A program made the position numbers and the translations under genes. A stretch of 64,000 nt of DNA, taken from positions 1,504,001 to 1,568,000 of the forward strand of contig CAVXXK010000001.1 of the NCBI GenBank assembly GCA_963765675.1. Reading direction: 5' to 3'. A model generated the notes under the pieces. That model did no database searches, was not told the origin of the DNA, and saw only the letters and a list, made by a program, of their open reading frames with translations. This DNA comes from an uncultured delta proteobacterium (lineage in GTDB: Bacteria > Desulfobacterota > Binatia > Binatales > Binataceae). Below are positions 1-64,000 of the stretch, piece by piece; the stretch's first letter is position 1, and every line of letters starts with the position of its first letter.

Positions 1-1
1 C

Positions 2-154
2 GGCTCGACCCGCAGCCGTGTCGCAGTATTGCCCGAGTCCGCGCGCGCCGAGGAACTGGCCCGGATGCTCGGTGGCGCGGCCTCGAGCGAGAAGTTCCGC
101 CGCGCCGCGCGCGAGCTGCTCGAGCGCGCGCATGGTCCGGCCGCGCGCGCTTGA
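2..154 (+). CDS. recN: DNA repair protein RecN, C-terminal fragment (gene starts before the window)
   Basis: Manual translation from nt 2: GSTRSRVAVLPESARAEELARMLGGAASSEKFRRAARELL...*. This matches the RecN C-terminal ELARMLGG...A.ELL signature. Confidence 0.8.
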   Translation, partial: GSTRSRVAVLPESARAEELARMLGGAASSEKFRRAARELLERAHGPAARA

Positions 155-222
155 ATGCGCCACCGCGCGCCCAGCGTCTCGGGTTCATATTCGGCTCTCA
201 CGCCTGCGCGGGCTTATGCGGA

Positions 223-687
223 TCAGGATTCGCGGAGATCGAGCGACATGTAGACGCTATTCGGGTCGAGCACATAGTCGGCGAACGGCGGGCACTCGAC
301 GAAGCCATGGCTCCTGTAAAGCGAGCGCGCCGGCCGATAATAATCCTTTGTGCCGGTCTCGAGGCTGAGGCGCGACATGCCTCTTGCCCGCGCGGCCGCA
401 ATGATGTGCCGCAGCATCGCGGCTCCCACTCCCCTTCCCCGCATGGCCTGAGCGGTATGCATCGACTTGACCTCACCATGATCGGCTGAGAGCCGCATCA
501 GCGCCCCGAAGCCCAAGAGCGTTTCATCCTCCCAGATCGTCCAAAAGCTGACCTCAGAAGATTGAAGCCCGGTGATGTCCAAAGCGTGCCCGCTCTCCGG
601 AGGTCCGGGCGGAAACGTTGTCAGGTGAATATGCAGAAGATCGACCACACGCTGGTCGCTCAGGTCGCCTTGGACAATCCGCATCAT
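223..687 (-). CDS. GNAT family N-acetyltransferase (YsnE/YedL-like)
   Basis: Motifs PPESGHALD, GEVKSMHT, RGRGVG (acetyl-CoA motif A), SLETG and LYRSHGF. GAGG RBS upstream. Confidence 0.85.
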   Translation of the reverse strand: MMRIVQGDLSDQRVVDLLHIHLTTFPPGPPESGHALDITGLQSSEVSFWTIWEDETLLGFGALMRLSADHGEVKSMHTAQAMRGRGVGAAMLRHIIAAARARGMSRLSLETGTKDYYRPARSLYRSHGFVECPPFADYVLDPNSVYMSLDLRES

Positions 688-773
688 GGAACACCTCACG
701 CGGTTTTCCGGTCAACATAGCGCCGGGGGCGGATGAGAGCTAAAGGTCCACTTCCCTACCCGGAGCCGGGTCG

Positions 774-900
774 CAATACGGCCTCAAGCGAATCGATTTC
801 GATATCGAAGGCGCCGCGGTTCGCCGAGTCCGCCTCGATCGCGGCGCTGCAGATGCCAATCCGGCTCTGCTAGTCTCATTCACGCTGCCGGTTATGCTGA
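774..900 (+). pseudogene. Decayed fragment of a GH18 chitinase-like gene
   Basis: Frame from 774 reads QYGLKRIDFDIEGAAV...ANPALLVSFTLPVM, with the GH18 DxDxE motif and a downstream S[FY]TLPV motif. No start codon, and internal indels are likely. Confidence 0.55.
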
Positions 901-999
901 CTTCAACCAGTTCAATCCATAGCCAGGCGCGCGCTTGACGCGCAGTTTGGCGCGGCGTTAAACGGGCGATAGAACCTTCGCGATCGAAGGAAGCCGTCT

Positions 1000-2104
1000 G
1001 TGATGATTCCCGACAAAATCTTTTCCGCCGACTCGCACGTGATCGAGCCCGCCGACGTATGGACCGCGCGGATGGATCGCCGTTTTGGCGACCGCGCGCC
1101 ACGCGTGGTCAAACACGCAGGCGATCGCGAGGGCGATTTTTTCGTCGCCGAAGGACTGCGCCCGTTTCCGGTGGCCGGTTTCGCCGTCGCCGGCGTCGAT
1201 CCCAAAGAGTTCGGCGCCGCGATGGCGGCAGGATATCCGGGCGTGCGCCCGTCGGCGTGGGATCCGGTCGAGCGAATCAAAGATCAGGAGCGCGACGGCG
1301 TGGTCGGCGAGGTCCTCTACCCGAGCCTCGGGATGCGCCTGTTTCAGCTCGAAGACAGCGAGCTGCGCGCCGCGAGCTTTCGCGCGTACAACGATTGGCT
1401 GGCCGATTACTGCGCGCACAGTCCGCGGCGCCTCGCGGGCGTGGCGATGATCTCGCTCGACGAGCCGGGTGCGGGAATCGCGGAGCTCGAACACGCGGCG
1501 AAAAAAGGTCTTCGCGGCGCGATGATCTGGGGCGCCGCGCCGGCCGAGAAACCCTACAGCGACAAATCGTACGATCCGTTCTGGGCCGCGGCGCAGGATC
1601 ACGCGCTGCCGATAAGCCTGCATATCCTGACCGAGCGGCGCGGCGGCAGCGACTTCCACAGCGTGATGAAGGGTTACCCGGCGCTGCATCATTCGGTCGA
1701 GCGCTCGCTGACTGAACTGATTTTCGGCGGCGCGCTCGAGCGCTATCCGCGGCTCAAAATCGTCTCGGTGGAAAACGACATCGGATGGATCGCGCACTTC
1801 CTGCAGCGGATGGACCATGCGTTCGAGAAGTACCGCTACCTCGAACGCGATGCGATTCCGAATCCGCCCAGCTTCTATTTCCGCCGCCAGGTCCATGCGA
1901 CGTTTCAGGATGATCGAGTAGGAGTGGTGACGCGCGAATTTCGTCGGCGCCGGCTCGCTGATGTGGGCGTCGGATTTTCCGCATTCGGACTCGACCTGGC
2001 CCAACTCGCGCGAGGTGATCGCGCGCGATTTCGAAGGCGTGCCCGACAGCGAGATACGAATGATGGTCGCGGACAACGCCGCCGCGCTCTATGGCCTCGG
2101 CTAA
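1000..2104 (+). CDS. Amidohydrolase_2 family protein, with a +1 frameshift near 1939-1941
   Basis: SADSHVIEP N-terminal motif. After the shift the frame reads LMWASDFPHSDSTWP...NAAALYGLG*, with TAA at 2102-2104. Confidence 0.85.
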
Positions 2105-2675
2105 AACGTCGGCGCCAATCCGATGGGCTCCGCGTGTGCGTCCCGAAAAACTCCGCCGCCTCTACCAAAGCGAAGCGCGCGGAATCCTCGACGCGGAGCT
2201 GCTCGACGACGTCGGCACGACGCTCTATTGGAGGTGCCGCGACATCTTGATCGTCTCGGACGCCGCCGAGGGCCGCGTGAAATGCGTGGGCTGCGCTGCG
2301 ACGATCACGCGTCATCGCGACGACAAAAATCATCTCCTCAGTTGTCCGAAGTGCGGATGGGAGTGCGCCTGGACGGATTATCAAAAGAGCTATCGGCATC
2401 ACGAGCTCTACGCGCGCGGGCTGACGGAAGCTCTGCACGAGTTCATGCAGCGATGGGAACAAGCGCGCACACCGCGCGAGAAGATGGCGCTGATCGATCG
2501 TCTGATACACGTCTGGCATTGGGAGTCGCGAACAGATCATGCGAAGGGCCGTCCGGCCGCGGTCAACCTGATCGAAGGCAGCAGACGGCAGGCGCTGAAA
2601 TTTCTCGACCAACTAAGCGCCGCTCCGGCCGCCGAGCATTCGACGTCGTTGACTAAGCGTCGCGCATCGGATTAG
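2091..2675 (+). CDS. Hypothetical protein with CxxC...CxxC (putative zinc ribbon)
   Basis: 194-aa ORF with protein-like composition and CVGC and CPKC motifs. It overlaps the stop of the upstream gene. Confidence 0.65.
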   Translation: MASAKTSAPIRWAPRVRPEKLRRLYQSEARGILDAELLDDVGTTLYWRCRDILIVSDAAEGRVKCVGCAATITRHRDDKNHLLSCPKCGWECAWTDYQKSYRHHELYARGLTEALHEFMQRWEQARTPREKMALIDRLIHVWHWESRTDHAKGRPAAVNLIEGSRRQALKFLDQLSAAPAAEHSTSLTKRRASD

Positions 2676-2704
2676 TTGAAACTCCGCATCTCGCCGTCAT
2701 CGGT

Positions 2705-2780
2705 GGGGCTGTAGCTCAGCTGGGAGAGCGCCTGAATGGCATTCAGGAGGTCGCGCGTTCGATCCGCGTCAGCTCCACCA
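2705..2780 (+). tRNA. tRNA-Ala (anticodon GGC)
   Basis: 76 nt, GGGGCTGTAGCTCAGCTGGGAGAGCG-CCTGAA-TGGCA-TTCAGG...GTTCGATCC...AGCTCCACCA. Has the G3:U70 alanine determinant and an encoded CCA. Confidence 0.97.
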
Positions 2781-2876
2781 ATAAACTCAATTCTTCTTCG
2801 GCCCCAGACGTTATAGTCCGCCTTCGGGAAAGATTGACGTCATGTATCATGCATAGATCGTCTTGAAAGAAATCTG

Positions 2877-5208
2877 ATGTCCAAAAGTGATCCAATCTCG
2901 CAGCCCAATCTGAACAGCTCGCATTGGGGCGCGTTCGAGGCCGTCGTCGTCGAGGGGCGCGTGACGGAAACGCGGGGATTCTCGAAAGATCCGGATCCCT
3001 CGCCGATGCTGCGTTCAATTCCCGATGCGCTGCATCATCGGAGCCGCGTGGCGTGCCCCGCGGTGCGGGCCGGATGGCTTGAGAAAGGGCCGGGCGGTGC
3101 GCGCGAACGGCGCGGCGGTGATCGCTACATCGAGGTGACGTGGGAGCATGCGCTCGACTTGATCGCGGATGAAATCAGGGCGCGTGATTCGCGAGCGCGG
3201 CAACCAGGCGATCTTCGCGGGGTCATACGGATGGGGCAGCGCAGGCCGCTTTCATCATGCACGGACGCATCTCCAGCGCTTTCTCGGAGGCGTCGGAGGA
3301 TTTACCGGCGCGCGCGAGACCTACAGCACGGCGGCGGGTGCGGTACTGGTCAAGAACGTGCTTGGCAGCCTGCAGGCGATGCACGGTCCGGGGACCAGCT
3401 GGAAAAGTATCGCGGAGCATAGCGACCTGATGGTGATGTTCGGCGGAGTGCCGATTCGCAATACCCAGGTCACTCCGGGCGGGATGGGCGAGCATACGAC
3501 GCGCGGCTGGCTCGAGAAGGCGAAGGCCTCCGGCGTCGAGTTCTGCAATATCAGTCCGATGCGCGACGACGCGGCGAGCTTCATCGACGCGGAATGGATC
3601 GCGCCACGGCCGCATAGCGATACCGCGCTGATGCTCGCGCTCGCGCACACGCTCATCGTCGAAGGACTGCACGACGCAGATTTCCTGGCGCGCTATTGCG
3701 CCGGATTCAGCCGCTTCCGCGATTATCTGCTGGGAGCCGAGGACGGTGTCGCGAAGTCCGCCGACTGGGCGGCGGCCCTGAGCGAAATATCCGCCGACAA
3801 GATTCGTGGCTTGGCGCGAAAGATGGCCGCGTCGCGGACCTTCATCAACGTCAACTGGTCTTTGCAGCGCAGCGATCATGGCGAGCAGCCGATTTGGTCC
3901 GCGATCGCGCTGGCCGCAGTGCTCGGTCAGATTGGATTGCCAGGCGGAGGCTTCGGTTTCGGTTATGGAAGCACCGAAGGAATCGCCGGACTGCAGCAGG
4001 ATGCTCCACTGCCGACTCTGCCGCTTGGCGGCAATCCGATCCGCAGCTTCATTCCGGTAGCTCGAATATCGGACCTGCTGCTGAGTCCCGGACAGCCATA
4101 CCAATACAACGGGCAGGATCTTGTGTATCCGGATATCGATCTCGTCTACTGGTGCGGCGGAAATCCGTTCCATCATCATCAGGATCTGAACCGCCTGATT
4201 CGTGCATGGCGGCGGCCGGCGACCATCGTCGTTAACGATCCATGGTGGACCGCGACCGCGCGCCACGCCGATATCGTGTTGCCGACAACCACCACGCTCG
4301 AGCGCGAGGATATCGGCGCGAGCGCGCGGGACAGGTTCATCATCGCGATGAAGCAGGCGATCGCACCGGTAGGCGAAGCGCGCGACGACTTTGAAATCTT
4401 TGGCGATCTGGCGGAGCGGTTCGGAACTCGCGATTCGTTTGCTGAAGGGCGCACCGCGGCTCAATGGCTTCGTCATATCTATGACGCCGCGCGCGAACGC
4501 GCGATCAAACATGGGATGGAGTGGCCGGAGTTTGACGAGTTTTGGAGGTGCGGTTACGTCGAGATTCCTGAAGTGTCAGAGCCGCATGTGATCTTCGACG
4601 AATTCAGGGCCGATCCCGAGGGCAGTCCACTGCCGACTCCGTCGGGACGAATCGAAATCTTTTCGGAAAAGATCGCGAGCTACAACTATGCGGATTGTCC
4701 CGGGCATCCCGCCTGGCTGGAGCCGGCTGAGTGGTTGGGCAGCGCGATCGTACGCAGATATCCGCTGCATCTTCTGACCACGCAGCCGCAAACGCGGCTC
4801 CATGGCCAGATGGACATGGGCCGCATCAGCCAGCAGAGCAAAGTCGCAGACCGCGAGCCGATGCGCATCAACCGTAACGACGCCAATGCGCGTGGGATTT
4901 GCGACGGCGACATCGTACGGGTCTTCAACGACCGCGGCGCGATCCTGGCCGGAGCGGTTCTGACCGACGACATCCGCGCCGGCGTGATCCAAATCTCGAC
5001 TGGCGCTTGGTTCGACCCGCTCGAGCCCGGAGCGATTGGCAGTCTCGACAAGCACGGCAACCCGAACGTGCTGACGCTCGACAAGGGAACCTCCCGCCTG
5101 GCGCAAGGCCCCAGCGCTCAAACCACACTGGTCCAGGTAGAAAAATACGTCGGCGAACCTCCGCCGGTCACCGCCTTCGACCCGCCGATCATCGTCAAGC
5201 AGCGATAG
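2877..5208 (+). CDS. Molybdopterin-dinucleotide S/N-oxide reductase (BisC/TorZ-like), with a +1 frameshift near 3178-3180
   Basis: SSHWGAF N-terminus, GSYGWGSAGRFHHA, TYSTAA (Ser Mo ligand), GGNPFHHHQDLN, RLHGQMD and HGNPNVLTLDKGTSRLAQG. No Tat signal, so probably cytoplasmic. Confidence 0.88.
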
Positions 5209-5237
5209 CCGTCGATGTCATAAAACTCGAAGATAGA

Positions 5238-6335
5238 TCAGCGACGCAAAAGACGGCTGTTTTTGGTGTCACGATAAATCAGTGCGGGCTCTGTGCTGGA
5301 TTCCCCTTGCATCGACTCGACCACATTGTGATGCGGTGACAGGCGGCAAATCGGGTCGGCTTCGGCCGCATTTCCGGCCAACATGAAGGCCTGACAGCGG
5401 CATCCTCCGAAGTCGATTTCTTTCCTGGCGCAGGTGCGGCACGGCTCCATCATCCATTCATCACCGCGAAATGCATTCATCGCAGGTGACTCGCGCCAGA
5501 TCTGTTCTAAAGCGGCATCGCGCACCGAATCGAAATGCATGCCGGGGATTACCGAGGCGGCGTGACATGGCATCACTTCGCCGGCTGGATTGATGCACAT
5601 GTAGCTGCGGCCCCATCCGCCCATGCAGGGTTTGGGCTCGCCCGATAGGTAGTCGTTCTGTACGAATGCGATCTCGAGGATGCCTCGATATTTCGCGATC
5701 GCCTCGCGCGCGATTTCCTCGGCGCGATCATACTGTTCGCGGGTCGGCATCAAGGCCGCGCGATTCTCGGCGGCCCACGCATAGAACTGAGTATTGGCCA
5801 GCTCGAGGCGATGCGCTCCGAGATCCAATGCGATCCGGATGAGCTCGGGGATCTCGGCGATATTCAACCGATGAATCACGACATTGAGGGTGAGCGGAAT
5901 TTCCAATTTGCCGACGAGCCGTGCCACGTCGATCTTCTTTCGGTGCGATCGCACGCCAGCGACCGCCTCAGCACTCTCTCGCGTCGCGCCCTGGATGCTC
6001 AGTTGAATATGATCGAGCCCAGCCTCACGAAACCGCAGTAACTTGTCTTCATCGAGAAGCGTGCCGCCGGTTATCAGGTTGGTGTACAGATCCTGGGTTC
6101 GCGCGTGCTCAATCAGTTCGATGAGATCGGCGCGGAGGACAGGCTCGCCGCCTGAAAGATGCAACTGCACGACACCCAGCTTCGCGGCTTGAGAAAAGAC
6201 CCGTCGCCAATCGTCGGTCGAGAGTTCGTCGCGCGAGCGTTCGAAATCGATGGGGTTGGAACAATATACGCATCGCAGCGGGCATCGATAGGTCAGCTCG
6301 GCAACGAGAGTATATGGACGCGGTGCCGTGGTCAT
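5238..6335 (-). CDS. pqqE: PqqA peptide cyclase, radical SAM/SPASM
   Basis: AELTYRCPLRCVYCSNP, PKPCMGGWG and DFGGCRCQA motifs; operon context. Confidence 0.95.
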   Translation of the reverse strand: MTTAPRPYTLVAELTYRCPLRCVYCSNPIDFERSRDELSTDDWRRVFSQAAKLGVVQLHLSGGEPVLRADLIELIEHARTQDLYTNLITGGTLLDEDKLLRFREAGLDHIQLSIQGATRESAEAVAGVRSHRKKIDVARLVGKLEIPLTLNVVIHRLNIAEIPELIRIALDLGAHRLELANTQFYAWAAENRAALMPTREQYDRAEEIAREAIAKYRGILEIAFVQNDYLSGEPKPCMGGWGRSYMCINPAGEVMPCHAASVIPGMHFDSVRDAALEQIWRESPAMNAFRGDEWMMEPCRTCARKEIDFGGCRCQAFMLAGNAAEADPICRLSPHHNVVESMQGESSTEPALIYRDTKNSRLLRR

Positions 6336-6607
6336 TGCAGTAAGCCGCGCACGCGAATCGATTCCAGAAAATCCATGACTTCATGCGTCAGCGTGTCGCG
6401 GTCCACATGGCTGTGATTCTTCGATAGCAGTTCGACAATTTCACTGGTCGAATGCGCGCCATCGCACAATCGCACGATTGCGGAGCCAGTTTCGTTGAGA
6501 GCCAGAGCGGCTTCGGGAAACAAAATCAAATCCTGGTTCGCTATCGGATCGAACTTGAGCCGCGCGCGAGCGGCAAGCCTCGGTCGCCAGGTGTCATCGG
6601 AGTGCAT
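6332..6607 (-). CDS. pqqD: PqqA-binding chaperone (RRE domain)
   Basis: 91 aa, LFPEAALALNETGSAIVRLCDG. TAATG overlap with the pqqC stop and ATGA overlap with pqqE. Confidence 0.92.
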   Translation of the reverse strand: MHSDDTWRPRLAARARLKFDPIANQDLILFPEAALALNETGSAIVRLCDGAHSTSEIVELLSKNHSHVDRDTLTHEVMDFLESIRVRGLLQ

Positions 6608-7365
6608 TAGAGTTTTCGTGGATCGTGCCATAGCGGAGGCAAGAAACCCGGCGTTACGTAGGCGAAATGAACCGCGTCCAGGAGCGCCCATAGTATGTGA
6701 CACTTGAGAGTGAGAGCTTCGGCGGCGCGATCTTGCGCCTCGCGGGTGGCGCAATGGGCGACAACGTATTGCAGGCCGAATTCCGAGTCGCGAGGCGCCT
6801 GTATCAGCCGACCGCGAAAATATTCCAGGCCGCGGCTGTCGAGCCATGGGTAGAGTTTCTCCAGAATCGCGATACGATCTGACATCAGCGTGGGCGCGAA
6901 CAGTTCCGTCAGCGACGAAGCGACCGCCTCGACCAGAGGGCGCGATGCGCACAGGTGCAGATACGCATCGACCGCGAACCGAACCCCCGGCAGCACGTAG
7001 CGCAAACTGGCTACATCGGCGGGGTCGAGGCCGGCAGCTTCGGAAAGCTTGTACCACTTGCTGATGCCGCCGGCGCTATCACCAGCCCCGTCGTGATCAG
7101 TGATCCGCGTGATCCATGCGCGGCGGAATTCCGGATCGTCAGCCTTCGCGAGGATCAGCGCGTCCTTTTTGGGAATCGTCCACTGATAGTAGAAACGATT
7201 TTCGATCCACGCTTGCAGTTGCCGCCGCGTGAGGTTGCCCTGATGCATCAGCACGTGAAACGGATGCTTGTCGTGATAGGCGGCCGCTCCGATCGCGCGC
7301 AAGCGGTCGATAAAATCTTCGGGCGAATCGGGCGGAGCAGCGTCGGAGCGATTACCTGGTTTCAT
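6607..7365 (-). CDS. pqqC: Pyrroloquinoline-quinone synthase
   Basis: YHDKHPFH, NRFYYQ..IP.KD, RI.DHDG, FAVDAY, SSLTELFAP and QAPRD motifs. Confidence 0.95.
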   Translation of the reverse strand: MKPGNRSDAAPPDSPEDFIDRLRAIGAAAYHDKHPFHVLMHQGNLTRRQLQAWIENRFYYQWTIPKKDALILAKADDPEFRRAWITRITDHDGAGDSAGGISKWYKLSEAAGLDPADVASLRYVLPGVRFAVDAYLHLCASRPLVEAVASSLTELFAPTLMSDRIAILEKLYPWLDSRGLEYFRGRLIQAPRDSEFGLQYVVAHCATREAQDRAAEALTLKCHILWALLDAVHFAYVTPGFLPPLWHDPRKL

Positions 7366-7382
7366 TTTCCTCACGCCCGGAA

Positions 7383-8279
7383 TCACACGATAAAATCCAT
7401 GCCGTCTTCGGCGACTTCCCATCCCGCTTTTTCGACCTCGTGGCGCTCCGGCGAGGTCTCATCGAGAATGGGGTTGGTGTTGTTAATATGAGTATAGACC
7501 TTTCTGATCGAAAGATGGCTTAGCGTTGCCAGACTGCCGTGCAGGCCCGAAATAGGGATATGGCCCATCGCCGATGCGGTCCGAGTACCTGCGCCGCGAA
7601 GCTCCAGCTCATTTTCTGACCAGAAGCTGCCGTCAAAAAAAAGACAATCGCATTCGGCCGCCACGGCGAGAAATTGATCGTCGATTTGCTTGATCGCCGG
7701 AACATAGAGAATCGACGAGTGGGTTCGGGTGTCGATAACTTTGCAAGCAACCACGGCTCCATCAGAGCTCGAGGGCGTTTTCACGTAGGTTGGAATTTTG
7801 CCGTGGACGAAAATTGCCGCGAAACCGAGACCGCAGCCGATGGGTTCGATTTTGCGGTCTTCGACTATCGTCGGACGAAATTTTTCGGGTTGAATCAGCG
7901 CGCCGAAAGTGGGGTTCGACGCGAATGTCCAATCGAAAACCCGCTGTGTGCAATACAAACGAAGTGGCTGCGCCTCTCGCAGCGAAAGCAGGCCGGTGAT
8001 GTGATCAAGCTCCGCATCGGAAAGAAGAACGGAGTCGATCGCCGACCCCCTGACGGGGTGATCTCGTTGCAAATCTGGGAATGAGAAAACCTGGGCGCGA
8101 AGATCGGGGCTGGCATTGAGCAAGCACCATCGCGAGGGCTCCGCACTCACAGCTACCGAGCATTGGGTCCGCGCTTTCGCGCGAATGGTGCCGGTCCTCA
8201 GCCCGGCACAGTTGGAGCAGTTGCAGTTCCACTGCGGGAAGCCCCCTCCGGCGGCGGAACCGAGGATATGGACCCGCAC
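7383..8279 (-). CDS. pqqB: PQQ biosynthesis protein B (MBL fold)
   Basis: LGSAAGGGFPQWNCNCSNC, LNASPD, MGH and HINNTNP motifs. Confidence 0.95.
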   Translation of the reverse strand: MRVHILGSAAGGGFPQWNCNCSNCAGLRTGTIRAKARTQCSVAVSAEPSRWCLLNASPDLRAQVFSFPDLQRDHPVRGSAIDSVLLSDAELDHITGLLSLREAQPLRLYCTQRVFDWTFASNPTFGALIQPEKFRPTIVEDRKIEPIGCGLGFAAIFVHGKIPTYVKTPSSSDGAVVACKVIDTRTHSSILYVPAIKQIDDQFLAVAAECDCLFFDGSFWSENELELRGAGTRTASAMGHIPISGLHGSLATLSHLSIRKVYTHINNTNPILDETSPERHEVEKAGWEVAEDGMDFIV

Positions 8280-8291
8280 GATGGCTGATTC

Positions 8292-8444
8292 TTAGGATTC
8301 CCGCCTGGTTTCGCCGCTGTCGTCGCGGACCTGAGGGCGCGGCCGGATTCGGTCCCTGGGATCGTTGGAGAGCGCCGAACTGTAGCAGTTGATTTCCGCG
8401 TCCATTCTAATCTCGACAAACTCAGGTTTCTTCCAGCCGTTCAT
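8292..8444 (-). CDS. pqqA: PQQ precursor peptide PqqA (50 aa, not in the ORF track)
   Basis: Manual translation: MNGWKKPEFVEIRMDAEINCYSSALSNDPRDRIRPRPQVRDDSGETRRES*. Has a WxKP leader, the ExxxY core and a GGAGGAG RBS, and lies directly upstream of pqqB. Confidence 0.9.
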   Translation of the reverse strand: MNGWKKPEFVEIRMDAEINCYSSALSNDPRDRIRPRPQVRDDSGETRRES

Positions 8445-8570
8445 ATTTGAACACTCCTCCAATCGCTTCGAAGAATTTGTACCTCAAGAGATTCTGCGAA
8501 GGCAACCTGTCTCGAATTATGGCTATCCCTGAGCGGCGACGGCAATAGATCCGTAATTCGGTCTGGCGGA

Positions 8571-9683
8571 TCAGAAAGGAATCGACGGCATGGTAATCGT
8601 CGCGGATGCTGCGGCGGGAAGGTCGGGATCAGCCCTCAGCGGATGCTGCTTCAGGAAGGCTAGCATGCTGTCGTTCCATGACTTCGGCCACCTCAGGTGA
8701 TGTATCAAACCGCGCAACAACCCGAGTCTGCCGATGTCTCCGTCGGCCATCTCGTCAGTGCCGCAGGTCCGATCGCATGCAGGTACCTTGGCTCCAGAGG
8801 AATCGAGAACAACGTCGTCGATGTTGCCGCCCATCAACCTAACCCGCGCGGCAAACATCCTCGCGTTGGGACAAATGCCCCCGATGTCGCATGCGTTGCG
8901 CACGTGCATCAGCGGTACATGCGGATTGAAGACGTGCAACTGGCCGGTTCCAATAGGTTGCGCTGCCACTGGAATCTGTGGACACGCGTCGGAGAAAGCG
9001 CCGAACGGATTTGGCGCCGAATAAACCGCGGCCGCCGCGACCCACGGCCGGTTCATCGCATACAGCATCGCCATCGCGGCGCCATTGGACCATCCGGACA
9101 GATATATTCGGCGCGAGTCGATTTTACCTGTGGCATGCACCTCGGAGACGAAGTGATCAATCGTCGCCGCATCGACGTTTTCCGGGTAAACCGTGCCACC
9201 GACGGTTACTTCGCCCGAAGGACTCAACTGCCGGTACCAGTTATCCCATCCGAATGCGTCCGCGTCGGTGCTGGGATAGAAATGTGAGGTATAGCGACCC
9301 TGCGGCGCGAGCAGAATGAAGCCGAGGTGTTTCCCGCCAAGGTCAGCCTTGCCGGTCAGATCGGTCAACCCTGTGAACATAATCGAGTCAGCGGTCGCGA
9401 CCGAGCCGTGCAGGAAGACGACCAGCGGCAGCGGATTCTCTTTGCCTGCATCGGCAGGTTCGTACAGGCAGGCGAACCGCTCGTCGCCACCGCCGTCCTT
9501 CCATGGGCCCAGAACCTTGCCGCCGCGGCAGATCGGAGAATGCCGCGTGAGGAAGCTCGCGAACCTTCCGTGATCCACTTTTGCCGGCGGGTCTCCAAAC
9601 GGACCGCATGATGCCGCACTCGAGGTTCCGGCGCCAAAGGTGATCGCAGCCAGAGCGATAAAGACGCTCGCAATCGCTTTCAT
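8571..9683 (-). CDS. Secreted alpha/beta hydrolase (PHB depolymerase/LpqC-like esterase)
   Basis: Signal peptide, PLVVFLHGS, the IYLSGWSNGA nucleophile elbow, and several Cys. Confidence 0.7.
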   Translation of the reverse strand: MKAIASVFIALAAITFGAGTSSAASCGPFGDPPAKVDHGRFASFLTRHSPICRGGKVLGPWKDGGGDERFACLYEPADAGKENPLPLVVFLHGSVATADSIMFTGLTDLTGKADLGGKHLGFILLAPQGRYTSHFYPSTDADAFGWDNWYRQLSPSGEVTVGGTVYPENVDAATIDHFVSEVHATGKIDSRRIYLSGWSNGAAMAMLYAMNRPWVAAAAVYSAPNPFGAFSDACPQIPVAAQPIGTGQLHVFNPHVPLMHVRNACDIGGICPNARMFAARVRLMGGNIDDVVLDSSGAKVPACDRTCGTDEMADGDIGRLGLLRGLIHHLRWPKSWNDSMLAFLKQHPLRADPDLPAAASATITMPSIPF

Positions 9684-9844
9684 CGATTTATTTTAGCCGA
9701 GTAGAGCGGAGCGCCAAACGGCCGGCGCCTGCGGGAAAAGGACTAGCAGCATTCAGGCGAGAGCGTGCTGATGGCGGGAACGTGGGCTGGCAGCCGGGCG
9801 CTCGCTACACACGAGCGCCCGGAAAAATGATCGGAACCGTTTTT

Positions 9845-10159
9845 CTAGAGGCCGAAGAAAAGGTTTATGCCCTCGGGCGGCGCTGCCGGCTCGTCATAGT
9901 CCGGGTAGTTATAATAATCCGGCTCGGGTGCGACGTAGTAGTTTGGCGCCGGCGTATAGTAGTAGGCAGGCCCCGGCCCACGATAGCCGCCGCGCGCGTG
10001 ACCTACGTCTCGGCCGCCTCCATGGGCCGCTGCGGCTGGACGCCTGCCGCCGCCATGGTCGTCGGCAAAAGCCGAGCCCGCCACGGCACCGCAGAGGGCG
10101 ATGCTGAAGCCGATCGCAATCGCGATCTTGCTAATCCTCGTTAGAGTAAACTTTTCCAT
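9845..10159 (-). CDS. Small secreted Gly/Tyr/Pro-rich protein
   Basis: Signal peptide ending AFA-DD, a GGAGAA RBS and a low-complexity mature region. Confidence 0.7.
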   Translation of the reverse strand: MEKFTLTRISKIAIAIGFSIALCGAVAGSAFADDHGGGRRPAAAAHGGGRDVGHARGGYRGPGPAYYYTPAPNYYVAPEPDYYNYPDYDEPAAPPEGINLFFGL

Positions 10160-10231
10160 GATGATTCTCCATTCGCCGGAGCGATTCTCTGCGAACCGCG
10201 CATTCCGAATCGTCGTGGGCCAACCTGGCAA

Positions 10232-10756
10232 TTAACTGCTCGCTTTTGCCGAAGCGGTCCGCACGTTGCCGCGGAACATTGAATCCGCGGTCTTCTTCTG
10301 CGCATCGGACATGGTGCTGTAGAGAGCTTCAAAAGCTGGAACGAATTTGTCCATTCCCTTCTCATGCTCTCGAATGACCATCTGATAAGATTTGATGGCG
10401 TCGACCGCGTTCATCGAGCTGACGTCCTGCCCTCTTGCCTTTTGCAGATCGACCATCGTCGTGGCATTGCTGCGCATTACCGCGACCAGGTTGTCCCATT
10501 GAGCCTGCTGGGCCGCTGTGATGTGGAGCCGGTTGTGCAGTTCCTTGATATGGGCTTCGACCGCCTCGTCGGGGCCGGCGTTAAGTGATGCGGGTTGCGT
10601 CGTCGCGGGTGCGGCGGCAGCCTGCGCCAGCACAATGGGCGCCGACGAAGCGCCAAAATCGCCCGCGTTGGCGAGGAGTGGGAAAGCAAGAACGAGCGAG
10701 CCGAGCAGAGTCGCAACGGCAAGCGTGCGTGAGGGTGAACGCGTGAAAGAGATCAT
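10232..10756 (-). CDS. Spy/CpxP (LTXXQ) family periplasmic chaperone-like protein
   Basis: Signal peptide, LHITAAQQAQW, and LYSTMSDAQKKTAD. Confidence 0.8.
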   Translation of the reverse strand: MISFTRSPSRTLAVATLLGSLVLAFPLLANAGDFGASSAPIVLAQAAAAPATTQPASLNAGPDEAVEAHIKELHNRLHITAAQQAQWDNLVAVMRSNATTMVDLQKARGQDVSSMNAVDAIKSYQMVIREHEKGMDKFVPAFEALYSTMSDAQKKTADSMFRGNVRTASAKASS

Positions 10757-11104
10757 CGTCTGTACTCCTAAATTCGGTTGAGATCGCCGGAAGCCATTCT
10801 CCGCCAAGACAGAACGTGTGCTTTTCCGGATCGTTGCTTCCGAGTGGAGAGAAGCAATCTTTAGACTCCGGCATATTCCGTGGAGCGTCCATAGACCTTC
10901 GCATTAACACCTGAAAAGGCCGCCGACTTCGTTCCCGTCGGCACCAATTCCCTGCAGTAACTAACCCGTCTGCTAGCTGCACGTACCGCGTCAGATCTCA
11001 GATCTTTGTATCCCTCATTGCACGACGATTGCGGCATGGTAAGCTCCGCGTGGCCGAAGGTGTGGCGGCTTGAAGCAGGCGAGGATCTTTGGAGAGTTAT
11101 CAGA

Positions 11105-11770
11105 ATGAGTGCCGACAAAGATTCTCACGGTCATCGTCACCGCCATTCTCATTATCCTGGCGTCAGCCGCGAGGGCGCCAAACAACCCGACGCGTTCAAT
11201 CCTGCACGCGCGGCGCTCCTCGACGATCCGCGGCGCTTTGATTATTTGTCCGTTGCGCAAGTTCTGGCGATGCTTGATGCTCCGTCCGGAGGCGTGTTGA
11301 TCGATTTCGGTACCGGCACCGGAACATTCGCGATCGAAATTGCGAAGCAACGGACGGACCTGCATATCGTTGCGCTGGACGAACAACCCGGAATGCTCGA
11401 GTTGCTTCGTGCGAAGCCGGAGGTAAAGCGACTGGGAAATCTGGAGGCAATACTCACTGACGGCCTCCATCGATTCGCAGCGAGCGCCGATCGAATACTC
11501 GCGCTCAACGTATTGCACGAGCTGGGCGATGGCGCGCTAGGACAAATCAAAGATCTGCTCAAGCCGTCTGGCGTCGTGTTGTTTATCGATTGGGATTCGT
11601 CGATCAACCGTCCGGTCGGACCGCCGAAGGACCATACCTACAATGCAGTCGAAGCGCGCACGCGACTTGAAGACTCAGGATTTCGAGTAGAGCAAAGAGC
11701 GTCGACGAAATACCATTTCGTGCTCCGGGCGCGGACAGTCAAAGTAAAAGGTGTCGCGCCCACGGAATAG
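11105..11770 (+). CDS. Class I SAM-dependent methyltransferase with a His-rich N-terminus
   Basis: IDFGTGTG motif I, NVLHEL and DW...VGPP; N-terminal SHGHRHRHSH. Confidence 0.85.
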   Translation: MSADKDSHGHRHRHSHYPGVSREGAKQPDAFNPARAALLDDPRRFDYLSVAQVLAMLDAPSGGVLIDFGTGTGTFAIEIAKQRTDLHIVALDEQPGMLELLRAKPEVKRLGNLEAILTDGLHRFAASADRILALNVLHELGDGALGQIKDLLKPSGVVLFIDWDSSINRPVGPPKDHTYNAVEARTRLEDSGFRVEQRASTKYHFVLRARTVKVKGVAPTE

Positions 11771-11798
11771 AAGATGATCGTCGGCGCAAGTCCGATGC

Positions 11799-13265
11799 GT
11801 GCGTCGAAGATCGGCGCCGAACCATCGCGCACACGTCGTTCGCTTGTCGTCTACAGGTGCGGCCGATGTTTTCTCGCGTTTTACGGCGGCTCGGCCGGGT
11901 CGCTGGTACGACATCGGGCTGCTCGTCCTTGCGGGATTAGCTCTGGTGTTTATTTGGAGTGTGACCGAAATCGACTACACTCCGGGCAACGGATTCCAGA
12001 TTGTTCCGCGCCAAGCATATTCAGGCGATGGTCCGCACTATCTGATAATCATCAATAGTTTGCTATTTGCGCATACCCTTGAGGTGCAGGGCGCATACGA
12101 TCGGGCCGCGCAAGGAGGCCTCGAGGCGGGAGCGCGGGCGCGTCACCAATTGCCGGATCATCATACGATTCTCGTTAATCGACGCACGGGAGATCACGCT
12201 CTGTGGATGTACTCGATTGCCGGCATCGTAATTCGCAATCCCAAGCCGGAGTTTCGTCGCGGCCCTGACGTGTATGAGGTGCCAGCGCATCCGATCGCAT
12301 TTCCCGCGCTGTTGGCGGCAGTGATTGCGCCATTTCATCCGTCGCTCGACCAGGTCGAACCAGAAGTCGGAATGGTGCTCGTGCTGATCGGATGGGCGGG
12401 CGTCCTCGCGACTTACCTCCTCGCGCGCCGCGGAGGGTTGAGCCGCGGCTATGCACTGCTCGCAGCGGGAACGCTGCTGCTCGCGAGTCCGTGGCTGTCG
12501 TATTGTCGCGACTACTTTTCGGAAACCACGATTGGTTTATGCCTGGTGCTCGCAATCTGGTCGTGGAGCGATGACCGGCCAGTAATCGCCGCGTTTTTCG
12601 CGGCAGGCGCCGCGATCATAAAACCTTCTTTCGCGGTGGTTGGTGCGGGATTCTTGATCGAAGCGGTTCGCGAGCGGCGTCTTCGCGACGCGTTGAAGAT
12701 GGCGGCCGTGCTCGGAGTCTGCGCGCTGGCACTGGGCGCGTTCAACTATTGGCTGTCCGGAACTCCGCTGATCTCGGGTTCGGAGGCATGGTATCTCGCG
12801 AGCGATCTGGAGCCGCTTCACGACACGTTGCTCGATCCTGCGCATGGTGTGCTCGTCTTTGCGCCGTGGGCGATCTTCGCCGTATTCGCGATCGCGCATG
12901 CGTTCGATTGTTTCGACGCGGACTACGCAATGCTCCGCCGGATGGCGTGGCCGTTGATTCTTTATCTGTTCGTGCTCGCGATCACCGGGTTTGGACCGGG
13001 CTATTGCTACGGGCCGCGTTATTGGGTTCCGTTTCTGCCGTGGCTTGCCGTCGCAACGGCGCAGGCTCTGCGCAGCGGCGGGACGCGCGGACGCGTCGCA
13101 TGCGCTCTGCTGATTCTGGTCGGGATGGCGATTGCGATTCCAGCGGTGGTGCAATTGCCGAGCATGTATTCGATGCCGCCGTCCGCAGGATGGCACTGGA
13201 AGGGCGAATCGGCATTACCCGCGACGTCAGAGTTCTCGTCAGGAAAGCTCGCCGCAATTGTCTGA
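11799..13265 (+). CDS. Polytopic membrane protein, probable GT-C fold glycosyltransferase (start uncertain)
   Basis: Many hydrophobic segments, GDGPHY in the first extracytoplasmic loop, FSE, and GPRYWVP. Confidence 0.6.
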   Translation: MRRRSAPNHRAHVVRLSSTGAADVFSRFTAARPGRWYDIGLLVLAGLALVFIWSVTEIDYTPGNGFQIVPRQAYSGDGPHYLIIINSLLFAHTLEVQGAYDRAAQGGLEAGARARHQLPDHHTILVNRRTGDHALWMYSIAGIVIRNPKPEFRRGPDVYEVPAHPIAFPALLAAVIAPFHPSLDQVEPEVGMVLVLIGWAGVLATYLLARRGGLSRGYALLAAGTLLLASPWLSYCRDYFSETTIGLCLVLAIWSWSDDRPVIAAFFAAGAAIIKPSFAVVGAGFLIEAVRERRLRDALKMAAVLGVCALALGAFNYWLSGTPLISGSEAWYLASDLEPLHDTLLDPAHGVLVFAPWAIFAVFAIAHAFDCFDADYAMLRRMAWPLILYLFVLAITGFGPGYCYGPRYWVPFLPWLAVATAQALRSGGTRGRVACALLILVGMAIAIPAVVQLPSMYSMPPSAGWHWKGESALPATSEFSSGKLAAIV

Positions 13266-13283
13266 AGTTCCCGCCAGGAGAAA

Positions 13284-16200
13284 CTACTGCAACGCCATAT
13301 CGACGCGGGTGGTCTTGCCCTGATCCTTGATTCCGTCGGCGTTCAGCTTGGGCGCGATCAGGAACAGCCGCGCCGGATCGATCTTCGCGCTCAAGTACGC
13401 GCGCACCGCGTTGGCGCGAGCGTCGGCCAGCGCGCGCAGATCGCTATCGGAGGTAGCCGCTATCATCTGCTTTTTCATCTCATCAGGCGGCAGCGACTTG
13501 TCGAGACCGAGGAAGTTGGTCGGCTTTTTGAACTTGGCCGCCTTGTACGCGCGGGTCAGGTACTTGTCATATTCAGCAGGTGCGATCTTGACGCTCGCGA
13601 GATCGCCGCTAGGGCCGCCGGTGTCCTTCAGCTTCTGCGCCTTCATCGCCTGATCGATAAGCCCCTCGCGATCGAGAGCGGGATCAACGCGTCCCTCTAT
13701 ATTCACCTTCAGGCCGGTCCGCTCCTGGAGTGCCTGGATAAGAGTATCGAGCTTCGATTTGCTATCCGCGCTTAGCGCTGCCGAGCCGGGCGCGAACTCG
13801 ACATAGGACAAGTCCTGCTTACCGCCTCCGAAGGCCGAGCTTAACAAACTGAAGGGCGACGTCGCGGCTTTCACGATCAAGTTCATGAACGCGTGCAAGA
13901 TCACGCTGCCAATACTGAATTGAGGATCTTTCAGCGAGCCCGAGACGGGTACGTCCACGTCGATCTCGCCTTTCGAATTCTTCAGCAGAGAAACCGCGAG
14001 CCGAATTGGCAAATTGGTCGCGGTCGAGTTCGCGACCCGGTCGCCGAAAGTAAGCTGATCGATGAAGATGTGATTGTCGGCGGTCAGATTGCCCTGATCG
14101 AGCGTGTAGTGAACGTTCACCGTAAGCGTGCCCTTGGTTATCGGGTAGCCGGTATAGCGCGTTGAGTAGGCCGTCAGCCCGGTCAGCTCTATTCCATCGG
14201 CATTCGCCTTGACATCGACATACGCGGTCGGCGCCAACGGATTAACCGAACCTGTGATCTCGATCGGCGCGCTGCCGTTGACCTGCCCGTGCAATTCGAC
14301 GTCGGCGGGACTGGTCGATCGGGTTCCAAACGCTCCCACCTTGCCGGTGATGCCGGTCAGATTCGCGGTGTAGTTCGGTTGAATGAAAAAATCGCTGTAG
14401 TCGATCTTGCCGCCCTGCAGTGTAATTCGTCCGAGCGCGATATCCGCGGGGATTGGTTGCCCAGTTGGAGAGGACGGTGCCGCTTCGGCCGCAGGAGCCT
14501 GCTCTTGCGGCTGTGCCTCAGTCAACGATTTGGGCGCGGCGTTAGGATTCGCTGTGATGTCCTTCAGGTTCAGCTTCCCGGTCTGGTTCAGAATGATTCG
14601 CGAATAAAAATCCGACAGCGCGACCGCGCCGATATGTACCTTGGGCGGACCAGCACCGAAGTCGGCGTCGATTCGGCTGACGCTCAGCGCGCGCCATCTA
14701 AGGAACGGCTCGCTGGTCAGTTTGTCGAGCGTTGCCAAGTCGGCGACCGTGACGTCGCCGCGATAAGTGATTCGAAGATTCTTTCGCTCCTGCGCCAGGC
14801 CAACCGCGCCGTTCATCGTCAGCAGCGCGCTCTTGATCGTCGCATTCAAATGGCCGCTGACGTAGGGATCCGCGGACGAGAGATCAAGGCGCTGAGTGAC
14901 GACGCGTAGATTGGCTTTGAGCGGCGCGATCGCCGCGGTGCCGGTGACCTTGATCGTGCCGCGCCGATTGAGCGAGCCATCGAGATCGACGCTGAACGGT
15001 TTTGCGAAGTCGCTGGTAACATCCTTCAGATGGATGTTGAGCGGAGAGAACGCGATTTTGACCGCACGCGGAGCAGACGCGTCTTCGATCTGAGCATCGG
15101 TCTTCTCGATCGCGATCGAAGCGATGCGGAATTGCCACGGCTTGGCCACCGGCGCCTTAGCCTGTTCCGGTCGGCGGCGCTGGCGTTCGCGTTCCACACG
15201 CTCTCGCTCGCGGCGCTCCCGCTCCAGGCGTTCGCGCTCGCGTCTTTCGGCAGCAGTCTCGCGACGAGGACGGGGAGGCGGCGCCGGCTTCGCCAACAGA
15301 TCGAGCAGGCTCAGTTTTCCGTCGCGTTCGCGGATCACAGACACACGGATCCCGTCGGTGCGGATTTCGTTGATTGTCGCCTGACGCGAAGCCAAATCGA
15401 CTTGTCCGATCGCGACGCTGAGCTTGTCCCATTGCAACGGCTTGTCGCGGCCATTGGACGTGCTGAGCGCAAAACTATCGAGCGAAACGCTGGCAGGTTC
15501 GGCATGCACGTTGAAACTGGACGAAAAATCAGTTTTGACGTTGGCCGAGGCGCTTAGCTTTCCGCTCGTCACCTTGGCAGCGAGGATCGATTGGGCGAAA
15601 GCCTGCAGCGCCGGCAAATCGATTTGATCGATCGTCACGGTACTGGTCGCTTGCTTGTGCGCGTAGTCAACCGCGCCCTTGACGTCGATCGAGCCGCCCC
15701 CGCCAAGGCTAGCCGTCAGGCCGTATGATGCTGCAGCGGCGCTGGTCAGGCTGAAATAGCCGAGTTGTGCGTGAATCGGCGAGATCGACACTATCGCCGG
15801 AGTAGCGCCAGTGTTGTCAGTCACCTTGACTGAGCTTTGCGCCATCTCGAATGAATCGATCGAGACGTCGGGCGGAGCGGCCGGCGCGGTGGATGAGGCC
15901 TCGACCGCGGTGGCCGCCACGGGCGCGGCAGGTGACGCACTGCTGGCTGGCGCAGAGTTTGGTCCGTTAAGTGAAGTCAGATTGATCGTGCCGTCGTGAT
16001 TGCGCACGAGGTTGGCGGCGAGTCCGTCTATCCGAATCTTTCCGAGATGGAATCTTCCTCGTAGCGGCTCGACATCATCGAGCGTGGTCATCGCATGTTG
16101 CAGCGCGGCAATCGGCGCGTCGCTCAAATCGCGAACGTCGAGCTGGTCGATCGCAGCCTCGCCGACAATCGCGATTACCGGGCCGGTGTCCTTGGAGACG

Positions 16201-17051
16201 AAATGCACCTGCAGCGCGCACGAAAAGGTTCCCTGCGAAATTTTCACCGGTAGCTTGCGCGGCACGTAGCCGACGTAGCGCGGGATATCGAGGCGATGGA
16301 GGTCGAGCTCGACGATCGAATCTCGGGTCGCGCCGAAGGGTTTGCTCTGTCCGCCGATCCGCACCGGAGTTCCATCCACGTCCATCTGCAAAAGCGGCTG
16401 GACGAATATATCGACGTCGCGCGGCAGGTTGGCGATAAACGGAATCCCAACCTGCAGGTGCTCGATCGAATGTTTTTGTCCAACCACCTGATCGTCCAGA
16501 TGCAGGTCGCCGTTGGTCAGCTTGATGTTCGAAACCGAAAATCTTTGCGGCTTTGAGGGCGCCTCCACCGGCTTTGGCGGAGCTTTCGATTCGAGCAAAT
16601 CCGAGAAGTTGAAGCGCTGCGGCGCGATACGAACGATATGGATCGAAGGGTGATCGAGCGAGAGTTGTCCTACAACCGGTGCCAGCCGAAACAGCGAGCT
16701 CCACGCGATTTTCAGGTTCAGATGTCCGAGATCGACGAACGGCTTCTGTGGGTCGGTATCGCCGACATGCAGCCGATCGACATTCAGACGCAAGGTATAG
16801 GGATTGAAACTTATCGCGCCGACCGTGACGGGCCGTTTGATTTGCGTGGCGACCGGTCCGGTCAGGATGTGGCGCAAAATCGGGGGCACCGCGAAGAAAC
16901 CGGCTACCCCATACAGAAAGATTACGGCGATAATCGCGATACCGATGCGACGCGCGCGCCGAGTCCGCCCAAACGCCATCGCGCGGGCGAACCATGCTCG
17001 GGCGTGCTCTGGAGCGGCCCTAAGGACGTCGCGCATCCACGGTACCCCCAA
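13284..17051 (-). CDS. DUF748 domain protein (AsmA-like) with a C-terminal OmpA-like region
   Basis: N-terminal TM helix followed by FNPYTL, FNFSDL, IPFIANLP, LAVSLLKNSKGEIDVDVPVSGSL.DPQFS and LADARANAVRAYL. Confidence 0.85.
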   Translation of the reverse strand: MGVPWMRDVLRAAPEHARAWFARAMAFGRTRRARRIGIAIIAVIFLYGVAGFFAVPPILRHILTGPVATQIKRPVTVGAISFNPYTLRLNVDRLHVGDTDPQKPFVDLGHLNLKIAWSSLFRLAPVVGQLSLDHPSIHIVRIAPQRFNFSDLLESKAPPKPVEAPSKPQRFSVSNIKLTNGDLHLDDQVVGQKHSIEHLQVGIPFIANLPRDVDIFVQPLLQMDVDGTPVRIGGQSKPFGATRDSIVELDLHRLDIPRYVGYVPRKLPVKISQGTFSCALQVHFVSKDTGPVIAIVGEAAIDQLDVRDLSDAPIAALQHAMTTLDDVEPLRGRFHLGKIRIDGLAANLVRNHDGTINLTSLNGPNSAPASSASPAAPVAATAVEASSTAPAAPPDVSIDSFEMAQSSVKVTDNTGATPAIVSISPIHAQLGYFSLTSAAAASYGLTASLGGGGSIDVKGAVDYAHKQATSTVTIDQIDLPALQAFAQSILAAKVTSGKLSASANVKTDFSSSFNVHAEPASVSLDSFALSTSNGRDKPLQWDKLSVAIGQVDLASRQATINEIRTDGIRVSVIRERDGKLSLLDLLAKPAPPPRPRRETAAERRERERLERERRERERVERERQRRRPEQAKAPVAKPWQFRIASIAIEKTDAQIEDASAPRAVKIAFSPLNIHLKDVTSDFAKPFSVDLDGSLNRRGTIKVTGTAAIAPLKANLRVVTQRLDLSSADPYVSGHLNATIKSALLTMNGAVGLAQERKNLRITYRGDVTVADLATLDKLTSEPFLRWRALSVSRIDADFGAGPPKVHIGAVALSDFYSRIILNQTGKLNLKDITANPNAAPKSLTEAQPQEQAPAAEAAPSSPTGQPIPADIALGRITLQGGKIDYSDFFIQPNYTANLTGITGKVGAFGTRSTSPADVELHGQVNGSAPIEITGSVNPLAPTAYVDVKANADGIELTGLTAYSTRYTGYPITKGTLTVNVHYTLDQGNLTADNHIFIDQLTFGDRVANSTATNLPIRLAVSLLKNSKGEIDVDVPVSGSLKDPQFSIGSVILHAFMNLIVKAATSPFSLLSSAFGGGKQDLSYVEFAPGSAALSADSKSKLDTLIQALQERTGLKVNIEGRVDPALDREGLIDQAMKAQKLKDTGGPSGDLASVKIAPAEYDKYLTRAYKAAKFKKPTNFLGLDKSLPPDEMKKQMIAATSDSDLRALADARANAVRAYLSAKIDPARLFLIAPKLNADGIKDQGKTTRVDMALQ

Positions 17052-17234
17052 TTCGGCATCCGGAGACTATGACGATGCCGGAGGCCATCGTAGGCAAATA
17101 CCGGTTTCATAGCCATCACGGACCGATCCATTCCTATACGCCGCCGCTTTCAAAGATCGGCGCGAGCGTGCTTTAGATATTAGATTAGGATAATGCGCCG
17201 CCGATCGGACCATGCCGATACGGCAGGCGAAGGG

Positions 17235-20200
17235 ATGACGGCAGTTCCTATGCTTGCGAAGAATCTTCTAATCGCCAATCGTGGCGAAATAGCGATCCGG
17301 ATTATCCGCGCGGCCGCCGAACTTGGTATCCGCACAGTTGCGATATTCTCCAGCGACGACTCCTCCTCCTTGCATATACGCAGGGCCGACGATGCGCGGG
17401 CGCTGCGCGGCGCCGGGGTAGGGGCATATCTCGACGCCGAACAGATCGTCGCTGCGGCGAAAGACGCGGGCTGCGACGCGATCCATCCAGGCTACGGCTT
17501 CCTGAGTGAGAACGCGGAATTCGCGCGCCGATGCGCCGCCGCGGGAATCTGTTTCGTCGGGCCGCGCCCGGAAATATTGGAACTGTTTGGCGACAAGTTG
17601 CAGGCGCGCGCGTTGGCGCAGCGCTGCGGAGTGCCGGTCCTGCGCGGCACAATCGCCGCCACCAGTCTCGATGAAGCGCGAGACTTCTTTGCGGCGCTCG
17701 GCCACGGCGCAGCGATCATGATCAAGGCGGTTGCGGGCGGAGGCGGGCGCGGGATGCGGGCTGTTCATCGCGCTGCCGATATCGAACAGGCTTTCGCCCG
17801 ATGCCAATCCGAAGCGCGCAGCGCGTTCGGAAACGGTGACGTATACGTCGAGCAACTGATGCCACGTGCGCGCCACCTTGAAGTGCAGATCGTCGGTGAC
17901 GGCTCGGGCGATGTGGTCCACCTCTACGAACGCGAATGCACCATCCAGCGACGAAATCAGAAGATCCTCGAGGTCGCGCCGAGCCCGAGTATCAGCGCCG
18001 AGACTCGCGATCGTCTGACCGGTGCCGCCGTGCGAATCGCGCGCGAGGTTCGTTACGACAGTCTCGGCACCTTCGAGTTTCTGCTTGATGCGAGCAGAGC
18101 GTCCGACGGTGCGGGCGAGAATGCGGCGTTTGCATTTATCGAGGCAAATCCGCGCCTGCAGGTCGAGCATACGGTGACGGAAGAGGTTACCGGCGTCGAT
18201 CTGGTCAAGGTTCAGTTGCAGCTCGCCGGCGGAATGCGGCTCGGCGAGCTCGGTCTGACTCAGACGACAATTACGCCGCCGCGCGGATTTGCAATCCAGG
18301 CGCGAATTAACGCCGAAACCATGACCACGGACGGTGGCGCGAAGCCTGCTGGGCGGTACGCTCGGAGCGTTTGAGGTTCCATCGGGTCCGGGGTTGCGTG
18401 TCGATACATTCGGGTACACCGGCTACACCACCAATCCGCGCTTCGACTCGCTGATCGCGAAATTGATCGCGCATTCGCCGAGCGGTGATTTCGCCGATGC
18501 CGTCAATCGAACCTATCGCGCGCTGTGCGAGTTCAGGATCGAGGGCGTCGCGACCAATATCGGATTTCTCCAGAACCTCCTGCGGCATCCGGAGTTTGCC
18601 GCGAACCGGACTCATACTCGTTTCGTCGAGGAGAATGCAGGGGAGCTGACAGGCGCGCAGCCTTCCGCGCATCGCAGGCTGTTTTTCGAACGCGCTTCGG
18701 CGCCGTCAGCGGGCCGAGCTGGAGCCGGAGCAAAAATCGATACCAGCGATCCGCTCGCTGTCCTTCATCACGGAAAATCCGAGGGTGGCGCGTATGCCGC
18801 CTCTTCCGCGAGCCTCGGTTGACGCCGAGCCGGCGCCGCTGGCTCACACGATCGAGGGACCCGAAGGCACGGTTGCCGTCGTGGCGCCGATGCAGGGTAC
18901 GATCGTTTCTATCGATACGCACGAGGGCGATACGGTGCTCCGCGGTCAGCAGCTTCTGGTGATGGAAGCGATGAAGATGGAGCACGTTATCGCCGCGCAG
19001 GTTAGCGGAATAGTGCGCCAAATCGCGGTTGCAAAGGGCGACGCCATCTTCGAAGGACATCCGTTGATTTTTATCGAAGAATCAAAGGTCGAGGATTCCG
19101 CCGCCGCTGCCGCGGAGCAGATCGATTTCGATCGAATCCGTCCTGACCTGGCTGAAGTGCAAGAACGCCACGCGGTTGGGCTTGATCCCGCGCGTCCCGA
19201 CGCGGTCGCGCGCCGCCGCAAGACGCATCAGCGTACCGCGCGCGAGAACGTCGACGATTTGTGCGATCCCGGCACTTACATCGAGTACGGCTCAATTGTG
19301 ATCGCGGCGCAACGCCGCCGCCGCGCGCTCGACGATCTGATCAAGCGCACTCCGGCCGACGGAATGATTGCAGGGATTGGCCGCGTCAACGGCGACCTGT
19401 TCGACGACGCGCGCGCTCAGTGCGTGCTGATGTCGTACGACTACACCGTGCTCGCCGGCACCCAGGGCCAGCAGAACCATCGCAAGAAAGACAGAATGTT
19501 CGAAATCGCGGAGCGGATGCGCCTGCCGGTCGTGTTCTTCACCGAGGGCGGCGGCGGCCGTCCCGGCGATACCGACGGCGTCGGCGTTGCCGGTCTCGAT
19601 TGCATGGCGTTTCAGTACTGGGGGCAGCTAAGCGGACTGGTGCCGTTGGTCGGGATCAACTCTGGGCGATGCTTTGCCGGAAATGCGGCGCTGCTCGGAT
19701 GCTGCGACGTGGTGATCGCGACGGAGAACTCAAATATCGGAATGGGCGGCCCCGCGATGATCGAAGGCGGCGGGCTCGGGATCTTCCGGCCCGAGGAAGT
19801 CGGCCCGATGAGCGTGCAGGTGGCAAACGGCGTCGTCGATATTCCGGTGAAGGACGAAGCGAGCGCGGTGCAAGCCGCCAAACGCTACCTTTCGTATTTT
19901 CAGGGACCGACGCGCAAATGGGAGTGCGCTGACCAGCGGATCCTGCGCGCGATAATTCCGGAGAACCGGTTGCGCATCTACGATGTGCGCAAAGTTATCG
20001 AGACGCTTGCCGACACGGGGTCGGTGCTCGAACTAAGGCGCAACTTCGGGCTCGGTATGGTCACGGCGCTGGTCAGAATCGAGGGGCGCCCGCTTGGCAT
20101 CGTCGCGAACAATCCGACGCATCTGGCCGGCGCGATCGATTCGAGCGGCGCGGACAAAGCCGCCCGCTTCATGCAGCTTTGCGACGCGTTCGATATCCCG

Positions 20201-20692
20201 CTCCTGTTCCTGTGCGATACCCCCGGAATCATGGTCGGGCCCGAAGTCGAAAAGACCGCGCTGGTTCGGCATGCGGCGCGGATGTTCGTGACCGGCGCGA
20301 GTATCACAGTTCCGTTCTTCACGATCATTTTGCGCAAAGGCTATGGACTCGGCGCGCAAGCGATGGCGGGCGGGAGCTTCAAGGCTCCTGTCTTTACCGT
20401 CTCCTGGCCGACCGGCGAGTTCGGCGGGATGGGCCTGGAAGGTGCGGTCAAGCTCGGCTATCGCAATGAGCTCGCGGCCGAGCAGGATCCCGCCAAGCGC
20501 AAGGCGCTATTCGATGAGATGGTCGCGCGGATGTATGCGCACGGGAAGGCGGTCAACACCGCCTCGCATTTCGAAATCGATGACGTTATCGATCCGCTGG
20601 AATCGCGCCGCTGGATCATGGCTGGTCTGAAATCCGCGCCGCCGCCAGCACCCCGAACCGGCAAGAAACGCCCATGCATCGATACGTGGTAA
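17235..20692 (+). CDS. Single-chain acyl-CoA carboxylase (BC-BCCP-CT), with two +1 frameshifts (~18352 and ~18800)
   Basis: LIANRGEIA, HPGYGFLSEN, EANPRLQVEH and FDSLIAKLI (BC); EAMKME (biotin lysine); GGGRPGD (CT). The domains are spread over three consecutive frames. Confidence 0.88.
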
Positions 20693-20708
20693 TCAACGAA
20701 CGCCGCGC

Positions 20709-22409
20709 TCAGTCGTAAATCCAGGATGCGGCCGTGATTCCCACGATGAGGTAGGCGACCCCGAGGCCAAAGGTCGCAATCGTTGGCCAGACGATTGCGC
20801 TGGCCGGAAGACCGCGAATCATCAGATCGTTGAAGGACTGCATCACCCAGGTGGTCGGCAGCCACTGCGCCATCGTGCGCATCCATCCGGGTTCGAAATC
20901 GATCGGCCACCAGCATCCGCCGATCGCTGACATCGCCATGCTGACGACCGCGCCAAACGCCATGACCGAGTCGTGCGTACGCGCGATGCAGGCGATGATC
21001 AGGCCGAACGCGGAGCCCGCGAACGCGATTGCGGCAGCCGGAACCAGCAGCATCAGCGGATCACTCCCGAGCGAGATGCCGAAGAGCCACCATCCGATCG
21101 CGAACAGCAAAATCATTTGCGCCAGGCCGATCAGGAAGCGCGACAGGAGCTTGCCGACGAGCGTTCCTGCCAGTGGCGCTCCACTGACGCGCAGCCGCGC
21201 AAGCGTGCCCCAATCGCGCTCATCGATTAGGCCCAGCGAAATTCCCATCAGCATCCCGATCAGCAGAAATGTGACCCCGAAACCGGGGACGTATTGATCG
21301 AATGCGTTTACTTGCGTCGTACCGCTGCCGGCCGATAGCTCGGTCCATCCCAGAGCGCCCGGAAGCGTCGGTGTCGCCGTGGTCGAAAGAGATTTGATTT
21401 CTGCGCTGAAATCGGGAGTTGCGAGCGAAGGGATCGCGACGTTCGTGATCGACAGTTTGGGGAGCGTGAGAGCCGGCAGCGCGGGCGTAGGGATTGAAAT
21501 TTCGAGCGGCTTCGATAGCTCGGCCAACTGCGCCTCGGTTGGAGGCGCGGGAAAGGCGGGTGGCGGCGGAATCTCACTGCTGTGCGATCCGGCTGCGGTT
21601 TTGAGGTCGGCGAGCCATCGGTTGAACTCGCGCTCGCTCGCCTGCAGCGCGAGCAAATATTCGCGGACCGCGTTCAACGCGTCGCGCCGCGGCGCGAGCG
21701 AGTTCTCGATCGCGGTTTTGGTCGCGGCTTCCGAGCGCTCCGCGGCCGCGCGCGTCTGTGCCTCCAGGCCGGCAACGGCACTGCGAAGTTGCGCATCGAG
21801 TTCGTGCCCAACTGCGTCCCGACGTGCCATGCCTTCGCGGCGATAGCGCTCGCCCGCGTTTTGCGCCGCAGTTACCTGCGTGGCGAGGTCTTTCAGCCGC
21901 GCCCGCAGCTCCGTGCCTGCCGCTCCGATTCGTGCGCGAGCGGCGTCTTGTGCGTGTGCGGTGATTTCCGCGCACATCCTGCCGAGCTGCAGCTCGAGCC
22001 CCGCTACTTCGATTCGTTTGATCGGATCGACATAGAGCACAATCTGCACGCTGTTCCCGGCCTCGAGCGCGGCGCTGGTGCCTGCGGGAATCAGGATCGC
22101 AAGCGGAGCGCGGCTGCGATGACCAACGATCGCGCGTGCGGCGGCCACGCTTGGGACAATCGCGAGCCTCACTGCGGGCTCGCGTGTGAGTGCCGCGACG
22201 ACGGCCTGCGCAACTGCTCCGTGATCCTGATCGATGAAAGGGATGTCGTATGAGTGTGCGTAAGAGCTCGCGCCGTAGATGTTGCCGAGCGAGAATCCTG
22301 CCACCGCGATAATCACGATCGGAGCCAGCAGCAGCATCGACAGGCCGATCCGGTCTTTCGCCAGCAGTCGGAACTCGTTCAGGAAGATCAGACGGACTGT
22401 TCGGAGCAT
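20709..22409 (-). CDS. ABC-2 type exporter permease with an enlarged extracytoplasmic domain
   Basis: N-terminal TM helix, ERDWGTLARL, GGCWWP and five C-terminal TM helices. Confidence 0.85.
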   Translation of the reverse strand: MLRTVRLIFLNEFRLLAKDRIGLSMLLLAPIVIIAVAGFSLGNIYGASSYAHSYDIPFIDQDHGAVAQAVVAALTREPAVRLAIVPSVAAARAIVGHRSRAPLAILIPAGTSAALEAGNSVQIVLYVDPIKRIEVAGLELQLGRMCAEITAHAQDAARARIGAAGTELRARLKDLATQVTAAQNAGERYRREGMARRDAVGHELDAQLRSAVAGLEAQTRAAAERSEAATKTAIENSLAPRRDALNAVREYLLALQASEREFNRWLADLKTAAGSHSSEIPPPPAFPAPPTEAQLAELSKPLEISIPTPALPALTLPKLSITNVAIPSLATPDFSAEIKSLSTTATPTLPGALGWTELSAGSGTTQVNAFDQYVPGFGVTFLLIGMLMGISLGLIDERDWGTLARLRVSGAPLAGTLVGKLLSRFLIGLAQMILLFAIGWWLFGISLGSDPLMLLVPAAAIAFAGSAFGLIIACIARTHDSVMAFGAVVSMAMSAIGGCWWPIDFEPGWMRTMAQWLPTTWVMQSFNDLMIRGLPASAIVWPTIATFGLGVAYLIVGITAASWIYD

Positions 22410-22412
22410 CGT

Positions 22413-23363
22413 TTATCGCCCCCCGGGTACGTCTTCGCGCAACGCATGTCCGGTCAGCGCGATAAAGGCGTCGGAGAGATTGGGGCTGTGAACGCTGAAT
22501 TCCATCACGCGGCCCCCAATGGCGCGAATCCGCTCCAGGATTTCGCTCACCTGTGCGACGCTTGAGAGTTCGAGGTCGAATTTGCCGTCGATGCGCGCTC
22601 GCGCGAGCTCCTTCACTCCTTCGATCCCTGCGCTCCAGCCGCCGGCTGGCGGTTCCTGAAACGCGATTTCCATCCGCGGATGACGTCCGCCGAGCGTGAT
22701 CAACTCGGCCACCGTGCCTCGCGCGACAGCGCGGCCATAATCAATAAGCAGTGCGCGATCGCAGATGCTCTCGACTTCTTCCATATAGTGCGTGCTGTAG
22801 ACGATTGCGGTGCCGGATTCAGCCGCACCTTTAACTGTCAGCAAAATTTGCTCGCGCGATTGCGGATCGACGCCGACGGTCGGCTCGTCGAGTAGCAGTA
22901 TTTCGGGCCGATGGACCATCGCGCAGGCAAGATTGAGGCGCCGTTTCATTCCGCCGGAGAGAATTGAGACCGGATCGTGCGCTCGTGAACCAAGGCCCAC
23001 AGCCTCGAGCGCGTCGGCGGATGCGGCGGCGGCCTGGCGTTTACCGGCGCCATGAATTCGCGCGAAGAGCTCGAGATTTTGCCGTGCGCTCAAAGTGGGA
23101 TAGAGCGCAATCATCTGCGGAACGTAGCCGAGCTTGCGCCGCAGCGCCTCTCGATCACGTGCCGATGAAAGGCCGGCCAAGCTTACCGTTCCCGAATCGG
23201 GTTCGAGCAGAGTAGCGAGAATCGAAAGCGTGGTGGTCTTGCCCGCGCCATTGGGCCCGAGCAGCCCGACGATCTCACCGCGTTCGACGCTCAGGCTGAC
23301 CCCGTCGAGCGCAACGCGTTCCCCGTAGCTCTTGCGAAGTTCGGTGGCTTCCAGTGCGTTCAT
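22413..23363 (-). CDS. ABC exporter ATP-binding protein
   Basis: GPNGAGKTT, LSGGMKRR and LLLDEPTVGVDPQSR. Confidence 0.93.
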   Translation of the reverse strand: MNALEATELRKSYGERVALDGVSLSVERGEIVGLLGPNGAGKTTTLSILATLLEPDSGTVSLAGLSSARDREALRRKLGYVPQMIALYPTLSARQNLELFARIHGAGKRQAAAASADALEAVGLGSRAHDPVSILSGGMKRRLNLACAMVHRPEILLLDEPTVGVDPQSREQILLTVKGAAESGTAIVYSTHYMEEVESICDRALLIDYGRAVARGTVAELITLGGRHPRMEIAFQEPPAGGWSAGIEGVKELARARIDGKFDLELSSVAQVSEILERIRAIGGRVMEFSVHSPNLSDAFIALTGHALREDVPGGR

Positions 23364-23679
23364 GGTCCGCGTCTATTCGCGCGCGGTGGAGATGACTTTT
23401 TGTAGTGGGCGTTCACCAGATGGAGAAAATCTAGCCGCCGCGCGATTACGCACGCAACCATTTGGGATGTCGCCTCTTTTCGGGATCAGGAAATCGTAAC
23501 GAATGGTTGTCTTTAATAGTCAGAGTCGCTAAGTCCTTGTGTCCCAGTGAGTCTCGCATCGCGAACGCGCTGGCTTCTGAATTATTTTCGTCTGACTCGG
23601 CCCGCGATATGGACTACCGTAAAGACAATGGTTCGCTGGACTCATGGTTGCTGACTGGTCTCTGCGACGGAGTGATTGC

Positions 23680-24732
23680 ATGAGAATTGCCGGTGTGGCG
23701 AGTGAATTTCCGAAACACTCGTATCCGCAGGAAGTGATTACCGCCGCGCTCAAACAGCATTGGGGCGCGAAACTGGATCGGCCGGGCTTGATTGAAAGAC
23801 TGCACTCGCGCGCATTAGTCAAGCGCCGTCATCTTGCCTACCCGATCGAGCGCTATGCAAAGTTCCAGAACTGGGGCGAGACTAACGCCGCGTGGATCGA
23901 AGCCGCCGAGACACTAGGCGCGGCCGCGGTCGATCGCGCGCTTGAACGAGCGGGCATGCGGCGCAGTGATTTGGACGCACTTTACGTAGTCTCGATTACC
24001 GGGGTCGCCAGCCCTTCCCTCGACGCGAAGCTGATCAATCGGATGGGCCTGCGTCCCGACTTGAAGCGCACGCCGATATTCGGCGTCGGATGCGTCGGCG
24101 GAGCAATCGGGCTTACCCGGGCGGCTGACTATGTGCATGGTTTTCCGAATCAGGTCGCGGCGATTCTCTCGGTCGAACTTTGCTCGCTCACGATCCAGCG
24201 CGACGACATTTCTACCGTCAACCTGATTTCAAGCGGTCTGTTTGGCGACGGTGCCGTCGCGGCGATTCTCGCAGGGCGCGAGAGATTGCCGAATCTCCAT
24301 CCCGAGATCGTCAGCACGCGATCGGTCTTTTATCCCGGCACGGAAGACATCATGGGCTGGGACATTTCTGAAAAAGGATTCACGATAGTTCTGTCTCCGA
24401 AGCTGCCCGATCTGATTCGATGCCGCCTCGCGGGCGATGTCGACGCGTTCCTGCGCGACAACGGCCTTGCGCGCGGCGATCTTGGCAGTTGGGTAATTCA
24501 TCCGGGCGGTCCCAAGGTGCTCGAAGCGGTCGAATCCGCACTCGGATTGCGCGATCGCGAGCTTGCAGCCTCGTGGGATTGTCTAAGTCAGGTCGGCAAT
24601 CTGTCGTCAGCGTCGGTGCTGTGCGTGCTCGAAGAGACAATCGAGCGTCGGCGGCCCGCGTCCGGAACGATGGGTCTGATTCTCGCGATGGGGCCCGGCT
24701 TCTGCTCCGAGATGCTGCTGGTCCGATGGTAG
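23680..24732 (+). CDS. Type III polyketide synthase (SrsA/BpsA-like)
   Basis: Cys-His-Asn triad in GVGCVGG, IHPGGPKV and GNLSSAS; C-terminal MGPGF; GGAG RBS. Confidence 0.92.
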   Translation: MRIAGVASEFPKHSYPQEVITAALKQHWGAKLDRPGLIERLHSRALVKRRHLAYPIERYAKFQNWGETNAAWIEAAETLGAAAVDRALERAGMRRSDLDALYVVSITGVASPSLDAKLINRMGLRPDLKRTPIFGVGCVGGAIGLTRAADYVHGFPNQVAAILSVELCSLTIQRDDISTVNLISSGLFGDGAVAAILAGRERLPNLHPEIVSTRSVFYPGTEDIMGWDISEKGFTIVLSPKLPDLIRCRLAGDVDAFLRDNGLARGDLGSWVIHPGGPKVLEAVESALGLRDRELAASWDCLSQVGNLSSASVLCVLEETIERRRPASGTMGLILAMGPGFCSEMLLVRW

Positions 24733-25871
24733 GCGCAGCCGAACGCGCAACTGACGTCTTCGTGATCGGCGGCGGACCCGCAGGGCTTGCGGCTGCCCTG
24801 GCGGCGCGCGCTCGCGGATTTTCTGTGACACTAGCGGACAGCGCGCGTCCTCCAATTGACAAAGCATGCGGCGAAGGCGTGATGCCTCAAGGAGTCGTGG
24901 CGCTGCACCGGCTGGGAGTATCAATCGACCCGGCGGCCTCGCAGCCGTTCCAGGGAATCCGCTTCATCGAAAATGATCTGACGGCCGAAGCGCGCTTTGC
25001 GGGCGCGCATGGAGTTGGCATTCGGCGCATCGCGCTGCATCAGGCGATGGCTCAGGCGGCCGGCGAGCAGGGAGTGACGCTTCGATGGCGCTCCCATATC
25101 GACGCGATCTCCGAGCGAGGCGTTAGCGTGGATGGCGAGACGATCGCCTGCCGATGGATTGTCGGCGCTGACGGGCGCATGTCGCGCATCCGCGACTCGA
25201 TCCGGATCGCCACACCCGCGCGGGCCACGAGGCGAGTCGGTTTTCGCCAGCATTACCGCGTGCGGCCATGGAGCGATGTGGTCGAAGTGTATTGGCATCC
25301 ACTGGGACAAGCCTACGTCACTCCGGTCGGCCCGGAAGAAGTCTGTATCGCGATAACCGGGGCACGCAGCGCGCTGCGCATGGAGGAGCTGCCCCGCGTT
25401 TTCCCCGCGCTGGCGAAACATCTTGTCGGCGCGTCCGCCACGACTTCCGTGCGTGGCAGCGTCTCGGCGTCGCTCAGGCTTCGGGCGGTGATCAAGGGAC
25501 GTGTTGCATTGGTCGGAGACGCGTCGGGCTCGGTTGATTCGATAACCGGCGACGGTATCTCGCTCGCGCTGCGGCAATCGCTCGCGCTGGCCGACGCGAT
25601 GGCATGCGGCGACCTCGCGCTCTATCAGCGCGCGCACGCAAAGATTCTTCTGATGCCGCTCCTGATGGCGTGGGTGCTGGTGACGGTTGGGAAGCGCCGA
25701 TGGCTGCGCGCACGGGTGCTCGCCGCGCTGGCGGTACGCCCGCAAATTTTCTCGCGTCTGCTGGCGGTTCATGCCGGCGAGCTTTCGCCGCGCGCCGTCG
25801 GTCTGGATACGCTCGCCAGTCTTGGCTGGAACATGCTCGCCCAGCGCGCGCCGTACCGGCGTCTTTCGTAA
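24726..25871 (+). CDS. FAD-dependent oxidoreductase/monooxygenase (SrsC-like)
   Basis: VIGGGPAG, DKACGEG, GADG and LVGDASG.D.ITG.G. The start overlaps the PKS stop. Confidence 0.85.
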   Translation: MVGAAERATDVFVIGGGPAGLAAALAARARGFSVTLADSARPPIDKACGEGVMPQGVVALHRLGVSIDPAASQPFQGIRFIENDLTAEARFAGAHGVGIRRIALHQAMAQAAGEQGVTLRWRSHIDAISERGVSVDGETIACRWIVGADGRMSRIRDSIRIATPARATRRVGFRQHYRVRPWSDVVEVYWHPLGQAYVTPVGPEEVCIAITGARSALRMEELPRVFPALAKHLVGASATTSVRGSVSASLRLRAVIKGRVALVGDASGSVDSITGDGISLALRQSLALADAMACGDLALYQRAHAKILLMPLLMAWVLVTVGKRRWLRARVLAALAVRPQIFSRLLAVHAGELSPRAVGLDTLASLGWNMLAQRAPYRRLS

Positions 25872-25949
25872 GCCTTGTCGATGTGACGGTTATATCCATC
25901 TCCTCCGCACCGCCGGGTTTCTGCTAACCTTGCGCGCGGGAGCGCGACG

Positions 25950-26816
25950 ATGGACGAATTCAAGCATCACTACGCGAATCTCAAGGGCGTGCGCATCCAC
26001 TATGTGACGATGGGGCAGGGCGCGCCGATGGTCCTGCTGCACGGATGGCCGCAAACCTGGTACGAATGGCGCCGCCTGATGCCGCTTTTGGCGGACAAGT
26101 ACGCGATGGTTGCACCGGACCTGCGCGGGCTGGGCGATTCGTCGCGCCCATCGTCCGGCTACGACAAGCGCACCGTCGCGAACGACGTGTGGGAGTTGAT
26201 GCACAATCATCTCGGTCACCAGCGCTTTATCGTGGTCGGGCACGATTGGGGTGCGCCGACCGCATTTCGCCTCGCCGCGGACCATCCGAATGAAGTGACG
26301 CACCTGGTGATGCTCGATGTGCCGGTGCCCGGAGATCTTCCCGCCGGCGCCGGAGGCTCGTTCGATCCGCGTGGAGCGCCGCGCTGGCATCATCTTTTTC
26401 ATCAGGTGCCCGACCTGCCAGAAGCGCTGACGACCGGGCGCGAGCGGACCTACCTGGAATTCTTCTTCATGAATGGAATCGATCAGGCGGGCACGTTTTC
26501 CGACGAAGATATTGCGGAGTACGTCCGCACTTATTCGCAGCCGGGCGCGATGCGGGCGGGATTCAATTTCTACCGCGCGCTGTCGCGTGACGTTGAAGAA
26601 AATCGCGCGACTTTTGCGGCGGGATTCAAACTGCCGATGCCCACGCTCGGCTTGGGAGGAGGAGGACCGCGTGGCCGCGGCGAATTGGTCGTCGAGTCTC
26701 TCAAGCGAGTCGCAAAGAGCGCGGCAGGCGGCGCGATCGCGGATTGCGGCCATTTCATTCCCGAGGAAAAGCCGCAAGAACTCGCTGCGCGGCTGCGCGA
26801 GTTTCTTGGCGGATGA
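25950..26816 (+). CDS. Alpha/beta hydrolase, epoxide hydrolase/haloacetate dehalogenase-like
   Basis: LLHGWPQ, PDLRGLG, GHDWG (Asp nucleophile) and GHFIPEE. Confidence 0.9.
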   Translation: MDEFKHHYANLKGVRIHYVTMGQGAPMVLLHGWPQTWYEWRRLMPLLADKYAMVAPDLRGLGDSSRPSSGYDKRTVANDVWELMHNHLGHQRFIVVGHDWGAPTAFRLAADHPNEVTHLVMLDVPVPGDLPAGAGGSFDPRGAPRWHHLFHQVPDLPEALTTGRERTYLEFFFMNGIDQAGTFSDEDIAEYVRTYSQPGAMRAGFNFYRALSRDVEENRATFAAGFKLPMPTLGLGGGGPRGRGELVVESLKRVAKSAAGGAIADCGHFIPEEKPQELAARLREFLGG

Positions 26817-26869
26817 ATCGGATATGAGCGCAGATGTGAGGAGGTTGCGAAGCATGTGCAGCACCCGCG

Positions 26870-27595
26870 ATGACTAAGCGCGCAACCGTTCACGTTCCAA
26901 CCGAATGGCGCAGCGCGCTGGTTCGCGGCCGGTTCACAGTTCTATTGGTTTTGTTGCTGGGACTGGTCGGCGTGGTCCCGTTCTTCGAGGGACATAGCGG
27001 CGCGCTTGCCTTGGTGCGCCTGATGCTTTCGGCGGTGTTGCTGGCGGCGCTCTATGTGAGCACTCGGCACGGTCGCGATCTGATTATCGCCGCCGCGCTG
27101 CTGATCCCGGGGCTCACCGGCAGATGGCTATCGGATTATGGCCTCAACCCCGCACTTGAGGTCGGCGCCGCAATCTGCACAACCGCATTTCTCGCCTTCG
27201 TCACGACCGGAGTGCTGCGACAGGTAATGCGTCCGGGCCGCGTGACCTACGACACGATCAGTGGTGCAATCTGCGCCTACCTCCTGATCGGCGTCACGTT
27301 TTCGTTCGTGTATCTGGCGATGGAATTGGGCTGGCCGGGCGCGTTTACGCTTACCGGCTCGGTCACTTTGGCCAGCCTGGCTAAAACGCATGACGAGCTT
27401 CAGCGGCTCATCTACTACAGCTTCGTGACGCTGACCACGCTTGGCTACGGCGATATCATCCCGGCGATCGGGCCCGCGCGCGCGGTCGCGGCGCTCGAGG
27501 CGATCGTCGGCCAAATGTACGTCGCAATCCTGGTCGCGCGGCTGGTCGCGCTGCATATCCTGCATTCCGAAAGGGAGCGGGAGGCTCGCCAGTGA
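26870..27595 (+). CDS. Potassium channel family protein (Ion_trans_2)
   Basis: YYSFVTLTTLGYGDI selectivity filter and multiple TM helices. Confidence 0.88.
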   Translation: MTKRATVHVPTEWRSALVRGRFTVLLVLLLGLVGVVPFFEGHSGALALVRLMLSAVLLAALYVSTRHGRDLIIAAALLIPGLTGRWLSDYGLNPALEVGAAICTTAFLAFVTTGVLRQVMRPGRVTYDTISGAICAYLLIGVTFSFVYLAMELGWPGAFTLTGSVTLASLAKTHDELQRLIYYSFVTLTTLGYGDIIPAIGPARAVAALEAIVGQMYVAILVARLVALHILHSEREREARQ

Positions 27596-27604
27596 CGCCC
27601 GCGG

Positions 27605-29881
27605 TTACTTGGCGCGCCGCGCAAAGCCTTTGCGCCGGCGCCGGCGTGTCTTGGACTCTTCCTTCTGGCGATTTTCGAACAGATCGATCAGCGCCTGCTG
27701 GCAGTTGCTGGTGGGATCATCAGCGGCAAGCCGGACGTAAGTACCATCCGAGTGCATCTCCCACGCCGCGCGATTGGGCTTGAGCTGCAGATCCAGCACG
27801 GTGCGCAATTCCTTGCGCAGCGCGGGATCTTCGACCGGTGCAACCACTTCCACCCTGCTTTCGAGGTTGCGCTTCATGCAGTCTGCCGAGCCGATCAGAT
27901 ATTCCTCTGCACCGCCGTTTCGGAAGTAATAGACCCGCCCGTGTTCGAGAAAACGTCCGACGATACTGACCACGCGCACGGTCTCCGAAAGACCTGGAAC
28001 TCCCGGTCGCAGGCGGCAAGTGTCGCGCACGATCAGATCGATCTTGACCCCGGCGCGCGCGGCCCGATAAAGCGCGCGCGTGATGTCGGCGTCCTCGAGC
28101 GCATTCATCTTCATCTGGATCAGCCCTGGCGACGCCGGCGAATGAAGCTTGCTCTCGCGCTCGATTTTTTCGATCAGTGCCTTTTTCAGAAAGGCCGGCG
28201 CCGGAATGATCTTCTTGAAGCTTCGTCCGCCCCGATTCCCGGTGGTCAGGAAATTGAAGAGCTGAGTGAGGTCCTGCCCGATAACGTCATCGCAGGTGAT
28301 GATACCGAAGTCGGCGTAGATTCGCGCCGTCCCCGGATGATAGTTGCCAGTGCCTATATGCGCGTATCGGCGCAAGCCGTTGTAGTCCTGGCGTACGACC
28401 AGGATCACCTTGGAGTGCGTCTTCAGGCCCAGCACGCCGTACGTGACATGGATTCCATATTCCTCGAGCCGGCTCGCGAACTGTATATTTGCCGCTTCGT
28501 CGAAGCGCGCCTTCAATTCGACGACCACTGCGACCTGCTTGCCGTTGCGCGCGGCGTCGCAGAGGTAGCCGATAATCTCGGAATCGCTTGAAGTGCGGTA
28601 CAGCGTCATCTTGATCGCGCGCACTTTCGGATCGACACTTGCCTCGCGCAGGAAACGCCCCACCGAGGTCGGAAACGACTCGTACGGATGCATCAGTAAG
28701 ACCGAGCCGACCTCGCGGATGACGTGAAAGATGCTGCGCGAGGGCGTCAGGCGCGGATGGTCCACCGGATGATGCGGAGGATCGTGGAGGGCGGGATTAT
28801 CGACCGCCGCGAGCTCCATCAGGTCGCGCAATGCCAGCATCCCCTCGATCTCGAATACGTCGTCACGCTCGTTGAGGCCGAGCTCAGCGGCTAGCATCCC
28901 ACGATGCACCGGATTCATTCCCTTGACGATTTCCAGGCGCACCATGGGCGCGAAGCGGCGGTCGCGCAGCTCGGACTCAATCAGCTCGAGCAGATCGTCG
29001 GCCTCGTCTTCGTCGCGTTCGGTGTTTGCGTTGCGCGTGACCCTAAAAAATTCACATGCCTCGATCACCATCGTTGGAAACAACAGGTCGAGCGTGTGCG
29101 CGATTACATCTTCGAGCAACACGAAGCGCGTGGTGCCGTCCACCCGCATGAAACGCGGAATTCCCGCCCCGACCGGAATCTTGACTCGCGCCATCGAGGT
29201 GTCGGTCTCGTCCGGAGCGCGCAGCGTGACCAGCAGATTCAGCGACAGGTTCGATACGAAAGGAAAGGGATGCGCCGGGTCCATCGCGAGCGGCGTCATC
29301 AGCGGGAAAATATTGCGGAAGTAGGACTCGCGGATCGCGACGTGCTCGTCGGGCGTCAGCTGCTCCCAAGCGAGCACGTCGATGCCGTATTCGCGCAGCT
29401 TGGCCAGCAGAACCGGCAGCAACGCGCGTTGCTGCGCGTCGAATTCGCGGGCCTGCACGAGGCATTCCGCGATCTGCTGATGCGGGGTGCGCCCGTCGAC
29501 CGTCAACTCGTGCATCCCGGCGACCACTTGCTGCTTCAGGCCGCCGATCCGCTTCATGAAAAATTCGTCGAGGTTCGATGCGGTAATCGCCAGGAACTTG
29601 ACCCGTTCGAGCAGCGGATTGCGCTCGTCGAGCGCCAGTTCGAAGACCCGCCGGTTGAAAGCCAGCCACGTCAGCTCGCGGTTAAGGAACAGCTCAGGCG
29701 CGTTCAGTTCCGGATCGATCTTGACGATCGTGGGCGCTGCCCCGTCGCCCCCGGCCGGCCGCAGATCCGCAATCGGCTCCTTTCCAGCACGCGCCGGAGC
29801 CTTGGCGTCCGGTTGTGCCAAGGGCGCGGCGATGCCGCTCTCAGTGGGTTCGATCTCTGTCATCGCGGTCTGATTGGCCAT
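27605..29881 (-). CDS. ppk1: Polyphosphate kinase 1
   Basis: NRELTWLAFNRRV, NLDEFFMKR, HPYESF, ELKARFDE, GLKTHSK (phospho-His) and GRFLEH. Confidence 0.96.
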   Translation of the reverse strand: MANQTAMTEIEPTESGIAAPLAQPDAKAPARAGKEPIADLRPAGGDGAAPTIVKIDPELNAPELFLNRELTWLAFNRRVFELALDERNPLLERVKFLAITASNLDEFFMKRIGGLKQQVVAGMHELTVDGRTPHQQIAECLVQAREFDAQQRALLPVLLAKLREYGIDVLAWEQLTPDEHVAIRESYFRNIFPLMTPLAMDPAHPFPFVSNLSLNLLVTLRAPDETDTSMARVKIPVGAGIPRFMRVDGTTRFVLLEDVIAHTLDLLFPTMVIEACEFFRVTRNANTERDEDEADDLLELIESELRDRRFAPMVRLEIVKGMNPVHRGMLAAELGLNERDDVFEIEGMLALRDLMELAAVDNPALHDPPHHPVDHPRLTPSRSIFHVIREVGSVLLMHPYESFPTSVGRFLREASVDPKVRAIKMTLYRTSSDSEIIGYLCDAARNGKQVAVVVELKARFDEAANIQFASRLEEYGIHVTYGVLGLKTHSKVILVVRQDYNGLRRYAHIGTGNYHPGTARIYADFGIITCDDVIGQDLTQLFNFLTTGNRGGRSFKKIIPAPAFLKKALIEKIERESKLHSPASPGLIQMKMNALEDADITRALYRAARAGVKIDLIVRDTCRLRPGVPGLSETVRVVSIVGRFLEHGRVYYFRNGGAEEYLIGSADCMKRNLESRVEVVAPVEDPALRKELRTVLDLQLKPNRAAWEMHSDGTYVRLAADDPTSNCQQALIDLFENRQKEESKTRRRRRKGFARRAK

Positions 29882-30027
29882 ACAGCACTCCCCGCAGTCC
29901 CCGAATAATACTATCGCGCCGAATGCGCCTGACGCGACTACCTCCAATGTTGGCAGGAACAATAGCATCGGATTGGCTCGTTGTTATGCGCGTCGCGATC
30001 TTGTAAAGGATAAGACCGTCCTATGGC

Positions 30028-30738
30028 TTGGTCCAAAAAGACCGCCGCCCTACTGCGATTTCTCCTTTGATCAAACCTCGCGACAGCAATAATTCTTCGC
30101 AAAAACTTCGTCTCGTGGTGTCCGCGACGCGGCGCCGCAGAAGGCGCCGACCGGAAGCCGCCGCGTCCGAGATTCTCGAGGCGGCTGAGAAGCTTTTGCG
30201 GCGCAAGCCGTTTCACGCGATTACCGTGGACGAGTTGATGACGCGGACCGGGCTCTCGCGCCCATCGTTCTACGAGTATTTTCGCGATCGTTACGACCTT
30301 GCATTGAAACTGGTCGAGAAAGTGCTCTCGGAAATGGCGCCAATGACCGATCGATGGTTCAGCGGCAAGGACGACCCGGCGGAAGATCTCAGGCGCGGTT
30401 TTGAGGGCATGATCGTCGTCTACCGCGAGCATCGCCATCTCATGCGCGCGCTGGCCGAGGCCGCGATGCAGGACCGTCAGGTCGCGCACGCATACGAAGT
30501 GTTCCTGGATCACATGACCAAATCCACCGCGCGCCGCATCCGCCTCGAGGTGCGCGAAGGCCGGACCATCGCGCTCAACGCTGCGGATGAAGTCGCACGT
30601 GCACTCGTCTTGATGGGCGAGCGGTATCTGAACGAGAAACTCGAGCGCGCTCCGAAAACCGAGTCTCGAGTTCTGACCGATCCTCTGATCACGATTTGGA
30701 TGCGCGTGCTGTACGGGACTCGCCCGAATCCCACGTGA
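30028..30738 (+). CDS. TetR/AcrR family regulator (start uncertain)
   Basis: ILEAAEKL...ITVDELMTRTGLSRPSFYEYF helix-turn-helix. Confidence 0.88.
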   Translation: MVQKDRRPTAISPLIKPRDSNNSSQKLRLVVSATRRRRRRRPEAAASEILEAAEKLLRRKPFHAITVDELMTRTGLSRPSFYEYFRDRYDLALKLVEKVLSEMAPMTDRWFSGKDDPAEDLRRGFEGMIVVYREHRHLMRALAEAAMQDRQVAHAYEVFLDHMTKSTARRIRLEVREGRTIALNAADEVARALVLMGERYLNEKLERAPKTESRVLTDPLITIWMRVLYGTRPNPT

Positions 30739-30785
30739 TAGGCTACGGACGGCGCGGCCAACGCGCCGATGCGAGGCCGATTCCC

Positions 30786-31973
30786 ATGACTGAGTATTTG
30801 TACGATGTGGCGCGCCGCCTGATCGCTTTCGATACCGTCAGTGCGCACAGCGATGTCGCGGCGATCGAGTATCTCGCGGCGGAATTGCGCGCGCGGAAAT
30901 TCTCAGTCGCGCTTCAGCCGATCGAGCTGGGCAGCGTTGCGCAGGCCAACCTGGTCGCTTGGGCCGGCCCCGTGCGCGGCGACGGACTAATCATTTCGGG
31001 CCACGTCGATACCGTTCCGTTCGACGGCCAGCCCGGATGGACCCGCAATCCGCTCGCCCTGGAGGTGCACGGCGATCGCATTTTTGGGCGCGGCACAACT
31101 GATATGAAAGGCTTCATCGCCGAATGCCTGGACAGTGTGCGGCAATTCGATTTGTCGAAGCTCAAGCGTCCTCTGGTGTTTGTATTCACCGCGAGCGAGG
31201 AGGTCGGATGCCTTGGCGCGGAGAGAGTCGGACCCGCGATGCGCCAGATTCTAGGCGAGACGCAGGTTCCGCGGCTGGCGTGGATAGGCGAGCCGACCTC
31301 GTGGGCCGTCAGCCACGCGCACAAAAGTATAGTCCTGTTCGACGTTGTGGTGCGCGGCCGCGGCGGCCACAGCGGAGCGCCTGCCGCGGGCGTCAACGCG
31401 ATCGCGGTGATGGGCCGCGTTATCGACGCGATCGGGCGTATCCAGGAAGAACGCCGCGCCGAACCTCGCGCCGCGTTTCGCGCGATTTTTCCGGACGCGC
31501 CGTACGACGTCCTGAATTTCGGAACCATCGCGGGCGGGATGGCGCTCAACATGATCGCCGAGGAATGCACGCTCAGGATCAGCTACCGCTCGCTGCCCGA
31601 TACCGATCCGCTCGAGCTCTATCGCGAAACGGCGCGCCGCCTGCGCGCGCTCGATCTGCATGATTTCGCATCGCGGACCGCCGAGGCCGTGATCGATTTG
31701 CGGCCGCCGATGGTCGTGCCGCCACTCAACTCTCCGCGGGCGACACCGCTTGAGAGCGCGCTGTTCGAAGCGACCGGTGCGAAGGATTCGGGCGGCGTTT
31801 TGTTCGGGACCGACGGCGGATGGTTCGCGCAGTCCGAAATCATCTCGCTGATCTGCGGACCGGGCGAGATGGACCAGGCGCATCAGCCTAACGAGTACAT
31901 TAAGCGCGATTACTTCGAGCGCGGACCCTCAATTGTTCAGCGCGTTATCGAAAAGATTTGCTGCCGCGACTGA
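30786..31973 (+). CDS. M20 family metallopeptidase, acetylornithine deacetylase (ArgE)-like
   Basis: SGHVDTVP, GRGTTDMKGF, EEVGC, GEPT and AHQPNE. Confidence 0.88.
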   Translation: MTEYLYDVARRLIAFDTVSAHSDVAAIEYLAAELRARKFSVALQPIELGSVAQANLVAWAGPVRGDGLIISGHVDTVPFDGQPGWTRNPLALEVHGDRIFGRGTTDMKGFIAECLDSVRQFDLSKLKRPLVFVFTASEEVGCLGAERVGPAMRQILGETQVPRLAWIGEPTSWAVSHAHKSIVLFDVVVRGRGGHSGAPAAGVNAIAVMGRVIDAIGRIQEERRAEPRAAFRAIFPDAPYDVLNFGTIAGGMALNMIAEECTLRISYRSLPDTDPLELYRETARRLRALDLHDFASRTAEAVIDLRPPMVVPPLNSPRATPLESALFEATGAKDSGGVLFGTDGGWFAQSEIISLICGPGEMDQAHQPNEYIKRDYFERGPSIVQRVIEKICCRD

Positions 31974-31979
31974 TCGCGC

Positions 31980-33479
31980 TCAGCGTTTTCGCCAATCACC
32001 GCTCTGCTCGAATGCGTACGCCATTTCGAGCAGCGTCGCATCCTCGAAGTGGCGCCCGATGAGCATCATCCCGACCGGCAGCCCCTTGGACATCGCGCAC
32101 GGCACGCTTAATCCGGGATGGCCCGTCAGATCGAACGGCGCGGTATTGGTGATCATCGAATAAGGTGTGGCATCGTCCTGTCGGCGCGCTTTCATCGGCG
32201 TCGAGGGCATCACCAACGCGTCGAACTTCGCGAGCGCCGCGTCGTAAGCGGCGGTCAGCGCGCGCCGCGCATTCTGCGCTCGCGAGTAGAGATTTCCGTG
32301 GAAGCGCCGCGCCGTGAACTCGCCCAGCAGCGCCATGAACTTCACCGACGACGCCTCGAGGTTCGCGCGCTCGCCCCAGTGAGTGCCGAAAAACTCCGCG
32401 AGCGAGGCGTTGTATGATCCGGTGTGATGCGCGCCGACGAGCCCGGTGCGCATAAGCTGCGTCATTCCTTCCGGTATGATCGCAAAGAGCAGGTCGCCGG
32501 CGTCGACATGCTCGGGAACTGAAACCTCTTCGACCTTCGCGCCGAGCTTTTCCAGTTGCGCCGCCGCGGCGCGCACCGCGTGGTTAACGTCGTCCTCCGC
32601 ACCGGGTTGAGCAAAACCCTCGCGCAGGAGACCCAGCCGCTTGCCCTTCACGCCACGGTCGAGACTCGCGGTGTATTGAGGAACCGGGAAGTCGCGCAGT
32701 TGGCGATGATCGAGCGGGTCTCTGCCCGCGATCACTTCGAGCATCAGCGCTACGTCTTTGACCGTGCGCGCCATTGGACCGACATGATCGACCGACGGGT
32801 CAATGCTCATCACCCCGGTATACGGAACCAGGCCGTAGGTCGGCATGAGGCCCACGACACCGCACCACGAAGAAGGAATTCGAATCGAGCCGCCCTGGTC
32901 GGTGCCGATCGTGATGTCGATCCAGTCGTAATAGAGCGCCGCGCCCGAGCCGCTCGAAGAGCCGCCCGAGCAGTGCGCGGGATTGTGCGGATTATGCGTC
33001 GGTCCGTAAGCGCTGGTGAGGCCGTCGCCTGAAAGCGCGAAGTCGTCCATGTTGAGGGTCGCGACGATCTCCGCACCCGCGTCGAGCATTCGGGTCACGA
33101 TCGTCGCGTCGCTGTCGGCGACATAACCTTGCAGCACGTGCGAGCCGCCGCTTACGGGAATGCCGGCGACGCATACGCTGTCCTTCAGCCCGATTCTCTT
33201 GCCCGCAAGCTTTCCAGACGTTGCGCCAGCGATATGGCATCTCCGGACGACGGCATTCAGCGGATCGCCGACGCGATCGACACGAACACCCGGATCGCGT
33301 TTCGGATATCGCGCCACCGACGATTGCGGCTCCGGCGCGATCGCCATGATTCGCTCGAAGCCGCGCATCTGCGCGGCGATCGCGCCGCCCAGCGAGCGCA
33401 CTTCCGCGGGCGTGAGATCGATCTGATTAGCTCGCGCGAGTTCGCGCAGTTCATCGTCAGTCGGCGGTTTGATTGCCAT
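31980..33479 (-). CDS. Amidase (amidase signature family)
   Basis: LKD, SGGSSSGS and GTDQGGSIRIPS. Confidence 0.92.
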   Translation of the reverse strand: MAIKPPTDDELRELARANQIDLTPAEVRSLGGAIAAQMRGFERIMAIAPEPQSSVARYPKRDPGVRVDRVGDPLNAVVRRCHIAGATSGKLAGKRIGLKDSVCVAGIPVSGGSHVLQGYVADSDATIVTRMLDAGAEIVATLNMDDFALSGDGLTSAYGPTHNPHNPAHCSGGSSSGSGAALYYDWIDITIGTDQGGSIRIPSSWCGVVGLMPTYGLVPYTGVMSIDPSVDHVGPMARTVKDVALMLEVIAGRDPLDHRQLRDFPVPQYTASLDRGVKGKRLGLLREGFAQPGAEDDVNHAVRAAAAQLEKLGAKVEEVSVPEHVDAGDLLFAIIPEGMTQLMRTGLVGAHHTGSYNASLAEFFGTHWGERANLEASSVKFMALLGEFTARRFHGNLYSRAQNARRALTAAYDAALAKFDALVMPSTPMKARRQDDATPYSMITNTAPFDLTGHPGLSVPCAMSKGLPVGMMLIGRHFEDATLLEMAYAFEQSGDWRKR

Positions 33480-33505
33480 ATGAGTCACGAGGCCTCGCGT
33501 ATGTT

Positions 33506-34519
33506 CTACAAAAAATACGGCATCAAATGCACGTGGACGTCGCGGATCAGTTGCTCGGCCCCAATTCCCGGAACCTCGAAGAACACCGGGGAATCGAGTC
33601 CCGCGTCGACCAGTTTGGACAGGATCTCGCGGCATCGCGCAGGGCTGCCCGCGATCGTGAACGTATCGATCATCCAGTCGGTGACCATCGCGATCGGCAT
33701 CTCGCCGCGCGCAAGGCTCGCGCCGAACGCGCGGATCGTTTCGGGCTTGAGTCCCGCGGTGGCAAGGATAGGGACTTCCGGCTGCGGCGCCATCAGCGCT
33801 ACCAGCATCGCGATGAGTGGCTTCACGCGATCGCGCGCTTCCTGCTCGTTTTCCGAAATTGAAAGAATCTGGTAGCCGCCGACACGGAAATCCGCGCGCT
33901 TGCGGCCGGATTTGTCCAGTCCGCGGCGGATATGCTCGGTCGCGAAGTCAAGGTACGCGGGTGAGGTCATCACGCTCAGCAGCACGCCGTCGGCAGTTTC
34001 GCCCGCGAGTTCCAGATTCTTTGGGCCGAGCACTCCCAGATGGATTGGAATCTCGCTGCGATGCGGTGCGAAATTGAATTTGACGCCGTCAGTATTGAAC
34101 ACGCGTCCGTGGTGCGACACCGTCTCGCGCCGGAACATCGCGCGCACGATATCGATCGTCTCGCGCATCGCGGTCATCGGCCGCGTGTACGCGACGTGCA
34201 AACGGCCTTCCATCCAGTCCTTCACGCCCGCGCCAATCCCGAGAATCGCACGACCGTTCGAGATTTCATCGAGCGCGCCAAACTCCATAGCGATCATCGC
34301 CGGATGCCGCGTGTACGGATTCAGCACCCCGATCCCGATCTTGATTCGCGAGGTCGCCGCCGCAGCCGCTGCTGCCAGGCTGAACGCGCCGCGGAAGAAA
34401 TAATCCTCCGGCACCCACCAGGTGCCGAAGCCCAGCTCCTCGGCGAGCTTTGCGCTGCGAACGAATTCCCGCGCGTGCAGATTCTCGAATCCGACGCCGA
34501 ACTCTTTTACTTTGGTCAT
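33506..34519 (-). CDS. LLM class flavin/F420-dependent oxidoreductase
   Basis: AEELGF..WVPED, GVLNPYTRHP, LDEISNGRAILGIG and GPKNLELAGETADG. Confidence 0.88.
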   Translation of the reverse strand: MTKVKEFGVGFENLHAREFVRSAKLAEELGFGTWWVPEDYFFRGAFSLAAAAAAATSRIKIGIGVLNPYTRHPAMIAMEFGALDEISNGRAILGIGAGVKDWMEGRLHVAYTRPMTAMRETIDIVRAMFRRETVSHHGRVFNTDGVKFNFAPHRSEIPIHLGVLGPKNLELAGETADGVLLSVMTSPAYLDFATEHIRRGLDKSGRKRADFRVGGYQILSISENEQEARDRVKPLIAMLVALMAPQPEVPILATAGLKPETIRAFGASLARGEMPIAMVTDWMIDTFTIAGSPARCREILSKLVDAGLDSPVFFEVPGIGAEQLIRDVHVHLMPYFL

Positions 34520-34528
34520 CGCGCTACC

Positions 34529-35026
34529 TCAGTCGCCGAACGCCGGACGCGGCTCGCCTGCCGGTGCGTGCGGTGAGTAGTGGCAATGCCACATTTTCCG
34601 TTTCTTCGCACCGGTTTCATCCTGCCGCACGTACACTTCGCTGCCACGAAAATGCATCGACATCGGCTCTGTCGGCAGGTGTTGTCCCGACTCGGTGGGC
34701 TTCGCGTTCTCGAGCGCCTTCGCGATCAGGTCGGCCTCGAACGAGACCCACGCCATGTCGCCGCGGATATTGACCCGCAAATCCTTTTCGTTGCGCACGT
34801 CGCCGATCACCATCACATTCTTAAGAAAGGTCCAGAGTTGAACCCACTCATCGCGCTTGCCGTAGGTATGCCCGTTGAGATTGAAACCGTGAAAACCATC
34901 TCCGCCGACGAATACTCCGACCGCGTCCGGAATATTGAAGTTGACGTTCGCGCGCATCCATTGATTGTGCAGCCGTACTATTTCCTTGCGGTCGGCTTCA
35001 GTGCCTTCGAAACCTGGAATTGCCAC
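34529..35026 (-). CDS. NTF2/SnoaL-like protein
   Basis: Alternating beta pattern, GDMAWV, and C-terminal MWHCHYS typical of SnoaL-like folds. Confidence 0.65.
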   Translation of the reverse strand: MAIPGFEGTEADRKEIVRLHNQWMRANVNFNIPDAVGVFVGGDGFHGFNLNGHTYGKRDEWVQLWTFLKNVMVIGDVRNEKDLRVNIRGDMAWVSFEADLIAKALENAKPTESGQHLPTEPMSMHFRGSEVYVRQDETGAKKRKMWHCHYSPHAPAGEPRPAFGD

Positions 35027-35062
35027 GACATGTCCTCCGTACCCGCATCGCGGGTTTAAATG

Positions 35063-37450
35063 TCATTTCGAGCTCCGCGTTTTCGCGATCATCGCCACCA
35101 CTCGCTCCGGCGTGAGCGGAATCTCGTTGACGCGGGCGCTGAACGGCGCCAGCGCGTCCGCCACCGCGTTGGCAATCGCGCCCGGCGGCGCGATCGCTCC
35201 GCCTTCACCCATCCCCTTTATGCCGCCCAGCGTATATGGAGACGGCGATTCGAGATGCGCAATCTCGACGCGCGGAACGTCAGTCGCTGTCGGCGCCAGG
35301 TAGTCCATCAAGGTGCCGGTGAGAATCTGGCCGTCGCTGTCATACACGATCTGCTCGAGCATCGCGCTGCCAATTCCCTGCGCTACGCCGCCTTGGATCT
35401 GTCCGTCAACTACCATCGGATTGATCATCGTCCCGCAATCTTCGACCACGATGTACCGATCCAGCCGCACCTGTCCGGTGCCGGTATCAACCTCGACGGT
35501 GGCGATATGGGTCGAGTTCGCATGCGTCATCAGCGGAGGTTCATAAGTCTCCGCAACTTCGAGGCCCGGCTGCTCGCCGGCAAAGTTTCCGGTCGGTGGA
35601 AGATAGGCCAGGCGCGCGACCTCGGCGAGAGGCATGACAATCTCGCCGCGGGACTTGCGCACTACGGCGCCATCGCGCAGTTCCAGATGGTCGGTAGGAA
35701 TCTCGGTTGCGCGCGACGCGATACGCAAAATCTTTTCGCGCATCACCGCTGAAGCTTTCATCGTCGCGCCTCCTCCGACCACCGCACTGCGGCTGCCGCC
35801 GGTGCCCCATCCGTAGGGAATCTTCGCGGTATCGCCGAACTCGATTCGCACGTCGTCGAGCGGAACTCCCAGTTCGTCCGCCGCGATCTGCGCGAAGGTT
35901 GTCTGATGGCTCTGGCCGTGCGAATGCGTCCCCACCAGCACGGTAACCTTGCCCGCGCGATCGACGCGCACGGTCGCGGTCTCGTAACCGCCCATCCGCA
36001 TGCCGAGCATCATCCATCCCGCCGTGCTGGGCGCGGTGGTTTCGATGTACGACGCGATTCCCACGCCGATATATCTCCCGCGGGTGCGTAGCTCTGCCTG
36101 CCGTGCGCGAAATTTTTCGTAGCCGAGCATCTCGAGTGCCTTGGCCAGCGCCTCGCGATGGCTGCCGCTTTCGATCTGGAAGCCGACGACGTTGGTATAA
36201 GGATGATCTTCGAGGCGGATCATGTTGCGCATCCGCAGTTCCGCCGGATCGATCGCCATGCGTTGCGCGGCGATGTCGATCAGCCTTTCCATCACGAACA
36301 CCGCGATCGGCATCCCGACTCCGCGATACGCGCCGACGGTCGCCTTGTTGGTCGCGATTGAGATCGCCTCGAACTGGTAGGCTGGAATCTTGTAAGGACC
36401 GGGCATCGCGGCCGCCGCGACTCCGGCTTCGAGCCCGGAGCTGAACGGGAACTCGGTGTACGCGCCGATATCGCTGAGGCATCGCGCGCGCAGGCCGAGA
36501 ATCATCCCGTCGCAGTCGAGCGCGAGGCTGGCGGTTACGATCTGATGCTTGGCGTGCAACGACGCGATTAGATTTTCGCGCCGGTCCTCGATCCACTTGA
36601 CCGGCCGGCCGATGATACGCGCCGCGTGCGCGGTGACGATCTCTTCAGGGAACACGTGAGCCTTGAGGCCGAAGCCTCCGCCGACGTCGGGCGCGATCAC
36701 ACGGACGCGATTTTCCGCCGCGCCGAGAATCGCCGCCAGGTTGGTGCGCAGGATATGCGGGATCTGCGTCGACGACCACATCGTCAGCGAATCCGCCGCT
36801 GAGTCATATGAGGCGAGGCATCCGCGCGGCTCGATCGGCAGCGCCGCATGCCGCCCGGTCAGGAACCGCTCCGAGATCACGACGTCAGCCGAATCGAACG
36901 CGCGCGCCACCGGTCCAAACTCCGCGCCCGCGGATTGCAGGATATTGTCGCCCCATTCCTGATGCACCAGCGGAGCGCCGGATTCGAGCGCGCGCTCCAT
37001 GTCGGCGACGGCCTCGAGCGGATCGTAATCGACCTCGACCAGTTCGGCCGCGTCTTCGGCCAAGTAGCGATCCTCGGCGATGATCGCCGCAACCGCCTCG
37101 CCGACAAAGCGGACTTTTTCATGCGTGAGGACCGGCCACTCGACCAGCTTATGCGGAGGCGACGGCATCGCAGGATCCCATTCGAGCCGCAGCGCGCGCG
37201 AAACCTCCGGCAGGTCTTCGTAAGTGAGAACTGCGAGCACGCCCGGACTCTCCCGCGCCGCCGTCGCGTCGATTTTGATTATGCTCGCGTGCGCGTATGG
37301 GCTGCGCACGAACGCGATTGAGACGGTTCCCGGCAGGCGCACATCATCGACGAATTGCGATTTTCCCAGCAGGACGCGCGCGTCCTCAACCCGGCGCACA
37401 CGCGCCCCCACCAGCTTGCCCGTTCCGGCCGGTGTCTGCACCGTTGCCAT
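35063..37450 (-). CDS. Xanthine dehydrogenase family molybdopterin subunit (CoxL-like, not form I CODH)
   Basis: RVEDAR, VGGGFGLK, AYRGVG, SHGQSH, GQIQGGVAQG and KGMGEGG. Confidence 0.9.
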   Translation of the reverse strand: MATVQTPAGTGKLVGARVRRVEDARVLLGKSQFVDDVRLPGTVSIAFVRSPYAHASIIKIDATAARESPGVLAVLTYEDLPEVSRALRLEWDPAMPSPPHKLVEWPVLTHEKVRFVGEAVAAIIAEDRYLAEDAAELVEVDYDPLEAVADMERALESGAPLVHQEWGDNILQSAGAEFGPVARAFDSADVVISERFLTGRHAALPIEPRGCLASYDSAADSLTMWSSTQIPHILRTNLAAILGAAENRVRVIAPDVGGGFGLKAHVFPEEIVTAHAARIIGRPVKWIEDRRENLIASLHAKHQIVTASLALDCDGMILGLRARCLSDIGAYTEFPFSSGLEAGVAAAAMPGPYKIPAYQFEAISIATNKATVGAYRGVGMPIAVFVMERLIDIAAQRMAIDPAELRMRNMIRLEDHPYTNVVGFQIESGSHREALAKALEMLGYEKFRARQAELRTRGRYIGVGIASYIETTAPSTAGWMMLGMRMGGYETATVRVDRAGKVTVLVGTHSHGQSHQTTFAQIAADELGVPLDDVRIEFGDTAKIPYGWGTGGSRSAVVGGGATMKASAVMREKILRIASRATEIPTDHLELRDGAVVRKSRGEIVMPLAEVARLAYLPPTGNFAGEQPGLEVAETYEPPLMTHANSTHIATVEVDTGTGQVRLDRYIVVEDCGTMINPMVVDGQIQGGVAQGIGSAMLEQIVYDSDGQILTGTLMDYLAPTATDVPRVEIAHLESPSPYTLGGIKGMGEGGAIAPPGAIANAVADALAPFSARVNEIPLTPERVVAMIAKTRSSK

Positions 37451-37942
37451 CTATTTGGCTCCGCGCGTCGCGGCGGCGCGCCTGATCGCGGCAACGATAT
37501 TCGCGTACCCGGTGCATCGGCACAGGTTTCCCGAGATCGCCTCGCGCACCTGCTGCTCGTCGAGATTCGGTTCGTCCTTGAGCAACTCGCGCGCGGTCAT
37601 GAGGAAGCCCGAAGTGCAGAAGCCGCACTGCAGCGCATGCTCCTCTCGAAACGCTTCCTGCAGCGGACTCAGGTTGCCGTCGCACGCGAGGCCCTCAATC
37701 GTTTCAAGCGCGCAGCCTTCCGCCTGAACCGCAAGCATCAGGCATGACCGCACGCTCTGGCCGTCGAGCATCACGGTGCAAGCGCCGCATACGCCGTGCT
37801 CGCATCCAAGATGAGTTCCGGTGAGCCCCAAATCCTCCCGGATGAAATCGGCCAGTAGCGTGCGCACGCCGACTTCTCGCTCGACCTCGACGCCATTGAT
37901 GACGATGCGGATCGTGCGCCGCTCAGTGAAGGATTCAGGCAT
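37451..37942 (-). CDS. (2Fe-2S)-binding subunit (CoxS-like)
   Basis: GCEHGVCGACT, QCGFC and NLCRCTGY. Confidence 0.92.
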   Translation of the reverse strand: MPESFTERRTIRIVINGVEVEREVGVRTLLADFIREDLGLTGTHLGCEHGVCGACTVMLDGQSVRSCLMLAVQAEGCALETIEGLACDGNLSPLQEAFREEHALQCGFCTSGFLMTARELLKDEPNLDEQQVREAISGNLCRCTGYANIVAAIRRAAATRGAK

Positions 37943-38819
37943 CGATCGCCTCTTCAACTTGCGCAGGACCGTAGCATTGCCGAAGCGCCCGCTCGGTCAG
38001 CACGCGAACCAGATGACGGCGAAATTCGGCGCTCGCGTGTAGATCTGAGGAGGGATCGGCCTCGGTTGCGGCCATTTCGGCGGCCTCGTCGATGGCGCGA
38101 TTCGCGTCGCTGGTCGATTTAAGCGCCACGCCGGCGCTCGCGGCGACAACCGGAGTAGGGTTCGCGCCACCGATGCTGATTTCTGCGGAGACGCAACGAT
38201 TGCGCGAATCAAAGCCAATCGCGCAGGCGACGGCGACAATCGCGAAATCGCCGCGGCGGCGGCAGACCTCTGCGAACCCGAATCGGGTTGTGGGCGGCGC
38301 AATCGGGAAACGAATTTCCGTCAGGATTTCGTCGGGCTCGATCGCGGAAGTCATAGGACCGGAAAAAAATTCGCGCGCACCGATCGTCCGCGCTCCACGC
38401 ATCGAACGCGCGACGAGTTTCGCGTCGAGCAGAATCGCGAGCAGCGGCCATTCTGCGGCGGGATCGGCGTGGACGAGCGAGCCGCCGATCGTTCCGCGGT
38501 TGCGAATTGCGAGATGCCCGATCTCCGCCGCCGCCCGCGCGAGTATCGGAAGCGCCGCGCGGATTGCTGGCGAGGTCTCGAGCGTGCGATGGCGCGTCAG
38601 CGCACCGATTCTTGTTTCGCCGCGTTCGATCGTGATGAAAGAGAGTTCCGCGATTCGGTTGATATCGATGAGCGCAGAGGGCGTAGTCACGCGCAGGTTC
38701 AGCATCGGCATCAGGCTCTGTCCGCCCGCCAGGAGCTTCGCGCCCGGCTCCTCGGCGAGCATCCGCATCGCTTCGTCGAGCGTCTGTGGACACGCGTATG
38801 TAAAGCGTGGAGGTTTCAG
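37935..38819 (-). CDS. FAD-binding subunit (CoxM-like), probable CTG start
   Basis: AGGQSLMPMLNLR and RNRGTIGGS...ADPAAE. The conserved N-terminus (M)KPPRFTY begins at CTG 38819, after a GGAGA RBS. Confidence 0.88.
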   Translation of the reverse strand: MKPPRFTYACPQTLDEAMRMLAEEPGAKLLAGGQSLMPMLNLRVTTPSALIDINRIAELSFITIERGETRIGALTRHRTLETSPAIRAALPILARAAAEIGHLAIRNRGTIGGSLVHADPAAEWPLLAILLDAKLVARSMRGARTIGAREFFSGPMTSAIEPDEILTEIRFPIAPPTTRFGFAEVCRRRGDFAIVAVACAIGFDSRNRCVSAEISIGGANPTPVVAASAGVALKSTSDANRAIDEAAEMAATEADPSSDLHASAEFRRHLVRVLTERALRQCYGPAQVEEAIDA

Positions 38820-38988
38820 CGAGATTCTCCGAACCAGAGCGTCAAATAAAATTAATTACCGACATACTGTCAATAGCGACAGCGGCGCTGACAGGAATAT
38901 AGTCCATCCTGGGCGCTTGGCGCGATGCGCCGAATCGCGGTAGATTCGCGACGAATTTCTAAGACGCCACCGCCGGAGGTTGGATGCG

Positions 38989-39840
38989 ATGAATTCCTGG
39001 AATATCGGAGACGTGAAGATAAGCCGCATTATCGAGAGCGAGTCGCCGTGGCCGGGCACTTTTGTGCTGCCCAACGCCACGCCCGAGAACATGCTCAAGT
39101 ATGCCGATTGGCTGCAACCGCATTTCATGGACGCCAAGGGCAAGCTCATCATGAGCATTCACGCGTTGGTGATCGAATCCAAAGGCAAACGGATCGTGGT
39201 CGATACCTGCATCGGCAACGACAAGGTTCGTTCCAATCCGGTATGGAGCAAGCTCAAGCTTCCGTTTCTGGACAACCTGGCGAAAGTGGGATGCACGCGC
39301 GAGAACGTTGACAACGTAGTCTGCACGCATCTGCATGTCGATCACGTCGGATGGAACACCACGCTCGAGAACGGCAAGTGGGTGCCGACCTTCGCCAAGG
39401 CGAAGTACATCATCGGCGGCACCGAGTGGGATTTCTGGTCGCATTTTGACGGCGCCGACATGCGCGACCCGGTCGAGGATTCGGTGCGTCCGATCGTCGA
39501 TTCCGGACACGCGCAACTGGTCGATTCGAACCACAAGATCACTGACGAGGTCTGGCTCGAACCCTCGCCCGGCCATACTCCCGGTCATCACAGCGTGCGG
39601 ATTTCATCCAAGGGGCATGAGGCGGTGATCACCGGCGACCTGATGCATCATCCGATTCAATGCATGTTCCCGGAATGGGACGACTCGTTTGATTCCGACG
39701 GCGCGCTGGCCAAGAAAACGCGCCGCGCGTTTTGCGAGCGCTACGCCGATACGGGAGTGCTCGTGTTCGGCACGCATTTCGGCACCCCGTCGGCCGGCAA
39801 GATCACCAAGTCGGGCGACTCATTCAGATTTGGAGTATGA
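38989..39840 (+). CDS. MBL fold metallo-hydrolase
   Basis: THLHVDHVGWN, PGHTPGH and GDLMHH; GGAGG RBS. Confidence 0.9.
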   Translation: MNSWNIGDVKISRIIESESPWPGTFVLPNATPENMLKYADWLQPHFMDAKGKLIMSIHALVIESKGKRIVVDTCIGNDKVRSNPVWSKLKLPFLDNLAKVGCTRENVDNVVCTHLHVDHVGWNTTLENGKWVPTFAKAKYIIGGTEWDFWSHFDGADMRDPVEDSVRPIVDSGHAQLVDSNHKITDEVWLEPSPGHTPGHHSVRISSKGHEAVITGDLMHHPIQCMFPEWDDSFDSDGALAKKTRRAFCERYADTGVLVFGTHFGTPSAGKITKSGDSFRFGV

Positions 39841-39849
39841 TCCAGGCGC

Positions 39850-39880
39850 GCGGCGGCGTGCGTACGACGCGCGCCGCCGC
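39850..39880. terminator. GC-rich hairpin between convergent genes
   Basis: gcggcggcgtgcgt-acg-acgcgcgccgccgc. No U-tract. Confidence 0.45.
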
Positions 39881-39884
39881 ACAC

Positions 39885-40664
39885 TCACCGAATTTCTTCT
39901 GAGAAGCGCAGAGTTCCCTTCTTCAAACCTTCGAGGACAACTTCAACGCCCCCGCTGCGCATCATCCATTCGAGGCGATGGTCTCGGTACTGGCGCTTGA
40001 AAGCGCCCGATTCGAGCATCGCCGGGAGCGCGTCCATCGAGCCGGCGAATTGTTCGGCCGCCGCGACGGTTTTCTGCACACTCGGCCGCCGCTCGATTCG
40101 TTCGAGCGTTTTCGCGAGCGGCGAGCCCGCTTTCGGCGGTATTCCCCACACCGCGGAGCCGTGCAGGTAAGGATAAACGGACAGGTCGGCGCGGCCGAAC
40201 GATGCGCCGTTGAACCATTCGTGCGCACCGAGCTCGCGCTGCAGCCACGCGTGGATTCCCGCGGTCTGCTCGGTCGCGCGCGCTTCGAGCTTTGCCGCCG
40301 CCGCGCCGGTCACGCGCCGCCACGCGCGCACTTCCATCAGGCCCCAGTTGATCGCTTCGTAATAGGTGTCGCAAATCTCCTCGATCATTCTGATGCGAGC
40401 GCGCTCACGCGGCGCGGGCGGCATCAGGGGAGGCTGCGGCCATTTCTCGTCGATATAATCTAGGATTATCGTCGAGTCGAAAATCGCGAGTCCCTCGTCG
40501 ACCAGCGCCGGAACTTCCAGGCGCGGATTAGTCTCGCCGAATTTGGTTGGAGCGCCGCTGAACGCGTCGGGAATCTCGGTCTCGAACTCGAGGTTCTTTT
40601 CGTGCAGCGCGATTTTTACCTTCTGCACGTATGGGGAAAACGGATGCTCGTAGAGTTTAATCAT
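39885..40664 (-). CDS. Glutathione S-transferase family protein
   Basis: LYEHPFSPYVQKV, NPRLEVPAL, DSTII and FGRADL. Confidence 0.9.
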   Translation of the reverse strand: MIKLYEHPFSPYVQKVKIALHEKNLEFETEIPDAFSGAPTKFGETNPRLEVPALVDEGLAIFDSTIILDYIDEKWPQPPLMPPAPRERARIRMIEEICDTYYEAINWGLMEVRAWRRVTGAAAAKLEARATEQTAGIHAWLQRELGAHEWFNGASFGRADLSVYPYLHGSAVWGIPPKAGSPLAKTLERIERRPSVQKTVAAAEQFAGSMDALPAMLESGAFKRQYRDHRLEWMMRSGGVEVVLEGLKKGTLRFSEEIR

Positions 40665-40724
40665 GGACAGGACTCCTTTGATGGCGAGTGTTCTACCCGC
40701 GCGCGGTCTGCTAGCGTATTTCAA

Positions 40725-41243
40725 ATGAGCGGCCAAATGCACGTTTACCGGCGCGGTTTGATTGGTCTCATGGCGGCGATCGTGACGCTTGCGATCCCGT
40801 TCGCCGCACCCGTAGTCGCCGGCGATATCGGCAGCGTCATCAACAACCCTCCCGCCGCTCCGACCAACATTCACATCATCCACGTCAAGGATCTGGCCAA
40901 TCTGATCGCCGATCCGAATGCGCACGTGCGTATCTATGATGCCAACGTTCCGAGCGTCCGCAAAAGCGAGGGGATGATCCCCGGGGCCCGGCCGCTCACC
41001 TCGTCGGATCATTACGACGTCGCCGACGAGCTTCCCAGCAATCACAACGCCAAGCTGGTTTTCTACTGTCATAATCTGCAATGAACGGCGTCGGATGACG
41101 CCGCCCGGCGGGCGGCGCAAGCTGGTTACACGGACCTCAGCGAGATGAAGGACGGAATCTCAGGTTGGCGCGCGGCGGGGGAGCCGGTCCAGATGCCCAA
41201 CGGCAATATCGTGCGCGTGGCGACACCTCCGTCGGGTTCCTAA
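40725..41243 (+). CDS. Exported rhodanese-domain protein, probable selenoprotein (UGA at 41082-41084)
   Basis: Signal peptide, then GMIPGA and LVFYCHNLQ-UGA-TASDDAARRAAQAGY...DGISGWRAAG. The rhodanese fold continues in frame to TAA at 41241-41243. Confidence 0.82.
41099..41117 (+). promoter_or_regulatory. Putative bacterial SECIS hairpin
   Basis: CGCCGCCC-GGC-GGGCGGCG, with a G-starting loop about 23 nt downstream of the UGA. Confidence 0.55.
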
Positions 41244-41294
41244 GCTCCGCGCCGTATAATTTTTCCCCCGCCTGCGATCGCATATAGTTGCGCG

Positions 41295-43106
41295 GTGCGA
41301 ACCGACACTCCTGCTGGCTCGTCCGCGCCCGAAGCCTCAGCTGCTCCAATACGCGAGCTGACGATTCGCGCGATCCTGCTCGGCGTTGTGCTCGCGCTGA
41401 TTCTCGGCGCCGCAAACGCGTACCTCGGGATGTACGCGGGGATGACCGTCTCTGCGAGTATTCCGGCTGCGGTCATCTCGATGGCGATCCTGCGTATCCT
41501 GGGTGGCGCCACGATTCTCGAAAACAACGTCGTGCAGACGATAGCGTCGGCAGGAGAGGCGGTCGCGGCGGGAGCGATCTTCACTTTTCCCGCGATCGTG
41601 ATCCTGGGCAATCACGGCGCGCTTCCTTACCTCGAAGTGACCGCGCTTAGCGCCGCGGGCGGCACGATGGGCGCGCTGCTGGTGGTCTTCTTGCGCCGCG
41701 CATATGTCGTCGATGAGCGCTTGCCGTTTCCCGAGGGCGTTGCCTGCGCAGAGGTCCTCCGCACCGGCCAGGACGCGGCGCAGGTCGCGCCGCTCGTGTG
41801 GGGCGGAATCCTCGCCGCGATTCTCAAATCCGCGCAGGACATGCTCGGGATCGTTCCCGCCTCGCTATCGGGTGCGAGATGGATCGGCGGCGCGGCGCTC
41901 TCGGGTTCGATCGATATGTCGGCGGCGCTGCTTGGCGTCGGCTATATCATCGGGCCGCGAATCGCGATTTTGGTCTTCGGCGGAGGCGCGTTCGCCTGGA
42001 TCGTCGCGATTCCCTTCCTGATGCTGACGCATCCGGGCGCCGCGACCTCGCACGATGCCGCGACCGCCGCGGCGCAGCTCTGGAGCGCGCAGGTGCGCTA
42101 CCTCGGCGTCGGCGCGATGCTGACCGGCGGAGTCGTCACGCTCTGGCGGCTGCGTACGCGGATCGGCGCGGCGCTTGCGGATAGCCTCACGGTGCTGCGG
42201 TCGCGCGAGGTGATTGTTCGCTCGCGCGAAGACACCGACCTATCGGCGCGCGCAATTCTTGCTGCGGTCGCCTTGGTCGTCCCGGTGATTTTCGCGTTGT
42301 GCCTGATTCTCTCCGGAAGCGTCTGGCTTAGCCTGTCGCTCGCGATCGTTCTGACGCTGGTCGGATTTTTTGCGACCGCCGTGGCTGGTTATCTGACTGG
42401 AATAGTCGGTGCGTCGAACAATCCGGTCTCGGGCGTGACGGTGATCGTGCTTTTGGGTATCGCTCTCTATCTGCGCGCGGTCGGAGTCGAGGGCGCAAGC
42501 GTCGGACCGCGGCTGGCGATTCTGGCCGGCGCCGTGGTCTGCACCGCGGCCGCGATGGCGGGTGATTCGCTGCACGATCTGGCGACGGGGTATCACGTCG
42601 GCGCGACTCCGCGCGCGCTCGAAATTGGCGTGCTGATCGGCGCGCTGGCGGCCTCGGTCGTGATGGCGCCGATTCTGAATTTGCTCATCGCAGGATACGG
42701 AATCGCCGGCACTGCTACTGCCAAAGCCGGCGCGCTCGCGGCGCCCCAGGCCTTCCTGATGGCGAAAGTCGCGCAGGGCGTCTTCAGCGGCGGACTGCCG
42801 TGGGGAACGATCGCGGCCGGCGCGGGACTCGCCGCGATCCTCGCGGTGAGCGACGCAGCCCTCGCGTCGGCGGGCTCTGCGTGGCGCACGCCGATCATGC
42901 CGGTGGCGATTGGACTCTACCTTCCGTTCGGATTGAGCGTCGCGATCTTGCTCGGCGCGCTGATCCGCGCACGCTTCGGCCATCAAGAAGGCGAACTCGG
43001 CGGCCCGGGCCTGCTCTTCGCCGCTGGAATGGTCGCGGGGGAAGCGCTGATGGGCGTCGCGACCGGCGCGATGGTGACCTCGGGCATCCGCCTGCCACTG
43101 TTCTGA
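41295..43106 (+). CDS. OPT family oligopeptide transporter
   Basis: ELTIRA, NAYLG..AGMTVSASIPAAV, ENNVVQT.ASAG, FPEG and SNNPVSG. Confidence 0.92.
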   Translation: MRTDTPAGSSAPEASAAPIRELTIRAILLGVVLALILGAANAYLGMYAGMTVSASIPAAVISMAILRILGGATILENNVVQTIASAGEAVAAGAIFTFPAIVILGNHGALPYLEVTALSAAGGTMGALLVVFLRRAYVVDERLPFPEGVACAEVLRTGQDAAQVAPLVWGGILAAILKSAQDMLGIVPASLSGARWIGGAALSGSIDMSAALLGVGYIIGPRIAILVFGGGAFAWIVAIPFLMLTHPGAATSHDAATAAAQLWSAQVRYLGVGAMLTGGVVTLWRLRTRIGAALADSLTVLRSREVIVRSREDTDLSARAILAAVALVVPVIFALCLILSGSVWLSLSLAIVLTLVGFFATAVAGYLTGIVGASNNPVSGVTVIVLLGIALYLRAVGVEGASVGPRLAILAGAVVCTAAAMAGDSLHDLATGYHVGATPRALEIGVLIGALAASVVMAPILNLLIAGYGIAGTATAKAGALAAPQAFLMAKVAQGVFSGGLPWGTIAAGAGLAAILAVSDAALASAGSAWRTPIMPVAIGLYLPFGLSVAILLGALIRARFGHQEGELGGPGLLFAAGMVAGEALMGVATGAMVTSGIRLPLF

Positions 43107-43156
43107 TCGTGCGGGAGCCGGGTCGCTTGATATAAATGTTGCCGGGTAACCGAAAA

Positions 43157-43789
43157 ATGAAACCATTCGCAACCTTGATCGCATCAGGCGTGCTCCTCAT
43201 GGCAGTTGGCGTCGCGCCGCCCGCGCGCGCTGCGGATTCCACGGCGCTATCGCAGACGCAGGTCAGTTTCTTTACTCCTGCGATTCCCAAAGGGACGCCG
43301 CGCGCCGGATCGTGCTGGACCGAGTCGATCGCGGTGACGCGGCCCGGCGCCTGGCGATGCATGATCGGCAATGAGATCCACGATCCATGTTTCCAGGTGC
43401 CGCCGCTCCGGGGTGAAGTCGTATGCGCCGCGAATCCTGCGACCAGTCAAGCTGGGTTCGTTCTTAAGCTCACCAAGCCGTTACCTGAAACCACGCCGCC
43501 TACCGAAAATCCGGAGCCGTGGACGATGCTGCTGGCGGACGGATCGATTTGCCAGCCGTTCACCGGAACCATGCCGATGGTCGGCGGCGACGGCGCGCGA
43601 TGGTTCTGCTACGACCCGTCCGCTCCGATGGACAGCGCGGCGCGCAGCCGCGGCCTGGTCACGAAATTTCATCCAGCCAAAGTCTGGACGGTCGATCGCT
43701 ACGCCGAATCCGACGCGGGGCCACCGGGAGCGACCGGCAATCGTCGCGTGCAAGCGCAGAGCGTTAACGTAGTGAAGGTTTGGGAATAG
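43157..43789 (+). CDS. Secreted Cys-containing hypothetical protein
   Basis: Signal peptide ending ARA-A and six Cys (GSCW, AWRC, DPCF, VVC, SIC, WFC). Confidence 0.7.
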   Translation: MKPFATLIASGVLLMAVGVAPPARAADSTALSQTQVSFFTPAIPKGTPRAGSCWTESIAVTRPGAWRCMIGNEIHDPCFQVPPLRGEVVCAANPATSQAGFVLKLTKPLPETTPPTENPEPWTMLLADGSICQPFTGTMPMVGGDGARWFCYDPSAPMDSAARSRGLVTKFHPAKVWTVDRYAESDAGPPGATGNRRVQAQSVNVVKVWE

Positions 43790-43818
43790 CCGTCGGTTTT
43801 CGAACCGCGCGTGCCACG

Positions 43819-44319
43819 CTATTTTCCGAGTTTCCGCAATTGGCGCGGCGTCAGCATCCACCGCAGTTGCGCGCTGCCGCGCTCGGAGGCCGCCGGAACT
43901 TCCAGCGCCATAAGGCCGCCTTTCTTGAGGGTGATGTTCGCGCCTTTTGGCGCCGATGTAAGCAGCGTCGAGGCGATCCCGCTGAGTTGCGGCTCGTGCC
44001 CGACGATCATCACGTGGCGATGCTTCGCAAACGGACGCAGCGCCGCGATCGCTTCTTGCGGGGCGACGCCGGTCGCTAACGCAGGAACCACTTGCGGCGG
44101 CGGATCGTTCGCGTAGACCGCAGCAACGATCTCTGCGGTTTCCGTGGCGCGCGCGAGTGGGCTGGTCAGAATTACGTCGAACTTGAGCTTCAGCGAGCGC
44201 ATTCCATCGGCGCTGTCGCGAAGTTTCTCGCGTCCGCGCGCGGTCAGCTTGCGTGCGCCGTCGTCGCCGCCCGGGGGCGCGTCTTCCGCGATTCCGTGTC
44301 TTAGAATGTACAAAATCAT
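43819..44319 (-). CDS. sixA: Phosphohistidine phosphatase SixA
   Basis: LRHGIA, SPLARA..TA and VGHEP. Confidence 0.88.
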   Translation of the reverse strand: MILYILRHGIAEDAPPGGDDGARKLTARGREKLRDSADGMRSLKLKFDVILTSPLARATETAEIVAAVYANDPPPQVVPALATGVAPQEAIAALRPFAKHRHVMIVGHEPQLSGIASTLLTSAPKGANITLKKGGLMALEVPAASERGSAQLRWMLTPRQLRKLGK

Positions 44320-45290
44320 TTTTCAGATTCCGTCTTTTCGAGGTTTGCCTTCGCGTGATGCGCCGAATGGCCATGGCGCCGCGTCTCTTCGATTGCATCT
44401 TTCATAGTCTCGCCGCGCTCGAATTTGTGCCATGCCTTGACGCATCGGCGCGCGAGCTTGCGCTCGCGCCGCCTGAGCGACTCGGCCATCGCTCCGGCCG
44501 CGAGCACCGCCTCGGCCGGCGCGCCCTCGGCGTTCGCGTACGCGATGAGCCATGCGATCGCGATGATCGTGTCGTTAAACGAACCCAGCAGGTCTTGCAG
44601 CGCCTCGAGCCGCGCGAGCGCCTTGCGATGACGCTTGCCCCCCAGAGCCGCCAGCATCTCGAGCGTGTATCGCGTCCGCTTGACCCGCACCCGCAGGCGA
44701 TGGACCACCTCGGGCATCGAGGATTCGGTAAGCAGCGCGCCCGCGCGTGACATCGCACGCACCATCCGCGCCAGAATTCCCGCTGCCGCCTGTCCGAGCG
44801 TTGCCGAAGCGGAAATCCGAATCCGCGGTTTCCGCAGCCGCGCCATCGTGGTGTTGAATCTCGCCGATTCCAGAACCTCGCCCAACGTGGCGAGCGCCAG
44901 CGTGCGCGATACTTCGAGCTCCGAATAGAGCGGCGGCAGCATCGCGGCGAGCTTCGGCTCGAGTTTCGGGGCGCGGGCGCGAATAGTATCGCCGATCACG
45001 TCGCATTCGCGAACCTTGCCCGCGCTCTGGGCCAGCCACGGCAAATCCCGGCGCAGAAGCGCGGCCTGTCCGGCGTGAATCACTCCAGAGAACATCTCGA
45101 TCGCCGCGCGCAAGCGGCGCGACGCGACGCGTAGCTGATGGATCGGTTCGATCTCGCCGGCGATCGCCGCGGCGCGCTCGCGTTCCAGCGCGTCCGCGCC
45201 AAACGCGAGCGCGAGCGTTGCGGCTGCTCCAAGGCTGTCCTCAGGCGCGAGCCGCAGCTTGCGCGATTCCGGCTGGACCTCAGCCTCCAC
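44316..45290 (-). CDS. CHAD domain protein (polyphosphate-binding family)
   Basis: IHQLRVASRRLR, VRECDV, HRLRVRVKRTRY and LQDLLG..ND. Confidence 0.88.
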   Translation of the reverse strand: MEAEVQPESRKLRLAPEDSLGAAATLALAFGADALERERAAAIAGEIEPIHQLRVASRRLRAAIEMFSGVIHAGQAALLRRDLPWLAQSAGKVRECDVIGDTIRARAPKLEPKLAAMLPPLYSELEVSRTLALATLGEVLESARFNTTMARLRKPRIRISASATLGQAAAGILARMVRAMSRAGALLTESSMPEVVHRLRVRVKRTRYTLEMLAALGGKRHRKALARLEALQDLLGSFNDTIIAIAWLIAYANAEGAPAEAVLAAGAMAESLRRRERKLARRCVKAWHKFERGETMKDAIEETRRHGHSAHHAKANLEKTESEK

Positions 45291-45293
45291 GCG

Positions 45294-46040
45294 TCATTCC
45301 TTGCGGAGGGAGTTCGATGAGGCCGCTGCGGAGCGTGCAGGTTCTGCGATTTTCAGATAGTCGGCGATATGCTTTTTGAGGTCGCTCTGAATTTCCTCAA
45401 TCGGCGCGCGCGCGTCGACCGAAACGAAGCCAAACTCCGCCGAGAGGTGCCGATATTCCTCGATCAGCCTGCTCTGGTAGCGCTTGAACGAGTCGAACAG
45501 ATCGGTGCCGAGCGCCAGATGCATCCCCGATTCCCAGTAATCCATACCCTTGCCGTGCACCACGCGCGGAATCAGCGTTTCGACATCGATATCGAGGTAG
45601 AGCACCAGGTCCGGCACCAGCGCGACGCCGAACAGCTCGCGGCTCCAGTCCGGATCGGCGCCCATCACGTTGTTGCGCGCAAACGCCGTGTACATGTACC
45701 GGTCCGCGATTACAATAAAGCCCGCCTGCAGCGCGGGCAGAATCTCGTGCTCGAGCCGATCGGCAAAGTCGGCGGCGTAAAGCAGGCTGAAGGTGTTGAC
45801 GGTGAGCTGATGCCCCGCCTTGGCTTCGTTTATGGTTTCAGAGAGCAGCGGCGAGCGCGTCCATCCGGTGTTGCTGACCGCGTAGCCTTCGAGCTCGAGC
45901 CACGGGCGCAGCAGATCGATCTGGGTCGAGCGGCCGACGCCGTCGGTCCCCTCGATCGCGATCAGATGGCCCGGCAGGCGCTTCTCCTTCAGATAGGGCA
46001 GCCCGTGCCCATACCAGGTCTTAGCGCGTTTTGATCGCAT
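45294..46040 (-). CDS. Thymidylate-kinase-like protein B, with variant P-loop GTDGVGRST
   Basis: IAIEGTDGVGRSTQ, DFADRL, ADRY and PDLVLYL. Confidence 0.8.
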   Translation of the reverse strand: MRSKRAKTWYGHGLPYLKEKRLPGHLIAIEGTDGVGRSTQIDLLRPWLELEGYAVSNTGWTRSPLLSETINEAKAGHQLTVNTFSLLYAADFADRLEHEILPALQAGFIVIADRYMYTAFARNNVMGADPDWSRELFGVALVPDLVLYLDIDVETLIPRVVHGKGMDYWESGMHLALGTDLFDSFKRYQSRLIEEYRHLSAEFGFVSVDARAPIEEIQSDLKKHIADYLKIAEPARSAAASSNSLRKE

Positions 46041-46866
46041 GATTGTTGTTTGCCCGCTGGCGATCGTAATCGCGCAGCACGTCTTGCACCATCTTGCGGA
46101 ATCCGCGCTGCTGCAGAGGAATCTCGCCGGTCGCGTCGATTGTGCGCAGTTCGAACTCGTTGGTTAGCTGGTCGTAAATCTCGAGCACGCGGCTTTGAAA
46201 CAGGCGAAAGCTCTCGACCGGATCGGTGGACAGCCCCACGTCCATCCCGGCTTCATGATACTTGAGCTTGGCGCGGCCCGAGAGCAGGCGCTCGAGCGAT
46301 ATTTCGATCGGTACGCGGAAATACAGCGTCAGGTCGGGCTTGAGCGCGAACTTGTACACCGAACGAACCCAATCGGGATCGACTCCGCGCGCCACGTCGC
46401 GCGCGAACGCGGTGAACACATAGCGGTCCGCCAGCACCACCATCCCGGCCTTCAGCGGCGGCAGAATCTGGTAGGTCAGGCGATCGGCGAAATCGACTGC
46501 GTGCAGCAGGCTGAAGGTCGTGGGCGTCAGCAGATTTTTCTTCTTGCCCCGGCTCATCGACCGCCGCACCAGGCGCGACGAATTCCATTCGGTGAAGATG
46601 ACCGGATAGCCGCGCGCACGAAGCCATCGCTCGAGCAGCATGAGCTGGGTCGATTTTCCCGACCCGTCGATTCCTTCGACGGCGATGAGGCGGCCCGGAT
46701 ATCCGTGCGGTGCGCTCAGCAGGCTTTGCGCCGGTTCGGGTCGCGCGGACTGCGTCGGAGAGGACGCCGCGGCCTGCACTCCATTCTGCGCGGCGCTTAA
46801 CGCGCCAGCGTCACCTGGCGGTCCAGCAAGCGTGACAGCAGATCCGTCCTTCTCTCGCATGTCCAT
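46021..46866 (-). CDS. Thymidylate-kinase-like protein A (start uncertain; this start overlaps the ppx end by 70 nt)
   Basis: IAVEGIDGSGKSTQ, DFADRL, ADRY and PDLTLYF. Confidence 0.8.
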   Translation of the reverse strand: MDMREKDGSAVTLAGPPGDAGALSAAQNGVQAAASSPTQSARPEPAQSLLSAPHGYPGRLIAVEGIDGSGKSTQLMLLERWLRARGYPVIFTEWNSSRLVRRSMSRGKKKNLLTPTTFSLLHAVDFADRLTYQILPPLKAGMVVLADRYVFTAFARDVARGVDPDWVRSVYKFALKPDLTLYFRVPIEISLERLLSGRAKLKYHEAGMDVGLSTDPVESFRLFQSRVLEIYDQLTNEFELRTIDATGEIPLQQRGFRKMVQDVLRDYDRQRANNNHAIKTR

Positions 46867-48311
46867 AGTTCGAGATCCGCTTTTTCCCTGTTTGAATCGA
46901 CCCCGATAATAAGCCGTCCGGGTGAGTAACGCACCTCGATATTTTTGACCACACCGAAGTGGCTGCGGTCCAGCGCGTCGGCGACGCGCAAAATCGCGGC
47001 GAACGCGCGCACCGTCTTGCGCTGCGCAGGAGCCAACGCGCTCAGCTCGGGAGAATCGAGCTTGGGCGCCTGTTTGCGATGCCCGCGCGCGGCCTGCGCT
47101 ACGACTTCGATCTCGTCTCTATCGAAGCCAAACAATTCCGCATTCTTTATTAGATAATAAGAGTGCCGGTTGTGTCGATCATGATCGATCGCGTGCCCGA
47201 TATCATGCAACAGCGCCGCGTACTCCAGCAACTCGCGGCTCTTACGCGACAGTCGCAAAACCGGCGCGGTCGCGTCGAACAGCTTGAGCGCGAGTTTCGC
47301 AACCTGTTTGCCATGCGCATTGGCTCCGGAAAACCGGGCGGCGAGCGCCTTCACCGAACGCCGCCGCGCGTCCTCGGCCGTATGGCGAAACGCGGTGCGC
47401 ATCTGGCTGAGAATCAGCCCCTCGCGCAGCGCCCAAGTACAGGCGACCAGCTCAGGCGCTCCCGAGCGCCGCACGATAAAATCCACCAGCGCTCCCGCCG
47501 CCGGCATCAGGTCAACGCGCTTCGCATCCATTCCCGGCAGTTCCGCACGCAGCGCCGCGTTGGCCGACGCGAGGTCGCGCGCGAGGCCCGAAATCTCCTC
47601 CGCCGACGCGCTCGCGCCGTGCAACCTGCCCAGCTCTTCGCCGCGCGCGGCGCGCGCCATCGCGACCAGAGTGTTGATCGTGCCCGAGGTTCCTACGGCG
47701 CGGACGATTTTCGCCTTGCGCGCCTGGTGCAGGAACACCCCGGCTTCGTGCTCGATATGCTTTTCCATGTGCCGAAGCTGCGCGCGGCTGGGTGGATCTT
47801 CGGTCAGATAGCGCTCCGCAAGCCGCGCCGCTCCCAGCTTCACGCTATGCATCCACAGCGGCTCGCCGTCTTGCACCAGCACCAGCTCGACGCTACCGCC
47901 GCCGACGTCGACCAGCAGATGCGGTCCGCCGTCAAGTCCGAGAGCGTGCCGTGCGGCGATAAAGATCAGGCGCGCCTCTTCGGTTCCGGAGATCACCTGC
48001 ACCGCGATCCCGGTCTCGCGCTTGATGCGCCGGATAAACGCGGTCCGGTTGCGCGCCTCACGCACCGCGCTGGTGGCGACCGCGCGCATCCTGTCCACCT
48101 TGCGCACGCGCGCGAGCCTTCCGAAGTTCGTAAGCGATCGCACGGCCAAGTCCATCGCTTCGTCGGTGAGCTTGCCGGTGGTGAAGGAGCGGCGCCCCAG
48201 GCGCACCATCTCCTTGACCCGATCGACCACCTCGACGCGGCCCTCGCGGGTGGCGTCGGCTACGATCATATGGACGGAGTTTGATCCGACGTCGATCGCG
48301 GCAAGCCGCAT
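46797..48311 (-). CDS. ppx: Ppx/GppA exopolyphosphatase with a C-terminal HD domain
   Basis: AAIDVGSNS, ATSAVREA.N, EEARL, DVGGGSVE, LREG and LLHDIG. Confidence 0.92.
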   Translation of the reverse strand: MRLAAIDVGSNSVHMIVADATREGRVEVVDRVKEMVRLGRRSFTTGKLTDEAMDLAVRSLTNFGRLARVRKVDRMRAVATSAVREARNRTAFIRRIKRETGIAVQVISGTEEARLIFIAARHALGLDGGPHLLVDVGGGSVELVLVQDGEPLWMHSVKLGAARLAERYLTEDPPSRAQLRHMEKHIEHEAGVFLHQARKAKIVRAVGTSGTINTLVAMARAARGEELGRLHGASASAEEISGLARDLASANAALRAELPGMDAKRVDLMPAAGALVDFIVRRSGAPELVACTWALREGLILSQMRTAFRHTAEDARRRSVKALAARFSGANAHGKQVAKLALKLFDATAPVLRLSRKSRELLEYAALLHDIGHAIDHDRHNRHSYYLIKNAELFGFDRDEIEVVAQAARGHRKQAPKLDSPELSALAPAQRKTVRAFAAILRVADALDRSHFGVVKNIEVRYSPGRLIIGVDSNREKADLELWTCERRTDLLSRLLDRQVTLAR

Positions 48312-48505
48312 GAAAGGATCGTAGCCGCAAAAGTTCGCGAAGTCATCATCGTGCAAAGAAAAATGAAAAAAATTGCATGATAAAGATTTCGCGTCCGCGC
48401 GCGAAGCATCCGCGTAGGATGTTACGGTAGGGTTACACGATCGCGCGCCGATGCCTCGGCGAGCGCGCTTCGCTAGGATAGTCCGGTTACTCTTCTGGCA
48501 ATCAA

Positions 48506-50107
48506 TTGGGTGCGGCAAGCAAAGCGGTAATAGATCACGTCGAGTCCGGACCCGCGACGCACAAGTGGCTGATCGCGATCGCGGTGATGCTCGGCACCAC
48601 GCTCGAGGTGCTCGACACCTCGATCGTCAACGTCGCGTTGCCGCATATGCAGGGCACTTTCTCAGCCAGCGTCGACGAAATCGCGTGGGTGCTGACGAGC
48701 TACCTGGTTGCCAACGGGATCATGATTCCGATGACCGGGTGGATCTCCGCCCGCTTCGGCCGCAAGCGCTATTTCCTGACCTCGGTCACCGTATTCGTGG
48801 TCGCATCCGCGATGTGCGGCGCGGCGCAATCGCTCGATCAGATGGTTTTGTTCCGACTGATCCAGGGCGCGGCCGGCGCCGCGATGATCCCGTCATCGCA
48901 AGCGATCCTGATGGAGACCTTTCCGCCCAACGAGCAGCAACTCGCGATGGCGATGTGGGGAGTCGGCCTGATGGTCGCGCCGATCATGGGTCCAACGCTG
49001 GGCGGATGGATTACCGACAACTGGAACTGGCGCTGGAATTTCTACATCAACATCCCGGTCGGAACTCTCGCCTTCCTGATGGTCACGTGGTTCGTGCACG
49101 ATCCCGACTATCTGCGCGCCCATCGCGCGCGCGGCGGCAAAGTCGACTACCTCGGGATGCTGCTGCTGGTGGTCAGCCTCGGACTCATGCAGATCGTGCT
49201 CGATCGCGGCCAGCGCGCGGATTGGTTTAATTCGGCCTGGGTCGTGTACGCGACCGGAATTTCGGCCACCGCGGCGGTGTGGCTCGTGCTGCACGAGTTG
49301 CGCTTCTCGGAGCCGATCCTGGATTTGCGCATCCTTGCAATTCCGGTGTTCAGTTTTTCGGTTACGCTGATCGTTGCGATGAGCTTTGCGCTCTACGGCA
49401 CCGGACTGCTCAACCCGATCTTCCTGCAGGAACTCCTGGGCTACAACGCATGGAAGGCCGGACTGGTGCTCGCGCCGCGCGGACTCGGGACGATGGTCGC
49501 GATGCTGCTGGTCGGACAGCTCGCGCGCGCACGCCTGGACACTCGCCCGCTCATCGGCCTTGGCTTCGTCCTGATGGCTGCGGCGTTGTGGTCGATGTCG
49601 GGATGGAATCTGCAAGTCAGCATGTGGGTCGTCATATGGCCCAGCGTGGTGATGGGCCTGGGGATGGGCATGATCTTCCCGACCCTGTCGGCCACCACGC
49701 TGTCGTGTGTCACGCGCGAGCGCATCGGGTACGCGGCGAGCCTGTACAACCTGATGCGCAACGCCGGCGCCGCGATCGGCATCTCGTACATGACCACCGC
49801 GCTGGTCAATCACGAGCAGACGCATCAGTCGTACCTGGTCGAGCATTTCTCAGTTTTCGACGCCTGGAAGATGAGCGCCGCCGGAGCGCACACTCCGGGC
49901 GCGATTCCTTTCCACTACCTGCCCCAGATGATCACCGGCCAAAAGCAGGGCCTCGGGATGATTTATGGAATGATCCAGTCGCAAGCCGCGATGCTCTCCT
50001 TCAACGACATCTACCGCGTGCTGATGTTCATGATGATCATCCTGGTCCCGAGCTTCCTGCTGCTCCGCCGCCCTGATACTTCCAGCGGCACCTCGATGGC
50101 GCATTAG
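48506..50107 (+). CDS. DHA2 (EmrB/QacA) MFS efflux permease
   Basis: LDTSIVNVALP, RFGRKR and GPTLGGWITDNWNWRW.F.IN.P. Confidence 0.92.
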   Translation: MGAASKAVIDHVESGPATHKWLIAIAVMLGTTLEVLDTSIVNVALPHMQGTFSASVDEIAWVLTSYLVANGIMIPMTGWISARFGRKRYFLTSVTVFVVASAMCGAAQSLDQMVLFRLIQGAAGAAMIPSSQAILMETFPPNEQQLAMAMWGVGLMVAPIMGPTLGGWITDNWNWRWNFYINIPVGTLAFLMVTWFVHDPDYLRAHRARGGKVDYLGMLLLVVSLGLMQIVLDRGQRADWFNSAWVVYATGISATAAVWLVLHELRFSEPILDLRILAIPVFSFSVTLIVAMSFALYGTGLLNPIFLQELLGYNAWKAGLVLAPRGLGTMVAMLLVGQLARARLDTRPLIGLGFVLMAAALWSMSGWNLQVSMWVVIWPSVVMGLGMGMIFPTLSATTLSCVTRERIGYAASLYNLMRNAGAAIGISYMTTALVNHEQTHQSYLVEHFSVFDAWKMSAAGAHTPGAIPFHYLPQMITGQKQGLGMIYGMIQSQAAMLSFNDIYRVLMFMMIILVPSFLLLRRPDTSSGTSMAH

Positions 50108-50118
50108 CGGCGTTTCGC

Positions 50119-50631
50119 CTATTTCAGCAGCTTCTTCAGGTCCTTGAGCAGGAGAAACAGGTGAAGCGGGTCGGTTGGGCTTGGCTCGAAATCGAATTGC
50201 TCGTACCAGCGGCGCGCATTCTCATCCTTTGCATGTACGACCAGACCGCGAATTCCTGCAATGTCCGCAGCCTGCGCCGTGCGCAGTAAGGCGTCCTTGA
50301 GAAGAGCTTTGCCTATGCCGGTTCCTTGCTCAGAGACATCCACGGCCAATCTGGCCAGTATCATCACGGGGATCGGATGCCGCGCGAGGCCCTTGACCGC
50401 GCGCGGAGGCGACTTCTCAGACTGAACGGAACCGACCGCGAGACTGTAGTAGCCGACGACGCGGCTCGCACGGCAGGTGACGTATGTCTGCGTGGCGTTG
50501 GCGGCCTGATTTGCCAGGGCGAATTTCTTTAGAAATCGGTCTAGCTCTTCTCGTCCGCAGTTGAACAGGTCGGCGATGTCTTGCGCGGTGAGCTTATGGA
50601 CCGGCGAGATCGCTTCGGAGGCACCGGTCAC
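50119..50631 (-). CDS. GNAT toxin (TacT/AtaT-like tRNA acetyltransferase)
   Basis: FNCG..ELD.FL, VVGYYSL, LARLAVD..QGTGIGK.LL and A..WY..F.F. GTGA overlap with the antitoxin stop. Confidence 0.88.
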   Translation of the reverse strand: MTGASEAISPVHKLTAQDIADLFNCGREELDRFLKKFALANQAANATQTYVTCRASRVVGYYSLAVGSVQSEKSPPRAVKGLARHPIPVMILARLAVDVSEQGTGIGKALLKDALLRTAQAADIAGIRGLVVHAKDENARRWYEQFDFEPSPTDPLHLFLLLKDLKKLLK

Positions 50632-50903
50632 TCAAGGGCACTCCGCTCGGCGAGCAATCGGGCAAGCCCGGGCTTTACTCGGGCAGGACGATCCAGGATT
50701 TTCACAAAAGCGTTCCATCGCCGTTTGTCGAGCACGAACGAGCGCCGGTCTTCCAGAGTCTCGGCCGCCGCAGTCAGGCCGGCGTCCAGGAGAAACTGAC
50801 TCACCGTCTTATTTGCCTGCGTCGCCGCCATCTGCAACGTGCCCTTGGCGGCGGAGCTGACCCGCACGTCGATACGCTCTGTTTTCGAAACTGCCGCTGG
50901 CAT
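50628..50903 (-). CDS. DUF1778 ribbon-helix-helix antitoxin (TacA/AtaR-like)
   Basis: KTERIDVRV...AA....TVSQFLL..., W.AF...LDRP and L.RLL. Confidence 0.88.
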   Translation of the reverse strand: MPAAVSKTERIDVRVSSAAKGTLQMAATQANKTVSQFLLDAGLTAAAETLEDRRSFVLDKRRWNAFVKILDRPARVKPGLARLLAERSALE

Positions 50904-50923
50904 CGGAAAGCCACCTCGTAGTT

Positions 50924-50952
50924 TTTATAACATCCGGACATTGTCCGGACAA
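50924..50952 (-). promoter_or_regulatory. Putative TA promoter -10 box and palindromic operator
   Basis: TCCGGACA-T-TGTCCGGA (50933-50949) lies immediately upstream of a minus-strand TATAAA (50929-50924). Confidence 0.6.
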
Positions 50953-50979
50953 GAACTTCTCAGGGCTCCGAGATGCACT

Positions 50980-51504
50980 TTAGTCGGGGATAGCCGCGCG
51001 GGTGCGCTCGAAGGCGGCGAGTCCGGCAGCGTCGAACAGGACGAATTCGACGCGCTCGATGCTTGTGAGGCCGCGAAGATGCTCGCGAACCTCGTCGAGC
51101 ATGACGCGGGCGCATCGATCGATCGGGAACCCGGCGATTCCCGTCCCGATTGCCGGAAACGCGATCGACTTGAGTCCCTTTTCGTTTGCGCGCTTGAGCG
51201 AATTGCGCGTCGCCGCGCGCAGGTGCGCTTCAGTCGTGCTGCCGCCCAGGCGCATGCTCGCGGCGTGAATCACGAATTTTGACGGCAGACGTCCGGCGCC
51301 GGTAATTGCCGCCTCGCCGATCGCGATCGGTCCGAGGCGGTCGCATTCCTCCTGAATCGCCGGACCGCCCTTGCTTCTGATCGCTCCCGCGACGCCGCCG
51401 CCAAGTAACAGATCGTTGTTGGCGGCGTTCACGATCGCGTCGGTCCTGGCTTCGGTCAGATCGCCCTGGCGGAGTTTCACCCTGCCGCGCCATCCTGTTC
51501 CCAT
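50980..51504 (-). CDS. Macro domain protein (YmdB-like ADP-ribose hydrolase)
   Basis: GDLT, DAIVNAAN..L.GGGVAGAI, VIHA and AFPAIGTG. Confidence 0.92.
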   Translation of the reverse strand: MGTGWRGRVKLRQGDLTEARTDAIVNAANNDLLLGGGVAGAIRSKGGPAIQEECDRLGPIAIGEAAITGAGRLPSKFVIHAASMRLGGSTTEAHLRAATRNSLKRANEKGLKSIAFPAIGTGIAGFPIDRCARVMLDEVREHLRGLTSIERVEFVLFDAAGLAAFERTRAAIPD

Positions 51505-51599
51505 CGGAAAACCTCCATCGCGATGCGCCGCGAGTGCGCACCACTTCTGCTATTATCTCGCCATCCGCGATGATCCAAAGGCGGGCGGCGGTTTATGCG

Positions 51600-53162
51600 A
51601 TGAGGCGGGGCAGGGCGCGGTCGGGTGCGATTGCAGTTGCGCTATGCGCGATTGCTGCGAGCGCGTGCGCGCGGCCGGCGCAGGAGCGGATTCCCGGACG
51701 AATCCAGGTCGATATCGAAAGTTCGCCGACTTCCACCGACCCGCGCTTCGCGACCGACGCGATTTCATCGCGCGTGAACGAATTGGTCTTCGATTCCCTG
51801 GTCAAGATTTCGCGCGAGGGCGAGTTCGTCGGCGATCTTGCCGAAAGTATCGAGCGGCCCGACCCGACGACGCTCGTCTTTCATTTGAAGCACGGAGTTC
51901 GCTTCAGCAATGGCCGCGAGCTCACCGCGAGCGACGTAAAGTTCACCTACGATTCGATTCTCGCGCCGGCCTCGATGTCGGCCAAGCGCGCCGGGATGGT
52001 CGAGCTTGCGTCGGTCACCGCACCCGACGACTACACCCTCACGATGACGACGCGGCATCCGTACGCGCCGGCCCTGGAAATCGCGATGCAGGGAGTCGTG
52101 CCGGCCGGCACTCCTCTGCCGGCAAAAAGCGCCTCGGCAGGGCCGCCCGGGACCGGGCCGTTTGAGATGCGCTCGTACCGGCGCGACGAATCTGTGACGC
52201 TCGCGCGAAATCCCTACCGCGCCGCTGCGCCTGCCACCGCACGCGAAATTCTGTTCAAGGTGGTTCCCGATCCGACGGTGCGCGCGCTCGAACTGGCCGA
52301 AGGTATCTGCGACCTTTCCGAAAATAATCTCGAAGCTACCGTTCTGCCGTGGCTGGCGAGCCATAAGACGCTGGAAATCAGCAATACAGCCGGAACAACG
52401 TACAAATATCTGGCGTTCAATTTCCGCGATCCGCGCCTGCGCGATCTGCGTGTGCGGCGCGCGATCGCATACTCAATCGACCGCGCAGCAATAGTCAGTT
52501 CGATGCTGCATGGAACCGCGCGTATTGCGACTGGGATGCTCACGCCCGAGAGTTGGGCGTACGACGGCGACGTTGCGACCTATGGCTACGATCCTGCCGC
52601 CGCGCGCCGCCTGCTCGACGAGGCCGGCTACCGCGCCGACGCTCGCGGGATGCGCGATCTGCGCTTCGAGTACAAAACCACGCCCGAGGGCGCGCGCCTG
52701 GCCGAAGTTTTTCAAGCGATGCTCAAGCGGGTTGGAATCCGGCTCGACATTCGCACGCTCGAATGGGCGACGTACTACGGCGACATCCAGCGCGGCGAAT
52801 TCGAGTTGACCTCGCTGCAGTGGGTCGGAATTGAGGATCCGAATTATTACTACATGGTATTTGATTCCGCGATGGCACCGCCGCATGGCAGCACCAATCG
52901 CGGCTACTATTCGAATCCTGAAATGGATGCGCTGGTGGAGGCGGGCCAGCGGACGATCGATCCAACCGCGCGCAAGAAAATTTACGCGAGCGTGCAAAAG
53001 CTCGCCGCCGATGATTTGCCCTACGTCTCGCTGTGGTGGGTCAACACCGTTGCGGTTCTCAACCGGGACCTGAATGGTTTCGACCCCTATCCTAACGGAA
53101 GCTTGCGCTCGCTCGCGCGAATAACACTCGCCGAGCCCGGCGGCGCGGAGCCGGCGCAATGA
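51600..53162 (+). CDS. Peptide/nickel ABC transporter substrate-binding lipoprotein
   Basis: Lipobox ASAC, F.NG.ELTA.DVKFT, GTGPF and VRRAIAY.IDR. Confidence 0.9.
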   Translation: MRRGRARSGAIAVALCAIAASACARPAQERIPGRIQVDIESSPTSTDPRFATDAISSRVNELVFDSLVKISREGEFVGDLAESIERPDPTTLVFHLKHGVRFSNGRELTASDVKFTYDSILAPASMSAKRAGMVELASVTAPDDYTLTMTTRHPYAPALEIAMQGVVPAGTPLPAKSASAGPPGTGPFEMRSYRRDESVTLARNPYRAAAPATAREILFKVVPDPTVRALELAEGICDLSENNLEATVLPWLASHKTLEISNTAGTTYKYLAFNFRDPRLRDLRVRRAIAYSIDRAAIVSSMLHGTARIATGMLTPESWAYDGDVATYGYDPAAARRLLDEAGYRADARGMRDLRFEYKTTPEGARLAEVFQAMLKRVGIRLDIRTLEWATYYGDIQRGEFELTSLQWVGIEDPNYYYMVFDSAMAPPHGSTNRGYYSNPEMDALVEAGQRTIDPTARKKIYASVQKLAADDLPYVSLWWVNTVAVLNRDLNGFDPYPNGSLRSLARITLAEPGGAEPAQ

Positions 53163-54079
53163 TCCGTTACCTGGCTCGCAGGATGCTCGCGCTGATTCCG
53201 GTCGCGCTCGGCGTCGCGACGCTGACCTTTGCGCTGATCCATCTGGTACCCGGCGATCCGGTGGTCGCGATGCTTGGCGATACCGCCGCGCCCGCGGACC
53301 TCGCGGGGATGCGCCATCAGCTCGGCCTCGATCGCCCAATCGCCGCGCAGTACGCGTCGTTCATCACCGGCCTGGCGCACGGCGACCTTGGTGAATCGAT
53401 TTCCTATCACCAACCCGTAGCACGCCTGATCGCAGAGCGATTTCCGGCGACACTCGAGCTAGCGGGCGCGGGCCTGCTGGTCGCGATTCTGATTGCCTTT
53501 CCTCTCGGATTCATCGCCGGTGCGAAACCCGGCAGCGTCGGCGACGTCGGCGCGATGGGCTTCGCGATTCTCGGTATCTCGGTGCCGCACATCTACCTCG
53601 GCCCGCTGCTGATGATTCTGTTCTCGCTCGACCTGCGATGGTTCCCGCTGACCGGACGCGGCGGTCTTGCGCATCTGGTATTGCCCGCCGTTACGCTCGG
53701 GACCGCGCTCGCCGCGATCATCGCGCGGATGCTGCGCCAGAGCCTGATCGCGGTGGGCGCGAGCGACTATATGCGCACCGCGCTCAGCAAGGGGCTCAGT
53801 CCCACGGCCGCGCTTTTGCGCCACGGGCTTCGCAATGCGATGACCTCGGTAATCACGCTGCTCGGTCTCGAACTCGGAGGATTGCTCACCGGCGCACTGA
53901 TCGTCGAGATGATTTTTTCCTGGCCGGGGCTGGGCCGGATGCTGATAGCCGCGATCAGCGCGCGCGATTATCCGCTGGTCGAAGGGTGTGTTCTCACCTT
54001 CGCGCTGACCTACGTCGTGGTAAACATGGCGACTGACTTCGTCTATGCGCTGGTCGATCCGCGCGTGAGTCTCAAGTGA
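53159..54079 (+). CDS. Peptide/nickel ABC permease (DppB-like)
   Basis: PGDP, GDLGES, YMRTA.SKG and RDYP. Confidence 0.9.
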   Translation: MIRYLARRMLALIPVALGVATLTFALIHLVPGDPVVAMLGDTAAPADLAGMRHQLGLDRPIAAQYASFITGLAHGDLGESISYHQPVARLIAERFPATLELAGAGLLVAILIAFPLGFIAGAKPGSVGDVGAMGFAILGISVPHIYLGPLLMILFSLDLRWFPLTGRGGLAHLVLPAVTLGTALAAIIARMLRQSLIAVGASDYMRTALSKGLSPTAALLRHGLRNAMTSVITLLGLELGGLLTGALIVEMIFSWPGLGRMLIAAISARDYPLVEGCVLTFALTYVVVNMATDFVYALVDPRVSLK

Positions 54080-54888
54080 AGGGCATGGGTAAAAGCCCAT
54101 CACTGGCGGTCGGCGGCGCGATCGTCGTGATACTCATTGGCGCCGCGCTATTCGGTCCAGCATTGGCGCATCGCGATCCGCTCGCGGTCGATCTCGCGAG
54201 TGCGCTCGCCGCCCCGAGCCTCGCGCATCCTTTTGGATGCGACGCCCTGGGGCGCGACGTCTTTGCGCGCGTGATGTGGGGAGCGCGGCTTTCGCTCGGA
54301 GTGTCGGTCTCGGTAGTTTTCTTTTCGCTGGTCGTTGGTGGATTGATCGGCGGCGCGGCGGGCCTGGCGGGCGGGCGTATCGACAACCTGGTGATGCGCG
54401 CGGTCGATATCGTGCTCGCATTTCCAGGAATCCTGCTCGCGATCGCGATGGCCGCGATTCTCGGCCCGGGTCTGATCGATCTCGTGATCGCGTTGACCGC
54501 GATGGGATGGACCGGATACGCGCGCGTGGTCCGCGGCGAAGTGCTCTCCCTGCGCGAGCGCGAATACGTCCACGCCGCCAACGCGCTCGGCGCCCGCCCG
54601 GCGCGCGTCCTCCTGCGTCACATGCTGCCGGCGGTTGCAGGCCCGGTTGCAGTTCAGGCGACATTTGGAATCGGCGGGATAATCGGCGCTGAAGCGGCGC
54701 TGTCGTTTCTTGGGCTCGGCGCGCTTCCTCCAACGCCAAGCTGGGGCAACATGCTCGACGCCGGCCGCGAGTTCCTGTTGATCGCCCCGCATCTGACGAC
54801 GGCGCCGGGCGTCGCAATCGGCCTCGCAATCCTCGGCTTCAACCTCCTCGGCGACGGATTAGCCGCTCTAGCCGGCCGCTCCGGCTGA
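54076..54888 (+). CDS. Peptide/nickel ABC permease (DppC-like)
   Basis: HPFGCDALGRDV, EYV.AA.ALGA, LSFLGLG..PPTPSWG and FNLLGDGL. Confidence 0.9.
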   Translation: MKGMGKSPSLAVGGAIVVILIGAALFGPALAHRDPLAVDLASALAAPSLAHPFGCDALGRDVFARVMWGARLSLGVSVSVVFFSLVVGGLIGGAAGLAGGRIDNLVMRAVDIVLAFPGILLAIAMAAILGPGLIDLVIALTAMGWTGYARVVRGEVLSLREREYVHAANALGARPARVLLRHMLPAVAGPVAVQATFGIGGIIGAEAALSFLGLGALPPTPSWGNMLDAGREFLLIAPHLTTAPGVAIGLAILGFNLLGDGLAALAGRSG

Positions 54889-54912
54889 TTCAGGCCCTGC
54901 TCGTTTCTGAGG

Positions 54913-55226
54913 GATGACGCTTCGCGTCAGCGGGCGGGCCGCCCGCCACTACTATTGGAAAGAGGCAGTCGATAAAAAACAGACAGTCGATGGAGGAATT
55001 CTGTCCGTCATCCTGAGCCGCAGGCGAAGGATCTCCGCGAAGCGATTGGTGCGCACAGCCCGGGTTGGTTGCACTAATCGCTTCGCGGAGATCCTTCATG
55101 GAGCCTGCCCCGAGCAATGTCGAAGGGGCAACCTCCGTTCAGGACGACAACCAAGGGTTCTGTTGCTGAGAATCTTTTTCCGCCAGTAGCCACGGGCGGC
55201 CCGCCCGCCGACGCGGAGCGTCAATC
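54913..55226. repeat. Nested palindromic REP/MITE-like element
   Basis: Imperfect outer inverted repeats of about 50 bp (54913-54964 and 55174-55226) enclose GTCATCCTGAGC...GAAGGATCTCCGCGAAGCGATTGGTGC / GCACTAATCGCTTCGCGGAGATCCTTC...GTTCAGGACGAC. Confidence 0.75.
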
Positions 55227-55361
55227 TTCGATCGCGCACGGCGTGGTTTGCAAAATTTCTGTGCGCGTCGCAGCCGCGCAATCGACAGCGTGCGCATATG
55301 TGAAACTTCGTGCTAGACGTTCATCGTGTGGGATATCTGAGAATCGGTAAGTAGCGAAACG

Positions 55362-56372
55362 ATGGAAAAGCAGGAACTGATAGAGCGCCTGGCGCGGTTC
55401 ATTTGCGACCAAGGCGGCTTCGCAAAAGTTGAAATCGAGAACTTCCTTCGCATGGCCGGCGGCGCGTCACGCGAGATTTGGTCATTCGACGCGGTGCTCG
55501 AAAAAAACGGCGCGAAGACGACTCGCGGACTGGTGCTGCGCCGCGACCCCGGCGAGCACAAGATCGACACGAACAGGAAGGCGGAATTCCTGGTGCTGCG
55601 CGCCGCGTTTCGCGAAGGTGTGCCAGTGCCGGAAGTGCTGTGGGTTAGCGATGATCCTGCCGTCCTCGGTGCTGCGTTCTTTGTCATGGAGCGCGTCGAA
55701 GGCGAGACCCTGGCGCGACGCTTACTACGCGACGCGGAGTACGCGCGGGCGCGCGAAGCGATGCCGGCGCAGCTAGCGCAGATTCTCGCGAAGATTCACC
55801 GCATCGATCCGAAAAAGCATCAACTCGACTTCCTGGCGCCGCCGGGCGAGAACGCGGCGCTTGCCGAAGTGCTCCGCTACGAGGAAAATTTTCGCCGGCT
55901 CGCGCTCGAACCGCATCCCGCGTTCGAGCTGGCATTCAGATGGCTACTCAGCCGGATTCCGAAGACGCCGCGCCAGACGCTGGTGCATGGCGACTATCGG
56001 ATCGGCAACGTGATCTTCGGACCCGACGGTGTCCGCTCGATCCTGGACTGGGAGCTGGCGCATCTGGGCGATCCGATGGAGGACGTAGGCTGGATGTGCG
56101 TGCGAGCGTGGCGTTTCGGCAACGATCGCAAACCGGTCGGTGGCCTCGGCTCGCGCGAGGATTTCTTTGCGGCATACGAAAAAGCCAGCGGCGCGCCGGT
56201 CGATCCGGAAGCGGCGCGCTTCTGGGAAGTGTTCGGCAACCTGCGCTGGGGGATTATCACGATCAGCCAGGCGCGCACGCATATCGACGGTTTCGTCAAG
56301 AGCGTCGAGCTTGCAAGTATCGGACGCCGGACCGCGGAAACCGAACTCGAGCTGCTCAACCTGATCGAATAA
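55362..56372 (+). CDS. APH-like phosphotransferase (LvaA / ACAD10-11 kinase-domain-like)
   Basis: GGASRE, LVLRR, VHGDYRIGN and LDWELAHLGDP.ED. Confidence 0.88.
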   Translation: MEKQELIERLARFICDQGGFAKVEIENFLRMAGGASREIWSFDAVLEKNGAKTTRGLVLRRDPGEHKIDTNRKAEFLVLRAAFREGVPVPEVLWVSDDPAVLGAAFFVMERVEGETLARRLLRDAEYARAREAMPAQLAQILAKIHRIDPKKHQLDFLAPPGENAALAEVLRYEENFRRLALEPHPAFELAFRWLLSRIPKTPRQTLVHGDYRIGNVIFGPDGVRSILDWELAHLGDPMEDVGWMCVRAWRFGNDRKPVGGLGSREDFFAAYEKASGAPVDPEAARFWEVFGNLRWGIITISQARTHIDGFVKSVELASIGRRTAETELELLNLIE

Positions 56373-56393
56373 CCACTGCGGAAGTATACTTAG

Positions 56394-56816
56394 ATGCAGG
56401 ATCGACCGAGCGCAATTGAATTACTCGAAGCCGCGGCGGATTTCGTCGACGGCGAGATCGTAACTGCGACTTCTGGCCGCGTGCAGTTCCAAAGCCGCGT
56501 GGTGGCCAACGTGATGCGGATCGTCGCGCGCGAGATTCGCAACGAGGACCCGTTCGCGCGCGCCGAGATGCGCTCGCTCGCTGCGCTGCTCAAGTGCGAA
56601 TCGCCGCACGTGCACGGACTCGACGACGTCCGCCGGGCCGCGGTCAAGCTCAACGAGGATTTGAGCGCGAAGATTCGCGCCGGCGAGGCTGACAGCGGCC
56701 CGTGGCGTTGCGAAGTGCTGGCCGCGGTGCGGCAGATCGTCGAGAACAAGCTCAGGATTGCGAATCCGCGCTACCTGGAGGCTGACCTCGCGATTCGCGC
56801 AGAACGGCCCGCCTGA
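56394..56816 (+). CDS. DUF6285 (LvaB-like) protein
   Basis: MQDRP.A.ELL.A, F..RV.AN...IV.RE and KL.IANP.Y. Adjacent to the APH kinase. Confidence 0.75.
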   Translation: MQDRPSAIELLEAAADFVDGEIVTATSGRVQFQSRVVANVMRIVAREIRNEDPFARAEMRSLAALLKCESPHVHGLDDVRRAAVKLNEDLSAKIRAGEADSGPWRCEVLAAVRQIVENKLRIANPRYLEADLAIRAERPA

Positions 56817-56879
56817 ACGGCTGTTAGGCTGAGCGAGCAGCCGCGTGGTAAAGAAAAGAATATCCAATTATCCACGGAG

Positions 56880-57896
56880 ATGACTTCGATGGCCGAACGA
56901 AAAGTAGTCCTGCTGGTGCAGGACGATCTGATGCACCCGAACACGGGCGAATCCAACTACAACGAAAGTGCTTACTACAACTTCTATGATCGCGAGCGGC
57001 ACGTTGGCGGTTTCGCGCGATTGGGCAATCGGGCCAACGAAGGCTACGCCGAAATGACGGTATGCTTTTATCTGCCCGACCATACCGTGGGCTTCATGTT
57101 CGGGCGTCCGAAAATCGAAAACAATCTTGCGCACGACGCGGGGGGACTGAAGTTTCAGGTGGTTAAGCCGTTCGAGCATCACCGCGTCACCTACCAGGGC
57201 AAATTATGCATACTCAAGAATCCGCTCGAGATGGCCGACCCCGCGGCAGCATTCAAGAGTAATCCATACGCCAAGGCGAACCTGGAAATTGACTATCGTG
57301 CGACCGCGCCCGGATGGGGCGGCGAGCTGCGTGAGAAATCCGGCGACGCGTGGGTCTCGATCCGCAACGACGGGGATGCCGAGGCGCAGTTCGCCAAGGG
57401 CCATCTCGAACAGCTCGGCCATGCTACAGGCCGCCTGGTTATCGGCGAGAGTGAATACAAGATCGACGGACTCGGGCTACGCGATCATAGTTGGGGGCCG
57501 CGCTATTGGCAGGCGCCGAAATATTATCGCTGGCTCACGATGAACTTCGACGAAGGTTTGGGCGCGATGGCGACCATCACAGTCAATCGCGACGGCAGCG
57601 AGCGCCCGGGCGGATTCATCGCACGCAAAGGCCAGCCATTTGTGCATATCCACAAAGTTGACGTGCAAACCGAATTCACCGGCGAGCAGCAGCTTCATGA
57701 TCGATTGCGCGTCACCGCGTGGACGACGGAAAGCGCCGAGCCGATCGTGATCACCGGCAAAGTGATCGGGATGATCCCGCTGCGCAACCGGCGCGCCGGA
57801 ATGATCACGCGAATCGCCGAAGGCATGACCGAATGGCGCTGGGGCGACAAGGTCGGCTACGGCCTTGCTGAGTACCTCGACCACTTCGACGAATAG
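56880..57896 (+). CDS. Beta-rich hypothetical protein (AttH/tocopherol-cyclase-like fold)
   Basis: NESAYYNF, H.EQ.G...G and G.RDHSWGPR.W motifs. Confidence 0.65.
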   Translation: MTSMAERKVVLLVQDDLMHPNTGESNYNESAYYNFYDRERHVGGFARLGNRANEGYAEMTVCFYLPDHTVGFMFGRPKIENNLAHDAGGLKFQVVKPFEHHRVTYQGKLCILKNPLEMADPAAAFKSNPYAKANLEIDYRATAPGWGGELREKSGDAWVSIRNDGDAEAQFAKGHLEQLGHATGRLVIGESEYKIDGLGLRDHSWGPRYWQAPKYYRWLTMNFDEGLGAMATITVNRDGSERPGGFIARKGQPFVHIHKVDVQTEFTGEQQLHDRLRVTAWTTESAEPIVITGKVIGMIPLRNRRAGMITRIAEGMTEWRWGDKVGYGLAEYLDHFDE

Positions 57897-57909
57897 CAGC
57901 TCGCACTGA

Positions 57910-58944
57910 TTAGTTGATTTTCTTCAGCGCGGCCAGGCTTTTGCGATAGGGCGCTCGCGCGATGCCGCGTTCGGTGATGATTGCGCTGACCAGCCCGGCG
58001 GGAGTGACATCGAACGCAGGATTGAAGGCGCCAACTCCTCCAGGTGCTACCCGCTTGCCGGCGAATTCGGTGACCTCGCTCTGCGCGCGCTCTTCGATCG
58101 GAATATCAGCGCCCGAGCGGCAATTCAGATCGATCGAAGAAAGCGGTGCGGCTACGTAAAACGGCACGCCGTGGCGCCGCGCCATCACCGCCAGAGGATA
58201 GGTTCCGATCTTGTTGGCGACGTCGCCATTAGCCGCCGTACGATCGGTGCCGACGATTACGCAGCTCACGCCGCCGCGCGACAAGACCGTCGCCGCCATG
58301 TTATCGGCGATGACGGTGACCGGGATGTGGTCCTTGTGCAGCTCCCACGCGGTCAAGCGCGAGCCTTGCAGAAACGGGCGAGTCTCGTCGGCGAACACCC
58401 GGATTTCCTTGCCCGAATCCCGCGCCGCCCTAATCACGCCCAGCGCGGTGCCGTAGCCCGCGGTGGCGAGCGCGCCTGCGTTGCAGTGAGTCAGGACCAC
58501 CGAGGGATCCTCGAGCAGCGCGGCGCCGTGGCGGCCGAGCGCGCGATTGACGGCCAGGTCTTCGTTGTAGATTGCGATTGCTTCGTCGCGCATCCGGCGA
58601 AAGAGTTTGTCGCTGTCGAGTGACAGATTAGCGTTCAGCACCGTGCGCATCCTCTCGATCGCCCAGGCGAGGTTGACCGCCGTGGGCCGCGTGGCCCGCA
58701 ACGTTTCCGAAACGCTCTCGAAGCGCTTGAGTGCGGCGCGCGCGCTTACTCCTTTCATTCCGAGCGCAATACCCATCGCCGCGGCAACACCGATCGCGGG
58801 AGCCCCGCGAATTACCATCGTGCGAATAGCTTCGGCGATTCCGCGATAGTCACGGTAAGTGCGTATCACTTCGCGCCCGGGAAGCAGGCGCTGGTCGATC
58901 ATGCGTACCGTATCAGCACGCCATTCAATCGTTTTTACGGTCAT
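57910..58944 (-). CDS. mtnA: S-methyl-5-thioribose-1-phosphate isomerase
   Basis: DQRLLP, IRGAPAIG, RPTAVNL, LTHCNAGALAT, ETRP..QG and NGDVANKIGT. Confidence 0.95.
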   Translation of the reverse strand: MTVKTIEWRADTVRMIDQRLLPGREVIRTYRDYRGIAEAIRTMVIRGAPAIGVAAAMGIALGMKGVSARAALKRFESVSETLRATRPTAVNLAWAIERMRTVLNANLSLDSDKLFRRMRDEAIAIYNEDLAVNRALGRHGAALLEDPSVVLTHCNAGALATAGYGTALGVIRAARDSGKEIRVFADETRPFLQGSRLTAWELHKDHIPVTVIADNMAATVLSRGGVSCVIVGTDRTAANGDVANKIGTYPLAVMARRHGVPFYVAAPLSSIDLNCRSGADIPIEERAQSEVTEFAGKRVAPGGVGAFNPAFDVTPAGLVSAIITERGIARAPYRKSLAALKKIN

Positions 58945-59041
58945 CAACCGCTACTCAAATAGAAAATACGTTTGCTGCCCGTTTTCCGGACAGCAAACGT
59001 TTGCGAAGAACTGAGATGATGAAGGGTGCGGCCGCGAGTGG

Positions 59042-59449
59042 TTAGACGCGCTCGTAGACTCCGCGCGATTTGCGCTTGGCCACGCCGCCCTCGATCCATC
59101 GCGTAATCGCGGCGAAGATCTCCGACGGGCGTTTGCCTTTTAGTCCACGCACTCCGCGCACGTCTGCGGCTTTGAACTGTTTGGGCAACTGACCCAATAT
59201 CTCTTTCCAATTGATTCGGCCGCCGCGTCCGCCGCGGCGAGCAGGCGCTTTCGCCTGTGCCCGTGCGACACCCACTCCCGCGCCGCCGCCGATCAGGCGG
59301 CTCAAGTTGGATTCTTCTGCCTGGAGGCGTTTGAGTTCCGCCTCATGAACCTGGATCTGCCGGTGCAGATCGCCCAATAAAGTACGGGCCTGACGCTGCA
59401 CCTGCTTCAATGCTGACGTAATACCGTCAGCGCTCTTCTTCCTCGGCAT
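59042..59449 (-). CDS. Small basic protein: coiled coil plus putative winged-helix domain
   Basis: 135 aa, K/R-rich, with a heptad-like N-terminus, an RRGGRGGR linker and a C-terminal W..G..KR..RGVY. GAGGAG RBS. Confidence 0.7.
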   Translation of the reverse strand: MPRKKSADGITSALKQVQRQARTLLGDLHRQIQVHEAELKRLQAEESNLSRLIGGGAGVGVARAQAKAPARRGGRGGRINWKEILGQLPKQFKAADVRGVRGLKGKRPSEIFAAITRWIEGGVAKRKSRGVYERV

Positions 59450-60385
59450 CTTACTCGGCTCCTCTCATCACGGTCGTAACGATCACTACTGCTTATTCGA
59501 TCAACGTTACACAAATTTAATGCTACCACAAGATGAGGCATCGCATATCGCGAATAGATATGCACAGAAATTCTCATGGTATATTTCCCAGTACGGATCG
59601 TTGCTCTGACTTGAGTGAAGAACCACAAATCAACTGCAACTGAGATCGTCCGATACTTCGTTCGAGTTGCGCGTGCCGAGGTGTTGAGCGCGTCGCTCGC
59701 GAGATGATTCGCCGCCCGCAATCACAATTGAACGTGCGAGGATTGACGCTCAAATTTTTAAACGGCATCGGTCACGATTTTTGAGCTATTCCAATCGCGA
59801 CCCGGCCGGCAACGTGCCGGGAGTTTTTGCAATGCGCAACGCTGCATGCTGGAAGATTCGGCGCCGGTCCGATCAGTGATCATCGGCGGGAGGCGACGCG
59901 ATCGAGGACTATGAATGTCAGCGGTCTCCTAGCGCTTCCAACGATCGCGGGCTCGTCCGTAATGCTTTAAAACGTGGCAAAAGCCTCACAATTGGGCGGC
60001 AGTATCGGCAGGAAGAGAGTGCATCCACAGATGAACAATCGTTAACATTCGTTCGTCCGGCGCGTTAACGGCAGCTTCAGGGCGCGTACCAAAGGAAACC
60101 GCGTGGGCTGAGCACGCGGATTGCTATTGGAAATAACAATCCAAATGTGAATAGTCTTCGGTTACGAATTCCTGTGAACACTGAGTTAAGTCTCTCGGAC
60201 AAGAATGGCTCCGGAGCTATTTTTACAACTACCTCAATGGTAGAATTTTCGAAGCTTTCAGAGGTGCGCTGTCTAACCTGCCCGTCCGATTTATTCCCGC
60301 CGACACAATACGGAGTTAGTGCCACCGGAGCGTGCCGCGCGTTCGGAAGTCCAGGAAGACTTGGAGCAGCGCCGGGGAGAAGTTA

Positions 60386-60673
60386 ATGGGTCGCAGACTG
60401 TATGTTGGGAATCTAGCTTGGACGGTGACCGATCAGGATCTGCAGGAAGCGTTTTCGGAGGCGGGTGCAGTCGATAGTTCGCAGGTGATTATCGACCGCG
60501 CAACGAATCGCTCTCGCGGATTCGGCTTCGTTGAGATGGCTACGGATGAAGCGGCCGAAGCCGCGATCAAAAATCTCAACGGACGCGACATCAAGGGACG
60601 CCCGATTCGTGTGAACGAGGCGCAAGCGCGCAGCAACGATCGCGGCGCGCGGCCCAGCCAGCGCGATCGCTAG
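60386..60673 (+). CDS. RRM (RNP) RNA-binding protein
   Basis: RNP2 LYVGNL and RNP1 RGFGFVEM; GGAG RBS. Confidence 0.93.
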   Translation: MGRRLYVGNLAWTVTDQDLQEAFSEAGAVDSSQVIIDRATNRSRGFGFVEMATDEAAEAAIKNLNGRDIKGRPIRVNEAQARSNDRGARPSQRDR

Positions 60674-60856
60674 GAGCCGGCCGGCACGGCGCGACTGGCT
60701 ATCGCGCGCGTCCCGCAGACCTCGCCCGATTTGCGTATCGCGCCAAAGTTCAGGCTTTGGCGAATCGATGAGGCCGTGTCATAAGCCATTCATCCGCGGA
60801 ACTACGCGTACGATTCCCGATGGAGCAGCAGCGCGGCCTGGGTTAAGCTTTGATCT

Positions 60857-61792
60857 GTGGATTTTGTAACTATTGAAGCCCAGAGCGAACGCGTCGTCAT
60901 CGCCCCGGAACTCGGATGCCAATGCTTCGGCTACCGAGTCGGAGCGCTCGAGATAATCACCGTGCCGCCAAGCGTCGAAGCACTGCGAGAACATCCGTTT
61001 CGCAGCGGTATTCCGATCTTGTTTCCGTGGCCAGGCCGCGTCGCGCATGGCAAGTTCGACTTCGACGGACGCGAGCTCGTATTGCCGATCAATGAGCCCG
61101 CGCACGGCAGTGCGATTCATGGACTTACTTGGAATTGCGCATTTCGGGTGGCCAAGCGAGGGCCATACTACGCATTGATGGAGCTCGACTCCGCGTCCGA
61201 CGCGAATCTCTCGCGCCTGTGGCCGTACGCATTCGTATTCGAAATTGACTACGAGGTCGGCGACGGACTGCGCGTCAAATTCCGCGTGCGCAATTCCGGC
61301 AAGTCCGAGATGCCATTTGGATTCGGCGCGCATCCTTACTTCAATGCTCCGCTCGGCAAAGGCGGTGCGCGCGAGTCGCTAACCTTGCAGATGCCGGCCG
61401 CGCCGGCGCGCTGGCCGCTCGACGCCTCGTTGATTCCAACCGGCGCGCCGCAGCCAGTCGAGGGCAAGTTCGATCTGCGCCAGCCGCGCGTTCTGGGCGC
61501 CGAGACCTACGACGACGTATTCAAGCTCGATCCGGCGCGCGATCCGTCGGCACCGTGCGCACGGATGGTCGATCCTGCCGCGCGCCTCGCGATTGAGGTG
61601 CGGGCCGACGCGCCGTTCGAGGATTTTGTGATCTTCGCTCCGCCGGGAAATCCCGTGGTCGCGATGGAGCCGTACACCTGCGCGCCCGACACGTTCAATC
61701 TTTCGGCGCGCGGGGTCGAGTCGGGAATGCGCCGGCTCGCGCCCGGCGCCACTTTCGAGGCCGGTTTCGAGATTCGCGTCGCCGCCCCGTGA
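60857..61792 (+). CDS. Aldose 1-epimerase family protein
   Basis: GIPILFPWPGRV, IHG, GFGAHPYF, YDD and EPYT. Confidence 0.88.
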   Translation: MDFVTIEAQSERVVIAPELGCQCFGYRVGALEIITVPPSVEALREHPFRSGIPILFPWPGRVAHGKFDFDGRELVLPINEPAHGSAIHGLTWNCAFRVAKRGPYYALMELDSASDANLSRLWPYAFVFEIDYEVGDGLRVKFRVRNSGKSEMPFGFGAHPYFNAPLGKGGARESLTLQMPAAPARWPLDASLIPTGAPQPVEGKFDLRQPRVLGAETYDDVFKLDPARDPSAPCARMVDPAARLAIEVRADAPFEDFVIFAPPGNPVVAMEPYTCAPDTFNLSARGVESGMRRLAPGATFEAGFEIRVAAP

Positions 61793-61796
61793 TTCG

Positions 61797-62993
61797 CTAA
61801 TTCAGCTTCTTTAAGAATTCCGCGATACGGTCGAACGCGCGATTTAGATTATCGCGCGACGCGGCATAGGAAATCCGCACGTGATTCGGCGCGCCGAAAT
61901 CGTTGCCGCCGACCATCGCGACCTTCGCCTCGTCCAGCGCGATCGTGGCGAATGAGTCACCATGCTCGATCTTTTTTCCGCCGCACGATTTTCCGATCAG
62001 ATTTGAGATGTTCGGAAAGGCATAGAACGCACCCTGCGGAACCTGCGGCAGCCGAAATCCCGGCAACGCGCGCACCCGCTCGACCACCAGCGAGCGCCGC
62101 GCGCGAAACTCTTCGGCCATCGCGCGCACGTCGTCCTGCGGACCGGTCAGCGCTTCAATCGCGGCGAACTGCGTGATCGAGTTTGGATTGCCGCTGTTCT
62201 GGCCCTGCAATCTTGCGGCGGCCGCGATCGCCTCTTTGGGGCCGGCGGCGAATCCGATGCGCCATCCGGTCATCGCGTAGGTCTTCGATAGCGAATTGAA
62301 GACAATCCCCTTTGAACGCAGGCGCGGCTCGACGGTAAAGATGTGCGCGGGCAGTCCGTCGTACGAGATGTGCTCGTACACGTCGTCCGAGAGCACCCAC
62401 ATGTCGGCGTCGAGCGCCACCTTCGCGATCTCGGCCAGATGGCTCGCGCTATAAACCGCGCCGGTCGGATTGGACGGCGAGTTCAGGATGATCGCGCGCG
62501 TGCGTGGCGTGATCGCTTTTTTCAGCTCGGCGGGACCGAGCAGAAATCCGTTACCCTCCGGGCACGGCACCAGCACCGGCGTCGCGCCCGACAGGCCAAC
62601 CATCGCGGCCAGGCTGACCCACGCCGGAGTCGGGATGATCACCTCGTCGCCCTCGTCGAACAGCGCGGCGATCACATTCGCCTCGGCCTGCTTGCATCCC
62701 GCGGTCGCGACGATTTCGCTGATTTCGTAGTCGAGCTGGTTGTCGCGCTTGAGCTTGAGCGCGATCGCCTTCTTTAAGTCGGTGATTCCGCTGACCGTGG
62801 TGTATTTCGTACGGCCCTGTTCCAGCGCGCGTCGCGCCGCGGCCTTGATCCGCTCGGGGGTGTCGAAGTCGGGCTCGCCCGCGGCGAGCGAGATAACGTC
62901 GATGCCCTTTTCCTTCATCTCGGTCGCGCGCGCCTCCGCGGCCATCGTGGCGGACGGTTTGAGCGCTGCGATTCTACGGTTGAGTTTGATCAT
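61797..62993 (-). CDS. PLP-dependent aminotransferase class I (aspartate aminotransferase-like)
   Basis: GEPDFDTP, NSPSNPTG, SDDVY and SLSKTYAMTGWRIG. Confidence 0.92.
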   Translation of the reverse strand: MIKLNRRIAALKPSATMAAEARATEMKEKGIDVISLAAGEPDFDTPERIKAAARRALEQGRTKYTTVSGITDLKKAIALKLKRDNQLDYEISEIVATAGCKQAEANVIAALFDEGDEVIIPTPAWVSLAAMVGLSGATPVLVPCPEGNGFLLGPAELKKAITPRTRAIILNSPSNPTGAVYSASHLAEIAKVALDADMWVLSDDVYEHISYDGLPAHIFTVEPRLRSKGIVFNSLSKTYAMTGWRIGFAAGPKEAIAAAARLQGQNSGNPNSITQFAAIEALTGPQDDVRAMAEEFRARRSLVVERVRALPGFRLPQVPQGAFYAFPNISNLIGKSCGGKKIEHGDSFATIALDEAKVAMVGGNDFGAPNHVRISYAASRDNLNRAFDRIAEFLKKLN

Positions 62994-63125
62994 GTTGGTT
63001 TGTCCGGACGAACCCGTCGCGGCGCACACGAGCGCCGCGACGCGAATGGATCACGATGATTGTAGCGATCACGCGAGCGCGAAAAAACCGCCGCGAGAGT
63101 TTTCCGTCTTCGCGTGTCGGCGAAA

Positions 63126-63641
63126 TTAGTCGACGCCCAACTTCTTGCGCAACCGCGCCATCACCATCTCCGGCACCAGTTCCGGAACGCGTTTGCCGTA
63201 CCCGGCGACTTCCTTGATCAGCCGCGACGCACTGAAGAACAGGCTCGGATTGGCGAACAGAAAAACCGTCTCGACCGCGGGATTCATCAGCCGGTTCATC
63301 TGCGCCATGTTCATTTCATAGTCGAAGTCGGTTACTGCGCGCAGGCTCCGGAGAATCGCGCGCGCGCCGATGCCCTGTGCGTAATCGACCACCGGGCCAC
63401 TGAACTTATCCACCCGCGCTCGCGGTTCGAGGTCGTGAATCACTCCGCGAATCATCTCGACTCTTTCGTCGGGATCGAACAGCGCCGAGTCCTTGTGCGG
63501 GTTATATGCGACCGCGACGATGACCTCGTCGAACAGCAGGACACTTCGCCGGATCACGTCGATATGCCCATTGTGAATCGGGTCAAAGGTGCCCGGATAT
63601 ACCGCGATTGAAGAGGCATGTCCCGCAGGTTTGCTACTCAT
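63126..63641 (-). CDS. coaD: Phosphopantetheine adenylyltransferase
   Basis: YPGTFDPIHNGH, LRAVTDFDYE and ETVF. Confidence 0.95.
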   Translation of the reverse strand: MSSKPAGHASSIAVYPGTFDPIHNGHIDVIRRSVLLFDEVIVAVAYNPHKDSALFDPDERVEMIRGVIHDLEPRARVDKFSGPVVDYAQGIGARAILRSLRAVTDFDYEMNMAQMNRLMNPAVETVFLFANPSLFFSASRLIKEVAGYGKRVPELVPEMVMARLRKKLGVD

Positions 63642-63647
63642 CGGAAA

Positions 63648-64000
63648 CTATCTGCTCCCACTCGGCGTCGCTTCGGATCGCCGGTAAAAGGCGATTCGAT
63701 GATCGCCCAGATTTGCGATATTGGCGCGCTCGAGACCCGCAGGTGCCTCGGGCGCCGCGGCCGCGCGCTTGGATTGTCCGATGACAATCCATCCGCCCTC
63801 GGCAGCAAGTCCGCGGCTGGCAATTCGTTCCAGCACCGGACCGCTAAGGTCGTTCTTGAATGGCGCGTCGATGAAGATGAGGTGGAAGCTCGCGCCGGCC
63901 GCGCCGAGGTCATCGAGGGCGCGAAACACGTCAGCGACGATGATGCGCGCCCGTTCCGCCAGTCCTAGCGCCGCTAAATTCGCGCTGATTGCGGCCACTG
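63648..64000 (-). CDS. rsmD: 16S rRNA m2G966 methyltransferase, C-terminal part (gene starts beyond the window)
   Basis: I.ANL..L, FHLIFIDAPF (DPPY-like), and the conserved position upstream of coaD. Confidence 0.8.
   Translation of the reverse strand, partial: VAAISANLAALGLAERARIIVADVFRALDDLGAAGASFHLIFIDAPFKNDLSGPVLERIASRGLAAEGGWIVIGQSKRAAAAPEAPAGLERANIANLGDHRIAFYRRSEATPSGSR

Follow-up and report, generated by a model that had tools for sequence, protein, structure and literature searches.

A predicted exported rhodanese selenoprotein with a Cys-x4-Sec loop, encoded next to an OPT-family transporter gene in Binataceae

Genes and features at the locus

The locus described here consists of a gene for a rhodanese interrupted by an in-frame TGA codon, an OPT-family transporter gene downstream of it, and a divergently oriented GST-family gene upstream (Table 1); all coordinates without a contig name refer to the window, which is the whole 64,000-nucleotide stretch of DNA that was analysed. 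Direct reading of the sequence placed the ATG codon at 40725, the TGT codon for Cys115 (41067-41069), and the TGA codon (41082-41084) in one frame, with an alternative start, the ATG at 40737, being used by the database entry P0005. In the contigs of four sequencing runs, no base of 41007-41265 was covered. The TGA codon is located five codons after that of the canonical rhodanese cysteine, and the loop sequence, with selenocysteine (Sec, U) at the TGA, is F-Y-C-H-N-L-Q-U-T-A-S. An earlier, preliminary description of this DNA had noted that the frame continues past the TGA for 52 codons and completes a rhodanese domain, and both observations held: the frame after the TGA begins TASDDAARRAAQAGYTDLSEMKDGISGWRAAGEPV and remains open for 52 codons up to the TAA codon at 41241-41243, and the match of the read-through product to the Pfam Rhodanese model (PF00581; 37.9 bits vs. 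a cut-off of 22.2) covers residues 54-150, with the TGA inside the match. When the product was aligned by profile with the solved rhodaneses YgaP, 6mxv, and 2hhg, F-Y-C lined up with their catalytic cysteine, and the loop, as judged from the HMM alignment only, is apparently two residues longer than in the solved rhodaneses.

Table 1. Positions of the genes and sequence features at the rhodanese locus in the window
Feature	Position	Strand	Basis or remark
GST-family gene	39885..40664	-	Pfam GST_N_3; divergent, 60 bp from the rhodanese ATG
Sec-rhodanese CDS (putative)	40725..41243	+	172 codons including UGA-Sec; TAA stop at 41241-41243
Predicted Sec-type signal peptide, residues 1-32	40725..40820	+	Hydrophobicity heuristic and N-termini of orthologues
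Catalytic Cys115 codon, TGT (F-Y-C)	41067..41069	+	Aligns with solved rhodaneses
UGA, predicted Sec, residue 120	41082..41084	+	Codon conserved in relatives; Cys in full-length homologues
Putative bSECIS hairpin, stem GCCGCCC/GGGCGGC (7 bp), loop GGC (3 nt)	41100..41116	+	Fit to consensus; covariation
OPT-family oligopeptide transporter gene	41295..43106	+	Pfam OPT; TIGR00733, 504.5 bits vs. a cut-off of 182.5

A signal peptide had also been proposed for the N-terminus, and the details of the sequence agree with this proposal, since two arginines are followed by an 18-residue hydrophobic core (Kyte-Doolittle value of 2.7 for the best 13-residue stretch) and by V-V-A before G-D, with cleavage predicted after V-V-A. 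Using the hydrophobicity heuristic, a signal-like segment of the same kind (basic, hydrophobic, AxA) was found in 65 of the 68 family members that could be evaluated. The twin arginines of the window copy are absent as a conserved feature in the orthologues, and therefore export by the Tat pathway is unlikely. The protein is a single-domain rhodanese, the export of which is predicted from its N-terminal sequence.

The OPT gene starts 52 bp after the rhodanese stop codon on the same strand, a terminator scan revealed no terminator-like site between the two genes, and they are probably co-transcribed. Behind the rhodanese gene, an OPT permease gene is present in 16 of the 20 loci of relatives and in 47 of the 80 loci retrieved from the at least 119 matches of the DNA pattern scan described below, and it accompanies Sec and Cys forms alike. 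The 33 OPT-less loci among these 80 differ in their neighbours, among which no further partner was seen to recur. The preliminary description had instead pointed to the GST-family gene as the partner of the rhodanese gene across about 60 bp. This divergent arrangement is present in the window, but the conserved partner is the OPT permease, and conservation of the linkage to the GST gene does not extend beyond the genus except in one further genome. The window also contains a cluster for a molybdenum hydroxylase of the CO-dehydrogenase/xanthine-dehydrogenase type on the minus strand (35063-38768), comprising genes for a large MoCo-binding subunit, a 2Fe-2S subunit, and an FAD subunit. Also on the minus strand, at 44316-48518, a CHAD-domain gene, two thymidylate-kinase-like genes, and a Ppx/GppA-HD phosphatase gene form a run that may be a polyphosphate-related cluster. 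A neighbouring gene for an MBL-fold protein was considered as a persulfide dioxygenase and rejected, NCBIfam giving just weak lactonase-like matches for it.

Conservation of the TGA codon and its cysteine counterparts

If the UGA codon is decoded as selenocysteine, relatives are expected to carry either the same TGA or a cysteine codon at this position, as the preliminary description had pointed out, and this is what was observed. A search with the read-through protein against 61 related genomes, including the genome of the window itself, yielded 37 places at E <= 1e-19, of which 28 have an in-frame TGA. When their DNA was read, the TGA was found at the identical codon in 28 of the 28 TGA-bearing relatives, and the corresponding codon is TGC or TGT in eight of the nine TGA-free places read; four same-genus orthologues have TGC. 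The genome of one of the 28 (G010) is unpublished, and none of the conclusions relies on it. A search of the protein collection gave 119 matches at E <= 1e-5, 57 of them full-length, and in all 51 full-length homologues that were aligned both loop cysteines are invariant. The other 62 matches stop at the residue preceding the TGA, so that the expectation that annotation pipelines would cut this gene short has been confirmed on a large scale; some of these truncated entries are named "hypothetical protein" (Candidatus Binataceae) and one is named "flagellin-like protein".

The distribution of the family was further analyzed by scanning the DNA of species genomes with the degenerate pattern F-Y-C-x4-TGA-x-A-x3-A-A-R-R-A, for which at least 119 matching stretches (species genomes) were found. 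All 80 loci that were retrieved from these at least 119 matches belong to the same family, with the frame running on past the TGA, and 77 of the 80 have U-[T/M/S/L/I/G]-A-S after the loop; the three exceptions have U-x-A-C (L052 and L129) or are missing the N-terminal part. Among the matches listed, most record titles name Binatia or Binataceae, many of them labelled delta proteobacterium, and further carriers are Candidatus Acidiferrales, Terracidiphilus, Myxococcales, Bdellovibrionota, and Candidatus Sysuimicrobium. The C-x4-U rhodanese is common in Binatia, which are little-studied soil and peat bacteria. Two cultured organisms, Anaeromyxobacter oryzae Red232 and Anaeromyxobacter sp. PSR-1, are also among the matches listed, and the family is experimentally reachable because these strains carry the TGA form.

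The sequence after the TGA has the properties of a coding sequence. In 26 of 26 Sec forms, the 35 codons following the TGA are free of stop codons, and outside the hairpin described below the entropies at the first, second, and third codon positions are 0.58, 0.53, and 1.24 bits, respectively. These results bear on an alternative, namely that the TGA is a genuine stop, that the 119-residue protein is the real product, and that the 52 codons beyond it are untranslated or are the remains of a decayed gene. This is how the locus is treated by gene callers, which end the open reading frame at the TGA, and by the 62 truncated database entries. However, a stop codon of this kind would have to be conserved at one and the same codon across sequences down to approximately 40% identity, in front of a frame that has stayed open with coding periodicity in all 26 Sec forms and at a site that is occupied by cysteine in homologues, and in the truncated product the rhodanese domain would lack its C-terminal third. 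We therefore regard a genuine stop as extremely improbable. On this comparative evidence, it is highly probable that the UGA codon of the rhodanese family encodes selenocysteine.

A candidate SECIS element downstream of the UGA codon

Bacterial insertion of selenocysteine was expected in the preliminary description to involve a hairpin just downstream of the UGA. According to the main text of a review on prokaryotic selenoproteomes from 2026 (PMC13188914), the bSECIS consensus consists of a stem of 4-16 bp and a loop of 3-9 nt with a G in its first two positions, located with 16-37 nt between the UGA and the loop and having a minimum free energy (MFE) of -7.5 kcal/mol or lower. The 17-nt hairpin at 41100-41116 agrees with this published consensus in every respect: it begins 15 nt past the UGA, the distance from the UGA to the loop is 22 nt, the energy is -13.7 kcal/mol, and the loop is of the form G-G/U-N. 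A hairpin of the bSECIS type is therefore present, but it is not the first small stem encountered after the UGA. That proximal stem, of 6 bp (GGCGUC/GACGCC, 41089-41104), shares three bases with the hairpin and would compete with it, and the MFE fold of the 76 nt of the window around the UGA, which is no more stable than shuffled sequences (z = -0.05), prefers the proximal stem. The proximal stem was rejected as the SECIS element since it is not conserved across the family: just 78.9% of its cells are paired, one of its pairs is unpaired in 56 of 87 sequences, and 72 of 500 shuffles score as well.

The hairpin at 41100-41116, in contrast, has been maintained. Over 95 sequences (87 distinct), 97.4% of the stem cells are paired. 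At two pairs, both at synonymous positions, compensatory changes were observed among the 87 distinct sequences: pair 27-39 is C-G in 79, U-A in four, U-G in three, and G-C in one, and pair 30-36 is C-G in 85 and G-C in two, with zero unpaired cases at either. The covariation score was reached by none of 500 shuffles, and slid controls all scored far lower, with the reservation that kinship among the sequences inflates the covariation counts. In addition, 79 of the 95 hairpin rows come from the pattern scan (at least 119 matches), the pattern of which fixes eight of the 17 hairpin bases, and therefore only the third-codon positions provide free evidence in the 80 pattern loci. In the sample obtained by protein search, which was not selected by DNA pattern, the complete 7-bp stem was found in 23 of 26 Sec forms vs. 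none of seven Cys forms, and the third-codon entropy in the 26 Sec forms is 0.355 bits within the stem vs. 1.24 bits outside it. The Cys forms retain five or six of the seven pairs because the stem overlies the conserved A-A-R-R-A codons in G+C-rich genomes, and some of the pairing is therefore dictated by the encoded amino acids.

Selenocysteine machinery of the genome

The preliminary description had named selA, selB, selC, and selD as genes to be looked for. All four were found in the genome (4.5 Mb in 16 contigs), selA being frameshifted in this assembly. The gene for tRNA-Sec is present in two copies (L001 and L002) on contig C1, at 720125-720216 on the minus strand and at 835479-835570 on the plus strand, both with the anticodon TCA and with 95 of 96 bases identical; each of five same-genus genomes has a single tRNA-Sec match above 70 bits. 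The selD gene, which has an in-frame TGA of its own (...C-K-A-A-G-U-A-G-K-L...), adjoins selB (C1:995003-997912; L011 and L019).

The presence of this machinery also bears on the possibility that the UGA is read in some other way, either by near-cognate insertion of tryptophan or cysteine or through a genome-wide reassignment of UGA. Near-cognate tRNAs are known to allow a low level of read-through in bacteria. However, other genes of this genome, for instance two that encode further rhodanese domains, simply end at a TGA, a hairpin at the SECIS distance has been under selection, the components for Sec insertion are at hand, and the site pairs with cysteine in homologues; decoding other than as selenocysteine is accordingly scarcely credible.

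More weight has to be given to the state of selA. The matches to selA are in two frames, owing to a 1-nt insertion relative to the same-genus genomes G003 and G005 at approximately 1,402,590 of contig C1 (L009). The insertion is in a non-homopolymer context just before the region F-S-G-D-K-L-L-G-G-P-Q, which goes out of frame and which we take to be the PLP-lysine site. A genuine insertion would leave this strain unable to make selenocysteine, and only a truncated rhodanese fragment would be produced. The family would then be Sec-decoding, but in this strain translation would end at the UGA and leave a non-functional 119-residue fragment, for which the two frames of selA and the non-homopolymer context of the insertion can be adduced. 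However, single indels commonly arise as errors when genomes are assembled from metagenomes, four of the five same-genus genomes have an uninterrupted selA (in the fifth, the gene is divided between two contigs), and the two tRNA-Sec genes, selB, selD with its TGA, the SECIS element of the rhodanese gene, and the frame downstream of the UGA are all undamaged. Because the other Sec components and the signal of the rhodanese gene itself are intact, an assembly error is the likelier explanation of the insertion than a real loss of Sec synthesis, and we consider it quite unlikely that the rhodanese UGA is left undecoded in this strain. Due to the selA frameshift, our confidence in decoding by this strain is nevertheless somewhat lower than that for the family. 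In sum, the reading of the gene in the preliminary description as encoding an exported Sec-rhodanese is supported by the Cys or TGA codons of the homologues, the hairpin, the Sec genes (with the reservation concerning selA), and the signal-like N-termini.

Exchange of selenocysteine and cysteine

The relation between Sec and Cys forms was analyzed with a tree of 38 family members (139 columns, with the Sec/Cys column masked), for which a quick search was used, and its detail is therefore tentative. The four same-genus Cys forms make up one clade (support 99) that is nested among Sec forms, the next branches being the protein of the window and that of G003 (support 95). Tentatively, the well-supported branches of the tree require at least four switches between Sec and Cys. 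The four genomes of the genus that have the Cys form still carry selA and tRNA-Sec, and thus it was not a loss of the machinery that compelled the replacement of Sec by Cys. In this Cys clade, A-A-R-R-A is written in other codons, and the stem is short of one pair. These recent Sec-to-Cys replacements within one genus, with the RNA signal decaying in step, form a clean natural series. In several other genera, a Cys-x4-Cys paralogue is located in tandem with a Sec form (L038 in G018, L039 in G036, L174 in G024, L098, and L111), and such pairs offer a natural comparison of Sec and Cys inside one genome.

A possible function of the Cys-x4-Sec loop

According to the mechanism that we propose, SelB carrying Sec-tRNA(Sec) would bind the hairpin at 41100-41116 and insert selenocysteine at the UGA at 41082-41084, so that a 172-residue precursor would be produced instead of a 119-residue fragment. 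The precursor would be sent to the periplasm by its Sec-type signal peptide, yielding a mature protein of approximately 140 residues with a single rhodanese domain. There, Cys115 and Sec120 could form a reversible selenenylsulfide: sulfane sulfur, selenium, or an oxidised substrate would be accepted by Cys115, and the resolving nucleophile would be Sec120. A DsbD-type thiol relay in the periplasm might then reduce the oxidised loop again in trans. The two-chalcogen loop may be a redox centre because TsoB, a selenoprotein compared below, fuses the same loop to a DsbD-type electron conduit, and a DsbD-family gene is present elsewhere in the genome. With respect to selenium, a classical rhodanese can carry selenium derived from selenite and glutathione, according to an entry in the reference list of PMC5877670. 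This specific selenenylsulfide mechanism of Cys115 and Sec120 is possible, and we put it forward as tentative.

The frequent presence of an OPT permease gene just behind the rhodanese gene points to a possible link between the reaction and the uptake of a peptide-like, possibly thiol-bearing compound. In its most extended form, the proposal would be that the rhodanese and the OPT permease of these soil bacteria constitute a two-gene module reaching from the periplasm to the cytoplasm, in which a sulfur or selenium compound, such as a persulfide or the selenotrisulfide of a thiol peptide, is captured on the selenenylsulfide loop and handed to the permease; the selenoprotein would then serve for scavenging chalcogens, and the repeated switching between Sec and Cys would track the supply of selenium. 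This extended proposal is speculative and rather unlikely to be correct.

Comparison with known selenoproteins

The protein has its closest counterpart among described proteins in TsoB, the original description of which is reportedly that of Haft and Tolstoy in 2025. In the NCBIfam collection, no model was found to reach its cut-off on the C-x4-U rhodanese, and the best match was the TsoB model NF045694 (40.8 bits vs. a cut-off of 805, residues 98-161 only). Of 301 genomes that were sampled across the same phylum, 20 contain TsoB genes with two in-frame TGA codons, and these two-TGA loci include L187-L190 (genomes G225, G110, G312, and G069). In a BLASTP comparison with a TsoB of the same phylum, residues 103-169 aligned onto residues 103-169 without gaps (36% identity, E = 7e-12), which places C115 of the C-x4-U rhodanese on U115 of TsoB and U120 on U120, and the context F-Y-[C/U]-x4-U-x-x-S-D-x-A-A-R is common to both. 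Furthermore, TsoB also has a hairpin starting 15 nt past its second UGA, in which a comparison of four loci revealed a compensatory A-U/G-C change, and the rhodanese domains of both proteins are predicted to be outside the cytoplasm. The gapless alignment and the matching hairpin indicate that the Sec site of the C-x4-U rhodanese is homologous to the second Sec of TsoB and that the SECIS elements are very likely homologous as well. In TsoB, one hairpin may have to serve both UGA codons because they are just five codons apart.

In PMC13188914, TsoB is a rhodanese/DsbD fusion-like selenoprotein (NF045694, "rhodanese form 5", UxxxxU), and the two proteins are different in their overall organization. 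TsoB, with approximately 570 residues, two of them Sec, has a membrane anchor at its N-terminus, a DsbD-like domain in the membrane, and a thioredoxin-like domain at its C-terminus, whereas the C-x4-U rhodanese is a free-standing protein of 172 residues with a predicted cleavable signal peptide and a single predicted Sec, the first position of the loop being Cys, and is without the membrane domain and the U-x4-U motif. No Tso operon is located near the C-x4-U rhodanese gene, its neighbour being the OPT permease gene.

Five rhodanese-like selenoprotein forms are catalogued in Table 1 of PMC13188914, namely UxxS, UxxG twice, CxU, and UxxxxU, and an entry for C-x4-U was not found among the rhodanese forms of that table. 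Form 1 is assigned there to PF00581 with the motif UxxS, with a record from Geobacter sulfurreducens. The U-T-A-S of the loop in the window fits this string, and on this likeness, which is one of motif strings alone, the C-x4-U rhodanese and form 1 probably have a common Sec site. Longer, fused relatives of the C-x4-U rhodanese were searched for and none was found, a result that carries little weight. Forms 2 and 4 (UxxG) and form 3 (rhodanese_LYCAU, NF041203, CxU), as given in the main text of PMC13188914, are similar to the C-x4-U rhodanese in having a rhodanese domain with Sec in or at the active-site loop. However, Sec is at C-x-U in form 3 and replaces the catalytic cysteine in forms 2 and 4, and the NF041203 score of the C-x4-U rhodanese, 28.7 bits, is well below the cut-off of 115.

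Among proteins with cysteine in the loop, the exported Cys-x4-Cys rhodaneses, which are annotated as "rhodanese-like domain-containing protein", match the Sec form in length, signal peptide, loop, and OPT neighbour and are up to 82% identical to it; they differ from it by Cys in place of Sec and by the lack of the full 7-bp hairpin. Membership in the PQQ_CXXCW family (TIGR03865) was considered and rejected (33.9 bits vs. a cut-off of 128). Elsewhere in the genome, an MBL-fold/rhodanese fusion (C1:2045805-2046893, L184) and a rhodanese that is anchored in the membrane and has the loop C-S-G-G-E-C (C15:4775-5482, L045) are encoded; the rhodanese regions C1:2046558-2046893 and C15:5162-5482 were rejected as selenoproteins, the TGA being an ordinary stop at the end of the domain.

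What is already known, therefore, is that rhodaneses can contain Sec, in five forms, and what is new is a free-standing, exported, OPT-linked rhodanese of the C-x4-U type; this newness is set against the main text of PMC13188914, and the supplementary tables of the surveys cited might include members of the family. Since rhodanese selenoproteins have already been catalogued in five forms, the gain is incremental. It adds to the bacterial selenoproteome a family that is widespread and has been consistently mis-annotated. Through a common Sec site and insertion hairpin, the family links the free-standing Cys-x4-Cys rhodaneses to TsoB, and the C-x4-U rhodanese would be a simpler system than TsoB in which to study the function of the two-chalcogen rhodanese loop.
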